From positions 10,044,001 to 10,108,000 of the forward strand of contig CM106585.1 in assembly GCA_048013815.1 (NCBI GenBank): a stretch of DNA of 64,000 bases. Reading direction: 5' to 3'. How positions within the stretch are numbered: position 1 is the stretch's first letter; every line of letters begins with the position of its first letter. The notes under the pieces are model-generated. The model was given only the letters and a program-made list of their open reading frames with translations. It did no database searches and was not told the DNA's origin. Positions 1 through 64,000 of this stretch are shown in pieces. The DNA is from Setoptus koraiensis. Lineage: Eukaryota; Animalia; Arthropoda. The translations under genes were made by a program, and so were the position numbers.

Positions 1-193
1 GTCGCGCAGTGACGCGTTTTTTCACGTGTGCCATTGTCGCGTAGCGCACCGTCGCCATTGGACCGGTCGCCGTAGGCCGCAGAGAAACCGGCCAGCCGGC
101 CCGCCGCCAGACGCACGGGCGCACACACTGTCTGGCAGTCGCGCAGATGGATAGACACAGTGGCGACGGAGAGGGAAGCCTGAAAAAACCAAG

Positions 194-269
194 GAACGTG
201 CCCGAAAAAACCAAAGAACGTGCCCGAAAAGAACGCGCCCGAAAAGAACGCGCCCGAAAAGAACGCGCC
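194..269. repeat. Degenerate tandem repeat of GAACG(C/T)GCCCGAAAA (15-21 nt units, ~4 copies)
   Basis: gaacgtgcccgaaaaaaccaaa gaacgtgcccgaaaa gaacgcgcccgaaaa gaacgcgcccgaaaa gaacgcgcc. Confidence 0.85.
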
Positions 270-1790
270 GCGTTGGCGTAACGCGCGCGTACATTATGAG
301 CGACGAGAAAATAACGTATTTGTCATTATTGTCAGTATTCGAGCGAGCCCACTCACTGCGTGTCTGCGTGGACAACACAGTGCGAACAATTCTTTGCGAG
401 TTTCCAATTGGAATTGTCTAATTTCGAATTTCGCTTCTGAACGCGCTCTCGTTCGACGCCGAACTCGGCCGAACCCGGCCCAACTCGAGGCAAACAACTC
501 CAACGACAACAACAACGAACTTGTGCAATAAGTTAGGTGCGCGCCACGAGGCAACAGAAGCGAGCGATTGTCGTTCGCGTAGTCAAATTAGGTAACCGGC
601 GTCGCTGCGGCGTTCGTTTTGTGGCCGCTTCGAACTCGCTTGCGCGCTTCGAATTCGCTTGCGCGCTCCGAATCGGCTTGTTCAGTTCGATCGAAGCGAA
701 CATGCCGAACTGCGCCACTGTCCCAGACGCAGCGTGTGCGAGTGTGTGTGTGTGTGGCGCGTTGCGGTGATGCGGCCACCGGATGCAGATGGATAAGTCA
801 CGCGATGATCTTACATAACGAGCGAGCATCATAATTGCCTCACTTGTCTGTGTGTTGCTGCAGTGGCCAATTGATGTTTATGGCAACTATCGAGTGAGCG
901 AATTACCGAGTATTATCAAGTAGCAGCGGCCACAATCTTGAGCTGTCGTGTTGGCTCTCAGTCAGCTGTCAGCGTCCCACTCTGCCAAAGAGAGCGAGAG
1001 TTTGGCTCGTCGCTGCGACAGAAACGAGCGATCAGTGCGTTCGGGGGCGAGATATCGCGTACAACGAATTCGCTTGGAATCGCGGTTGCTTGGAAACTGT
1101 CGCGAAAAGTGAACGAAATTCGTTTGATAAAATACGAAACTCGGATAAAGTAAAACTCGGATAAAATAAAACAAAAATTTGTTCGTGTTGTGCGTCGTCC
1201 ACGGAGCACACGTAGCCGCTGCATCTTGTTGTGTTAGCATTACGTAACTAATGTCGAACAGCAGCCCCATTTCTAAAGTGAGGCTGTTGCGTAAAAAAAC
1301 ACGACGTGCAGCACGGCTGAAGGTGCAGAGACGGCCCGAGCCGTGGCTTGCGTAATCGTTAAGTCAGTCTTATAGGGCCACCATAAGGCACACACAGTAT
1401 GGTTGTTGTTGTTGTCAGTGACAGCAGTGGCCAAAAAGAAGCTCGACTGCGATTGTCATGTGTGCACTGCTGGCCACTTATAGGCCACTATCTATTGTGC
1501 GTGACAATTGATAGCAGCCACTCCAGAGAGACCTATATACACATGGCCGTCATTATTATGTAACAAGCTTTAGTTGCGTAACAACGACACAGCATTCGAT
1601 GCACTCCGACTGCAACAGAAACAACAACAACTGAAGATAATTCAAAAAACAGAATGGGCACACAGAGAAGATTTGAATGGGCTTCGGCTCATGCAAAGAT
1701 GATGTCACATCATGTATTCACTTGTGAATTGCCGATTGGGCCGCTGCGAATTCGAAAATTCGCCTTCGAATTTGCCTTTGAGTTGGCGGG

Positions 1791-1793
<3 letters not shown>

Positions 1794-1822
<29 letters not shown>
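1794..1822. repeat. (AC)n microsatellite
   Basis: Direct reading. Confidence 0.95.
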
Positions 1823-1824
<2 letters not shown>

Positions 1825-2827
1825 GCTGCGAACGTTCGCATCTATTCACAGAATGTGACTTTGTGAATTCGATCGTCGCAGGCACAATTGCGACAACAGT
1901 GGCAGTAGTAATTCGACGACAAGAAAAAAACAAGTCGCCATGGGGGGGGGGAAAGCACCTGAAATTGGGTGGACCAATTGCGTGCATCTGAAGTGACACT
2001 TTTTTGTGACCAAAAACTCACCGCCCCCCTCCCAGCAGCCCCTGTCTTTTTCCCCTCACCTGGCTGCTATGTCTATTGTGTATAGTTGTGATGATGTAGG
2101 TATATATGCAAATGTGATGACACACACACATCGAGAGAGACAGTGCGCACCAACATATATGGCCAATGTGCGCATCATTTTATGTGACATCTTGCTGTTG
2201 TTGTGTCACCGCTACTGGCCGCCGCCCCCCCCCCCCGCTCTCGCTCCAGCGAACCCCCGCGTCCTCTTCTTCAATGATGATGATGATGATGATGCATGGT
2301 GACATTTATAGAAGCTTCGCCTAGCTCATCTTCTTCTTTCCCCCGCTTACCTGTGTCGTCGGTGTTTGTCGTGTGATGCAACACAATGGCAGTTGGCATC
2401 AGTCTCATCTAACGTGTGCCATCCTCATTTTGTGTGTCCTCTCCGTCTCTGTCTATTTCTTTGTATGTCAGCCAATTATTAATAAGCACACAATAGTTTG
2501 TTTGTCTTTCGAACGCTCAAGAAACATTCTCTCCGAAACAAGCTGCGATATTGCGCAATATTGCGCGTTTCTTAACTGCATTATCGTGTTACATAACTGT
2601 TTTTTATCAATTGATTGACTTGTATAAAATGCATGTCAACGCAAGAGCGCGCAGAAGCGAATCAATCAATCATCTGTAATCAACTGTAATCATCATTTGT
2701 ACACTATATTCAACTGTCACAACATTGACATTTGTATCGTCGTAATACGAGTCGCAATCAATTAACCAACTCTCGCCTTGCTCTATTCGCCCATCCACAC
2801 AACCATCGTTTACATTTACACAAACAG

Positions 2828-3074
2828 ACAATAACGTAGACAATCACCTGTACCTACATTCGCCCCTTAATGAGATAGTGCGCCAATTGATCGTCGCCCA
2901 ACAGCAACACCAATCGCAATCACAACAGCACCAACAACAACAACCATCGCCACCTCACTTACCTGTCGGCAACAATCACCAGGCGCCAGCCCAACGGCAA
3001 GCCAATCAACATAGAAATAATCACTCGCAACCAGCCAACAGTTTGTGGCATCACGCGGACCAAATCAACGAAAG
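2828..3074 (+). CDS. ham: Candidate upstream internal coding exon of the hamlet-like gene (Q/H-rich); 5' boundary uncertain
   Basis: Frame open from 2746 to 3078 with no ATG, encoding ...QLIVAQQQHQSQSQQHQQQQPSPPH...DQINE. Consensus donor GAAAG|GTGAGT at 3074/3075 is phase 2, matching the phase-2 acceptor at 36514 (AG+T=Ser). Possible acceptors are caaacag|2828 or cgtag|2840. The 36514 exon has no in-frame ATG before the zinc fingers, so an upstream coding exon is needed. Confidence 0.4.
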
Positions 3075-6000
3075 GTGAGTCATTCTAACTATTTTTCGAG
3101 CCTGTTCTCGACGCAACTCATCTTTTCATTGGCTGCCTCACCTTTTCATTGGCCGAAATTCTGTTGAAATCTCCAGCGGGATCGTTCCGCAAAACGAACG
3201 GCTCATTCATCGTGTTACCGAGCCTCTACGGCCACTAACCAATTATAATCAATCTAAATTGCGAACAAAAGAACTCAACTTCATTTGACTCATCAACTTT
3301 TCTGCAGATCGCAGAAAAGTTGCCAATAGCAACGGTCCGGTTGAGGCGCATTCATTAGCCGTTGGTTCGTTCATAAGCGCTCATCAGCGAGCACAGCCGA
3401 CAAGCATCTATCATTTCAATCGATGAGATCTCAATCGCGGCCTCTCGCAGCAAACGTCTCGGATGTTATGCGTCTGCTGTGAGCGACTTGATTCATGTTT
3501 GTTTTCCGTCGGGTCTCGTGACTGTCGATCTCGCCCGCCAGAAAGCGAACTTCCCGAAGAAACTCTGAAAAAGCTCTGAAAAAGCTCTGAAAGAAGCCTC
3601 AGTTGCCAGGAGCGATTTTCGGTTGCCAGTTCCTTTTCGGACAGTGCCTTTTAGTGCAGTCAATTTCTGACATTATTTCGGCTTCGATTCAGACCGACGA
3701 AATATTCAATAATATTCGGATAAAATTCGTACAACCCGAAAAAATGATGACGACAAAATTCGCACAGTCCGAAAAAACGATGACGACCAAATTTGGGAGC
3801 CTCCCGCCTGGAGCTGAACAGCTCCCGTTCGTTGGTATTTTTTCTGGTGGCTTTTTCACCTTGAGATTTGACTGGATTTGGCAGAAAATTTTTCGGCCCA
3901 CCAGAGACGAGCGTCGAACGTGACGTCACGTACGTGCGCATTTTTCGGGTTCGAAAATCACTCGCGAACACCGATTGTGAGTGGCGCGAAAAAACGCACG
4001 CTCTGGCTACTTCGTTTGTGTCATTTTTTCGTGTGCGCTTATTCTGGCTGCTTTCTGGGTGCTTTTTGGCTGCCCTTCGTACTGCCGGCCGAACCTGACG
4101 CTCGTTTGGGCTGACGTAACAGGTGATCAAATCGGAATCCAGGTATCGAAGTCAGCACTCAGGTTGCTGCTTGCGAGTGTTGAGTGGCACCATGTTGCAT
4201 ATTGTGCGTTTTTGGTCATTTTCGACCAGTTCCAATTGTCGCACAATCAAACAAGTGGCTAATTTGAAAATGGTTGCTCGCTGCTCACAATCACTGCTCA
4301 GTGACGGCGACCAAGATCAAGATTGCTGGCCAGCGCAAGAGATTATCATCATTATCGTCGTCGTCGTCATTATCGCCGTCGTCATCATTATTGTGTCGTC
4401 CGTATCACCTTTTTTCTTGGTCGTCGCGACGTTCGCCAGCGTCACACTATTGGTCACAATCGTCACAATCATGACGACAATCGTCACAATCATGGCCACA
4501 GTCGTCACAATCGTCATAATCACGGCAGTCATCATGGTGGCACGACGACAAACAAACGAACGCATCAGAGGCTCGTTGAGAAAGAATCGAGCTGCTGTAA
4601 CGACGTTATGCAAGAGTGATGCAAGCGCAAGACAAAGCTGAGTTAATTCTCGCGCTCAGTTTTGCAGCGCAAAAACATTGTCGAAACATTATTTTCTCGC
4701 CGCTTTTGGCCAACTGTTCAACTCTCGAGTGGCTGCCTCTTGAGCTGGCCGGCTCGTCGGACTGTGGGCCGGCTTTTTACGACGTCTCTGTGTGCCACAT
4801 AATGGCTGAGTGTGTGAACTATGTTAATCATGAATCATTTCTTGGAACGCGCACTCGCTGACCAGTGGCCGGCGCGCGTCACGCCTCATGCCCCGAGTGC
4901 CCAATGGTCAGAGAGGCGAGCAGCCGAGCGGCCAACAAACGGGCCACAGACAGAGGCCGGCGACTTAATGATGCTGCTGGCGCGATTCACCTGTTTGCAG
5001 AGCTAAATTTTCGCCAATTCTCTCTCTCTCTCTCACTGATTTTATCTGTGTTTTCTGTCGCAGAAATTCTGTGTGTCCATTCACAAATCTCAACAAGCTC
5101 ACAACATGTTGTTGCTGACTGTTGGCCATTTCGACAACTCACAACTGAATGAACTTGCTGAATTTCAGTTTCTCGGCCCGACAAATGTCACATTCGAACC
5201 ACCGAACCAGCTGACCGGTATAGGCCTGCACACTATTAGCGCCACCTGTCTCACCTGTCGTCTCAACTGACCATTAACTTAATGATGCTGCTCGGTGCTG
5301 CAGCCACTTGGCTCATTGTGCAACAGTCGCCAAAAAGTGCTCAATTCGCTCACAATTCGTTCGGCCATTCGCATGGCGCCAAGCGAAGTATGAGCATGTG
5401 CAGCCAAGTATAATTCGCCAGTGACAGTTACTAACAGTTTCCACGCTGCTTGTCCCGTTGGCCGCCGTCGGCGCTGTTGTGCCCCTCACGGGGTGTGTCA
5501 GCGGTTGCGCGCCAATTCGTTGACCGCTGCTCACAATTTTACCGCTCACCGTCGGTCAGTCGTCGGTCAGTTGATGAGCGGCGGTGAGCGGTAAAATTAA
5601 ATTGCACAATTGGTTACTACGCGCGACAAATTGCACAAGTTGCGTAACACGTGTTGCACGTGTCGGCACGTTGTACGGCAAGCGATTGGCGAGCATGGTC
5701 GCATATGCAAATGAGTTAGCACGGTGCTTATAATGGTGTGCAGTGTTTGTGTGGCCGGCGTCTGCCGATAGAGAGCGCCCGTCGGGCCGATAGAGAGCGC
5801 ATTGTGTGAGCATCTGACGGCGCTCATTTTTAGACACCGACAATCAGCGGTAGCGATTATGTCTACAAATTGTATTGTGATAGTGTAGCCAAACACAAAC
5901 AGCAACTGTCACATTTCAACTCGCAGCGACGGTCTGGCTGGCACAAGCGGGCCCAGAGCCGACGGGATAAGCGCGGATAGAGCGCGGATAGAGCGCGGAT

Positions 6001-9000
6001 AAAGCGCGGATAGAGCGCGGATAAGCACGGGCTGTTGCTGGATACATTTGCGCAAAATTGCACAGACGACTACAAAAAGAGCTGGCCAGATGGAGCGGGC
6101 GAGGTCACGCCGATTGCGCGCGCCGTCTAGATGAGCCGGTCACTGCTTTTGTTGGTGTCGGTCGGTCGGGCGGGCGGGCGGCGGGAAGTTGGGCATTTTG
6201 CAACAGTCGCAGGGCCTCGCTCGACGGAACGAGCGGTCCGCTCAAGGCCAAGGCCCGCATTGTAGCCAGCGATAGATGAATGGCAGCGAGTCTTTTGTTT
6301 GTTTGTTCTTTCAATTAGCGGCTAGCACGACAACGGCGCCGACGAGCACGGTTTTGCATATAACACCCAGCACAAAACACAAATGAATGAAACGAGATAA
6401 AATATAAATATAAAGTGAAATGAAATGAATTATTGTTATGAGTCGTCGGCCCGCCAAGACGAGCCTAACCGACTGGAACGGCGCACTTGTCAGCTGCTCG
6501 GGCCGGCCGAGCGCGCGGTATCCGCCGGCTGGCTGCGGAGATGGATTGGCCGACGCACAATTTGAACAATTTGAACAATTTGAATATAAATGTCATGTCA
6601 CACACACACGGGCACTGCCATAAAACAGACAGGTAAGCTCACTGGCAACAACAGCAGCAACAACGGCAGCAACAACGGCAACAACAACGGCAACAACAAC
6701 GGCAACAACGACCAACATAAACAAAGCTTTTTATTGGCCACAATCACGTTGTTGTTGTTGTTGTTGTTGTTGTCGTTGTTGTTGTTGTTGCTCATTGGGC
6801 ACGAACAACAGTTGCCACTTGTTGCCGTGTTGTCGCTCGCGATCATCGGCGGCTGATGAGCAGCGGCTCGGATGGTGGCCACAATGCCATTGTGGCACCA
6901 GTTGAAGGTTGCGCGCCATTCTGCTGGCGCCCTCATCCCGTGCCCGCGCTGGCGCCGGGTGTGTGCGCATTGCCGTTGCCGCTTGGCGGGCCGGAATGCG
7001 CTTTGCGGCAGCGGGCAGCGAGCGGCCAAATGACTGATTGCTAATTATCAGTGATTAGTTAGCCCGCTAATCACTCGCCAGTGACAAGTTGTCAGTGATA
7101 ATGCCAAATCGGCGCCGATAAGCGGCGCGTTGGCGCCATCGATCGAGCCGCGGCCGCCGATCAGCTGGCCGGGCCATATGACTCACACAATTTGTGCGTC
7201 ACCCAATGACAGTTGCTGCTGCGAGTTGCGGCCATCATTACGCAACCGACTCATGTCACAGTGGGCACAGTGGGCACAGTGGGCACAGTGGGCACAGTGA
7301 GCAGCGCGCGCGCGCGCTGTGACAAGTGCCAATTATTGTCGCTACTGGCGCCGATTGCCATTGCATCGGGTTGTGCGTGTGTCACAGTTGTAAATAGGCA
7401 GCGTTGCGAATTAATCATTGCACCTGTGCCACTTTGGGCGACGGCGACACTGACAGCGGCACTGACAGCCGCTCTGACAGCGGCTCTGACAGCGGCAGCC
7501 CGACGCTGACAGCGGCAGCCCGACGGAACCCGACCGACAGTGACAGCGCAAGCCAAGTGGCTTGCGCAAGCCAGCAAAAAGTGGCTACTTGCTGGCTCTT
7601 TGACTTTGCAACTTTTGGGTTAAAAGCCAATGTTATAAAGTTAAAAAGTGTTGCGCAACACACTGATAATGATAGTGTGCACATATGCAAATGACCATGA
7701 AACGAGCATTAAAACTGTTGCCAGTTGCCAGTATCGCAAACACAAGCACAGTATCAAGCACTGGGTATGATGCAATGCAACGCTTTGCAATTATTATGTA
7801 ATTGGTCACCCGTTATCGCGGTCGGTCGGTGTGTGTGTGCGCTGTTGTTGGCGGTTGTTGCAACTCATGAGCAAAAAATTAATACTTTCGCTGGTGAATT
7901 GGCGCTGCCTGAAAGCTGTTGCAAATGACAGTCGACTGGCAGCAGCAGCAACAACAACAGCGGCAGCAACGACAACAACGACAACAACGTTGTCGCAACT
8001 CGGCTGCCGAATCACTTTCTGGCAATGCAACTGTTCAACTTTGTTCACGGTCTCCGCTGCGCACAACACATAGTGACAGATCGTTGCCGCTGACAGATAA
8101 TTTAATAATTTTAGCAACAACTGCAATAATTGTTATTCAATCAGCCCAATTGCATCAGCAACAATCTGATTGCGGCGCCGCCAATCAGCCAGCCAGCCAG
8201 CGCCAGCCAGCCAGCGACAATCAATAATCGATAAGCGACTTGCCGGCTCAATGTCGCCCGGCCCGAATGCGGCGCTGCCAGCGGCGCGGGCACGGGCCGG
8301 CGCGACAGGTGCAATATGTTGTCGCTGTCGTGGTTGTCGCTGTCGTCGGCGGCGCCGTTGTCGCCGCGCGAGCCACAGCAAATAGACAGTGAATAGACAG
8401 TGAATAGACAGGATAAATGGCGAATTTAATAGACGTTGCCAGCAATAATGATAATGATAATTATGATTGCTATTATAATTATAATGTTCGCCGGCGCGCG
8501 CTGGCGGGCCAAACTTTTGCCAAACTGTTGCGCTTATGATATATGCTTAATTAATGCGCCGAGTGCGTGAGCAGCGCGCCGGCTCTGCCGACTTTGCCGA
8601 CTTTGCGAGATTCTGACAGATTCCGCCAGAGTTTGCCAGAGCTGCCAGAGTCTGTCGGCAAAGTTGGGCAACCGCCGGCTGGCAGCGACACGGAGAGCCC
8701 GAGAAACAACTCTGCAAATTGTTATATTGCACACTCGCTATACGAGAGCCCCCGACAACTTCATCAATGGCGCACAGGTGAGCTACCTGTGCCGGCGGCC
8801 GCATCGCCGCAGTTGGCGCCACTTGTTTGCTGACGGCGAGATTGTTTGTTTGTTTGTTTGTTTGTTGCTCGTTGTTGCAACTAATTGCGCCAGTCAGTTG
8901 ATAGTTGATCGCTATCAGCAGCGAGCACTATTAGCAGCGAAAGTGACAGCCAAAGCGCACACAAACACTTTGCAACAAACAGCAGATATTGAGTGAGCGA

Positions 9001-12000
9001 GTCAGCAGCCAATTACGCAACTGATGAGGAAGGACAATCATTAGTGCGCCCGGCGAGACAATGCCTTTAATCACGATGCTCTGGCCGTGCTCTGCCGGGC
9101 CTGCGTGAAATTCGAAGGCTCGAGGCCGGAAATGGCGGCTTTATGCCGTCGCTGGGCATAAAGCTTGATGGCGGCAACGGCGCGCGCCGGCGCGCATAGA
9201 AATTTCGCGGCGGCTGTTGACGTTCGTTGTTGCACCGCCGCAACAAAGGCGCCGCGACATCAACAACAACCGCCGCAACAACCGCCGCAACAACCGCAAC
9301 GACAACCGCAACAACAGCAACTACGACAACAACGGCAACGACAACAACGGCAACGACAACAACGGCTAGCGCAATCGGAAATGTGCATTTTCGGGCGAGT
9401 GTGCGCCAGACAACAATAACGATGACGGAGATAATAATAATTATTAGTTTTGAGCGGGCTTCGCGGTCGCGTTTCGGCGCCGCTGTCGCTGTTGTTCGCC
9501 GACTGCAGCGCCGGCAACGTTGCCGGATATAAATCATTCGCGTTCGCCTGGCAGCTCGCTTGGCGTCGCGCGTTCGGCTGGCAGCTCGCGTTCGGCTGGC
9601 GTGGCGCGTTCGAGTGGCGCTGCCGGTGGCGCGAAAACTTGCCAGTGAGAAGTTCTCACATCGGGACGTGTCAGATAATTTATGAGCGCGCGCGCGCAAA
9701 TATGATTGTCTCGAGCCATCGAGCTCGGCACGCGGGCTTATCGGCGCCGAACAATCATCGCGCCAGGCCGGTCTCACAATTTAGATTGGCGCCCGTTTGA
9801 CAGTGGCATGCCTAGTGGCGAGGCAAAATAATAATAGCACACAATCGGCAATCGCGAATGAAAATAAATGAGAATCGTTCATTTTGCATCGCCAGAAAAT
9901 AAAGCGCGTAATATGCTCAATTTGCTTATTAGCAGCGATAGATATGCGCGCAATAAATATTTAATTGCAAGCTGGCACCGCTAGCTATCTGGCTAACTAT
10001 CAGCCGACTTGCGATGGTGACTGGCTCGACAACGAACAGGCTAAACGGATAAGGCAGCGTACGTTGTGCCAAAAGCAGTGTATTGTTCCCACGATGGGGG
10101 CCGTGTTTGCCAGTGTTTTTGCCAGCAGCCGATTTTGCGAGCAGCCGAGCCGGCTCACTGGCAAGCTTGTAGCAAAAAGTTTCCAGTGCGCACATTGGCC
10201 AACTCTGCCAGACTAACAAATACACAGAAATGCGGAGAAATGCGGAGAAATGCGGATAAACGCAGAGAAATGCAGAGAAATAGAGAGAATTTGGCAGAAA
10301 TACGCAGAAAAATATGCGCGCAAAGGCAGCGATCGAGATAGTCGGATAAGCGCACATGTAAATGAGCATAAGTTGCAACAAGCGCAACTCGCTTGCCAGT
10401 GTCCGGTGACGTCTGTGTTATTGCTATTATTATTCGCTACTCGTTATTATCCGTTCCATCGGCGAGCAACTTAATGAGCCGCCAGCCAGCCGACATTTAA
10501 TCGAGCTCTTTGTTTTGTGGTTGTTGGCAATTCTTCTTTTCGGCTCCATTTGCCGTTTTTGCTGGCTCCATTTGCCGTTTTTGCTGCTGGCTCGTTCGGG
10601 CTTTTTTGCATTCTTTCGGCGCCCTTGCACGTTCTTTCGGCTTGATAGGTATTATCATTAGGCGCTCTGTCGTCGCGAGTCGCGTCGGCTGGCTGTCGCG
10701 ACGACACAGCGACCCGCTCGCCGAGTCAATAATAACAGCGTTGGCTCAAATGAGAATGGCAATCATAATTATTGTTGCCACGAGCTTCTTTATCGCGACT
10801 GCCACTGTCGCTGTCAGCGCCACTGTATCCGCCAGAGACAATCTGAGCATCGAGTGGCAGCTATGAGCCTGTGCCAAACTGACAATTCGCCGGCTGTCTC
10901 GTCTGGCGAACACTTTCTCGGATAATGCGCCGCTTTGCCAGAGTTTGCCAGAGTTTTTTGACAATTTAGAGCGTTTTGCACAATTTTGCGCAATTTCGCA
11001 CAATTGCGCGCGACGAAACGCGACGAGCCAAGTGTTACAATGCGCGCATTGTCGCAACCATCACGACAATGCCCGCTCGCTGGCTAATCCATTTAGACTA
11101 TTTATCTGGCAGCGCTGTAAATAACAACGGCCAATAACGGTGCAATGCTGCCAATTGTCGACAAAAAACACAAACGGCACAGAGCGGGCGCCTAATTTGC
11201 ATATCAGACACAATAGTGGCTTGCAACGTCGAGCGGCGACGAGCGACGGCCGACAAGCGACGAGCAAAAGTGAGCATAACGTTGATAACGAGCGTCCAAC
11301 GAGCGGGCCTGCTAACCTGATTCACGGCTGTCGGGCGCTTCAGCGCCGTCGGGCCGCTCGCGGCCCGATGAAAGCCGCCAAACGCGGCCCGATGAAAGCC
11401 GCCAAACGCGGCCGAGCGGACGAGCGGCCACGGGCAGCGGAGATGACATGTCCGGACGAGATGAGAGCGGCGATGATACACTTGTTAGGCGTGCTGCTGT
11501 CGCGCGCTCCACTCTTAATTGATTGTTTGTCTTGCTCGTTGGCGCTGGCATTGGCTTGTTGGCACTTGTTGCGCCCGCTTGCACTGTTGGCGCAACAACA
11601 ATGGCCGACAACAATTTGTAGCGTCGACACCGACGGCGACCAAACTGCTCGCACTTGCAGAGAGAGAGAGCGACCAAACTGCCAGAGCGACCAAACTGCC
11701 AGAGAGACGAAACTGCCAGAGAGACGAAACTGCCAGAGAGACGAAACTGCCAGAGAACAAAGCGAGCGTCTCGCCAGCGATCTCGTTACGGCTTCTTCGC
11801 ATGCTAGGTGGTCGGCTGGCAACTTGTTGTGGGCAACTTGTTGTCGGCGCTTCTTTTTTGCTCGCTCGCTCGCTCGCTTATTATTATTGCCTGGCGAGAC
11901 AACAGCGACAAAGATGATTTAGACTGGTGGCCATTGTTTGGCACAATGTTTGTTTCTGTTTCGCACACTGTTTGCTCATTATGAGACTCTCGTGAGCTGT

Positions 12001-13120
12001 CAGGCAGCCCGAATAAATTACGCTCACCTTGAGTGTATCGCACTGGCTTTAGTTTATCGGCCGCTCGTTTATTACAATATAATAATAATAATAACAATAA
12101 TTACAAACTGCTGCCACTTGTTGATCGCGCTTGATGATTGCCGTTGTTGCCGGCTCACTGCTGTCGTTGTCGGCTCAATGCCGTTGTCCATTCGATGCTG
12201 TTGTCGGCTCGATGCTGTTGTCGGCTCGATGCTGTTGTCGGCTCGATGCTGTCGTTGTCGGCGACAACTCGCGTTACATCACCTCAAATAGCGGCCCCGT
12301 CAGCGGCTCGGCGTGAGCGCCATGTGAGGCCCGCTCGCTTTATGCGCGCCCGCATGATTCGCCGCTGGTCGCGCGCATAAATATAATAGCGCGCATAATA
12401 GCGCGCATATAATGACGAGCTTGAGCTGCAACAACAGGTTACATCACGGCCACGAGTGCGAGCGTCTTCCGTTCGGGGCGCTCCAATGCGCCGCTCAACA
12501 TGTTCAACATAATGTATCATACAACATTATGTATGCAGGCAATAATGTGAGCCCGTTTGAATATTGCAAACATATTGAAATATTGTATACAAACATATTA
12601 AAATATTTTGTGTAAAAACATATTAAAATATCGTATGCAAACATATTAAAATATTTTGTATGCAAACATTGCGAGCTGGCAGCCCATTGAAGCGCTGAAA
12701 TCGTGAGAGCGACGCCTGACAGAGACGACACAAACCAGCGATAGACAAACAACAACAATTGTTTTTCTCGGCACTTGTTGGCACGACACGAAACGAGCAG
12801 CGACCCAATAGAGGCTAACAGCGCCATCGTGTAATAGCCCGGCGTCGCTTAGGCTGTAATAGTGTAATAGTCTGACGAATAGTCTAATAGTCTGACGGTC
12901 GGATAGTCTAATAGGCGTGTGATGTCATCGCGCGCTCAAGGTCGCCATCATCATCGGCAATTCATTATCGTTCGAGCGATCGTCGGATAATCGCTGGCGT
13001 TATCGTCTGAGATTTCGCTGGAGTTATCGCTGGAGTGGCGCGACTTGCAGCGACTTGGACACTTTCGCTGCTTCGCAGCGCAGAGCTTGCGCTGAGCCGC
13101 AGCCTTTCGAGCCGCCCCAC

Positions 13121-13204
13121 GAGCGCCGATTCGAGCGCCGATTCGAGCGCCGATTCGAGCGCCGATTCGAGCGCCGGTTCGAACGCCGATCCGAGCGCCG
13201 GTTC
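13121..13204. repeat. 12-mer tandem repeat GAGCGCCGATTC x7 (3' copies degenerate)
   Basis: Direct reading. Confidence 0.9.
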
Positions 13205-14581
13205 GAACGAGTCGGCGGCGGCGCCTCGCGCTGGCCGCCGACTCGCATCACCGACGAGCATCAACTGTTGCGAGATTGGCGAACGAGCACGCCGGAGTTG
13301 CGCGTATTTCGTCACATGTCGGCGTATCTCGTCGCATGTCGGCGTGTCTCGGTCGGCGCGTCTCAACGTGTCTCCCCGGCGCGTCGCAACGTGTTTCTGT
13401 CGTGCCTTCGAGCGCCGTATGTCAGTCAGTGTATCAGTGGCGCCGGAGTGGGCCAAACGCATCCAGTTGATGGCAGATAAAGACTCCAAGGTAACAACAA
13501 CAACAACAGCGACAACAATCGCATCGTCGCTGCCAATCACTGCGGCGCTCGCTGGCCCGGCTCGTTGGCTCAGCCTGTGCCGAGCACAGCCGACAACAGC
13601 CAGCAGCCGACAACAGGTAAGGCAAGTAATTATCTCTTTGTGCGTCTCTTCACCGAGATTTACGCTGGATATGCGCTTCATGTACAGGGTACACTCGCCA
13701 GGTAGGCACGCTGGCTATGCCAGTGCGCACAGTGTAGCGAGTTGGCAAATGATGGTCGCAAGCGGGCGAGCGAGCTCGCCGAAGAAGCCGACGAAGCCGA
13801 GGAAGCCGAAGAAGCCAATGAGCGAGGCTGATGAGCGCGCATATCGGCGCTTTGTTGTGAGCTGCTGCTGTTGTTCAATTGCCTCCTCTATTGGCATTCG
13901 TTTAAATTTCGCATTGTCTGACACACACACTGTCTCAACATTGTGCCAAGAGAGAGCATTAACAATTATCATATTGTTACATTATTGTAAATCGCCTAGC
14001 CCGACGCCAGCCATAAAGCGATTGAGTTGTGGTTGTGGTGGCTGTTTGTTGTTGTTGCTGTCGTTGTTGGCGTCGTTGCTGGTGTCGTTGTTGTTGTCGC
14101 TGTTGCTGCTGGCGCGGCTGCTGCTGCTGCCAGACTGTCTGCCGACAACAACAATGCAACCGATGCATTGATTAGCCATCAAAAGATGCCAATTTTGCAG
14201 TCTTGTGCAACGCTGCAAGCTCGCTGGCGCAATTGATGCATTCAATATTCATTCATTTATATTATCTTATCTTGATTTTATCTTCTTTCCGCCGGCGACG
14301 CTGGCAAGCCGACACACTCAATATCTCACTGGCTCACCTGATCCGATCCGATCCAATCGGATATTCACTGGCTGGCGGCACGATTTATCGGGCGTGTGCG
14401 ATCATTAGCAGTCAAGGGTTGAGAGATCCATCACAATTGAGTTATCCAGCCACCAGCTAGTGGCACAGGTAAACTGTTGTCGAGCGGCAGTCATTAATGC
14501 AACGCACACTCAATAACAATAGACGGGTCTAATCGTTGCGACGACAATACGACCCGCAACCGCCGACAACAGCACCGACAG

Positions 14582-14611
14582 CAGCAACGACAACAACAAC
14601 AACAACAACGA

Positions 14612-14652
<41 letters not shown>

Positions 14653-14675
14653 ACAACAACAACAGCAACAACAAC
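14582..14675. repeat. (CAA/CAG/AGCAAC)n compound microsatellite
   Basis: Direct reading. Confidence 0.9.
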
Positions 14676-15458
14676 TGTTCCCAAATAGACAACTAATTGA
14701 CAAACGCACACACGAGCAACCAGCGAGTCGGTTCAAGCGATCAATTAATAAATCATCATTCGGCATCATTACGCGCGTTTCACCTGTCGCTGTGCGTCGG
14801 ATATTTATTTATATTGCATTTATGTATATATATTAAATAAATACATAAAAAATATATATTCGTAAACGGGCCATTTGTTCGCGCTGATCGGAGAGGGTCC
14901 GGCCGCGAGGTGGCGCCACGCGCGTATGCAAATAGTCGCGAATAGAGTGGAGAGTTTATCATTGTAGTCGAGAGTTTATCAGTGCCGGTCGAGAGTTTGT
15001 CGTCATTATCGTTGGAGGGTTTATCGTTATGAGAGTGAAGAGTTTATTGTTAAACAAACTGTTGCAAACGAGCCAGAGATGAGCGCTCGGCTGGCAGCGA
15101 TTGTGGGCGCCGTAAGAGCGCCAAAGTGACAGATAAGTGAGAGTGTATCACGAGCGAATTTATTGCCGTCACGGTGCGACCAGGATGAACTGGCATCTCT
15201 CTCAATGGGAACAATACTTAATAAGACACGATAATGACTGCCGATAATCCGCCGGCTCGGCTGGCGCTGGCGCTGGCATCGCTACTCCTACTGGCACTTG
15301 TTGCCGTTAATACACTTGCCGTAATGCCACTAATTGAGATTGAGCACACTGTCGGTGCGGCGCTCGCTGATCGCTGATCGAGCGCCGACACAGCGCCGAT
15401 ACAGCGCTCGTCGCTCTTCGCCTTATCGGCGAAGAGCGACCATCAGGCGAGGAACGGC

Positions 15459-15552
15459 GAGAACGAGCGAACGAGCGAACGAGAGAAGCGACGAGAACGA
15501 GCGAACGAGAGAAGCGACGAGAACGAGCGAACGAGAGAAGCGACGAGAACGA
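15459..15552. repeat. 26-mer purine-rich tandem repeat GAGAGAAGCGACGAGAACGAGCGAAC x~3
   Basis: Direct reading. Confidence 0.85.
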
Positions 15553-15966
15553 GAGAGGCGAACGTGCGCGAAAGAAGCTCGCTCGAAGAACGCGTCTCGA
15601 CCTGTTCTGGCTGGGCAACATCTGCCCACGCTAACGCTGGCAAATAGATTAATTGTAACATGTTATCACTTGCGCGATCATCGCGATTGTTATTGAGCCC
15701 ATCGGAGTTATTAGATAGTTAGATGAATCCAATTAGAATAGGCAACTGCTCAAATTGTGCGCTAACAAAGCCGCAAATATCGCGCAAACGAGCCAGATAC
15801 TTGCCAGTCTGATTGCCAGTCTGTTTGCCAGTCTATTTGCATGTATCCGTAGGCTGTGGCTGGCGTTATCCGACTGGCGTTATCGTATCGCCGGCCGGCC
15901 GCCACTGACAAGTGCCATCAATTGCTCATCGGGGGCAGCCGGCAGCCGCTCATTTGCATTGCTGTG

Positions 15967-15968
<2 letters not shown>

Positions 15969-16008
<40 letters not shown>
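15969..16008. repeat. (GT)20 microsatellite
   Basis: Direct reading. Confidence 0.95.
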
Positions 16009-16009
<1 letters not shown>

Positions 16010-16930
16010 GCCATGTCATATCGGTGTCAATAAAAGTGAAATAAATAAAAAGTAAAACGAAACGACGAACAGCAACGAACGAGAGACGAAGGCGAAAGCG
16101 CAAGAAATGAAAAGAAAAGAAACGACACGAAACGAGCGAAGCAACGAAAAGAAAAGAAACGAAATGAAATATAATAAAACGAAATGAAATGAAATAAAGT
16201 GAATAATCTATTTTGACTCAATCATTAAGTGCGATTAAGCCACACGATTGAGCCAAACAAATGAGCTTGCCAGCCAGCCCGCCAGCCAGCCAGCCCGTCA
16301 GCCAGCCAACGAGAGTGACGCCGCCAGCCACCATCGACAGCCAATTCCAATTCGAGCTACTCAGCCAGCTAAATAGCTATTTAAAATTGTCAGTTCATCG
16401 AGCGCCTAGACAGAGGCGCTGGCAAGTGGCGACCTTGATCCATTGACATCATCTCTTTTCATTCACTTGACTCCATTCAATTGAGTTCAATTCCATTCAC
16501 AATTGGACTCCGCAATTCAATTGGCTGACTCAATTGGAACCAATTCAATCTTATCAACTTGTCATTCCAGCGGTGTGACACGCGCGCTCCCTACCCATTG
16601 TAACCGGCAACATTAAACCAACTCTATCAAATCACCTGTTGTTGTTGCTGCTGCTGCTGTTGTTGTTGCTGTTGCTGCTGCTGTCGGTGTTGTTGTTGTT
16701 GCTGCTGTTGTTGTCGGTGTTGCTGTTGGCGTTGTCAAACAAAAAGACTCGCTCACGTTTTAATTTTCGCCAAGCTCACAACGGCAGCCGCACTCGGCGT
16801 GTGTCGCACTAGCCGCTATTTGTTGTTCACTTTGTTGTTGTTCTTCTTCCACGGATTCCGCCAGCCCGGCCGCCAGTCCGACTGACAGCGATTTCGAGTA
16901 GTTGCTTCCCAGCAAACACACACGCGAGAT

Positions 16931-16958
16931 AGCGAGACACAGCGAGACACAGCGAGAC

Positions 16959-17002
<44 letters not shown>
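16931..17002. repeat. AGCGAGACAC x3 running into (GA)n microsatellite
   Basis: Direct reading. Confidence 0.9.
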
Positions 17003-17003
<1 letters not shown>

Positions 17004-19220
17004 AAACCCGAAAAACAATCGTCGTCGGCCAACGGCAAGTCGCTCGCTCATTCTGTCTGTCGATCCTTATCTCACTCGCGAGATTGTGCAGATAATTAAT
17101 TAATTATTGATCATTATTAGTATTATCTCCCAACAGTCAGTCTGCCAGCGACAGTGTCGCTGCTGTCAAGTTGAGAGTCTCAACCGACAGCGACACTGTC
17201 CCTGTCTCTGGCTGCTTATCGCTGGCGCCATACGCAACAGCTTCCGATTGCGAACACCGCTCATCCAAGCGCCAAGCGCCAGCAACAAAACAACAATTCG
17301 CTGCCAAGACAGTGGGCCCGATAAAGATAAACCGGCGAACAATAAACCAATAGCTGACAACTGCAATAATCGACGCTCGCCGGTGACCTTCTAACTGGCT
17401 AACCGGCAACGGGTGCGCCCAATGTCTAGCCATTTTGATCAAAAATGATGCCAAATGTTGTCTGTGCCGCTCCACTGTCGTCTGTGCGACCATCTGTGCA
17501 ACTGTGGCATAAATGTCGCCCCAAGCGAGCAAGAAAAATGCCAATCAAACACTCTTACTTAGATATTGTACTCTTGATATTGTGCGCTGCGCGGCACACT
17601 CGGCCAATTGTGACAATTGTGACAATTGCGACAATTGCGACAATTGCGACAATTGCAAAAATTGCAAAAATTGCGAGTCCAGGCAGAGATTTGTCATGGC
17701 GCCACTTTGGACAGGGCTTCGTGCCACTGAAAATTGCGTCACCTTAGAGCACTCTATCGAGTGACTTTCTTCTTCTCGCTATTCTTCGCCCATTCTTCAT
17801 GCGTCGAGAATAGTCTGTTGTCGTTGTTGTTGTTGTCGCTGTTGTTGTTGTTGCTGTCGTTGTTGTTGTTGTTGTCGTGCTGCCGTCCTTCTGTTGATCG
17901 GTTGCAGCCCGATGTGCAGCCGATGTAGAGAGCGAATGACAATGAACGTCGCTCGCTCTGTCATTGTTACGCAACATGGGCCGTCACGGCAAGACCGTTG
18001 ACACTGCCAGTGGCGGCCTCATCACTATGGCAACCATAAAATGATAATGGCCGCCTATTGCGAGCGAGCAGAAGCAGCAAAAGCAGCGAAAGCGAAAGTG
18101 AAAGCGACCGAAGCCAACACAAACCTTGCCTAAAAGTAGTTTACAGGTGAGCGCCAATGGTGGCGCCGCCGCCGCCGCAAAAGAACACCTACGGAACAAC
18201 AATTAACAACAAGCCACTGTGCTCTTGACAGTGTGCCCGGCGAACAATGGAACGACTTCTATTCTTGGCTTCCATTATCTGGCTTCGTTTATCTTTTTTT
18301 TCGCTGACTCTTCTGCCATTGACACGCACACACACTCTGTTGAACAGAGTCTGTTGAACAGAGTCTGCTGTGTGCCATGGCAAGTGTATGAATACGCAAC
18401 AGCTTGATAAGACGGCAACAAATTCCGAGATCGCGCGAGAAAGAAAAAGACGAGACAGTCTGACTGAAGAATTCTCGTCGTCTGAGAATGTAAAAAGATC
18501 AGTTTTAAAAAGCATAATTCAATTCAATGTTCAGCGCTATTAGTCCGGACACAACGCTCGCCAATAGAACTCTGGCGAGATGTTCTCTGACAAGTGGCGT
18601 TCGCTCTCTTTTTCCCATTGTAGCGTGCCCATGATACCTGTCGTCGTCCGCTGTTATTGTTGTCGCTGTACGCGTACCCTGAGCCGACATGCTGTGACTG
18701 CAGACGACGACCACGACGATGATGATGAGACGGGCACAGGTGAGTTGAACAATGTTGCACAATGCGTCTCTTGTTGCTCTGTCTGATCTCATCTCGCGCC
18801 TCTCGTAAAATATCGATCAATGTAATCAATCAAACCGATGATAACATCGACCACCAACACAATTCACGATGCACCCAATTGACGCAGCCTAGCTGGCCTT
18901 GCAGCACCACAGCTTGCTGCACCATTGCGTCCATCCGGTCCAATCGGCCCCCATTGAATGGGGGCCGATTGTTGAACCGGAAGTTGCGCGTTGCGACGAG
19001 CGAGCTCTCATTGAACACAACTAGTGGTGAAAATTTGCATGTTTGCATCATCATCGTTTGTGTGCGCGCGAAAATGATTTTGAAATCATATTTTTCAATT
19101 TTTGTCTGTGAGCATCATGTGCGTTAATAGTGAAAGTATCCGGACAACAATGACGCTCAAGATGACACACTCATCTGAAGAGGAGCGGTGCATGAAGGGC
19201 TTCGCCAGGCGGAGTCTAAT

Positions 19221-19318
19221 TGGTTGTTGTTGCTGTCGTTGTTGTTGTTGCTGTTGTTGTTGCTGTTGTTGCTGTTGCTGTTGTTGCTGTTGTTGCTGTT
19301 GTTGCTGTTGTTGCTGTT
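19221..19318. repeat. (TTG/CTG)n compound microsatellite
   Basis: Direct reading. Confidence 0.9.
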
Positions 19319-19523
19319 GGAATGCAATAGTTGAATAGACATACAAACAAACAAGCAGACACACAAACGGACAGACGTGCGTACAACAGGTAACAGGTGG
19401 GCGTAGAGAGGAACAGGTGCGCAGATGGCAGTGCGCATGCGATGAACTGTTGTTGTTGTTGTTGCTTGTCGTGTTGCCTTGGTGATAACGATCATGACGA
19501 GCGTTGTGATGATGACGATGATT

Positions 19524-19554
<31 letters not shown>

Positions 19555-22500
19555 ATCAAGTGGCTGCATCATTAGGTAACACTCATCATCAGCAACAGCA
19601 TCATCATCGTCATCATAATCGGTTGTTGTTATTGTTGTTAGTCGAACAGTTGTAGTAGTTGTAGTAGTTGTATTGGTGGTTGCAGTAGTTGTGCCACCGT
19701 ATCGTCTGGCAACAGCACACACACACACACTTGCGCAACCAGGTAGTAAATAACAATAACAATAATAACGCTAGCGACAGGTGAGAGTGACCATCAGCAT
19801 TAGTGTTTTAGCGCGTGTACATACAACAACGAGCAGCATCATAGAAGCACCTGTTATTATTACCTGTATTTACCTGTGTTGTTATATGTTTATATGTTTT
19901 GCGACAATGTCTGTCATTGCACACTCGTTACACACGCACTGTAATTGTGATTGCGAGCAACAACAACATCATCAGCAGCTTATTAAGCACGAGCAGCGCC
20001 GTTCGAACCGATAACTAATAGTTGTCAAATTCAATCAAGTGCCTCGTCGTCGCACTGGCCACTGTCAGCCATCAGCGCAATAATTGTCGCACCAATTGTG
20101 ACCACCAATGACAACATATGATTGAATCACACACCCCAACAACTGTACAATACAATAGCCACAACAACAAAACCAATTTCAATTCAAATTTAAATTCAAA
20201 TTCAGAATACGCAAATACACAAATGTGACCAAGAAATCAAGCTCACTTGTTAATTGTTGCTGTTATCAATAATTGTTATGTTTCTGTTTAGACACGCGCA
20301 CGTTATTATTTTTTGTTCACCTGTTACCCGTCACTCGTTACACGTTGCCTGTTACACGTTGCCGCTCGCACCTTGTTACTGTTATCACTTGTTACGACAA
20401 CAACTCATTACGACTCATTAGAGAAAATTCTTATTATGCAACAAGAAGCGCATCGTCACTAATTAGCTATCACTAAGTAGCTATCAATTAATTGGCGAGT
20501 CGATCATATTAGGCGCGCGCGCGAGTCTTGTTGCGTTAAGTGCAGTCACTGGATAAGTTAATTCAAGTTCAAAATTTCCACATTGCAATTCGTTCTGTTT
20601 TTGTTTGCATAATTAGTCTTCGTTAATTAGCCGCCTGGTTAAGTTCACCACAAGCAGTTAGTTGTTATTTATATGTTAACTGTTACATTAGGCACTTGGC
20701 ATAAAATTTGTAAAGTTTGTGAAAATAGAAGCGAAAGTGAGAGGCACACAGCAAGCCAAGCAAGGAATAATTTGATCGCAGCATCACATTGCAACGACAC
20801 TGAATCATCGCTGAAAATCAATACCGAATCAATACGACGAATTTATAACGATACAATTAATTTGTATAATTGAGACAACTCAATTGAACAACAATTGAGG
20901 CACACAAGCGACACACAACTAACAACACGAAAACAAAAATCAAAAAACATCATTCACCGGCGGAGGCGCGCCTCAGCAAATTGCGCCAAACAATAGACTA
21001 ATTCACGTTTCATCCGACAGGTGAGTTGATTATCGGTTGTTTTAGAGTTTCGGTGTGCCGTTTAGTGCGATGCTGGCGGCGTCACGGGAGACGGCGCGCA
21101 TCGCACTAAACGGGTTGACACTTGATTGGCGACTAGCGTTGGCCATTATAGGAGCCAGCAAATTATTTATGGTTAGCTGATCAATGGTTGGCTCAATTAA
21201 GTCGTCGTTATTAGTGAGTGATCGCTGGCGAGTGCGCTGGCAAGCGGAAAGTGCCCATGTTAGTATAAGCGCATTTTAGATTGCGACTCTCAATTTGCGA
21301 GCGAGCTTTTTCTTAGAAAAGTGGCGAGATTTTCTTGGATAGTGGCGAGATTTTCTTAAAAAGTGGCGAGATTTTGTCGGATAGTGGCGAGAAGAGACGC
21401 AGACGCAGACGACGACGACAAATACGACAAAGACAGAGCCTAAGAAGAGAAAAGAGAAGAGGTAAACGATCGGCTGATAAACGGCACACAATGGCAATAA
21501 TGTGTGCCCGCCATTGAACCGATATCTCGGTTTTAGCAATCGAGAGAGAGCGAACGGGGCAAAATAACAACATTGAAAGAATCAGTGTATGTTTGGAACG
21601 TTCTCTTCTTTTTGCTCGCCATGTGACCGTGACTGATACGACGACGCCGACCACCACCAGACAACAACAAATCGATTGTTGTTAGTCGCGAGTAGAGTCG
21701 GCAAAATTAGACGACAGTGACATTAGCGAGCGACAGGTTGCTGTTGCTGTTGTTGTCATTGTTGTTGGCTGTTGCGGTTGCTGGTGGTGGCCGCTTTGTC
21801 TGGCTGTCGGCTGGTTAGTCGAGCGCGTTGTCTTATCAATTGAACCATTATAATTTGCAACGAAATTGCGCGATCAGATGAGAGATCAGATGAGCTTGTA
21901 TGTTGTACGTTGTTGCATGAACACGGGACAGATAATAATAATAACAACAATAATACGACACAACGCCAATAATAAATAATTTTTGTCAGCGAGCCATTAT
22001 TGAGCTGGCCGCCAAGCCGGCCACACTTATGCCAAGACCGATGCGCGCCAATTTATCTTGTCGCAATTTATTATTGTCTGCTGTTGGCCAACACTGTTGG
22101 CGATTCGCGAATCCGTACGCCATTTGCACTCTACCCATGCTATCCACACATCCATACTATCCATACTATCCGTATATCCATACTATCCGTATATCCATTA
22201 GCCATTGGTTGTTGCGCTGGTTGTTGCGCATTGTTGTTGTTTCGGCGGGCGCCGAACAACGACAAAATTATTGTATCTAATTGGTGGTTTGGTTGTTGCT
22301 GGCAGCCAAAGGCAAGACGACACAACGTTTGACAGACACTGAGACGCACATTCAATGTCGTTGGCCATTATATATTTTTGTTGCAGTCGATACATTTGTG
22401 CTCTCTCTCTCTCATTTCGACCAGCAAATCAAACCAATTCGAGACTTCAAACAAAACGCAACGCTCAACACTTTATTTTCAGCAACTTTCCCGAACGGAG

Positions 22501-25500
22501 CCACTTAAATAGCCGCACTCGGTCTAGACCGATTCTGTCTGGCACGGCCCACAGCCAATCTGCCACTGAACCCGACATATGTGACCAGAGAGGGCGCCAC
22601 CAAGCGGCGACGCCCCAGCCCCTACGCCAGCCCGAACAGCGGCCCTCACCCGTGACCGGCCCGCCAATCGTCAGTGGCCAGCGCTCCAATCCGGTGCGCT
22701 CCAATCCGGTGCGCTCCGATCCGGGCCAACGGTCAGGCCGAACGGCCGGCCGAATCGTGGCCGCCGGCCGCCGCTCGCCAACCAACCATTTGCGACACAC
22801 ACTCATCATGAGCCTGTGATGACATTCACTTTTCACCTGTCCACCTGTCCGACTGCCCGCCTGTCCGCACTCCAATTCGCTGGCCGCTGTCCGAATGTGT
22901 CCGACAAAATTTTGTCCCGATGACAGCTTCATCACGATTTGCGATCGGGCTTCTCGTCTCGACTCGCCGAGCGAGATGCTGCGCAATGTTTGCCGGCGCC
23001 AACGGGCCAGTGACAGGCGACCAGTCGCATGAGAACCGACCGGCCACTGTCCTCGGCGAGCCGCACCGGAGCGGCGGCTCGATATGCCGAGCGGCGGCTC
23101 GCCGTTGCGGACCGGCGAGACAAGTAACGGAAATTTCGGCCGGTCGGGCTGGCCCGACGCAGCCGAAACTTGTCCGAATCTGTCCGAACTCGTCCGCGCT
23201 TGTCCGAATTTGTCCGCACTCGTCCGAACTCGTCCGAATTTGTGTGATTGCGGGATGACAGACGCTGCGTCGTTATTGAATTAATTGAAGATGAAATTGA
23301 TTATTACCTGTCGACACACACGCTGTCCTTTGGCTGTCGATAATTTTATCATGCTTGTTGGAAGGCTTCGATTGCTGCGTCGATATTATATGTTACATAT
23401 CGTCGATGTTGCGTATCGCATGCATTGTGCAGCGATACACAATATCGACGAGCGAGACAGGATAATAAAGTGCAAGTGACAGAGTTCGGCTGGCTCGCCA
23501 ATGGCAAGATTGGCATTCTCGACACTGTCTGGCCAGACGATGCCAGACGATGCCAGATGATGCATGATGCGAGGTGCACGGTGCTGGCTGGGATGTGTGA
23601 CGCATGATGGGCGAGATGAAAAGAAAAGAAGAGCCCAGAGAAGCCGACAGAAGCCAACAAAAGCGGCGAGAAGCCGAGAGGCGAAGCGAGCAGAAAAAAG
23701 GAAAGAAAAGAATTGGAAAAGAAAAAAAAGATCATTTTTCATTTTTGCGATCACACCGAGCGGCCATTGTTGATGATGCTAACAAGTGGCTGACACTTGT
23801 TGTTGTATCAATGACACTCGACAGGCCTAACAAGCGGCCGACTGAATGGCAATCTAATTGTCGATGATATCTGACAATCGCGAGATGACTCATCAGCCTG
23901 ACAGGCTGTACAAGCTCGCCGACGGCGGCCACAATGGCGCTCACTCACCTGTCGTTGGCGCTGTCGCTGTTGTGCCGCCATTCGGTTCCATTCGGCGCCG
24001 TTCGGTTCCATTCGGCGCCGTTCGGCGCCATTTGGTTGCATTTGGTTCCGTTGGCTTGTTGCGAATAAACCAAGCGAAATTCTTTCTTCAGCTTTCTTCT
24101 TTTTGTCGCCTGAAATCGCCGGCTCCCTGTCGCTGGCCGGCAATTTCGGCCGGCCGAAAGCTGCCCGCCAGCCGGCCACTCAGTCGGCGCCGAACGAAAC
24201 GGCTCGAAACGACACGACACGGCACGAAACGTCGAGCTGATCACTGACCTGGAAAGTTGGCAGTTTTTTCCGAGAGCCAACACAAACACACTTTGTCGCC
24301 GATAGGAGCGCTCGCCGACAGCGATACTTGTCGCCAGTTTCGGGCCACAGACGGCGCACAAATGTCGACAAAGTGATACATTGGATAACTTTCTCTCGGC
24401 CAGCATCCAGCGGCCGATCGGCGGCCCAGCGCCAACAATCGCTCATTTGTTACGTAATTGAGCGAGCGGTCAGCGCCAGTGACAGTGTTCATTTGGCTCG
24501 TTAGTTTAGCTGTCGCTATCGCAAGCAAGTGACACCAGGTGAACACCTTCGAGTGTTTACCTGTATGTGTGACTCATACAGTGTGGGTACGAGTGAAGCG
24601 GATGGTCGTCGTTGTCGCATTGTTGTCGCCGGCCGACACCATCGACAACTTTCTTTGGCGTCGCTTGTTGTCGTTTGCTGTCGTTTGGCGTCGCTTGGCC
24701 CGCTTTCGAAGCGAAGTGTCAAGCTCCACTGACTTTGGGGCAACGGCGCAATAATTGTGATTATTGCCGCCGCCGACAATCGCAAATCTTACACAATCAG
24801 CATGGTCTCGCATGTGTAATAATAAGGCAGTTATTTCATTCATCAGGCCGATTGTCGTCGTGTGCACCGGCTGTTCGCTAACTTGATTGCTGCCGGCCAA
24901 CGTTGTCGGCCAACGTTGTTTGCCACTGTCGTCGCCACTGTCGTCGCCACTGCCAACAGGTAGCGGCGAGCGGCGAAAGTCCCGGCTGAACTTCATCGAG
25001 AATTATCATAATCACTGCCAGCGTCACTGTAAAACCGGCTAACCGATAAAAAAATGTGATATTGTTCTGACCCAGTTAGCGCTCAGTCGGTGCGAGATGT
25101 GCCCGCTACGATGACCCTGTCATATGCTACTACTACATTTAGTTTGGGCTAGGCCGATAATCTCGGCGAGCTGTCAGCGAGCGACAACTTTAAATATTCA
25201 AAGTTAAATATTAAATATATTTAATATTTTAAGTTAAATATTTAATATAATTACAATCGGTATTACGACAGTGTGTGCTGAACTGATGAACATGAACTGA
25301 TTAATATTATGAAAATATTAATGGCTGGCCGCGCGACAACAATCCGTCACTGTGTGCCACTAATGAACTTGACTGACTTGTGAGTCAACCTGACTCACAC
25401 CGGCACTCCAACTGTCGGAGTCCAACAGGCCAATTCCAACAGGCCAATTGCGACAAGTGAATTCCGACAGGCCAATTCCGACAGGTGAATTGACTCAGGC

Positions 25501-26987
25501 ACCGGATTACCGCTAGCCGCTGCATCGATGCGCCCGTAAGTCGGGGCTGCGAGTCGGGGCTGCGAGTCGGAGTAAGTGCTCCGTTTATTGCAACTTGCCA
25601 GTGTCGCTGTTCGCCGACTAATAGCCCGACTAGTTGGCCAATTGTCAGATATACTGTCCGCCGTTATATTAGCATATAATGTCTGGCTATCCGCTCATAA
25701 TATCCGCTGTTGATTTGGCAATGATCTGGCGTCGTCGTCGTCGGTGACCGTCACACCGATTCGACTATTATATTATGAATATTATGCGACTATTCGCGTT
25801 TACGACATATGCACACATCTTTGTGCCGAAACGCCGGCATCGACTAAATCATGCTCAACAATTAGCCACTTTGGGATTGTTGTTCAACCTGTCAAAGTCG
25901 ATCTCTTTATATCTCTCGCTCGCTCGCTCGGTCGGTCGCTGTGTCGGTCGCTGTGTCGCCAATGTCGCGCTAAAAACGTTTAATGGCTCGCCAGTAATTG
26001 CCCCAGCCAGCGCTTTTGGCATTCTGTCCCGACAAGCAACGGGCAGCCGCTCGTTGGCTTGTCGCTGGCTTGTCGGGTTTATCCGGCGCAGGCGCTGAGT
26101 GCGATTCCAGTGCGATCCCACTGCGAGTCGCAGCGCCGACGCAAGTTACCTTGAACTGGCTGCTCCAAGTGGCCACAGTTGAGCGATCCGCCGTCTGGCG
26201 GCGCCCGCTCGGGGGGCGACCGTGCGCTGGTCGAAGTGGCACGAGCTTTATACGCACACTTTTCATGTATGCATATTTATATATTGTGGATATATGACAA
26301 AAAGACTCGCGAATGTGTCCCGAAATGTGACATAAAAGCCGAGCGATTGCGCGACACAAAAGCCGAGCGACACAAATTGAATCTTTTGCTCAATTGGAGG
26401 GCTCAATTTAGACAACGAAAGTCAAGCGAAAATCCTTGACGACGACGTGCCATCACGCAAGCAAAAGTCGCACCAAACATGCACCCGAGTCGCTTGCGAA
26501 CGCGAGACGCCTTGTACGAGCTCGTACGAGTCGCTGGTAATTTGGCCGGGGGCGCAAATTACAAGATGCTCGCCGTCTAGACACAATTAGGCGAGCAATT
26601 AAATTGTCGGCTGTTGTTGCGCAACGGCTACGGCCTCACAACACAACACTATTTTTGTCGTCTCTATTTTGTGTGTGTGTTTGTTAGACAAACAAACACA
26701 ATTGAGATTGGTGTTCAAATTAACACTGTCAGACAACACAATTATGATTATAATGTGTGTGTATGCACAATAATTGTTGCCCGATGAGCGCCATGACGCA
26801 ATGATGAATGAGCGAGTTGTCACTTGTTTCGCCCTCGCCTCTGTCTGTCTGTCTGTCTGTGTTGTGAGGTGCCCACAAGCCGACAAAACTCGCCAACTTA
26901 CCTGTCGCCAACTTACCTGTCGCCAACTTACCTGTTGGCAAGTTTTGTCTGACAGTTGTGAGCCATCTCGTGAGCCATCCATTATCC

Positions 26988-27064
26988 GCTCATAAATAGC
27001 TCATGGATAGCTCATGGATAGCTCATGGATAGCTCATGGATAGCTCATGGATAGCTCATGGATA
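26988..27064. repeat. 11-mer tandem repeat GCTCATGGATA x6 plus one degenerate copy
   Basis: Direct reading. Confidence 0.92.
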
Positions 27065-27768
27065 TACGCGGATATGCACACACGGACATACCTGGATAGA
27101 CACACAACTCGCCACAGTGGCAGCATGATCAACAATAGGTGGCGCAACAATTAACGATATTTACCTGTGGCGCCGTTTGTTTGTTTGCTTGCTTGCTTGC
27201 TTGTGAGAAACATTTGTGCACAGTGTACTGATATGAGTGACTGCTGATGCACCCATGTACTGCTGATACGCTCATGTATGCGCTGATACAATAATATATA
27301 ATGATACAATCATGTTATGCAGACAAACGCAGCTTCCTGTTGGCGAGACGCCCGCGACAAAACAAGCGAAACAAGCGAAAAAATGCCCAATTTCGGCCAA
27401 GGCAGCCAGTGGCCAGCCAGTGAGCGGAAAGAGAAAGCGCATAGCTCACTGAGAGATAAGTGACAACTTACAAGAATTACGTAACTTGTAGAGACAAATG
27501 TTGTCTGGTGTTAGTGTTGCGTAACAGCGCTCGTTGTGTGCACAACATTGAACAACCATCATTGAACAACATTGCGCAATATAATTGCCAATGTACAATG
27601 TACCTATGTAACGCTGACCATGACTATACCTGTTGCCGTATCAGCTGTTAGTAGTTGGCTGCGTATTGCGCAACCGGCGACAAGTGCAAGTGAGTGCAAG
27701 TGTCACCTGAGCTCTAGACTCTCTAGAGCTGCCTCTAGAGTCTAGACGATGCACAGCTGATATATAGT

Positions 27769-27853
27769 GTGGATATTTGTTGTGGATATTTGTTGTGGAT
27801 ATTTGTTGTGGATATTTGTTGTGGATATTTGTTGTGGATATTTGTTGTGGATA
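27769..27853. repeat. 13-mer tandem repeat GTGGATATTTGTT x6.5
   Basis: Direct reading. Confidence 0.92.
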
Positions 27854-30800
27854 AATGGCGAAAGTTGGCTGCAAATGCGTCGCATGTAAATGCGCCAGAC
27901 GTAAGTGCAACAGAGCCCGCAATGACAGCAGCACTTGATGTTGTTGTTGCTGTTGTTGTCATAAGCAGCTAATAATCATAACGATCAACAGCGTGTATCA
28001 ACAACCGACAACAACCGACGACAGGTAAACAAGCAACAATAAACAACCGTTATGCGCACACTGTGATACATATCTCGCCATCTTAACGGCATCGCTGGAC
28101 GGTTACGCTTGAGCGGGGCCCACAGTTGCTCTCAAATGTGATTTAGTGACTCAACTCAACTGAACTCATGTAAATCACTGCTGAGTGTTGCGCAATAACG
28201 GTGCACTTTTGCGCCAACGGCACATTGGGCCACATGAGCTACATACATGAGCTATGTGGGCTCGCAAGCAGTGTCAGTGCAATATGACAGTCGGTGTTGT
28301 CGGCGGCATTGCCCAGCGACAACCGGCACCGACAAGACACTTGCATCTGTAGCGCGGCCAGTTGTCATTAGGGCAACAGTTTAATCAAGTTGTCGTCGTC
28401 GTTGTTTGCATGCTGTTGTTGCTTGCATGTCGTTGTTGTTGTTGTTTGTATCAGGCTGTTGCGCAAATGATAATGAGCTCTTTTTGTCAGTTGTTTGTCA
28501 CTTGGCAGTCTCAACAACGACAACAACGACGACAGCAACAACGACAGCAACAACGACAACAACAAGTCAATTACTGTTTGCTTAGCCTGGCTACCGCTCA
28601 ATTGGCTCAGTGTTTGGCCGCATATTTCACTCACTGGCTTGATGACAGCCGACAAAGAGCCGCTTTCACGGCGACACACAGTGCATGCATTTTTTGCGCC
28701 GCCAAGCTTATCCCGGCTAGACCCGGCTGCTCCGTTATCCGCCAAGCTAGCTGTTGTTGTTTGTATCTCTGGACAGGTTACAAGCTGTTGGCGCTGTTGT
28801 AGGCGCGCCTCGGCGCACAGCAGCGACCGTTGTTGTCGTTGTTGGTGTTGTTGTTGTCGTTACCGTTGTTGTTGTCGTTGTTGTTACACAAATATTGATT
28901 GCGAGCGCACCGAGGATCACTTTCACTTTTGCCTCGCATCGAGACAGTTGCCAGTGTCGCCAGTGTCGTCCATTGGGCCAGCAACAGCAGCGACAACAAC
29001 AACGCGAGCATCATCTCACATCATATCTCACCTGTACGACGAGCCACTACGTGCACAACAACAACAACAACAACATTATCCATACTGTACGATAGTAACT
29101 AAAGACAGTGGTCAAGCCGAGTTTCATACGAGCCAAACAGTTTATATCGAGTCGCACAGTTTTGTACGAGTCGCACAGTTTTACACGACAGGCACATCCG
29201 TCGAGCGAACAATGAACCATTCGTAATTAGTGTCAAATTACTGTCAATCAAGCCAAACACAAACATTCACCTGTTGCACTGTTGCGTAACACTGCCGTCA
29301 AGCGAGCCCATCTCACATTGTGCTCACAAATCAGCCAGCAAGCGATCTGGTGAGTCAGCCAGCAAACTGTTCTCGTGAATCAAATCGTGCTCGCACCAAC
29401 CGTTACAATTATCGAATTAGCAGTTTCAATCGAAGCCAACCGACTGATTGAATTTATTTCACATTTCACATCCGCTTCAATGGTCAAACTGTCAAATCAG
29501 ACGATTTCATCGAGCCAGGTGAGCCTCTTACGCGCACCCTTTCGTCTCTAACGCGTACCTATATGATACAGTGTCTATATAACACAGTGTACAGTGTATA
29601 GATTAACAAGTGCCACTATCGCTGCACAACAAGTGCAGCGAGAGCAGTCTCATTAGCATTATGCACAGTTGTGCGCATCGCAAGTAAATCACCGTCGAGC
29701 TGTCAGTGAGTTCACCTGTTGCGCTTGTGCGCACGCAAGCCAACTCCATCTGGCGGTAATTAACACAATAATATATTGCATACATAATATATTATTGTAA
29801 GTAATAACGTATTAACACGGTGCATTCAATAGTCGACATTCGGGCTAGACAACAGTTTGCGCTGACCCGGAATGCCGTCGTCGATGCCATTGTCGACGAT
29901 GTTTGCAGCGACGACGACAGCGCCACTAATTAACGCAGTGCAAAAACACAAAAGTGCATGCGTAATTGCGCTAAATTTACAAAAATGACGAGCATGCTGC
30001 GAGATCAGCATGCTGCCGGCAAGTGCGTGATCTGGCCGCATCGAGGCGCCGCCTGCGCAGGTGATGATGATGGGTTCTAATTAACAGGCGCGAGCGACAG
30101 CGCAAACTAATAATAAATAAACTAACTAACATAAACTAAATAGCGACTAAATCGTGACACCGCCGACACGTGAGCGTAGGATAGTTACGCAATAGCAACA
30201 ACAATCTATTAGCTGGCACATTTGCATACTATCAACCAACTGGGAGTCTCACTGCTGTGGAGAATGCATCGAGAGCATTGAGAGCGTATGCAAACGACGA
30301 TGAGAGGAGGACACTCCATTAGATGCTATCCATTAGATAGGTATTGCCATGGCAACATTGTTTGTATGTTTGTAATTGTAATTATGACGACGCAGACGCG
30401 AGACCTTGAGTTATTTGATTTGACTCCAACGCAAAAATGGTCTCGCCGAGCTGCCGTCTGACTGGCTGGTGCTGATGAGCCGAGATTTATCTGGCTGCCG
30501 AGCGTCGCGACTCGCGACTGCCGACTAAAACGAGCCAACGAGCCCAACAAACGAGCCGGATCGAGAGTCGGCGCCGACAGCGAGATGCGGCGCACTGCGG
30601 AGGCAGCAAATAATAATAATAATAATCTGATTATTTGCATACGTTGCAGCCACTGTGCAAACTGGTGCTCATCAACTGATCACGTTGATGAGCCGACAAC
30701 AGCAACAACAACAGCGCCAACAACGACAGCAACAACAACAACGACAACAACAACAACAAATAAACACTCGCTACCTGTGCACTGTTGTTTGGCGTGTCGC

Positions 30801-33800
30801 CGCCAGGTTTGCAGCCGGCAGCCGACAGCCGACAGCCGACAATTTATGGCAGAGATTTAAATTCAATTTGCAGTTTGGGCCACTTTGAGCGCCAGATACA
30901 GCCCATGTGATGCAACAGCGACGTTCGGGCGTTCGCAGCAAGCGCAATATCAGCTCAACATCAGCCCAATATCAGCCAAATGGCGAACACTGAATGCGCA
31001 CACCGACAATTGCAATTCGGCCGCTCGAGCTGCCATAAGTGGAGATGATGCTCTGATAGCTGGCGCGCACAGGTAATAATTTGGCCAGGCAATTTGCTTT
31101 TAATAATCATCGCTTTTAATAATCATCGCCAAACACAACAAGCCACCGCCAGGGCAAACAAGGCGCCGATTGGCAAACAAGTGGCACGCAGCACAGTCAA
31201 CAAGCGAGCATGAGTTGCGATGAAACTTGCGATAACTCTTTATCCATTTATTTATCCATTTATCCGCGGACTATTCACTGTTCACTGTTCACTGTTCATG
31301 CCAGAGTCCGCCAGGTGAACAGCCAGCAGCCCATGTAATAATGATGTTTGTTGCCATGCCCACGACGACCATGACGACCACGATGACGCCGATGATGATG
31401 ATGATTCGCACCAGCCGGCTAATTGTGCTGGTTCATGGCAGCGACAAGCCAGCGACAAGCCAGCGCAACGTGATTGACTATTTGACTAAGCGCCACTGAC
31501 ACTTGTTGATTTTTAACAAAAGTGTGCGCTGTAAGATGTGAGTCGTGGCGGGCAGCGACGCCCACGCGCGCCCATTAATTGACGTTGATTGCGATTGTTT
31601 GTCGCTGTTGTTGTTGTTGTTGTTGTCGTTGTTGTTGTTGGCTTGCCGGCTGTTGTCGTTGTTGGCTGTTGTCGTTGTTGGCTGGGTGGTTGCTGTCGCT
31701 GTTGGCTCGGCGGTGCTCAACTCATCAATTGGAGACTCTCCTTTGTTGTTGCTGCCAGAGAGAATCCCCGGCCGTCGTTAATACCGAGAGACACCATTAA
31801 TCATCGGCACTGTGTTAGTGTGTGTGTGTTTATAATTTATTATTTATGATTCTCTACGGATAATAATAATGAGAGCTTGCCATAAGTGAACACACACACA
31901 CATTTAATAACAGCACACTGTTAATTGCGCACAATGATGATGATGCGGCCGCAACCATCGAGAAGCGAGCTGCAATCAAAATCAATCGCGGCTTCGATTT
32001 CTCGCCGCTCGTCGATTTCTCGCTCGTTTCTGTCTGGGCTCGCTCGGCGTTTGTTTGCCACTTTTCACTTTGCAGTCTCATTTGTCGCCATTCGCGAACA
32101 ACAATCAGCCGGCTGCGTGGGCATCGCCTTGTGGTTGTTGCCTAATGTGGTTGCCTAATGCTGTTGTGGTTGTCGCTGTCGCTGTTGCCCAATGTTGTTG
32201 CCGTTGTTGCCGTTGTTGTTGCTGGTGGAACAGTTTAATCAATAAAGCCGAGCATCGCCTTGCCACAACCATGACACAGCCTCGCTGCGAGACTCGCTGC
32301 CATGAGAAATGATGATGCTCGAGCGAGCTCGCTTCGCCCCCCGAATCGACGATTTGAATGCAATCGACAGAATCGATCATTGGCGATGATGAGACACTTG
32401 TTGTTGGCCGGTTGTTAGTCGGTTGTTGGCTGGTTGCTAGTCGGTTGTTGGCTGGTTGTTAGTCGGTTGTTGGCTGGCTGCTAGTCGGTTGTTGGCTGAC
32501 TGTGTTAGTGCTGCACTCCCACTCGCGACTTGCGCGCCTCTCATACCTATCAGTCGTGTTTTGTCAGCCACCTATCAGCAGTCGCAACAAGCAAACAAAC
32601 AAACGAACAAATATCCAGATATTCGCACACTCAAATATTCACACATGCACATATTCACATATGCGCACATCCACATAAACAGTAGCTGTCATGCGACTCA
32701 CACCAAGCGAGTGACGCAACTTTGTGCATGCCTCTTCACCTGTCCGCCAGAGGTCGGCCGTTCGTCCGGTTGCCGCTCATCGCTGGCTCGACGTTGCCTC
32801 GGCGCCGGCCCGACGCCGGCCCGACGCCGGCCGCAATGCCGACATGTTGGGCGTATATTCGGATGCGCCGAGATGTGCCCTATAAAGACTGAGAGCGCCA
32901 AAAGCAAAGCGAACTGGCCAGGCTAGCGGAGTGCGGCCAGAAACTGTGAGAAACTGTCGAGTGCTGCTGACAGGCCCATTATTGACCATTGATTATCGGC
33001 AAATGGATCGAGTGATTGCGTTGATTGTTTGCGTTATAGATTGACGCACACTCACTCGATGATGCCGGCCGCGATTAGATATGCGGCACGCGTACTGTGT
33101 GTGAATCGGATATTACATAACTGACCGGCTCACCTGCTCTCTCTCTCTCTCTGCGTCTCTGTCATGCAAGCCAAGTTACCTGTTGAGTGTGTGTGTGTCA
33201 CGACTGAGTGCGATGACGCAACATGAAGGAAGTGTGTCGTGGATGTTGCGACTTATCGAGTTGCCGGCCAGCTGACCAGCCAGCCAGCCAGCCAGCGACC
33301 TGTTGAATTGTCGACCGAATCTGGCCCGCAATCAATGCATGCGCCTACCGAACTGTGAATGTGCTGGCCCCCGTCTAGCCACTGGCTGCCGATTGACTGG
33401 CCAGTCGATGGGCAGCCAGTCGATGGGCAGTCAATTGGCGCAATTGGAAGGCGAACGCGAAATCGAACGCTCGCTCGCTGGCCAGCGAACGCTCTGTCTG
33501 TCGATATGATGCAATCGAACGCTCGATGCTCGAGATGCGACCAGACCCAACCGACTGGACCCATGAGACGAGTAATCGATTAGCGACTGTCGTAAACGAA
33601 GCGACACGATGATAAACAAGCTCGCTCTTTGGCCGAGCTGCTCGACAAAGTGCCGGCCACGCAAGAGATGCCAGCTAAGCGAGCGATGCCAGCTAAGCGA
33701 AAGATGCCAGAGATGGAAATATTGCCAAGAGCAACGAATGGCAGGGATGATGAAAGCAAAAGAAGAAGAACAACAACAACAACAGCAAGTGCTTCGCTTG

Positions 33801-36513
33801 ATTAATCGACAGCAAACTTGAGACTCGCTACTTAGCGCTGTTGGCCACTGCGACCGGCCAATGGTCAAGTCGATGGTCGCCAATGGTCGAGTCAACGGCT
33901 GGCGCCGCCAAGTGGCCGAACGCACTTGACGCGCTTCTTCTTGAGGTGCCTTGTTTGCAGTGGCTCTCTGGCTCTTTCGAACGGAGCCTCCGAAGAGCCG
34001 AAGAGCCGCAGAGCCGACAGAGTTCGAGCGGTTCGAGCGCTCAACAATTATGAGCAGACAGGACAAGAGCGAACAGGTGAACACAGGTGAGAGTATGGTA
34101 ACAGGCCAGTGAAACAAAAACAAGTGGAAATAAAAAAAGAAGCCAGCTTGCGAGTACATAAAATGAGATGATGCAAGACAAACAACAATCATGCGTTTAT
34201 ATATATAAACACACACACAGTGAGGGAGAGTGAATCAAGAGAGACATTAGTCTGATAAATTGATGACGATCATTTGTTTGTGTGTTTAACAACGACAACA
34301 ACAACAACGCCAACAACAGCGACAACAACAACAACAAACAGCCGGTGACCCCGCCGGCCCGTTGGCTGTTGCTGTTGTTTTGGCCACTCGATTGTGCCTA
34401 TTACAGGCCTAATTGATTGATCGGCGCTTCTCTCGAACTGTGTAGTGGTCAGTTGTGGTGGTTCGTTTGACAATCACGACTCTTGCTTCTTGTTTGTCTG
34501 GCCCTTTCAACTGTTTCAACAATTTCAACAAGCTGCCGGCCGCATCGACAAGCGACATTCGAGCACCACAACCCAGCCAGCCAGCCAACCAGCCAGCCAA
34601 CAACCAATAGCAATTTTTCATTTCATTCGCCAATTTCGAATTGCGCTGGCAATAATTTCAATCGCTTGCACTTGCTGTATTCAACAACAAATTATTATCT
34701 TATTTCATCATCTTGATACTACTCACAACCGCATCCAATGAGCGCTACACTCGCTGTACACTCAATTGGATCGATTTCGCTCTTTAGTGGTCGCAGATTG
34801 TTGCTGATACCAACAACTCTCCAATCTGCAATAATCAACTACGACAGCAGCTTATCATCTGAGAGCGAGCGAGCGAGACCTGTTGTCGATGAGAGAGTGG
34901 TTTTGTCTAGAGACTCGCCGGTTGCGAGTTTAATTTAGAATATGAAATCGAAGCCGCTCGAATTGCATCTTTTCAGCCGATCGGTTGAATCGGCAGCGAA
35001 CGGCCAATACAATGACGGCATCAATTGGCAGCGCTCTTTGTTCGCGCCAATCGATTGCGCGACCCAATGAATAGATTGATTGCGCTGACGGGACTCGGCG
35101 CGCCTTCGAGCGAGCGCCGATCGAGCGATAGCTCGCCGCGCTGAGAGATGGCTCGCCGGGGTCGGGTCGGTTCTGTTTGGGCCGGTTCGGTTCTGTTTGG
35201 GCCGGATCAGTTCTGCTCGGGCCGGATCGGTTAGAATCGGATCGGTCGGAATCGGACCGGACGAGCAGGCGAGAGCGAGGGAGCTTCACCAGACACGACT
35301 GGCCATCATTAGCTGGCTGCGTTGTCGTCGGCAAACTGTCTTGGCGACGCAGTTACCTGGCGAAACGGGCCCATCGATCGGTGCTCGAGTGCCGGTGTGT
35401 AGTATGCAAAGCAGCGGTTGAGCGGGCAAGCGAAAGTGCGACAAACAAAAGTGTGTCAAGTGGATTATCCACTGTGGATATCACCACTCAATCGAGGAAT
35501 ATCGGTAGCAAACCGAGACACTTTCTCGGCCGATCCCCGCTCACGTCTCGGCGCTCCGGCGCGCCGTTGCGCCCACTAATGGGCAGCCAGAGAGAACGGC
35601 GAACATGTCGCATTGGCCGACTTCCTAGCGGCCGATAATGATTTGTGAGTCGCTGGCAGTGTCGCCAATCAGCAACCAATATGACACCTACACTGACGTT
35701 GTCGTTGTTGTCGCTGTTGCTGTCGTTGTCGTTGTTGTCGCTGTTGCTCGCCAACAACAACAACAACAGCGACAACAATCGTCACGGGTGACACAAAGTT
35801 CATTGTACGACTAATGACATAATGGCAATACATGGCTGACATGTGTTGTTATGCCCAATAACTCGTCCTCACTCATTCATGTTGCATCATATCGAATTTG
35901 CTCGCTAGGTGCTGCGACAAATGAGCTGCACAACAGGTGACACGGCAACAGTTTCACCTGTTGGCTTACGTTGCACACTGACAGTTTGTCGCCAGATGCA
36001 GACTCACTGCAAACTGCGCACTCACAAGCTGTTAGTTGCGCTCCACAGACCCCAAACAAATACAAACTTTCGCCCGACGCCGACGCTACTGGCGCCACTA
36101 TCGACACTGCCGACACTGCCGACACTGCCGCCTCTGGTGTGTCGAAATTGATAATTGCGCTTGTTGTGCCAGTGTTACGTAACATTTGTGACCACTTCTG
36201 TCCGCTGTGCGCTGTTTTTGTTGTGTTGCGCAATCTAATTAGCATAGCTGCGCGTAATAGCCGACAATTATTTCATTCGCATAGTGTCAGTCGACATATT
36301 GTTGTCGAGCCAATATCACATATTGGCTCGACAACAACAATTGCCATCGACGCAGCAGCTCGCCCAATCAGTTCTGTCTAATGTTGCTAATGTCGCCGCT
36401 CTAATATCTGCAATTGTCATAAATAATGAATGAACCTCTCTAGCGGCCATTGCGCTCATTATAATTAACTCTGCGTGTTTTGCTTTGTTTTACACTATAT
36501 GCTCATTCAACAG

Positions 36514-38890
36514 TTACAACAATAGGAACGCCGAGCGCCACCTATCCTACGTACACGGACAACAAGCCATACATGAAGCAACACATAATAGAGAGGCTAG
36601 CCCAACGCCATCTAGCTTAGATCTTGTTAACCACAGCAAGAGACAGGAGGAGGACGCTAATAATTTAAATTTAAACCAATTGTCTCAGCAGCAATTTGTC
36701 AGTAGGCCCGCCAAGAGAGGCAGACCAAGCGGCAAGCAACAATTGGACAATCACAATAACCAATTAGATCAGCAGCATCAGTTACACAACAATAGTAATT
36801 ACCACTACAACAGCAAGAGGGCGTCTTTTTCGTCAACTGCATCGTCCGCGTCATTGTCTAGATCTCCCACATCGCAGTTGATCCGATCGGTCGATCCGCT
36901 AGACGGCGAACAGCACCAATTAGAGCAGAAGCAACGACTGCACAATTGGCCGGCTAAAAGCGACGACAACAGCTCAATCAAAGATAAGAGGCCACAGAGT
37001 TGTTGCGACAACGACAACGACGACGACAACGAACTAGAGGAGGGCGAAGTCGTGCAAGTTGACCGAGAAGAGGACGAAGACGAGGAAGAGGAAAACAACG
37101 CCGACGAAGAGGAGGAAGTCGGCCTAGAGGAGGAGGACGACGACGAAGAGGACGACGAAGACGACAGCCACGACGAGGACGATCGCTCCAACGGGCCCAA
37201 CAACGACAAACGCGTCAAGAGGCGCCAAAGTAGAGCGGCCGCTAAAGAATCGGGCGAGCAGTTACTGTCGCTGCAGAGAAAAAGCCACCACCAACGCGTT
37301 GTCAATAGATCATCATCATTGTCAAACAACAACAACAACAACAACGGCTCACAAACAGGCGACTTAGGCTCGACAGCAACCGGAAACGCGAGTCACAGTG
37401 ATAAACAATACAAGTGCAACCAATGTCCAAAGATATTCAATTGGAAATCAAATCTAATTAGACACCAGATAGCGCACGACGAGTCTAGACGATACATTTG
37501 TGAGAGTTGCAAAAAAGTTTTCACTGACCCTTCGAATTTACAGCGCCACATCCGGTCGCAGCATATAGGCGCACGAAGTCACGCCTGTTGTGAGTGCGGC
37601 AAGACATTTGCCACCAGTTCCGGTTTAAAGCAGCATCAGCACATACATTCTAGCGTAAAACCGTTCAGGTGTGAGGTGTGCTTTAAGGCCTATACGCAAT
37701 TCTCTAATTTGTGCCGTCACAAGCGCATGCACGCAAATTGTCGTATGCAAATTAAATGCAACAAGTGTCAGCAATCATTTTCTACAGTGACAACATTGGG
37801 CAAACATAAGCGCTTTTGTTGCGCAACAGCATCATCAACCAACGTTGTCAGCCTATCTCCCTCATCTGCTACCGCTACCGCCACTGCAACTGCTGCAGCT
37901 TGTGCGGTTGTTGCCTCAGCGGCTCAATTAACTAATCATCACAATCATACGTTGAATCATCATCATCATCACAATCATCAGCAATTGGCGCAATCGTTGG
38001 TGGTCAATCACAAATCGACATTGGACAAATTGATAAATAGTCATCACAATACTAATCAATACAATCTGTTGGACGACGACGACGACGACGACGACAACAG
38101 CGACACCAGCAGCGACACCTCGGACAACTCTAATCATCACAACCATTTGCAGCTTAACAATAACATTAATCGCAGCGGCAGCGGCGGCAATTATCAGCAG
38201 CAGCAGCTAATTACCAGCAACAACAAACAACGCCGAAACCGGATACGCAGCAACCGGAAGCAAGCGTCACTGTCTGGCGGAAACGATCAAGCGACACCTG
38301 CCAGTAATAATTGTAACTATAATCAGCAACAGCAGCAGCAAAGCAGCAATATAAATTTGATTTCGTCTGTAACTCGTCACCTGTATAACAACGGCGCCAC
38401 CAATCAACTAATAGACAATTCTCATCAGGCCGCGCAGCCAGCAATAACTGGACAGCAGGCAACAGCAACAACCACAACGAGCACCAGGTCGCCAATAGTG
38501 ACCAATAGCAGCAGTAGCAGCAGCGCCACCAGTCAGCAACAGCAACAGGTTGCGGCCGCCTATCACTTTCACCAAACACTCAGCCATTACCTATTGAATC
38601 AGGCTGTCCAGCAACAACAGCAACAACAGCAACAGCAACAACAACAACAGCAATCATCGCCTACACCTATATCGCCAATTGTTGCGTCACAGGCAATCAC
38701 ACAACAGCAACAGCAGCAACAACAGCAATTGAGTCAGCTATTGGCGTTGACCAAATTGTTGTCCTCTCCTCAGCAACCGGTGGCACCTTTCGCCAATCAG
38801 CAGCAGACATTCCCTGGTGCGGCCGCTAGCCAGCAGCAACTATTATTTGAGGCACTGTTTCAACAGCAACAACAACAACAACAACAACAG
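36514..38890 (+). CDS. ham: hamlet/PRDM16/MECOM(EVI1)-family zinc-finger transcription factor, exon with N-terminal C2H2 cluster
   Basis: ORF 36485..38911 contains [93 protein letters not shown] and [23 protein letters not shown], near-identical to EVI1 fingers 3-7 as I recall them. Acceptor cattcaacag|36514; donor CAG|GTAGGT at 38890/38891 (phase 0). The TTG 'start' at 36485 is intronic. Confidence 0.9.
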
Positions 38891-39226
38891 GTAGGTAATC
38901 CACGCTTATAACGGTGGTTGTAACGCGTTGTATTGTCTTGGTTCATTTGAATAATGTAACAGTTTAATTTGACCAATCAACATTTTCGTTAGTACATACA
39001 GTAACCGAGAATATTCTTTTGTTTCAATGGCCTGCCCACATCACTTGTTATTATTGTGTTCGACAAACTCATGCTATTGTTTGATTAATTTAATTTAATT
39101 AACGCCACTAATTAATTGATCGACTGACCAACCGATTGACTGATGACCGCACATCGTACACACACACAAACATGAATAAATTAAAATAACTAAATGAACC
39201 CGTACCAACTAAATACTAAATTGCAG

Positions 39227-39575
39227 CTACTACACCAATCAGTAGCAGGTACAAATATTAGCGGCCACCAGCAAACGAGCGGAACAGCAAACACAGCGCC
39301 CACCAGCAGAGGCTACCCGTTATTTGGTCAGCAAAGCCTGGATTTTAGCCAGCAACTGCAACAACAGCAACAACAGCAACAGGCCAGCAACAGGAGATAA
39401 CAACAAATTATCGTTAATTAGTGGTGGCCAATCAAGGGATAAATTGACAATACAAGTAGCAATCAACAATGGCATCAGCGGGCCGACTGGAGCGCCAGCA
39501 AGCGACCAAACACTAGACCAACTGAAGCAATTGCGCACCTGTGACATAGGGTCGGCCAAAATAGTGACTTACGAG
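39227..39575 (+). CDS. ham: hamlet-like gene, small internal exon (reading frame ambiguous, see findings)
   Basis: Acceptor ctaaattgcag|39227 (phase 0, continues the Q-rich frame). Donor TACGAG|GTGAGT at 39575/39576 is phase 0 in the frame of ORF 39324..39611 and compatible with acceptor ccgacag|39738. The two ends lie in different frames. Confidence 0.5.
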
Positions 39576-39737
39576 GTGAGTTTGTCGAAAAATCGATCAA
39601 TCAATGCATAAATCGTTCACTATAAATCGTTGATTCGCGCAACAGTGATCTAACAGTTCCATACCGCACCATCCGACAATTCGACAATCCGAAAATCCGA
39701 AAATCTGACGATCCGACGACCCGACGAATTCCGACAG

Positions 39738-42700
39738 GCGAGCTTCGAGCAGCAAGGTATAATGTCCATCAGTGAGTATCAATTGGTCAGTGATGCAAAT
39801 CAAAATTTGATGATTACCACGAGCAACAAAAACAACAAACTATTACAACAATTAGACAATAGCAGTAATAATAGCTGCGACAGCGACATATCGGCATCCA
39901 ACAGGCATCACATAGGCAACAACAGCACAACAACAGCGAGCAACAACCCGCCAGACAGCCCGCTATTTAAAGCCGTCAAAGCCATGGACCACAATCAACA
40001 GCATCAGCAACTCAGTAGACAGCAGCAACAACAACAGTCGTCGGATAATCCCATAGACAACAACGTAAATAGCGCCAACTTGGACGTGCTCAATTCAGAC
40101 AATAATAGTAAATTATTTATTGCACAAACAATAATGCGACAATTTCCCTCAATGCTAGACGACTTTGTCGCGGCCCACGCAACAATGACGGCAAACAACA
40201 TGCAAATAAACAACAACAACAACAACAATTACACAAACACTAACGCAAACAGAACGACCGACGATGATGAAACAGATGATTACATGATCGGCGCTGGCGG
40301 TGATATTAGGACTGGAGCTCGCCAACGGATCTCATTTAACTGTAATAACAACACAACAAGTGCCGGCGCCAGCAATTTGACCAGCGCTAGCACCAGACTG
40401 CATCAGCAGCACGTGCCCAATGAGAATAATGAGCAGCAGCAGCATCATCAGTCGCCAGCAGAGCACAGTTTGCAGAACCGGAAGTTGTCACAGCAGCAGC
40501 AGCAGCAAGCATCGCGCAGTCAGTCTAGTCGGCACCATGACGCAACAGTGATGGGCTCAGTGTCTGAGGATGACGACAATGACGACATGATCAATGTTGA
40601 CGATGTTTCCGATCAAGAAGAACGAGACGACGACGACGACGACGCGGACGCCGACTACCTGGAACTACAGGAACTAGAGGAAAACTCGTTGTCGGATGAC
40701 GAGCAAATTGTTGGCAATAACAACAACAACAATAATAATAGCAGTAATAATAAGAAGAAGCAGCCCACTGATTTATCCGCTGATTGCGCCAGACCAACAA
40801 TCAGCATCAATCACCAAGACCAACTGATAAAATCAGACCAGCAGCGCCATCTGAACGTGGCGAGGTTGGCGCAACGAAAGCAGCAACAGCAAGCGGCCAA
40901 CAACAGCAGCAACAACAACAACAACAAATCCACCACGGACACTCCATTGGATCTCAGCACGTGCTCCACGCCACCTATGATGGGCGGCAGCGCAACTATC
41001 GCCACTACTACACAAAACTATGCGTCATCTAGACAGCGTCCGACGGCCGTGTCGCCTGCTGACCAAGTTGCTGGCCAGCATCACACTATGATGCAACAAC
41101 TAATGGCCGCAACAAAATCTGGTCTCATTAGCATGGAAAATTTGACTAATTTGTTTGCCGGAATACAACAGAAACAGCAGCAGCAGCAGCAAACTGCAAC
41201 AACTCAGCAGCAACAGCGGCACCAGCGGCAGGCCACCGATGAGACCGGAAGCTCGTCGTCGTCGTCGTCGGTGTCCATGATCAACAACATGCTCATGCTG
41301 CTGAATGCCCAAGCCAACAACAGCAAGCAACCGACAGCGACAAGTGCGCCCGCCGGCAAGCACCAAGACCCGCAACCGGAACAACTGTTTGCCCAGCAGC
41401 ATTTGAACAGCCGATTGAGAACAGAATCGCTCAATAACATTCTTCATCGTCACAGTGGCAGCGGGGGCGGGGGCGCAAGTCGACCCAGCCAGCATCGCTC
41501 GCCGTCGCGCTCGTCCTCGTCGCCATCGAGCCCCCTATCGCCAAACAACAACAATAACAACAATCAAACTGACCACCAACAACTAGGCAACAAGCAACTG
41601 TTCGATGCCAGCTCCCTCTACGCAATGTACGAATTGCACAATCAGCAGCAGCAATCTATGCAAGCGCTGGACAACAACAACGGAAGTGGATCGCAACAGC
41701 ACCAGCAACATCCAATGTATCACCACCAGAGTTTGTTCAATCTTCAGGCGAAGAAGCGCAAACATTCCGACGACAACAATTTAAGCAGTGTGATGCAATA
41801 TGCGGCCACAACAGCGGCCAAAATCAGCGGCACTCTGGCCAGTCTCGGTCAACAACAGCAACAACAACAACAGCAGCAACAGCAGCATCTCGGCGGCTTC
41901 AATCAGCAACAATCGGCCGCTTACCAGCGGCACCGTCAATTGTCGCACAACAGCAACAACCAAAACAACAGCAACAGACAGCAAGCTTTATATTCACCTA
42001 CCTCAAATCTCGGCGGCAGTTCGCCTGCATTCGAGCAGCAACTCCTGAACAAAAGCGCCCAAAATCACACCAGCAACACCAATCACCTGTTGCTGGGCCA
42101 CTCAAACAAGTCCTTGCAGCATCGCCACCACCAATTGTATCAGCAGCAGCAACAGCATCACAATCATCATCAGTTGCGCAATATTTCTGGCACCACCGGA
42201 AGTGGTAGTGGCGCCGGAAGCGGAAGTGGCCACGCCACCAACAAGGGAGAGTCGTCGCCACCGCAACGTATTCTGGGCCAGACCAGTCTGACATCGTCGT
42301 CGTCGGCTTCTCATCATCATGCCAACATTGTAACGCCGGCCACTACTGGCACCAGTTTGGGGCACCATTTGCCAAAGAGTAAATCTGAGCGTTACACGTG
42401 CAAATATTGTGGCAAAAATTTTCCCCGATCTGCCAATCTGACGAGACACTTGCGTACGCACACTGGCGAACAACCGTACAAATGTAAATATTGTAATAGG
42501 TCATTTAGTATTTCGTCAAATCTTCAGAGGCACGTCAGAAACATACACAACAAAGAGCGACCATTTAAATGTGCCCTATGCGACAGATGCTTCGGCCAAC
42601 AAACAAATCTCGACAGACACCTAAAGAAACACGAAACAGAAGACACACAACAACAGCAACAGACCCAATTTCCGGTCCAGCCAACAGCGCCCATTTCCGG

Positions 42701-44345
42701 TCGGCATCAGCCGGCGTCGCTGGCGCAGCATTTGTCGTCCAAGTCATCGGGTCACCATCACAACAACAATGCCTCAAACACATTGCATCATTTATCGGCC
42801 TCTAACTATTTAAGCGGTCTCAGTTCATCGCTCAATCATCACAGAATGGCAGCAACAAACAACAATCGCAACAACAACAACATCTTGCAACAACTTTCCG
42901 GCGCCAGTCCCGCCGAAGATTCGCCTAGTTCCTCACCGGCGCCGCCGATGCAGCAACTGGCGCCAGCGTCGTCTCTAGCGGGGCCCCTGTCGTCATTGGT
43001 GGGCTCTCATTCAACCAACAACCTGATCACTCAATTCTCATCCATACTCAACAGCAATCCAAATCCGTTGGCGAGCGCCCTCAGCGAGTCGCCGACCATG
43101 CTGGGCGGCGCCTCTGGTGGCCATCATCATCACTTCAATCCGACCATAAATCACCACATGGCCTCTTATCTGCAACAGGCTGCCAGGGCTGTGGCCGCGG
43201 CCAGATTGCGCGAACAACAGCAGCACCAGTCCAGTCCGAGTTCGGACAAATCGCAGCAGCATATTGATCCGATCGACATGTTCTCTGGCGAGGACAATCA
43301 ACGGCAGCGGCACAGTGGCTCAGATCGTTTGCGAAGCTCAAGAGCGAGCAAGACAATCAAGGAGGAACAGTCCAATGATGAGGACGACGACGACGATCTA
43401 GACGATGTTGATGCTGATCGCCAGGTAGACGATGATTCGGATGGCGATGATTTAATTAGCGAGCAAGACCAAAGAGAAGAAGAGAGTGATAAGAAGAGAG
43501 AGAAATCGCGCTCATTAGGCAACGCCAGCTCAGATGGTTGCAAAGCGGCGGCGCCGCGAAATACTAGCGGCAAGCCGGCAACAGCAAACTCTCGCCAACA
43601 ACAGCGGCCCCCGATCAAACAAGAGTCGGCCTCTAGCCTAATCGGAAGCGACGAGGAACTGGAGAGTAGCGGTCGCATTAGACTCAGGCCACGGCCGGGC
43701 AGATCGACGGCGCTAACTTCGGCACTTCCGGTTGTTAGTAACAGACGAGGCAGTTGTAGTAATTCGTCGTCGGCTAGTGGCTCCATAGCTCACAGGTCAG
43801 CGGCTCATCATCATCAGGCTCGAGCCAACGTGGCCAATGTGGCTCGTCGTCAGCAGGGGGCACCCAATGACGATGACAAAATGATTCAGCATGATGATGA
43901 GCACCATGATGATGAGCATGATGACGATGACGACAACAATTCTGACAATAATTGTCCACAATCTGATTACAAGACGGCGGCTGCTATGACATGTGCATCA
44001 TCTGACATCAACGACTCGCCAACCATGGCAAAATTGTCGTCGCGTAGAAAGCGAAGCCAACCATCCAAGTCGTCGATAGATGGTGCCAACAGCGGGGCCC
44101 AATTCAAACAGGACCGGAAACAGTTGCCAGAAAACGATAAGAAAACAACAATCATTCAACAAGATGATAATGAGATCACTGATGCAACAGAGGGCGAGGA
44201 TAGCGACAACGACAACCAATCAGTAGTGACAAAAGAGCACACGATACGGGACGACGACGGCAGCGCCTCGCCAGTTGACAATGACAACAACAATCACACC
44301 AGCAACGCCGAAGATCGCCAACAAGACGCCGTCGATTCTAATTAA
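39738..44345 (+). CDS. ham: hamlet/PRDM16/MECOM-family factor, terminal exon with CtBP-binding motifs and C-terminal three C2H2 fingers
   Basis: 1527-aa ORF 39762..44345 with PTDLS (~40764) and PLDLS (~40944). It also has [82 protein letters not shown] (EVI1 fingers 8-10) followed by an acidic region. Acceptor ccgacag|39738 is in frame with ATG 39762. Confidence 0.92.
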
Positions 44346-45360
44346 TTGCTGATTCAAACAACCATCAAATGATAAGAGCTAGTCATTTAAGAAGTTCTGA
44401 CAACGACACACACACACACACAGTACCGAGAAACAACTTTTAATCATGATTGATTATTATTAGTTAGTTAGTGTTTATTTTCTAGACATATTTACACAAT
44501 TGCCGATTGCCGTAACAAATAAGCCCCACTATCCGTGTCTGTTGTCTTGTTTCTGCGACTGGACAGCGAAACAATTGAGTGTTGCGCGGATGTAACACGA
44601 CCGACATGACACAACAACGAACATCTCATTGACATTGCATCATTGTGAGAATAACTCATGCATATCAGCGCCGTCAATGCGCATCATTATTAGAAAAAAT
44701 CCGATAAATTGCAAGCAAAAATTGCAAATTATGCCCATGTCGAATTAGCCGAGTCAAATTGGAGAAAAACAAATAAGTATTCGAAGGAATTTACACGACA
44801 CGTTGTCGACCTGCTGACACAACATACCGATTGAACACACAAACTGTAGAAAAGTAGTAACTAGAAAAAATAGTGTCTATTGTGACGACATGTCCATTGT
44901 CGTCGTAATGGTCACGTATGTAAATACAATGCATTAGTTTAGACAAAACTCAGCCAGTTTTGTTCCCATTTCAGTCTTATTGTACGTAACAATTATATGC
45001 GAACATAGCGAATGAACATTAATTAAAATCATAACATGATCATGATGTAAATTTTACATAACCGACAACATTAGCTGTTTAGATGATGATTAAATTTATA
45101 TAGTTTCATACATGTATAGTAATCAACTTAATTGTTTCTATTACTATTATTACTATTATTATTGGTATTAATATTATTATTATAATAATTATTATTATTA
45201 TTAGTGCATTGTCATGTCGCACACACACACACACACACACATGTATCATATAACATTATTATTAGAAGACAACAACGTTACATAATCACAGCTAGAGCAA
45301 CTGACTAGAACCCTTTACATGTATGCAACCAAATAAGTAAAATCAATTAAAATTGTATCG
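44346..45360 (+). other. Probable AT-rich 3' UTR of hamlet-like gene
   Basis: AT-rich sequence after the TAA at 44343-44345, with (TAT)n/(AC)n tracts, one TGTAAATA (Pumilio-type element) at 44919-44926 and an ATTAAA near 45346. End point inferred. Confidence 0.45.
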
Positions 45361-45601
45361 AAATTGAACTCATTTGTTCGTCTGTCGCCCGCTTATTTCT
45401 TGTTGATTTTCATTATTTTTTTTAGTAGTTTTCTCATGAGTACATATTTTCGCTCCAAAATAGCTCCGGGTGTGACTTATGGAACCCGTAAAGTTTGATG
45501 AGAAGTCAAATTAGATCATTTTGACTAAAATGAAAATTTTTGTTTTCAGTACAACCAGTTCTTCTGTATTGTCCACTGAAAATTACCTGTACGATCCAAA
45601 A

Positions 45602-45628
45602 TGATCAATGATGCGTATGGTTTTAAAC
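45602..45628 (+). promoter_or_regulatory. Conserved 5' flanking elements of 5S rRNA genes (TGATCAAT at about -39, TGGTTTTAAAC at about -23 to -13)
   Basis: Both words occur at the same spacing upstream of 5S copies 1-4, although the rest of copy 1's upstream flank is diverged; absent upstream of copy 5. Confidence 0.55.
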
Positions 45629-45640
45629 AGAAACGCTGTT

Positions 45641-45758
45641 GTGTAGGACCATACTACGTTGAAAACACCGCATCTCGTCAGATCTGCGAAGTTAAGCAAC
45701 GTCAGGCCCGGTTAGTACTTGGGAGGGAGACCACCTGGGAACTCCGGGTGTCCTACAC
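45641..45758 (+). rRNA. 5S rRNA: 5S ribosomal RNA, copy 1
   Basis: GTGTAGGACCATACTACGTTGAAAACACCGCATCTCGTCAGATCTGCGAAGTTAAGCAACGTCAGGCCCGGTTAGTACTTGGGAGGGAGACCACCTGGGAACTCCGGGTGTCCTACAC. It has a 9-bp helix I (GTGTAGGAC/GTCCTACAC), an A-box-like AGTTAAGC, loop E GGTTAGTA and a C-box-like GGGAGAC, followed by an oligo-T terminator. Confidence 0.97.
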
Positions 45759-45769
45759 TTTTACTTTTT
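45759..45769 (+). terminator. Pol III oligo-T terminator TTTTACTTTTT
   Basis: Directly follows 5S copy 1. The identical motif follows the other copies: 46426-46436 (-), 50312-50322 (+), 53734-53744 (-), 54452-54462 (-). Confidence 0.85.
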
Positions 45770-45887
45770 GCTGAAAAAAAAAGCTTGACGTGAGGGGTCT
45801 TCCCATACTTGAGTGATGCTTTTTATTTTGGGGCTTCCATTTTCAGAAATAGAGCAATAGATTCAATAGAATTTATCTACATGGAGT

Positions 45888-45913
45888 AAACATTTTTCAT
45901 CTTATATAAATAG
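45888..45913 (+). promoter_or_regulatory. AAACATTTTT + TATA box (TATAAATAG) upstream of truncated secreted-family paralogue
   Basis: Same motif pair lies upstream of all three paralogues; TATAAATA at 45905-45912, about 115 nt before the ATG. Confidence 0.6.
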
Positions 45914-46026
45914 ATGTGAGGTTACAGTAGTAATATTGCATAAATTGTGTTTAAATGACAGCCAACGAATACGATATGTGAGTCTTATTCGATTTCACCA
46001 ATTTCTGGATTCAAATTTAGATAAAG

Positions 46027-46383
46027 ATGTCTGTACAACAAGTGTTTTCCTTTTTGCTGGTCGTGGGCGTCGTCGGTTCTGTCTTGCCTGGCAGTTTGGG
46101 AAAACTATGGACATCATCAAAGTCACTTTGCAAAGAAAAAGTGAAATCTCTCGACTCAGTGTCCAAGTTCATAGAATTCATAAACGAATTGGACCAGACA
46201 CCGGAAATAGATAGCGAAACTACAAGCAAAATAATCAACGACTGTTTGAACAGTTACAATGGCGCGGAAGATGTGAGAGCCGTGAAAGAAATGGTTCAGA
46301 CACTGCCAACATTTCATTCTGTGTGTGAGGAAAAATCCATCGAGAACATCGTGGCAGTTCAATATCATCTGACCAGCCAGTGA
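46027..46383 (+). pseudogene. 3'-truncated, mosaic paralogue of the secreted six-cysteine family (118 aa)
   Basis: Signal-peptide-like N-terminus MSVQQVFSFLLVVGVVGSVLPGS. Region 46099-46377 differs from 52679-52957 at only 4 nt, then homology breaks off (...HLTSQ*). It keeps only 3 of the 6 conserved Cys. Confidence 0.75.
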
Positions 46384-46416
46384 TTGGTTCTAGAAGCCAG
46401 CCTTTCGCATCTTCTG

Positions 46417-46859
46417 TTTTTCAGCAAAAAGTAAAAGTGTAGGACACCCGGAGTTCCCAGGTGGTCTCCCTCCCAAGTACTAACCGGGCCTGACGTTGCT
46501 TAACTTCGCAGATCTGACGAGATGCGGTGTTTTCAACGTAGTATGGTCCTACACGAATGAAGAGCAGTTTAAAACCAAATTTATTATTGATCAATGTTCA
46601 TCAACTCTTTTCCAAAATAAAAAAGTTGCAATTCCCGCTTCGAAAGCAAGACCGTCCTTTGCAGAAATGTCATTCATTGTCAAACGACAGTTATCTCATA
46701 TCTTCTTCCTAAATATGGCCTAGTTACTTTACTTGACGTCTTTTCAATATGTCAAATCAACAGAGCCCTTATGGCCCAGCTACAGTAGATCACGTTGTTA
46801 CCTAGCTTATCTATCCGAACGCGGCAGGTCAACAGTCTGATCACTAATGAGATATCTTA
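46417..46859 (-). repeat. Direct segmental repeat (5S copy 2 + ~305 nt upstream spacer), partner at 53725-54167
   Basis: 443 nt versus 443 nt at an offset of 7308; only one mismatch noticed (46852 A versus 54160 G); ends at TATCTTA. Confidence 0.9.
46437..46554 (-). rRNA. 5S rRNA: 5S ribosomal RNA, copy 2
   Basis: Exact reverse complement of copy 1 with terminator; convergent with copy 1. Confidence 0.97.
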
Positions 46860-47390
46860 TCACCGATCGTAGCTTGAAGAACTGGAAGAATATTGATTTG
46901 TCAATAATTAGTGTTCGTACAGTGCTGATTGACGATCGATGCATTTCTGTCTAATGCGAAATTTCTATGAACCACGAAAGTTCAGGAATAGTGTTCTAGC
47001 CAACGCTGAATTGTCAATCATATGTCTAGATGTGCTTTTTGCTGAACATTCGATGGTGGCAACTCATTAATTCTTGCTTTGGCCTTGATTTTTTTATTAA
47101 TGGCCTAGAAGATAAGAAGAATACTAATGATATGCCACACATTATTCAATTACGTGTGACATAATGAATCTAATTACTTTTGTATAATAAGGTAAAATAT
47201 CTGTCAGATGAAATTATGTCTCCAACATGGCGATGCAACTTGTATTGTCTATCGTTACTGTCTGATCCAATGAGCGCCTGCATATCAATGATGAAAAGAA
47301 CACACTAGAGGAAGGAATAAGAGCCTCCCTTTAAAGTTTTTGTTTCTCCTTCTGCCCAATTAACTAGGCATACAGCAATTAAAAGACTAA

Positions 47391-49889
47391 ATGAAAGTAT
47401 TAGTGTGTCTTGTGTTCGCAAGTCTCCTTGCTGAAGGTGAGTTAAAACTTGAAAAATTGTTTTTTTTTTCTCAGAAGTAATGGATCAAATAGAGAAAATA
47501 ACCACCAATAAGCAATTTTCGGATGTTCGAAACCATCAAATAATCATGTGAAGCCTCTCTCACATTCATGCTTGTCAAAAGTTATCGAAGGTATTGATAG
47601 ATATAAAATTCATTTGTATTCGTTCCAGGATATGCCCAAAAACTTGTTTGTTATTATGGTTCATGGTCAGCTTATAGACCAGGCTCCGGAAAATTTTCCG
47701 TGGAAAACATAGATCCATATATGTGCACCCATTTGATTTACGGGTTAGTTGAACACAAACGAGTTATTTCTGTAGTATAGTAAATTTCCCCCCCCCCCTC
47801 AATGGGTCGTAATCTTCAGCGAATAAATCGATAAGGCACGAAAAACATGATCTTAGTGTAAAAAGTAGCTTCGGCAAATGTAGCATGCGTACAACAATTG
47901 TACCATGATATTTATATCTAAGATCATTTTTGCTTTATTGATAATTACTAGCTGATAGATCGTGCGAGAATGCGACCAATTTGGTTTGATCTCTTTCTCC
48001 AAATTTGAAACAAAAATAAACTGAACCCGACAACCTGATTTGCAAAATCGCCGACTAGGTTCTCTGGACTCGGTCAGGACGGACGAATAAAAGCCTTAGA
48101 TCCATGGAATGACCTGCAGAATAACAATGGGGCCATGCGAAGATTCACTGATCTGAAAAGATTGAACTCTAACCTTAAAACACTTGTGGCCATCGGTGGT
48201 GAGTAATTGTTAATCAATTCAGTGTTGCAACATAAGAGGCAAAGTGGGAACTTAAGGTTGCCGATACATTCCATTTGCATACATTTACTACAATTTATTC
48301 GAAATATTTTTGCTCAGGTTGGAACGAGGGCAGCTCCAAATACTCTGATATGGCCTCGGACTCGAGGAGCAGAGCCAAGTTCATTCAGAGTGTTTTAGAT
48401 TTTATCGACGAATACAACTTTGATGGACTGGACCTCAATTGGGAATATCCGGCATCCAGAGGTGGCCGATCTGTGGACAAGCGAAATTATGTGTCTCTAC
48501 TGAGCGAACTTAAAAGCGCCTTCAGAGAGCATGACTATTTGCTGTCGGCGGCAGTTGCTGCCGACAAGTTCACTATTGACAACTCATACGACGTTCCGCA
48601 GCTATCCAGGTAAATGGGAGAGAATGTATGAGAATGCAAAAAAGATCTAATCTGACCATGAGAATGTATTTGTAACGACTCCACGAATTATATTCTAAAC
48701 TGTTTGCTCATTTAATTGTGCGAGCAGATATCTCGATATGATCAACATTAAGAGCTACGATTATCACGGAGCCTGGGAGAGCAAGACGGGCTTGAATGCG
48801 CCGCTGTACAGCTCGCCAGTTTTCCAAAAGAGGTACCCCGAAGACCAGTTGCTGAATGTGAATTTCACAATTAACTACTGGATACAAAAGGGCGCTGCGC
48901 GGAACAAAATCAATTTAGGCCTGGCGTCGTATGGTAGATCATTCACCCTGGACAATGCTGGCAGAAATTTCATTTACTCGCCAGCCAGTCAGAAGGGTCG
49001 AGCGGGGGCCTATACGCAGGAGCCGGGCTTCTTGGGTTTCAATGAGATATGCGAGCTACTTCAAGACGGACCGGACTCGTGGACCACAAAACGCGATCGC
49101 TACTATCGTACTCCGTACGCATTCACGAACGGAAATCAATGGGTCGGCTACGACGATGCTGTTAGCTTGAAGGAGAAAACACAATTCGCCCAATCGTTGT
49201 CACTGGGCGGCATTATGGTGTGGTCAATGGAAACGGACGACTTTTCGGGTAGATGCGGCCAGGGCACTTATCCGCTGATAAAGGCTGTGAAAAGTCAATT
49301 GACAAATGATGAGTCGCCGGCGCTTGTCGAGGGCGGCATGGGCGGCCATCATCAGGGCGGCGGCGGTATGAGAGGTGGCGGGTCCCATGGTGGTGCCTCG
49401 TGCAGATCATCGGAGCATCCAAGTAGATCGTCGAGCCCGAGCGGTCACCGCGAATACAAACAGACAGAAGTTTGCCCGTGCGGCCGAACTAGCGGAGGTA
49501 GCTGTCGGTGCAACAAAAAATCACAACCGTCCCACACGCAAGTTAAAGTTATCGAGACAGAAGAAGAATGTCCATGCAAATCCAAGCAAACAACAGTCGA
49601 ACCAAAGAGTCATAGCGAACCAAAATCGCATATGCAATGCAAATGCAGCACTAAATCGGGGGGCACCACCAGTTGCAAGTGTAAAACTCGACCGAAGACG
49701 TTCACTTGTAGCCGCGAGGGTATGTTTGCCGATCCACAAAAGTGCACATGCTTCCATGTTTGTACATTGGATGTCAGCAAAAAGACTTACACTGATCACA
49801 AACTCGATTGTGGGCCTGGCACTGCTTTCAGTGAGAAGTTGAAATCTTGCGACCACATAGCAAATGTGCCATCGTGTCGCAATAAATAA
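47391..49889 (+). CDS. GH18 chitinase / chitinase-like protein with C-terminal CBM14 domain; join(47391..47436,47629..47743,48059..48198,48318..48609,48728..49889), 584 aa
   Basis: Signal peptide MKVLVCLVFASLLAEGYA, then KLVCYYGSWSAYRPGSGKF, IDPYMCTHLIYGF, KTLVAIGGWNEG, FDGLDLNWEYP, SYDYHGAW, WVGYDD, GGIMVWSMETDDF and C-terminal CSREGMFADPQKC...CGPGTAFSEKLKSCD. All four introns are GT-AG with matching phases (1,2,1,2); total 1755 nt. Confidence 0.92.
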
Positions 49890-50075
49890 TTAGATTATCA
49901 AATGTTCATTTATTTCCACAATCGTTTTGTTTATGAGGCATCATTATCGTAAATTGACAGTGAGACACTATTATTTGGGCAACGTAAAAAATTGCCCACA
50001 ACGTGAGCGCCGACATGTAGGTGTATAATCTGGGATGATCAGTGATTAATACGGTTTATCTTTACGGAACAATTG

Positions 50076-50610
50076 TGACATTTCTGCAAAGGACGGTCTT
50101 GCTTTCGAAGCGGGAATTGCAACTTTTTTATTTTGGAAAAGAGTTGATGAACATTGATCAATAATAAATTTGGTTTTAAACTGCTTTTCTTTCGTGTAGG
50201 ACCATACTACGTTGAAAACACCGCATCTCGTCAGATCTGCGAAGTTAAGCAACGTCAGGCCCGGTTAGTACTTGGGAGGGAGACCACCTGGGAACTCCGG
50301 GTGTCCTACACTTTTACTTTTTGCTGAAAAAAAAAGGCTTGACGTAAGGGGTCTTCCCATACTTGAGTGATGCTTTTTATTTTGGGGCTTCCATTTTCAG
50401 AAATAAAGCAATAGAGACACCGAAGAAGCCTCTTCGTAAACGACAAACCGGAAACGGAAATCAACCATATTTCAGAGATGTTTTTCTCGCAAACTCTTCC
50501 CACTTTTGAGAACGAGAACCAGAAATAAAGATATATGGATTTTGACATTCCTTTTGCTATCAGCAATACAAGTGCATGATCGTGCTAATCTCGTTTTTTG
50601 ATCTGCCTAA
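50076..50610 (+). repeat. 5S copy 3 with 118 nt upstream spacer and ~299 nt downstream spacer; inverted relative to 53863-54580
   Basis: 50312-50610 is the reverse complement of 54165-54462 (few substitutions); 50076-50193 is the reverse complement of the proximal spacer beside copies 2 and 4. Confidence 0.88.
50194..50311 (+). rRNA. 5S rRNA: 5S ribosomal RNA, copy 3
   Basis: Identical to copy 1; followed by TTTTACTTTTT. Confidence 0.97.
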
Positions 50611-50828
50611 CGGGATGCAAAAAACTGGCTCCTAGAACAAGCGCTGGTCATGAAATTCAGCATGAAAATACAATCGAGCGCAAGAAACGAGACTTTCTGC
50701 TGGCGAAGCTCGGGAATGTACAAGCCTTATTTTTATCCACAGCATATCATATGGTTTGGATGAGTAGAGCTTCATATCATTATTTTCATCGCTGCTGCGA
50801 ATTCCAATTCAGTTTCTCTACATCTTTC

Positions 50829-51866
50829 TTAAAACAATTCGAAGTTTTCTTTCGCTGGTAGTCTGTAATGGAACCAAAGATCTTTGCTGAAGTCATCCAA
50901 TTGTTCAGTTATTTCATGGCTCTTTGGTTCTAGATCCTTGTATAGCTGGTCATCAAGAATTTCGAAAGCCAAGCTTTCAGGTACTTTCTGAGTTGGATAA
51001 TAATTTAGTATTTCTAAACCTTGACAATATTGGACAGCTCTGAGCCAGCGACCGACTCTAGGGCTACTAATCAATTTGTTGTCAGTAACATTGTCATCAT
51101 CTCCGGCTCTGAAACCATGGAAAGCAAATTTCGCAATGGGATAGATTGAGGCTCGCGCATAACTATCAATCAATTTGCAGGATCGCTTAACACTCAAAAA
51201 TTGTTCGGCCATTTCCTGGCTATCCACACGGAGGAAGTGATGTCTATGCTCTTGTCTGGACAAGAGAGTGCTCGCCGCAACGATGTTCTCTGGTAGATCA
51301 ACCTTTAACGAAGGCACGTTCTCTTCGATTAATTTACGGGCACTTTGATCCTTTTCCACAGCATCCAAGCTTCGTTCAACAGCCTCGTCTGATTGCTCTG
51401 CTTGCTTTAATTTTGTTTCAAGGTTTCTCTTGCAGGTTAGAATAACATTACCAATAACTCTTACAGAAAATTTTAATAATCCATGAGGTTTATCGGAGTT
51501 CAGAGATCGAGATGGCTTGTATTTCAACAATTCATCGACGAAATTTTGTTCGCACACAGAATGTATTGTTGGTATTTTTTGGACTATTTCATACAGAGCT
51601 CTCACATCTCCTGCGCCATCAATACTGTTCAAACAGTTGTTGATAAGCTCGATAGTACTCGGGCTATCTATTTCTGGTGTCTGTTCTATGTCCTTTGCAA
51701 TTTCTATGAACTTCCACACTGAGTCAAGAGATTCTACTCCTTTTTTGCAAAGTGACTCCGACGATGTCCATAGTATTCCCTCGCTATCCTCAGCTGAACT
51801 GCCAGGCAGGAAGCAACCAACTAAGCTGACGATGAGTAAAAAGAATAGCACTTGTCGTACTGACAT
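50829..51866 (-). CDS. Secreted protein of unrecognised six-cysteine family, paralogue A (345 aa, single exon)
   Basis: Hydrophobic N-terminus MSVRQVLFFLLIVSLVGCFLPGSSA; colinear homology (about half of residues identical by eye) with 52592..53656; TATA box at 51972-51979 (-). Confidence 0.88.
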   Translation of the reverse strand: MSVRQVLFFLLIVSLVGCFLPGSSAEDSEGILWTSSESLCKKGVESLDSVWKFIEIAKDIEQTPEIDSPSTIELINNCLNSIDGAGDVRALYEIVQKIPTIHSVCEQNFVDELLKYKPSRSLNSDKPHGLLKFSVRVIGNVILTCKRNLETKLKQAEQSDEAVERSLDAVEKDQSARKLIEENVPSLKVDLPENIVAASTLLSRQEHRHHFLRVDSQEMAEQFLSVKRSCKLIDSYARASIYPIAKFAFHGFRAGDDDNVTDNKLISSPRVGRWLRAVQYCQGLEILNYYPTQKVPESLAFEILDDQLYKDLEPKSHEITEQLDDFSKDLWFHYRLPAKENFELF

Positions 51867-51970
51867 CTTAATCTGAATTTGTCTTTAGATACTGTCTGAG
51901 ACTGTCGATTATTCAATGGAATGAGTCTTAGTATTCACCGATTGTCATCGGACTACCGGTGATCTCAACC

Positions 51971-51992
51971 CTATTTATACGATAAAAATGTT
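51971..51992 (-). promoter_or_regulatory. AACATTTTT + TATAAATAG promoter motif of paralogue A
   Basis: Minus strand reads gaacatttttatcgtataaatagggttgag, homologous to the motif upstream of the other two paralogues. Confidence 0.6.
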
Positions 51993-52443
51993 CACCTAAA
52001 CATTCCATGCAAAAAATTTTATTTTTAGATTGCGATATTATCATTCGATAAACACGAGTAGCATGAGTGTCAACATTCTGAATATTTTGGAAAGTATTCT
52101 TCCCCAAAATAACTATTCTGGCTGAAACAACGATTGAAAGTGTCTCTTGAGTTTCTATCACCAGTTAACCAATGTGAAACTGAAAATTCCTTCCGCTGTG
52201 CTCCGAAGCAAGCGAAATTGGCCTCATCGGTTTTTATTTCAGATTTGAAAGAGACTCGCGTTGAATATTGGCCAGCAATCGCCCAGCTTTCCAAAGTTCC
52301 ATGATTTCATGTGCCGCTTGTGATAGAGACAAGAGATTTTTTCAACATCATTTTTTTTATATTTGAAATTTTTCCACTCATGCCACTCATGTTCATCGAA
52401 TGACAATGTCACAATCCAAAAACAGAATTTTTCTACATGGGGT

Positions 52444-52469
52444 AAACATTTTTCACCTTGTATAAATAG
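52444..52469 (+). promoter_or_regulatory. AAACATTTTT + TATAAATAG promoter motif of paralogue B
   Basis: aaacatttttcaccttgtataaatag, about 130 nt before ATG 52592. Confidence 0.6.
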
Positions 52470-52591
52470 GGGTGAGGCTTACAGTAGTAATATTCCGAAG
52501 TTTGTGCCCGAATGAATACGATATGTAAGACTTATTCGATCGAATAAACTAAGTCTTCAACAATTCCTGGATTCGAATTAAAGAGATTAAA

Positions 52592-53656
52592 ATGTCGGCA
52601 CAACAAGTGTTATCGTTTTTGCTGGTCACCGGCGTCGTCAGTTTTTTCCTGCCTGGCAGTTTTGCTGGGAATGGCGAGGGAAAACTATGGACATCATCAA
52701 AGTCACTTTGCAAAGAAAAAGTGAAATCTCTCGACTCAGTGTCCAAGTTCATAGAATTCGCAAACGAATTGGACCAGACACCGGAAATAGATAGCGAAAC
52801 TACAAGCAAAATAATCAACGACTGTTTGAACAGTTACAATGGCGCGGAAGATGTGAGAGCCGTTAAAGAAATGGTTCAGACACTGCCAACATTTCATTCT
52901 GTGTGTGAGGAAAAATCCATCGAGAAAATCGTGGCAGTTCAATATCATCTGACCAGCTACTATAGTCGACCCAGAAAAACAACGAAAGACCATGGATTGC
53001 AAGCGTTCATTTCAAAGATATTCGGTCAGGTTATTTTAAGCTGCAAAAGAAATCTCGAAACAAAACTAGAGCAGGCAGAACAATCAGACGAAGCTTTAAA
53101 ACGTGGCTTGGATGTTGTGGAAAATGATGAGAGCATTCGCAAAGTGTTCGACGGATGTCTAGATCCTTCGGAAGTTGATTTACCAGAGGAACTCATCAGA
53201 AAGAACTCGTTGGTATTCAAATGCAGCAGCATTGTTATTGCGAATAATGAAGAACAGATTGAAAAGTTTTTGAATCTGAAGCGATCTTGCAACTTGATTG
53301 AGAGTTACGCGCGAAACTCAATCTATCCCATCAAATGGTTGGCTAGCAATGGTTTCACGGCCGGAGACAACAATCATGTTACAGACAACAAATTGAAGAG
53401 TAGCCAAGTGGTGAGACGCTGGCTCAAGACTGTCCAATATTGCCAAGGTGCTATATTGGCAGTACTTCCAAGAGATTTGTTCGAAAGCGCGGCGTTTGAC
53501 GAGCCAGAGCCAAAGATGTTCGAAATGGCTGAGCAATTCACTGACATCGACTTGGATTTTCAATGCAGATATCAGCCGCCAAATGACGAATCGCGCAGCC
53601 ATCACTCCGTGCTAAAAGCGTGGTTAAAGGACAAGCTGAAACATAAATCCTATTAA
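52592..53656 (+). CDS. Secreted protein of unrecognised six-cysteine family, paralogue B (354 aa, single exon)
   Basis: Signal-peptide-like MSAQQVLSFLLVTGVVSFFLPGSFA; shares WTSS.SLC, CLNS, HSVCE, CKRNLETKL, KRSC.LI.SYAR.SIYPI and RWL..VQYCQG with paralogue A; divergently transcribed from A. Confidence 0.88.
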   Translation: MSAQQVLSFLLVTGVVSFFLPGSFAGNGEGKLWTSSKSLCKEKVKSLDSVSKFIEFANELDQTPEIDSETTSKIINDCLNSYNGAEDVRAVKEMVQTLPTFHSVCEEKSIEKIVAVQYHLTSYYSRPRKTTKDHGLQAFISKIFGQVILSCKRNLETKLEQAEQSDEALKRGLDVVENDESIRKVFDGCLDPSEVDLPEELIRKNSLVFKCSSIVIANNEEQIEKFLNLKRSCNLIESYARNSIYPIKWLASNGFTAGDNNHVTDNKLKSSQVVRRWLKTVQYCQGAILAVLPRDLFESAAFDEPEPKMFEMAEQFTDIDLDFQCRYQPPNDESRSHHSVLKAWLKDKLKHKSY

Positions 53657-53744
53657 GCGAAGAATAGCATAATATGAGGTGTCATAAGATGAGACGTGAT
53701 TTGCACAACAATATAAGCCACTTTTTTTTCAGCAAAAAGTAAAA

Positions 53745-53862
53745 GTGTAGGACACCCGGAGTTCCCAGGTGGTCTCCCTCCCAAGTACTAACCGGGCCTG
53801 ACGTTGCTTAACTTCGCAGATCTGACGAGATGCGGTGTTTTCAACGTAGTATGGTCCTACAC
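53745..53862 (-). rRNA. 5S rRNA: 5S ribosomal RNA, copy 4
   Basis: Exact reverse complement of copy 1; convergent with copy 3 and with paralogue B. Confidence 0.97.
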
Positions 53863-54462
53863 GAATGAAGAGCAGTTTAAAACCAAATTTATTATTGATC
53901 AATGTTCATCAACTCTTTTCCAAAATAAAAAAGTTGCAATTCCCGCTTCGAAAGCAAGACCGTCCTTTGCAGAAATGTCATTCATTGTCAAACGACAGTT
54001 ATCTCATATCTTCTTCCTAAATATGGCCTAGTTACTTTACTTGACGTCTTTTCAATATGTCAAATCAACAGAGCCCTTATGGCCCAGCTACAGTAGATCA
54101 CGTTGTTACCTAGCTTATCTATCCGAACGCGGCAGGTCAACAGTCTGATCACTAATGAGGTATCTTAGGCAGATCAAAAAACGAGATTAGCACGATCATG
54201 CACTTGTATTGCTGATAGCAAAAGGGATGTCAAAATCCATATATCTTTATTTCTGGTTCTCGTTCTCAAAAGTGGGAAGAGTTTGCGAGAAAAACATCTC
54301 TGAAATATGGTTGATTTCCGTTTCCGGTTTGTCGTTTACGAAGGGGCTTCTTCGGTGTCTCTATTGCTCTATTTCTGAAAATGGAAGCCCCAAAATAAAA
54401 AGCATCACTCAAGTATGGGAAGACCCCTCACGTCAAGCTTTTTTTTTCAGCAAAAAGTAAAA
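53863..54462 (-). repeat. Complete 600-nt 5S intergenic spacer (tandem unit 718 nt)
   Basis: Lies between same-strand copies 4 and 5; its two halves recur separately beside copy 2 and copy 3. Confidence 0.85.
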
Positions 54463-54580
54463 GTGTAGGACACCCGGAGTTCCCAGGTGGTCTCCCTCCC
54501 AAGTACTAACCGGGCCTGACGTTGCTTAACTTCGCAGATCTGACGAGATGCGGTGTTTTCAACGTAGTATGGTCCTACAC
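54463..54580 (-). rRNA. 5S rRNA: 5S ribosomal RNA, copy 5
   Basis: Exact reverse complement of copy 1; upstream flank unrelated to the other copies. Confidence 0.95.
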
Positions 54581-55009
54581 ATAGACTATGGGATCAACGA
54601 TCGAATATATCACTAACGGGGTTTGTCGGGCAGTTATACTGTCGGATAATCACTTTTTAAGGCTACCACTCAATTCCGAAATTTATATATACAAATGTAT
54701 TTGTATTTATGATTTTCCAAACAATAGTCTGTCGGGCAAAGTGGTACTCGCACGGCAAAATGTATTAACTGGAAAATTGCGGATTGTTGGGCAAAAACCT
54801 CTCGATATTCTTGTTCACCTTGTTCATGTTTTGTCATCGCATGAGTAAGATCAGAGTATTTAGAGGGCGCAAGCGCAAGAAAAGTTTCAGCCAGAACACG
54901 GCCACTGGCATAAACATGATCGATATCACTATGTGTTGGTATCTAAAGGTAACAGTGAACAAAGTTTTATATTGAGTTTTAATAATTGATTTGTAAACAT
55001 AACAAATTA

Positions 55010-55641
55010 TCAGCTATATGACCAATGGAGCTGCCTCGTGCCAACAGGTATCGCAATTATGGACGGGTGAGCAGCGCCGGCCGTCGATATAGCTATGGTT
55101 GTGGGTATGTGATTGGAATGGGCTATGGCCAGATCGTCCTGTTCTTGGCCACCAATTGCTATGGCTGTCTGTACATTGGTAGCGGGATGTTGCGTCACCA
55201 CTTGGGTCAACCGACCACTTGGGTCTATGTGTCTGACAGTTGGCGCGGCCGGCACAAGTCGGGCCAACTGATTGTAGGGCCCGTAGCGGGTGGTGATAAT
55301 CATGGGATGTATTGCACTTGGGGCACCTATGCTGTCTGGCTGTGGTAAAGCTCGAAAAACGTAGCCGTCTATTGAGGCGGCCGCTCTCATCAGGTCGTGC
55401 TGATATTGTCTGACTCGTTGTTGTTGTTGCTGTTGATTGACGCCCCGCAAGTACTGGTTGTGCAGCTTCCTCATCATGGCCAACGGCAACGGATGCTGGC
55501 CCACCGAGGCCACAACCTTGCTCTGGCCGGCCGAGTTGTTGTAATTGGAATGCTGAGGCTGCTGCTGACCGACCGCAACTTGCTCGCCGTTCTTTTTCTC
55601 GTGGGTCTGCTGCTGTTGCTGCTGCCCTTGTTGCTGCTGTG

Positions 55642-55678
<37 letters not shown>

Positions 55679-56182
55679 CTGCTGTTGTTGTTGCTGCTGT
55701 TGCTGTTTTTGTTGTTGTTGTTGTTGCTGTTGTTGCGGTTGGTCGGCTGACTTGGTGACAATTCTGTGACTTTGAAGCTCGTTTCCGTTCAACAGGGTCA
55801 CTGTGTTGTGAGGCGCCGACAGCGGAAACGTTTGCGACGATTCCTCGTAGTAGGCCTCGGGTATTATTATGGGCTGCTCTGCGGGCAAAAAGGTCGGTTG
55901 AACAGGCATGGGCATGGGCAGCGGATATATGGGCCTGTGTACTGGGGGCGCAGGCGGCAACTGAGTGTAGACATTTTGCTTTTTCACAAACACTGGCAGC
56001 GGCAGCGGAATGGGCACCGCGTACATGGTCTTGTGTTTTTGTGGCTTCAACAGGAAGGTGGCAATCTTGCGCGCCCTCTTCAGGTCCTTCAATTTCACCA
56101 TTTTTCCCTCTGACGGACCCGAGCAGAGTGTCAACAAAATGACGCCCAGCGAGCCCGCAAACAATATCTGGTCCCACAACAT
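55010..56182 (-). CDS. Secreted Q/P-rich protein of unknown function (390 aa, single exon)
   Basis: ATG start and hydrophobic leader MLWDQILFAGSLGVILLTLCSGPSEG, then a basic segment (KMVKLKDLKRARK), AVPIPLPLPVF, a Pro-rich region and a poly-Q tract. Stop TAA at 55010-55012, with an ATTAAA ~30 nt downstream on the minus strand. Confidence 0.75.
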
Positions 56183-57001
56183 GCTGTTCGATGGCTATGA
56201 GTCGGTGGCGCTGTTAGCGGCTTTGGTTGGTTGGTAGGGGAGCTTTGGTTTGTTTCGCTGAATTGAATTTGTTTGAATTGGCCCTTTTATTGGGCCGTTT
56301 TATTTGGCTTGAATCGGCTGTTCGAATTGGCTGACTGAATCGAGTGCCGGACTGAATATTTTCGGGCAGTCTGGACGGTTCAAATGCGAAAAATGTTGGA
56401 GCGAGCCCGTCGGAGTTTGTATTGTTTCGGTGGAACGGCAACCTATGGGGCAAACATTGACACACTGGAATTGCGATGAGACTGTGATCACTGTGGCGAC
56501 TGTGCCGATTTGGACACTCTGACGAATCTGACGACGGCGATAAAAGTGGCGAAACTAGCTCGCTGCAACTAACTCTCGCATCGCTTTATTTTCTCCTCGT
56601 TTCTTAATTGATTTTTGTTTTAATTACAAATCTCCATTTTATTTGTGACGTTACCTCGGCTGCGGCTGCTGCTGCTGCTAGCGGGCGCAGGCGGAGCTTT
56701 GACACTAAAAGCGAGCGAGCTGCATATTGGCCGAATATCCACACAAATACACAAATAGCCGACGACGGGCGACTATGAGAGTCGTAAATAAAATCATCTG
56801 CGTGTCGCCGTAGGTATAACGGCCGCTGCCAGAGCTGTGGTGCAAGCAGCTCATCGGCTACTGCCGATACAAACTCACACAATGTTGAAAAGACGATGTG
56901 GGCCTGGCTCAACTCTTTGGCCGGCGACCACTTGCGTTAAATCTGCGACGATCTGCGTTGGATGTGCGACCATCTCGCTCGGCCGAGCTGGCCGGACCAA
57001 A

Positions 57002-57077
57002 GTGAGCTGGACAGTGCAGTGTGAGCTGGCCGGAGCAGTGTGAGCTGGACAGTGCAGTGTGAGCTGGCCGGAGCAGT
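57002..57077. repeat. 38-mer perfect tandem duplication (itself two related halves starting GTGAGCTGG)
   Basis: Direct reading. Confidence 0.9.
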
Positions 57078-59006
57078 GGCTGGACGGCGTCTAGACGAGT
57101 GAAAGTAGCTTGCGATATCTTCCTCCCGTTTCTATCTCGGTCGTCGCATCTAAAGGCCGTAAGTGTCGCTAGCCAGTGCCTGTGTCACCTGTTGATAGTA
57201 GGCGTCCACATGGCAAGTGTTTATTGCGGCTGGGCGAGTTAGCTTAAGTCGCTTGCGCGCTTTAGACGGCCGCTGGAGAGCCGATGAATTCAATTTCATC
57301 GGCGAGTTGATCTGATTAGCGACAACAAGCGCCCACAAGGCTGCATACACCACAAGGTGGCCTATGCTGCCAGTGTGTCCAGTGGACGAGAGTGGCTGTC
57401 GAGGCCAAACGGGCGAGCGGCGATTTTATTCAATTAGTGTAGTCTTGGCAACGGTGTGCACTCAGTTACTCGCTTACATGAACTCATAGTTACATAGTAA
57501 CGTTACGTTTAATTTGAGCCGCAATCGCTGCCGTTGGCGCGCTACACACTCGCTAGTACCGAGGCGACAGGCGACAGGTGAAAAAGAAGAAGGCGACAGA
57601 TAATCAGCGCTGATAAATCTTTTATTCTCGCAGCTCTTGTCAGTGCAAACTTTGTTTGTCGTCATTTAGGTGTGAGACGCACGCGAGTTTGCTGCCGGGC
57701 CAATGGGCCAACGGGCAACAAACCAGCCCGCTCACACTGAGCCGGCCGGGCCCGTCAGTGGGCTGGTTAGTGCGGCAGGCGCTCGCATCGCTCAAATCGG
57801 GATTGCTAATTCTGGTATCGCACTCACTAAACCAACTAACTAACTTGCGTTTGTTTGTCAGTGGCCACTGGCCACTGACCACTGGCCAGTGTTCAGTGTT
57901 CAGTGTGGCCGGCGATATCTGATCTGTGGCTGTTACGTAAAGCCATTATGGTTTTTTGTCGCTTTGCTGGCCGTTGTTGGCTTGTTGTGCGTTGTTGCCG
58001 TTAGGTTGTCGTTGTGCGTTGTTGCCGTTAGGTTGTCGTTGTGCGTTGTTGCCGTTAGGTTGTCGCCGCATCGGTTGCCACATCGGCTGATGTATTGGTT
58101 GAGCGGTTGCCGTTGGTTGCAACGTCTCGGTTGGCAGTGGCATTATAAAGTGGCATTATAAAGTGGCATTATAAGCAGCCAGTGGTCAGCTGACGCCGCT
58201 CCAATACTAATGGCAATCACATGCTTATGTAATGCGCCAACCTTATGTAATGCCGGCCAGCCAACACAAGCCGAGACAAGCCAATGTCTCACATCCTCCA
58301 ACTGGCTAACTGTAAGTGTAACGGCAATATTGGTCTTGTTGAGCCAACATAAACAGACGACAGACGCAATTTAAATCTGGAGCGGCCACCGGCGCCAGTT
58401 GCGCCGATTGTGACAGCTCGAGGCTCGTTGCTGGTCGCTGTGTTTTTCCGTCGTGTGTTCCGGTGTGTTCCATTACGCCAGTTGAGTGTTTATTATTTAT
58501 TATATAATCATAATTATAATTATAATATAATTGTTGTAGCATCATTAGTTAGTGTTGGCGGGTTGTTGCTGTTGCCCGTTTCAAGTATGAGCGAGGACAG
58601 GTAGTGGGCGCATGCTTTTGCTGCACTTGCTTTGGTGCACCCTTGCAACAAGGCAACGGCGACCAGACAACGGCGACCGGGCAACAGCGACAAGGCGACC
58701 AGGCCACAGCAGCAAGGCAACAGTGCACCAAATACAAGACGGTGATGCTCTGGCCATAATTACGTAACGTACATGCGCTGGGTGTTTGCGAGCGCACCGT
58801 TATGTACACATTTCAAGTATACGCCGTCAGCGCAGTAATGGTATGATAATGATGATAAAGTCGCAAAGTGAGCCCAACCAACGGCCTCGTCGCCCATGAT
58901 ATCTCGCACACTTTGCTCGCCATTCACTTTCCTCTTTTCACCTGAGCATTTAACATTCAGCATGCGCCGTTCTCAACAGTCGCGACATTCCCATCATTTT
59001 CAACAT

Positions 59007-59073
59007 TCTCGGCAGTCTCGGCAGTCTCGGCAGTCTCGGCAGTCTCGGCAGTCTCGGCAGTCGCGGCAGTCTC
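59007..59073. repeat. 9-mer tandem repeat GTCTCGGCA x~7
   Basis: Direct reading. Confidence 0.9.
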
Positions 59074-60074
59074 AACGTTTTGGCATGGTCAGCGAGACGG
59101 CGAGACGGCCAAGCTGCAGGTTGCGCCAGCAGCGCCAACTGCATCAACTCAGTCGCCGGGCCGAGGCGACTAGACGCCGTCGCCATGCCAACTCGATCTT
59201 GGCTACTTGTTGCTACTCCTGTCCAGCGCCCTGTCCAGCGCCCTGTCCAGCATGCAACAGGCACGCTGGCGATAATTAAAATAATACCCGGCAACCACAG
59301 CGAGAGACAACAGCGATGACGCAATGAGCCAAGCAACAAAAATCGATGCATAATCAAGCATGCACCCTTTTGGGCAACTTTCGCCCGCAAGCTGGCGCTG
59401 CGATATGACATTATTCAATTAAATGATGAACAAGTCGATACACATGTTATGTCATATCAACTTATACACACAAGGCACATGAGCCAGTCTAGTGGTCAGC
59501 TACTGACTGGCACTTTTTAACTTTTGCCCTCGCCACTGGACTGGCGATGCCGCTCGGCGGGCGAGGCCAAAGCGCAGGAGAGCAACATTTCGGCCACCAG
59601 ACTGGACAGTGTCCAGTGGACACCCGTTTTGAATGACTTTTTAATGTGTGCCAGGCGGCACGAAGTGACAAGCATGCGCTATCAATCGTTGAGACAGTTC
59701 ATTAACCAACCAATTAATTAGCACACTAATTAACTGGTGTCCATTGTTTATTTGTTTGTTTGTACAGGCACTGACTGGCAATAATGAGATCATGTTCGTG
59801 TCAATTACTGGCCACTGTGCGCCAGTGGCCCTTAAATAGACCAATTAGAGTAATTAGCACACGATCAATTCAATTTGGTAGGTAGTGTTACGAACATGTT
59901 AAGTAAAGTAGGTAGCGGTAATAAGTAGTAGTGGTAATTGATGGCTCGTCGCGGGGACTAGTTGGCAAACAGGAACAGCGGCGCGGTGGCGGCCGGCGGC
60001 GGCGGCCGGTCGGTCGGCGGTCGGACTAGCGGGCGGCGGTCGGACTAGGGGTCGGGCCGGTCGGGCCGGCCAAC

Positions 60075-62638
60075 CTACCAGACGGAACACTTCTTTCGGG
60101 GGTTCATGGGCGAGCCTACGGGACACTTGAACGTCTCAGAGAACTCGTTCAAATTAGACAGCGGACCTATGATTCGGAATTTGGCCGGACTGTGCACGCC
60201 CGAGTTGACGCGCAATTTCAGCACCTCGGGCCGGAACTTGCCGCACCAGATATTGGCCGCGCTCACCCAAAACAGTTGCCGGGGCGACATGTTAATGCCG
60301 GGCAGCCGGCCCTCCGGCCCGTGATCTTTGACCCACTGATTGTACGCCCTGAAGGCCTCCTTCACGCCCCCGTTGTCGGCAATGTTCTCGCCCTGCGTGT
60401 TGAGTCCGTTCACTTTAAGCCCGTTCTCGGGCACCGTATAATTTGAATATTGCTCAATGATGCACTGGGCCCGTTCCTTGAAGCGTTCGTCCGTTTTGGG
60501 TTTCCACCAGTTCCGGTTGTTGCCCTCCATGTCGAATTGGCGACCCCTGTCGTCGAAGCCGTGCGTTATCTCGTGGCCAATAATGAAGCCAATGGCGCCA
60601 TAATTCAAATAGTTGGGCCGTTCCGCGTTAAAGAAGGCGCCCTGCAGTATGCCCGCCGGAAACTCAATGCTGTTCTCGAGCGAGTTATAAAAGGCGTTCA
60701 CAATGGCCGTACGGGCGTGCTTTTTCCAGTCGCCCCGTTCGTTGGGTTTGCGCAACAGCGCAAAGGCGTAATCCGTGGACCAGATGCGCAACGAGCGGAT
60801 ATTCTCGAAATAGTTGTCGTCGCGCAATTGCAAATTTGCATACAGATCCTCAATAAGCGCATCGTTCAATATCTCGTCCGGGTACCCGATGTAGGGCGTG
60901 ATGGCGAGCGCCTTGCGCTTGGCCTCGCGGCGCGTGTCCTCGTCCATCCAGTCTACCTCGGACAAGATCTTGAGGAACTCCTTGCGGATGTAACCGACCA
61001 TCTCGAGTGCGGCCGCCTTGGACTCGGTGCGGAAATGGTTTTTCACGTACATGGCGGACAGCGCGGTGCCCAGCGTGCCCGACAGCGTGCCCAGGCACTG
61101 TTCCCAGCGCGGTTCTTCGCGCTGCCGGCCCGTAGTGACGCTCGAGTAGCTGCGTGCCAGCTCGCGCCATCTCTTGCCCAGCAGCGACATGGACTGGCGC
61201 ACCACGCGCCATATCATGTAATTGGCCAGCAGGCGGGCCTCGGTCCGTTGCAACAGCTCGTCCAGTTGCCGCAAAAACTGGGGCACCTTCACGATGACGT
61301 CCTCGTCGGGATAAATGTGCTCCTTGAGCAGGTTGTCGAGGAACCGGTCCCAGCCGATGTGCGGCGCCAGCGTGTACAGGTCGGACACCTTCATCTTGTT
61401 GTACAGCCGGGTGACGTTCCGGCGCTGCTCGCGGGGCATGGACATCTGCGTTTTTCGGCGGAAACGGGACGGTCGGTGCGGCGCAAACGGGACAGTCGGT
61501 GCGGCGCAAACGGGTTAGTCAGTGTTATGTTATAAGGGCGAGGGTTATGGTTGGTTATCGCACCGGAAGTGAGCGACCTACCTTGGCGAGCTGCGTCTCA
61601 AAGTTGAGCACGTCCATGAGCTGCGTCTTGGCCTGTTGCCGGTCCGCGCCCAGCATGACGGCGCTGTCCACCATGAGCTCGTAATAGGCGCGCACCGTCG
61701 AGTCGTTGAGCCCCTTCAGGAAGTAGGTGCGGTCGGGCAGCCCGAGCGACGTTTGGTCCAGATCGATGACAAAGCGCGTGTTGTTGCGCACGTCCGGCAC
61801 CACGGACAAATCAATGATGATGTCGTGACTGAAGCCGCGCTGCCGGAACTTGCTAATGGTATCTATCCAGTCGAAGCCGTTGTCATGGTTGTCGTGCCAG
61901 CCGCTAGAGGCGCCCACCACGGGCCAGCCGCCAAATTGGCGCAACACCTGAAGGAGGGGCTCGTCGCCGGCCGACTCTATTTGGGTGAGATTGGTGCAAC
62001 TCTTGTAGATGTTTCGCATTTGTTGCACGATAGGGGGATCCTGTTCAATTCGTTTGCGTTCCACTAAGAAGCGCAACTTGACATTTAGGTCGTCCTGATT
62101 TTGCGAGAACACCGACAGGGCGGTCTTGTCGTCGGGTATCAGCTGTTGCTCTATCCAACCGCCGCAGGCGAACTGATAAAAGTCGTCGCAGGGATTTGTG
62201 TTGAGATCTAAATTGTTCAATATTTGCGCTGCCGATTTTACACAAGCGGGCGTCAAACATACGTCCTCGTGCTGATTTGAGGCCACCAGCCAGGGCGACA
62301 GCTCGTTGTTGCCGGCGTCGCTAGCGCCACCTCTGCTAGAATCGTGGCGCCCGTACGAGGCCTCCAAGAAGTCACTAGATTCCGAGTTCATGTCCTGAGA
62401 TACGCCGGCCAATGCCGATCTAGTGCCGTTGTTGTTGCTTAGCCAGGCCTGGTGGTGACCCCTGGCGGTCAGGTAACCGTGCCGGTTGTTGTGTCGTTGA
62501 CTAGCCGACGCTGGACCATGCTGCGACGCAGAACAGGTGATCAGAACAATGACGGATATGAGAGCTATGCAAATGAATATTGTCATGGCCACTATGGCGC
62601 ACAGTGACTTTTCCATGTGCGTCATCTTTGCCCACAAG
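60075..62638 (-). CDS. Neprilysin-like M13 zinc metallopeptidase (type II membrane); complement(join(60075..61445,61582..62638))
   Basis: TM helix SLCAIVAMTIFICIALISVIVLITC; CLTPACV...PCDDFYQFACGGW, NAFY, HEITHGFD, GENIADNGG, HSP and KKCSVW end. 136-nt GT-AG intron 61446-61581 (AAG|GTAGGT ... GCAG|ATG, phase 0). First ATG within the exon is at 62625. Nep2-like by recollection, not verified. Confidence 0.95.
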
Positions 62639-62683
62639 CTAGGCTTCTGTTTGCTGTCGCTGGCACTGCGTCGTGATCAATTA

Positions 62684-62808
62684 TTGCGTGATTCGTTGCG
62701 TGATTTATGGCGTGATTTGTTGCGCGGTTTGTTGCGCGGTTTGTTGCGCGGTTTGTTGCGCGGTTTGTTGCGCGGTTTGTTGCGTGATTGGTTGCGTGAT
62801 TGGTTGCG
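62684..62808. repeat. 12-mer tandem repeat TTGTTGCGCGGT with degenerate TTGCGTGAT-containing flanking copies
   Basis: Direct reading. Confidence 0.88.
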
Positions 62809-63119
62809 CAACGGTTCAGGTTGAGGTGATGTTCATGGGTGATGGTAGACAAACAATGGGTAACAATGGGATGGGACAGACATGTTAGTAATCGATTAGT
62901 CACCTGTGCTCAGATTCAAGTTACTTTTTACACAAGATTGTTTGGCGCCCATCAATGCCTTTTATAAACAGCTTAAACAGCAAATGGCGCCCGATGCGGC
63001 CGCGCGATCGAGCGATTAATTAATTAATTGATGGCTCAATTAATTAATTAATCACTTAACTAATTAATCAATTAATTGATTAATTAATTTGACTTTATCA
63101 AGTTAAAATTGTGCCCAAC

Positions 63120-64000
63120 CTAGTGTTTGTGTGGTGCCGTTGTTGTTGCTGTTGTTGTTGTTGTTGAGTATGCTGATGATGATGATGATGCAATAGTGAT
63201 GCCGGCCTGTCTGGGTCAGTGTCGTGCAACAAACAAAAGGGCCGCTTGCTAGTGATCTGATTAGTGTATGCTGTGCTGTTGGCTTGCAGTTGACAATTGT
63301 TGTTGTTCACCTGTGCTGATTGGTGCTGGCAACAATGCTGGCGACTATTGCCTATGTTGTGACTATTTAACACATTACGTAATATGAGTTGTGCACTGTT
63401 GTCGCAACACGACAATTTGTCTGGCCCGGTGAGCAGCGCCGACCCTGTGCCGCCGGCCCCACGACCGCCACTGCCAATGACACTCGATTGGGCGCTCGGT
63501 GAGCCGGCGCCGATTGAACAGACACAATGGCAACTACACTTGTCACTGTTGTTGTCGTTGTTGTCGTTGTTGTCGTTGCTGTCGCTGTTGTCGTTGTTGT
63601 CGTTGTTGTCGTTGTTGTCGTTGTTGTTGTTGTCGTTGTTGTCGTTGTTGCTGTAGTTGTTGGTGCCGCCGGACAGGTCGCAGTTAATTAATAGTTGCTC
63701 ATTAGACGAGTTCGCTTCGGTTTGTTGCTTCAATGTGAGCGCCGCATTTATCGCGCTGTCATAATGATCGACGCAATCATTAGCGCCACCGTTTGCCCGC
63801 ACCGGCACCAATAACAATCTGGGCTGTTTTATCAAGCTTGAGCTCGCAATTATTGAATGAGCAAATTCATCTTGGTCGCACTGCCGCTCGCCGGCCACTT
63901 TCATTGGACACTTGAATGAGCTCAAATTTGTTGTTGCTGTTGCTGTTGCCGTTCTTTTAATGGCAGCTTGTTGCATCATGTTTGCATGCACTTTCATCAT
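63120..64000 (-). CDS. Candidate upstream exon of the neprilysin (N/D/Q/H-rich cytoplasmic region); open to the window edge
   Basis: 300-aa ORF 63098..64000. Donor ACTAG|GTTGGG (63120/63119) is phase 2 and matches phase-2 acceptor CCTAG|C (62639/62638), giving ...TNT-S-LWAKMTH. The donor is weak. Confidence 0.45.

Follow-up and report, generated by a model that had tools for sequence, protein, structure and literature searches.

A probably scrambled 5S rRNA gene cluster interleaved with secreted-protein genes in a mite genome

Genes of the 5S island

Within the window (the whole stretch of DNA analysed, 64,000 nt), positions 45641-54580 hold five 5S rRNA genes, a to e, among which lie a chitinase gene and three copies (A, B and C) of an orphan secreted-protein gene. 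5S genes a and b converge on the truncated gene C (+), the chitinase gene (+) follows, and c and d converge on A and B, which point away from each other, with e behind d in the same orientation. The genes are as follows:

45641-45759, + strand, 5S gene a (Rfam RF00001)
45862-46416, + strand, truncated family gene C and its promoter; ORF 46027-46383, 118 aa
46436-46554, - strand, 5S gene b (Rfam RF00001)
47292-49889, + strand, GH18 chitinase with a C-terminal CBM14, five exons (Pfam PF00704 and PF01607; reading frames)
50194-50312, + strand, 5S gene c (Rfam RF00001)
50611-51866, - strand, family gene A; CDS 50829-51866, 345 aa, with a 218-nt 3′ flank abutting the spacer of c
52592-53656, + strand, family gene B, 354 aa
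53744-53862, - strand, 5S gene d (Rfam RF00001)
54462-54580, - strand, 5S gene e (Rfam RF00001)

Exactly five full-length 5S genes were called with RF00001 (108.2 bits each, gathering score 38, model positions 1-120), and all are letter-identical. The calls and the identity bear out the first-pass annotation, which had described five identical genes (+,-,+,-,-) that do not form a plain tandem array and two convergent pairs enclosing protein genes; the gene length, given there as 118 nt, is 119 nt. A T-run typical of a Pol III terminator, TTTACTTTTT, lies directly 3′ of all five copies. A TATA-like stretch is present at about -31 to -24 in four of them and absent from copy a; copy e has an unrelated upstream region, in which such a stretch is nevertheless present. 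All five copies may be transcribed by Pol III. RNA contigs near c and d may derive from neighbouring mRNAs. No other small RNA genes (snRNA, SL RNA, tRNA) were found in the island.

The chitinase is unrelated to the A/B/C family. Its Glyco_hydro_18 domain was matched with E-values of 1e-38 and 7e-28, and its DxxDxDxE site reads DGLDLNWEYP, with Asn in place of the third Asp and the Glu kept. The gene is transcribed, and spliced RNA contigs place GT..AG introns at approximately 47435-47626, 47743-48057, 48198-48316 and 48607-48724. Exon 1 has its ATG at 47391 and begins with the signal-peptide-like sequence MKVLVCLVFASLLAEG.

A, B and C belong to an orphan, all-helical secreted family of which A and B are intact. 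The family had no Pfam match, even at E 10, and no match among AlphaFold-DB clusters, where all TM scores were below 0.25; DUF19/CPG4, an identity raised by the Atlas leads, was rejected with a score of 0.81, under the useful range. A and B are 49% identical (dN 0.37, dS 0.92). Gene A is transcribed, with RNA contigs at 50583-51085 and 51222-51579 in run X7, a run that yielded no RNA contigs at C, and another RNA contig links the 3′ flank of B with the 3′ end of 5S d. Hydrophobic leaders, judged by eye, open all four island proteins (A, B, C and the chitinase), in keeping with the signal peptides annotated earlier. The next gene outside the island (55010-56182, - strand), which is Q-rich, has a leader too, so secretion is not peculiar to the bracketed genes. 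On the other side, a zinc-finger gene occupies 39762-44345.

5S units, junctions and copy number

Each 5S gene lies in a piece, of different size in each case, of one 718-bp unit composed of the gene and its spacer. The unit is intact only between d and e, which are spaced 718 bp apart and form the sole true tandem. The cluster is not a head-to-tail array of constant unit length: a and c are inverted, and all units are truncated except for the d-e spacer. The units and the larger segments are:

45602-45861, + strand, 5S unit fragment a: 39 nt of diverged upstream spacer, 5S gene, 102 nt of downstream spacer
46417-46859, - strand, 5S unit fragment b: 19 nt of downstream and 305 nt of upstream spacer, ending at TTA
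46860-50610, no strand, segment with the chitinase and 5S c, 3.75 kb, reversed relative to the tandem unit
50076-50610, + strand, 5S unit fragment c: 118 nt of upstream and 298 nt of downstream spacer
51018-53449, no strand, old inverted duplication with A and B head to head; arms 51018-52085 and 52359-53449, 69% identical
53722-54167, - strand, 5S unit d, with the complete upstream spacer
54165-54581, - strand, 5S unit e, with the complete downstream spacer

Divergence among the spacers is 0-1.2%. Fragment b is identical to copy d at 442/443 positions, and fragment c has two differences from b and d and five from e, where similarity to the unit ends 1 nt upstream of the 5S gene. Copies a and e form 222-nt perfect inverted arms, and b and c a 257-nt inverted repeat, 99% identical, around the chitinase segment. 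Two copies are mosaics. Over the 5S gene and 102 nt downstream, copy a matches e at 222/222 positions, whereas its upstream 39 nt match the canonical spacer at 25/39; gene C is about 85% identical to B in its 5′ part, with indels, and then 99% identical over 46098-46377. Because of these abrupt changes in identity, both are best read as products of gene conversion.

The rearrangement breakpoints are located inside 5S spacers. At the readable junctions we observed 3-8 nt of microhomology (TTA, CAATAGA, TGACCAGC) between spacer and unrelated DNA, and none of them represents recombination inside an extended stretch of 5S homology. The spacer of b ends and that of c starts at one and the same position in the 718-bp unit, with TTA common to both. 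The body of gene C ends at the 8-nt TGACCAGC and is followed by a 39-nt remnant of an A-like 3′ flank (28/35 matches, a score reached in 0/500 shuffles). C and A thus have a homologous 3′ flank in common, which ends 3-5 nt from 5S-unit sequence. Among the outer flanks (start and end of the reversed segment, beyond e, before a, the 3′ flank of B and the palindrome centre), no additional homology was found beyond chance.

Repeats of up to 443 nt that are 99-100% identical are open to mis-joining by an assembler, and a collapsed or mis-joined 5S array was considered as a rival reading. The read data speak against it. The junctions at 46859/60, 50075/76, 50610/11 and 45861/62 are each spanned by contigs in two DNA runs (X1 and X2), and the A-spacer and B-5S junctions are also carried by RNA contigs from a third label. 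Depth at 46643-46859 is 215-230, compared with 104-128 for single-copy DNA, which fits two copies, and the part common to C and B is likewise at about twice the single-copy depth. Spacer depth therefore agrees with the assembled copy numbers and not with a collapsed array, and we regard an artefact of assembly as exceedingly improbable. Both ends of 46860-50610 are spanned in X1 and X2, although short-read contigs do not reveal which way round a segment lies between the two copies of the 257-nt inverted b/c repeat.

Origin of the arrangement

We consider the locus to be most probably (approximately 70%) a small, low-copy 5S cluster in which local duplications, inversions and deletions have scrambled the order while gene conversion has preserved uniformity. 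The mini-cluster of 5S rDNA would lie in a gene-dense part of a small arthropod genome, probably that of an eriophyoid-type mite. A single 718-bp unit would have been the ancestor of all five genes, with the d-e tandem as its intact survivor, and ordinary local events would then have interleaved 5S units with a small orphan-family cluster and the chitinase. In the order that we infer from this one genome, an old inverted duplication would have given rise to A and B, a later duplication to C with its 5S gene, and a two-break inversion would have turned 46860-50610, while microhomology-mediated deletions would have truncated C and trimmed the spacers. Gene conversion (concerted evolution) would be the homogenising process, as is suggested by the low divergence of the spacers and by the mosaic copies, and would account for 5S genes and spacers that are 99-100% identical. 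The appearance of identical brackets would then be due to the contrast between homogenised 5S units and the diverging genes between them. Two observations count against this explanation. A convergent 5S gene adjoins the 3′ end of all three family copies in the window, although the junctions differ between copies, and under a simple two-break inversion it is mere coincidence that the 3′ flanks of C and A both end near 5S-unit DNA.

These same features are what one would expect if recombination between 5S units shuffled gene-plus-5S cassettes, with putative TFIIIC-bound insulation of the family. Three modules of a gene facing a 5S gene lie within 9 kb, and the homology between the 3′ flanks of C and A extends as far as the 5S unit. 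Moreover, exchange in the b/c inverted repeat would flip the chitinase segment while leaving the same short-read junctions, and the present order could derive in this way from a partial unit and a full unit on either side of an oppositely oriented chitinase. The breakpoints that can be read, however, join spacer to unrelated DNA through microhomology, and the chitinase is not a member of the family. In addition, a related organism has at least 11 close family genes (contigs L001-L007) and two distant ones (L008 and L009), expanded in tandem, with head-to-tail pairs on four contigs, and no 5S or spacer-like DNA beside them in the nine contigs (about 50 kb) covered. Since those genes lack 5S neighbours, and since further 5S loci in the same genome have unrelated flanks, the linkage of gene and 5S appears to be local and lineage-specific. 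Full-length relatives of the chitinase (L010-L012) lie in a serpin-thiolase-tropomodulin neighbourhood that has neither a family gene nor a 5S gene; this different neighbourhood is therefore uninformative on the synteny of the present interval. We consider shuffling by 5S recombination unlikely, and a general 5S-driven cassette system is not what the locus looks like. The earlier proposal that 5S units act as portable homology thus holds in so far as genes and 5S units were duplicated and rearranged together locally, as indicated by the convergent 5S genes at 3/3 copies, the C/A flank and the spacer breakpoints; the microhomology junctions, the unrelated chitinase, the relative's family genes and the other 5S loci speak against its wider form.

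A bolder version, which we rate as quite unlikely, is that in this mite lineage the few dispersed 5S genes have joined a rapidly evolving secreted family in a co-duplicating module of convergent gene and 5S, in which conversion spills over into the genes and exchange between inverted units repeatedly flips segments. Such spill-over would be exemplified by the 280 nt over which C and B are 99% identical. If this were true, homogenisation of a Pol III gene would drive the turnover of putative secreted effectors.

Alternatively, pieces of a 5S array, of unit length or shorter (e.g., excised circles), may have integrated recently beside genes that had already diverged, so that their identity would reflect youth. 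This would explain why spacers that are 99-100% identical lie next to genes with a dS of 0.92, and extrachromosomal spread of 5S sequences has been proposed before (PMC5437419, PMC10946416). Several 5S loci break at or close to the run of A residues that follows the gene on its 3′ side, and under the b/c exchange model c would have very nearly the length of one unit. However, the old, diverged upstream spacer of copy a, joined to a perfectly identical gene and downstream spacer, needs conversion rather than insertion, and C is a mosaic of the same type. The cluster also lacks a target-site duplication and the unit lacks terminal inverted repeats, and we view recent arrival as very unlikely. 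Two further candidates were rejected: a composite or TIR transposon carrying the island, as no direct repeat of 2-10 nt abuts the a/e arms, and retroposition of 5S copies b, c and d, which keep 118-305 nt of untranscribed upstream spacer.

Returning to the scrambled, conversion-homogenised cluster, the locus documents at base resolution how, in a streamlined animal genome, a 5S array may decay into a mosaic with expressed protein-coding genes while conversion maintains the identity of its RNA genes. It is small and tractable for the study of concerted evolution across inverted, separated copies. We found no evidence in it for 5S units as a general shuffling device for a secreted/effector family, and that more exciting claim has to be tempered. 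The orphan family itself, which has no Pfam family or fold match and is expanded in a relative, may merit its own study.

Comparison with known systems

Dispersed, low-copy 5S genes occur in some fungi, such as Schizosaccharomyces pombe and Neurospora. There, as here, low-copy genes are spread over several loci whose flanks are unrelated, and conservation is confined to the gene core; the present case differs in that it concerns an animal genome in which a remnant tandem unit is still present.

Interrupted, inverted and dispersed blocks of 5S rDNA have already been described in Esox pikes, where homogenisation between blocks varies (PMC5437419). Both cases have short 5S tandems, blocks parted by unrelated DNA, and inverted blocks. 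However, the pikes have thousands of copies in kilobase blocks (PMC5437419), whereas the five copies of this locus have expressed protein-coding genes between them and lie in a compact genome.

Rare dispersal or linkage of 5S genes also has precedent (PMC10946416), and linkage to histones and to spliced-leader RNA is on record, at least as that paper summarises it (Drouin and de Sa, 1995, as cited in PMC10946416). As in histone-5S and SL-5S units, a 5S gene is here physically repeated along with another gene. In those units the partner belongs to a regular repeat that is conserved throughout the genome and between species, while at this locus the partner is a Pol II gene for a secreted protein, in three irregular modules at one locus that are absent in the relative. 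Finally, the island resembles the palindromes of sex chromosomes, in which inverted copies stay near-identical via conversion and the intervening segment may invert (PMC3723533, PMC8327919), with the difference that here homogenisation is confined to the outer 5S parts, and the inner A/B arms are 69% identical.

Island layout and assembly

An earlier reading of the sequence had placed five identical 5S rRNA genes in mixed orientation at 45641-54580, and both their positions and their strands were borne out: Rfam and sequence comparison gave five full-length genes of 119 nt, mutually identical, with TTTACTTTTT directly 3′ of each. The island held no other Rfam match, and no tRNA was found in it. 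Self-comparison showed that each 5S gene carries part of one 718-bp unit, which is intact only between copies d and e (start-to-start spacing 718 bp), and found no other unit-like sequence in the whole 64-kb window. Unit positions are numbered u1-u721, starting from TTA at 54165.

Features of the island, with the part of the unit that maps to each 5S copy
45641-45759, + strand: 5S copy a; u196-455, inverted
46027-46383, + strand: truncated ORF C, between 5S genes
46436-46554, - strand: 5S copy b; u279-721
47292-49889, + strand: chitinase gene, between 5S genes
50194-50312, + strand: 5S copy c; u1-535, inverted
50829-51866, - strand: gene A, between 5S genes
52592-53656, + strand: gene B, between 5S genes
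53744-53862, - strand: 5S copy d; u276-721
54462-54580, - strand: 5S copy e; u1-417

Mis-assembly of collapsed 5S repeats had been named as a possible source of this layout and is contradicted by independent contigs. We compared Logan contigs of four sequencing runs with 45580-51579. Runs X1 and X2 have the flat depth typical of DNA (104-128), and their contigs cross 46859/60 and 50075/76 (X1, record 4; X2, records 13 and 14), 50610/11 (X2, record 11) and 45861/62 (X1/X2, records 1 and 9), reaching 30-38 nt into the repeats, the maximum for such contigs. Depth was 215-230 in the distal upstream spacer (46643-46859), 246-260 in the downstream spacer (50399-50610) and 189-221 in the part common to C and B, each about twice the single-copy depth and matching the assembled copy number; the spacer depths therefore indicate that there is no long hidden array of the 718-bp unit. 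The observed arrangement is real and well assembled. One X1 contig tracks the C/B shared sequence to 46331 and then enters DNA absent from the window, which could be a further family fragment elsewhere or a structural allele.

The depth of the 5S core is far higher, roughly ten-fold or more, as a summed depth that does not equal copy number. Loose contig ends revealed further flanks absent from the window, at least two upstream of a 5S gene and at least two downstream, which indicates 5S genes at other loci with unrelated flanks. TATATATA lies at about -31 to -24 in both of the upstream ones. In X1/X2 contigs at 50188-50189 and 45776/46419-46423, likeness is limited to about -6 to +13..+19 around the 5S gene, and the upstream flanks at these loci are unrelated to the island, with TATATATA present. 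Several other 5S loci, like b and d, stop in or near an A-run just 3′ of the terminator. An X2 contig (45777-46418) runs straight from the A-run that follows one 5S into the T-run that precedes a second, inverted 5S, a weak hint, with only 29 nt on the shorter contig side, of a tail-to-tail pair at another locus.

Probable homogenisation and rearrangement

Pairwise, the unit fragments show 0 to 5 base differences in up to 443 nt, except in the 39-nt stretch upstream of a, where only 25/39 positions agree with the canonical spacer; from the gene onward, a and e are identical (222/222). The non-coding 5S spacers differ by 0-1.2%, while the bracketed genes are near saturation at synonymous sites. 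Copy a joins an old upstream region to an identical gene and downstream part. In C, identity to B is about 85%, with indels, over the promoter and first codons and rises to 99% over 46098-46377. Both are mosaics of the type made by gene conversion. Together with the near-identical spacers, they argue that the identical brackets reflect concerted evolution among copies already in place, in preference to recent insertion.

The gene body of C stops at TGACCAGC, an octamer also present in the 3′ flank of A, and the next 35 nt match the end of that flank at 28/35 positions (0/500 shuffles score as high). The mosaic identity and the octamer suggest that C is an older paralogue, in part overwritten by conversion from B and later truncated, which would have occurred through microhomology-mediated deletion. 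CAATAGA is repeated at the junction of a's spacer with C's promoter, and at all readable junctions spacer DNA meets unrelated DNA via a few common bases. The spacer of b stops and that of c starts at one unit position, with TTA common to both, so that a single two-break inversion of 46860-50610 accounts for both junctions; the preceding order would have been a>C><b<c<chitinase<A B><d<e. The flanks of C and A both end 3-5 nt from 5S-unit DNA, a coincidence under such a simple inversion. This is expected if, alternatively, exchange took place inside the 257-nt inverted b/c repeat at a time when A was flanked by one full unit, but the former c must then have spanned exactly one unit; the two routes leave identical short-read junctions. 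The island is best read as a 5S mini-cluster in decay, which end-joining-type events have rearranged and conversion has homogenised.

Genes between and beside the 5S copies

A and B are 49% identical (dN 0.37, dS 0.92) and lie head to head in an inverted duplication (51018-52085 versus 53449-52359, 69% identical), which is old. Members of their family have a leader peptide and conserved cysteines. An initial search gave only three relatives, all from one Logan sample; a profile search across 1.8 billion representatives gave 38 family clusters; of nine that were looked up, eight again belonged to this sample. No Pfam family was found, and the predicted fold, all-helical with pLDDT 70, had no match among AlphaFold-DB clusters; among proteins of known function the family thus has no recognisable relative. 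Many relatives (among L003:1172-2614 and P0007-P0040) are 430-600 aa long, and the one long relative read (L003:1172-2614) has a hydrophobic stretch at its end, suggesting that membrane-anchored long forms exist beside short secreted ones.

The chitinase has GH18 and CBM14 domains, with the leader encoded by exon 1. Of its named relatives, the closest belongs to the eriophyoid mite Fragariocoptes setiger, in support of the first-pass annotation's guess of a mite. The catalytic motif in exon 4 (48440-48470) reads DGLDLNWEYP, in which the third Asp of DxxDxDxE is replaced by Asn and the catalytic Glu is kept; activity may be reduced or altered. Run X7 is RNA, and its spliced chitinase contigs show four GT..AG introns. 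RNA contigs from X7 also cover gene A and pass its junction into the spacer of c (50313-50610), and one links the 3′ flank of B with the 3′ end of 5S d (53657-53743), so that mRNA 3′ ends appear to overlap the convergent 5S units. No X7 contig was placed on C.

Just beyond the island, the product of 55010-56182 (-) is 390 aa long and combines a hydrophobic leader with a long polyglutamine tract, which suggests that the neighbourhood is generally rich in leader-bearing genes. At 39762-44345 (+) lies an intronless single ORF of 1527 aa with Q/N/S runs and three C2H2 zinc fingers near residue 900, which we take to be the gene previously called hamlet.

The cassette proposal and known systems

The first-pass annotation had proposed that 5S units provide the homology through which a secreted gene family is duplicated, inverted and shuffled in a cassette system. 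Seven contigs of the Logan sample supplying the family relatives carry 11 family genes between them; on four of these contigs the genes form head-to-tail pairs with 0.6-1.8 kb between copies. Another two contigs each have a more distant member. No 5S match was found in about 50 kb around these genes (5S just past contig ends is possible; short-read contigs can break at repeats), no spacer similarity was found on the three contigs compared (L001-L003), and the intergenic spaces within the four pairs, all complete, contain no 5S. These pairs point to simple tandem duplication, with no involvement of 5S, as the way in which the family expands. Relatives of the chitinase, on contigs of 14-15 kb, have a different neighbourhood, without 5S or family genes, and are therefore uninformative on synteny. 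The proposal of a 5S-driven cassette system is supported only in part; the linkage of secreted genes to 5S is confined here to one irregular locus.

We found no description in the literature of 5S linkage to secreted-family Pol II genes. Pikes are known to have 5S blocks that are interrupted, inverted or dispersed, with extrachromosomal spread proposed for them (PMC5437419), and linkage to histone or spliced-leader genes, as well as rare 5S dispersal, has been reviewed (PMC10946416). In contrast to the pike blocks and to histone or spliced-leader linkage, the island has a very low 5S copy number, and its 5S genes are interleaved with Pol II genes that are expressed and belong to a secreted family.
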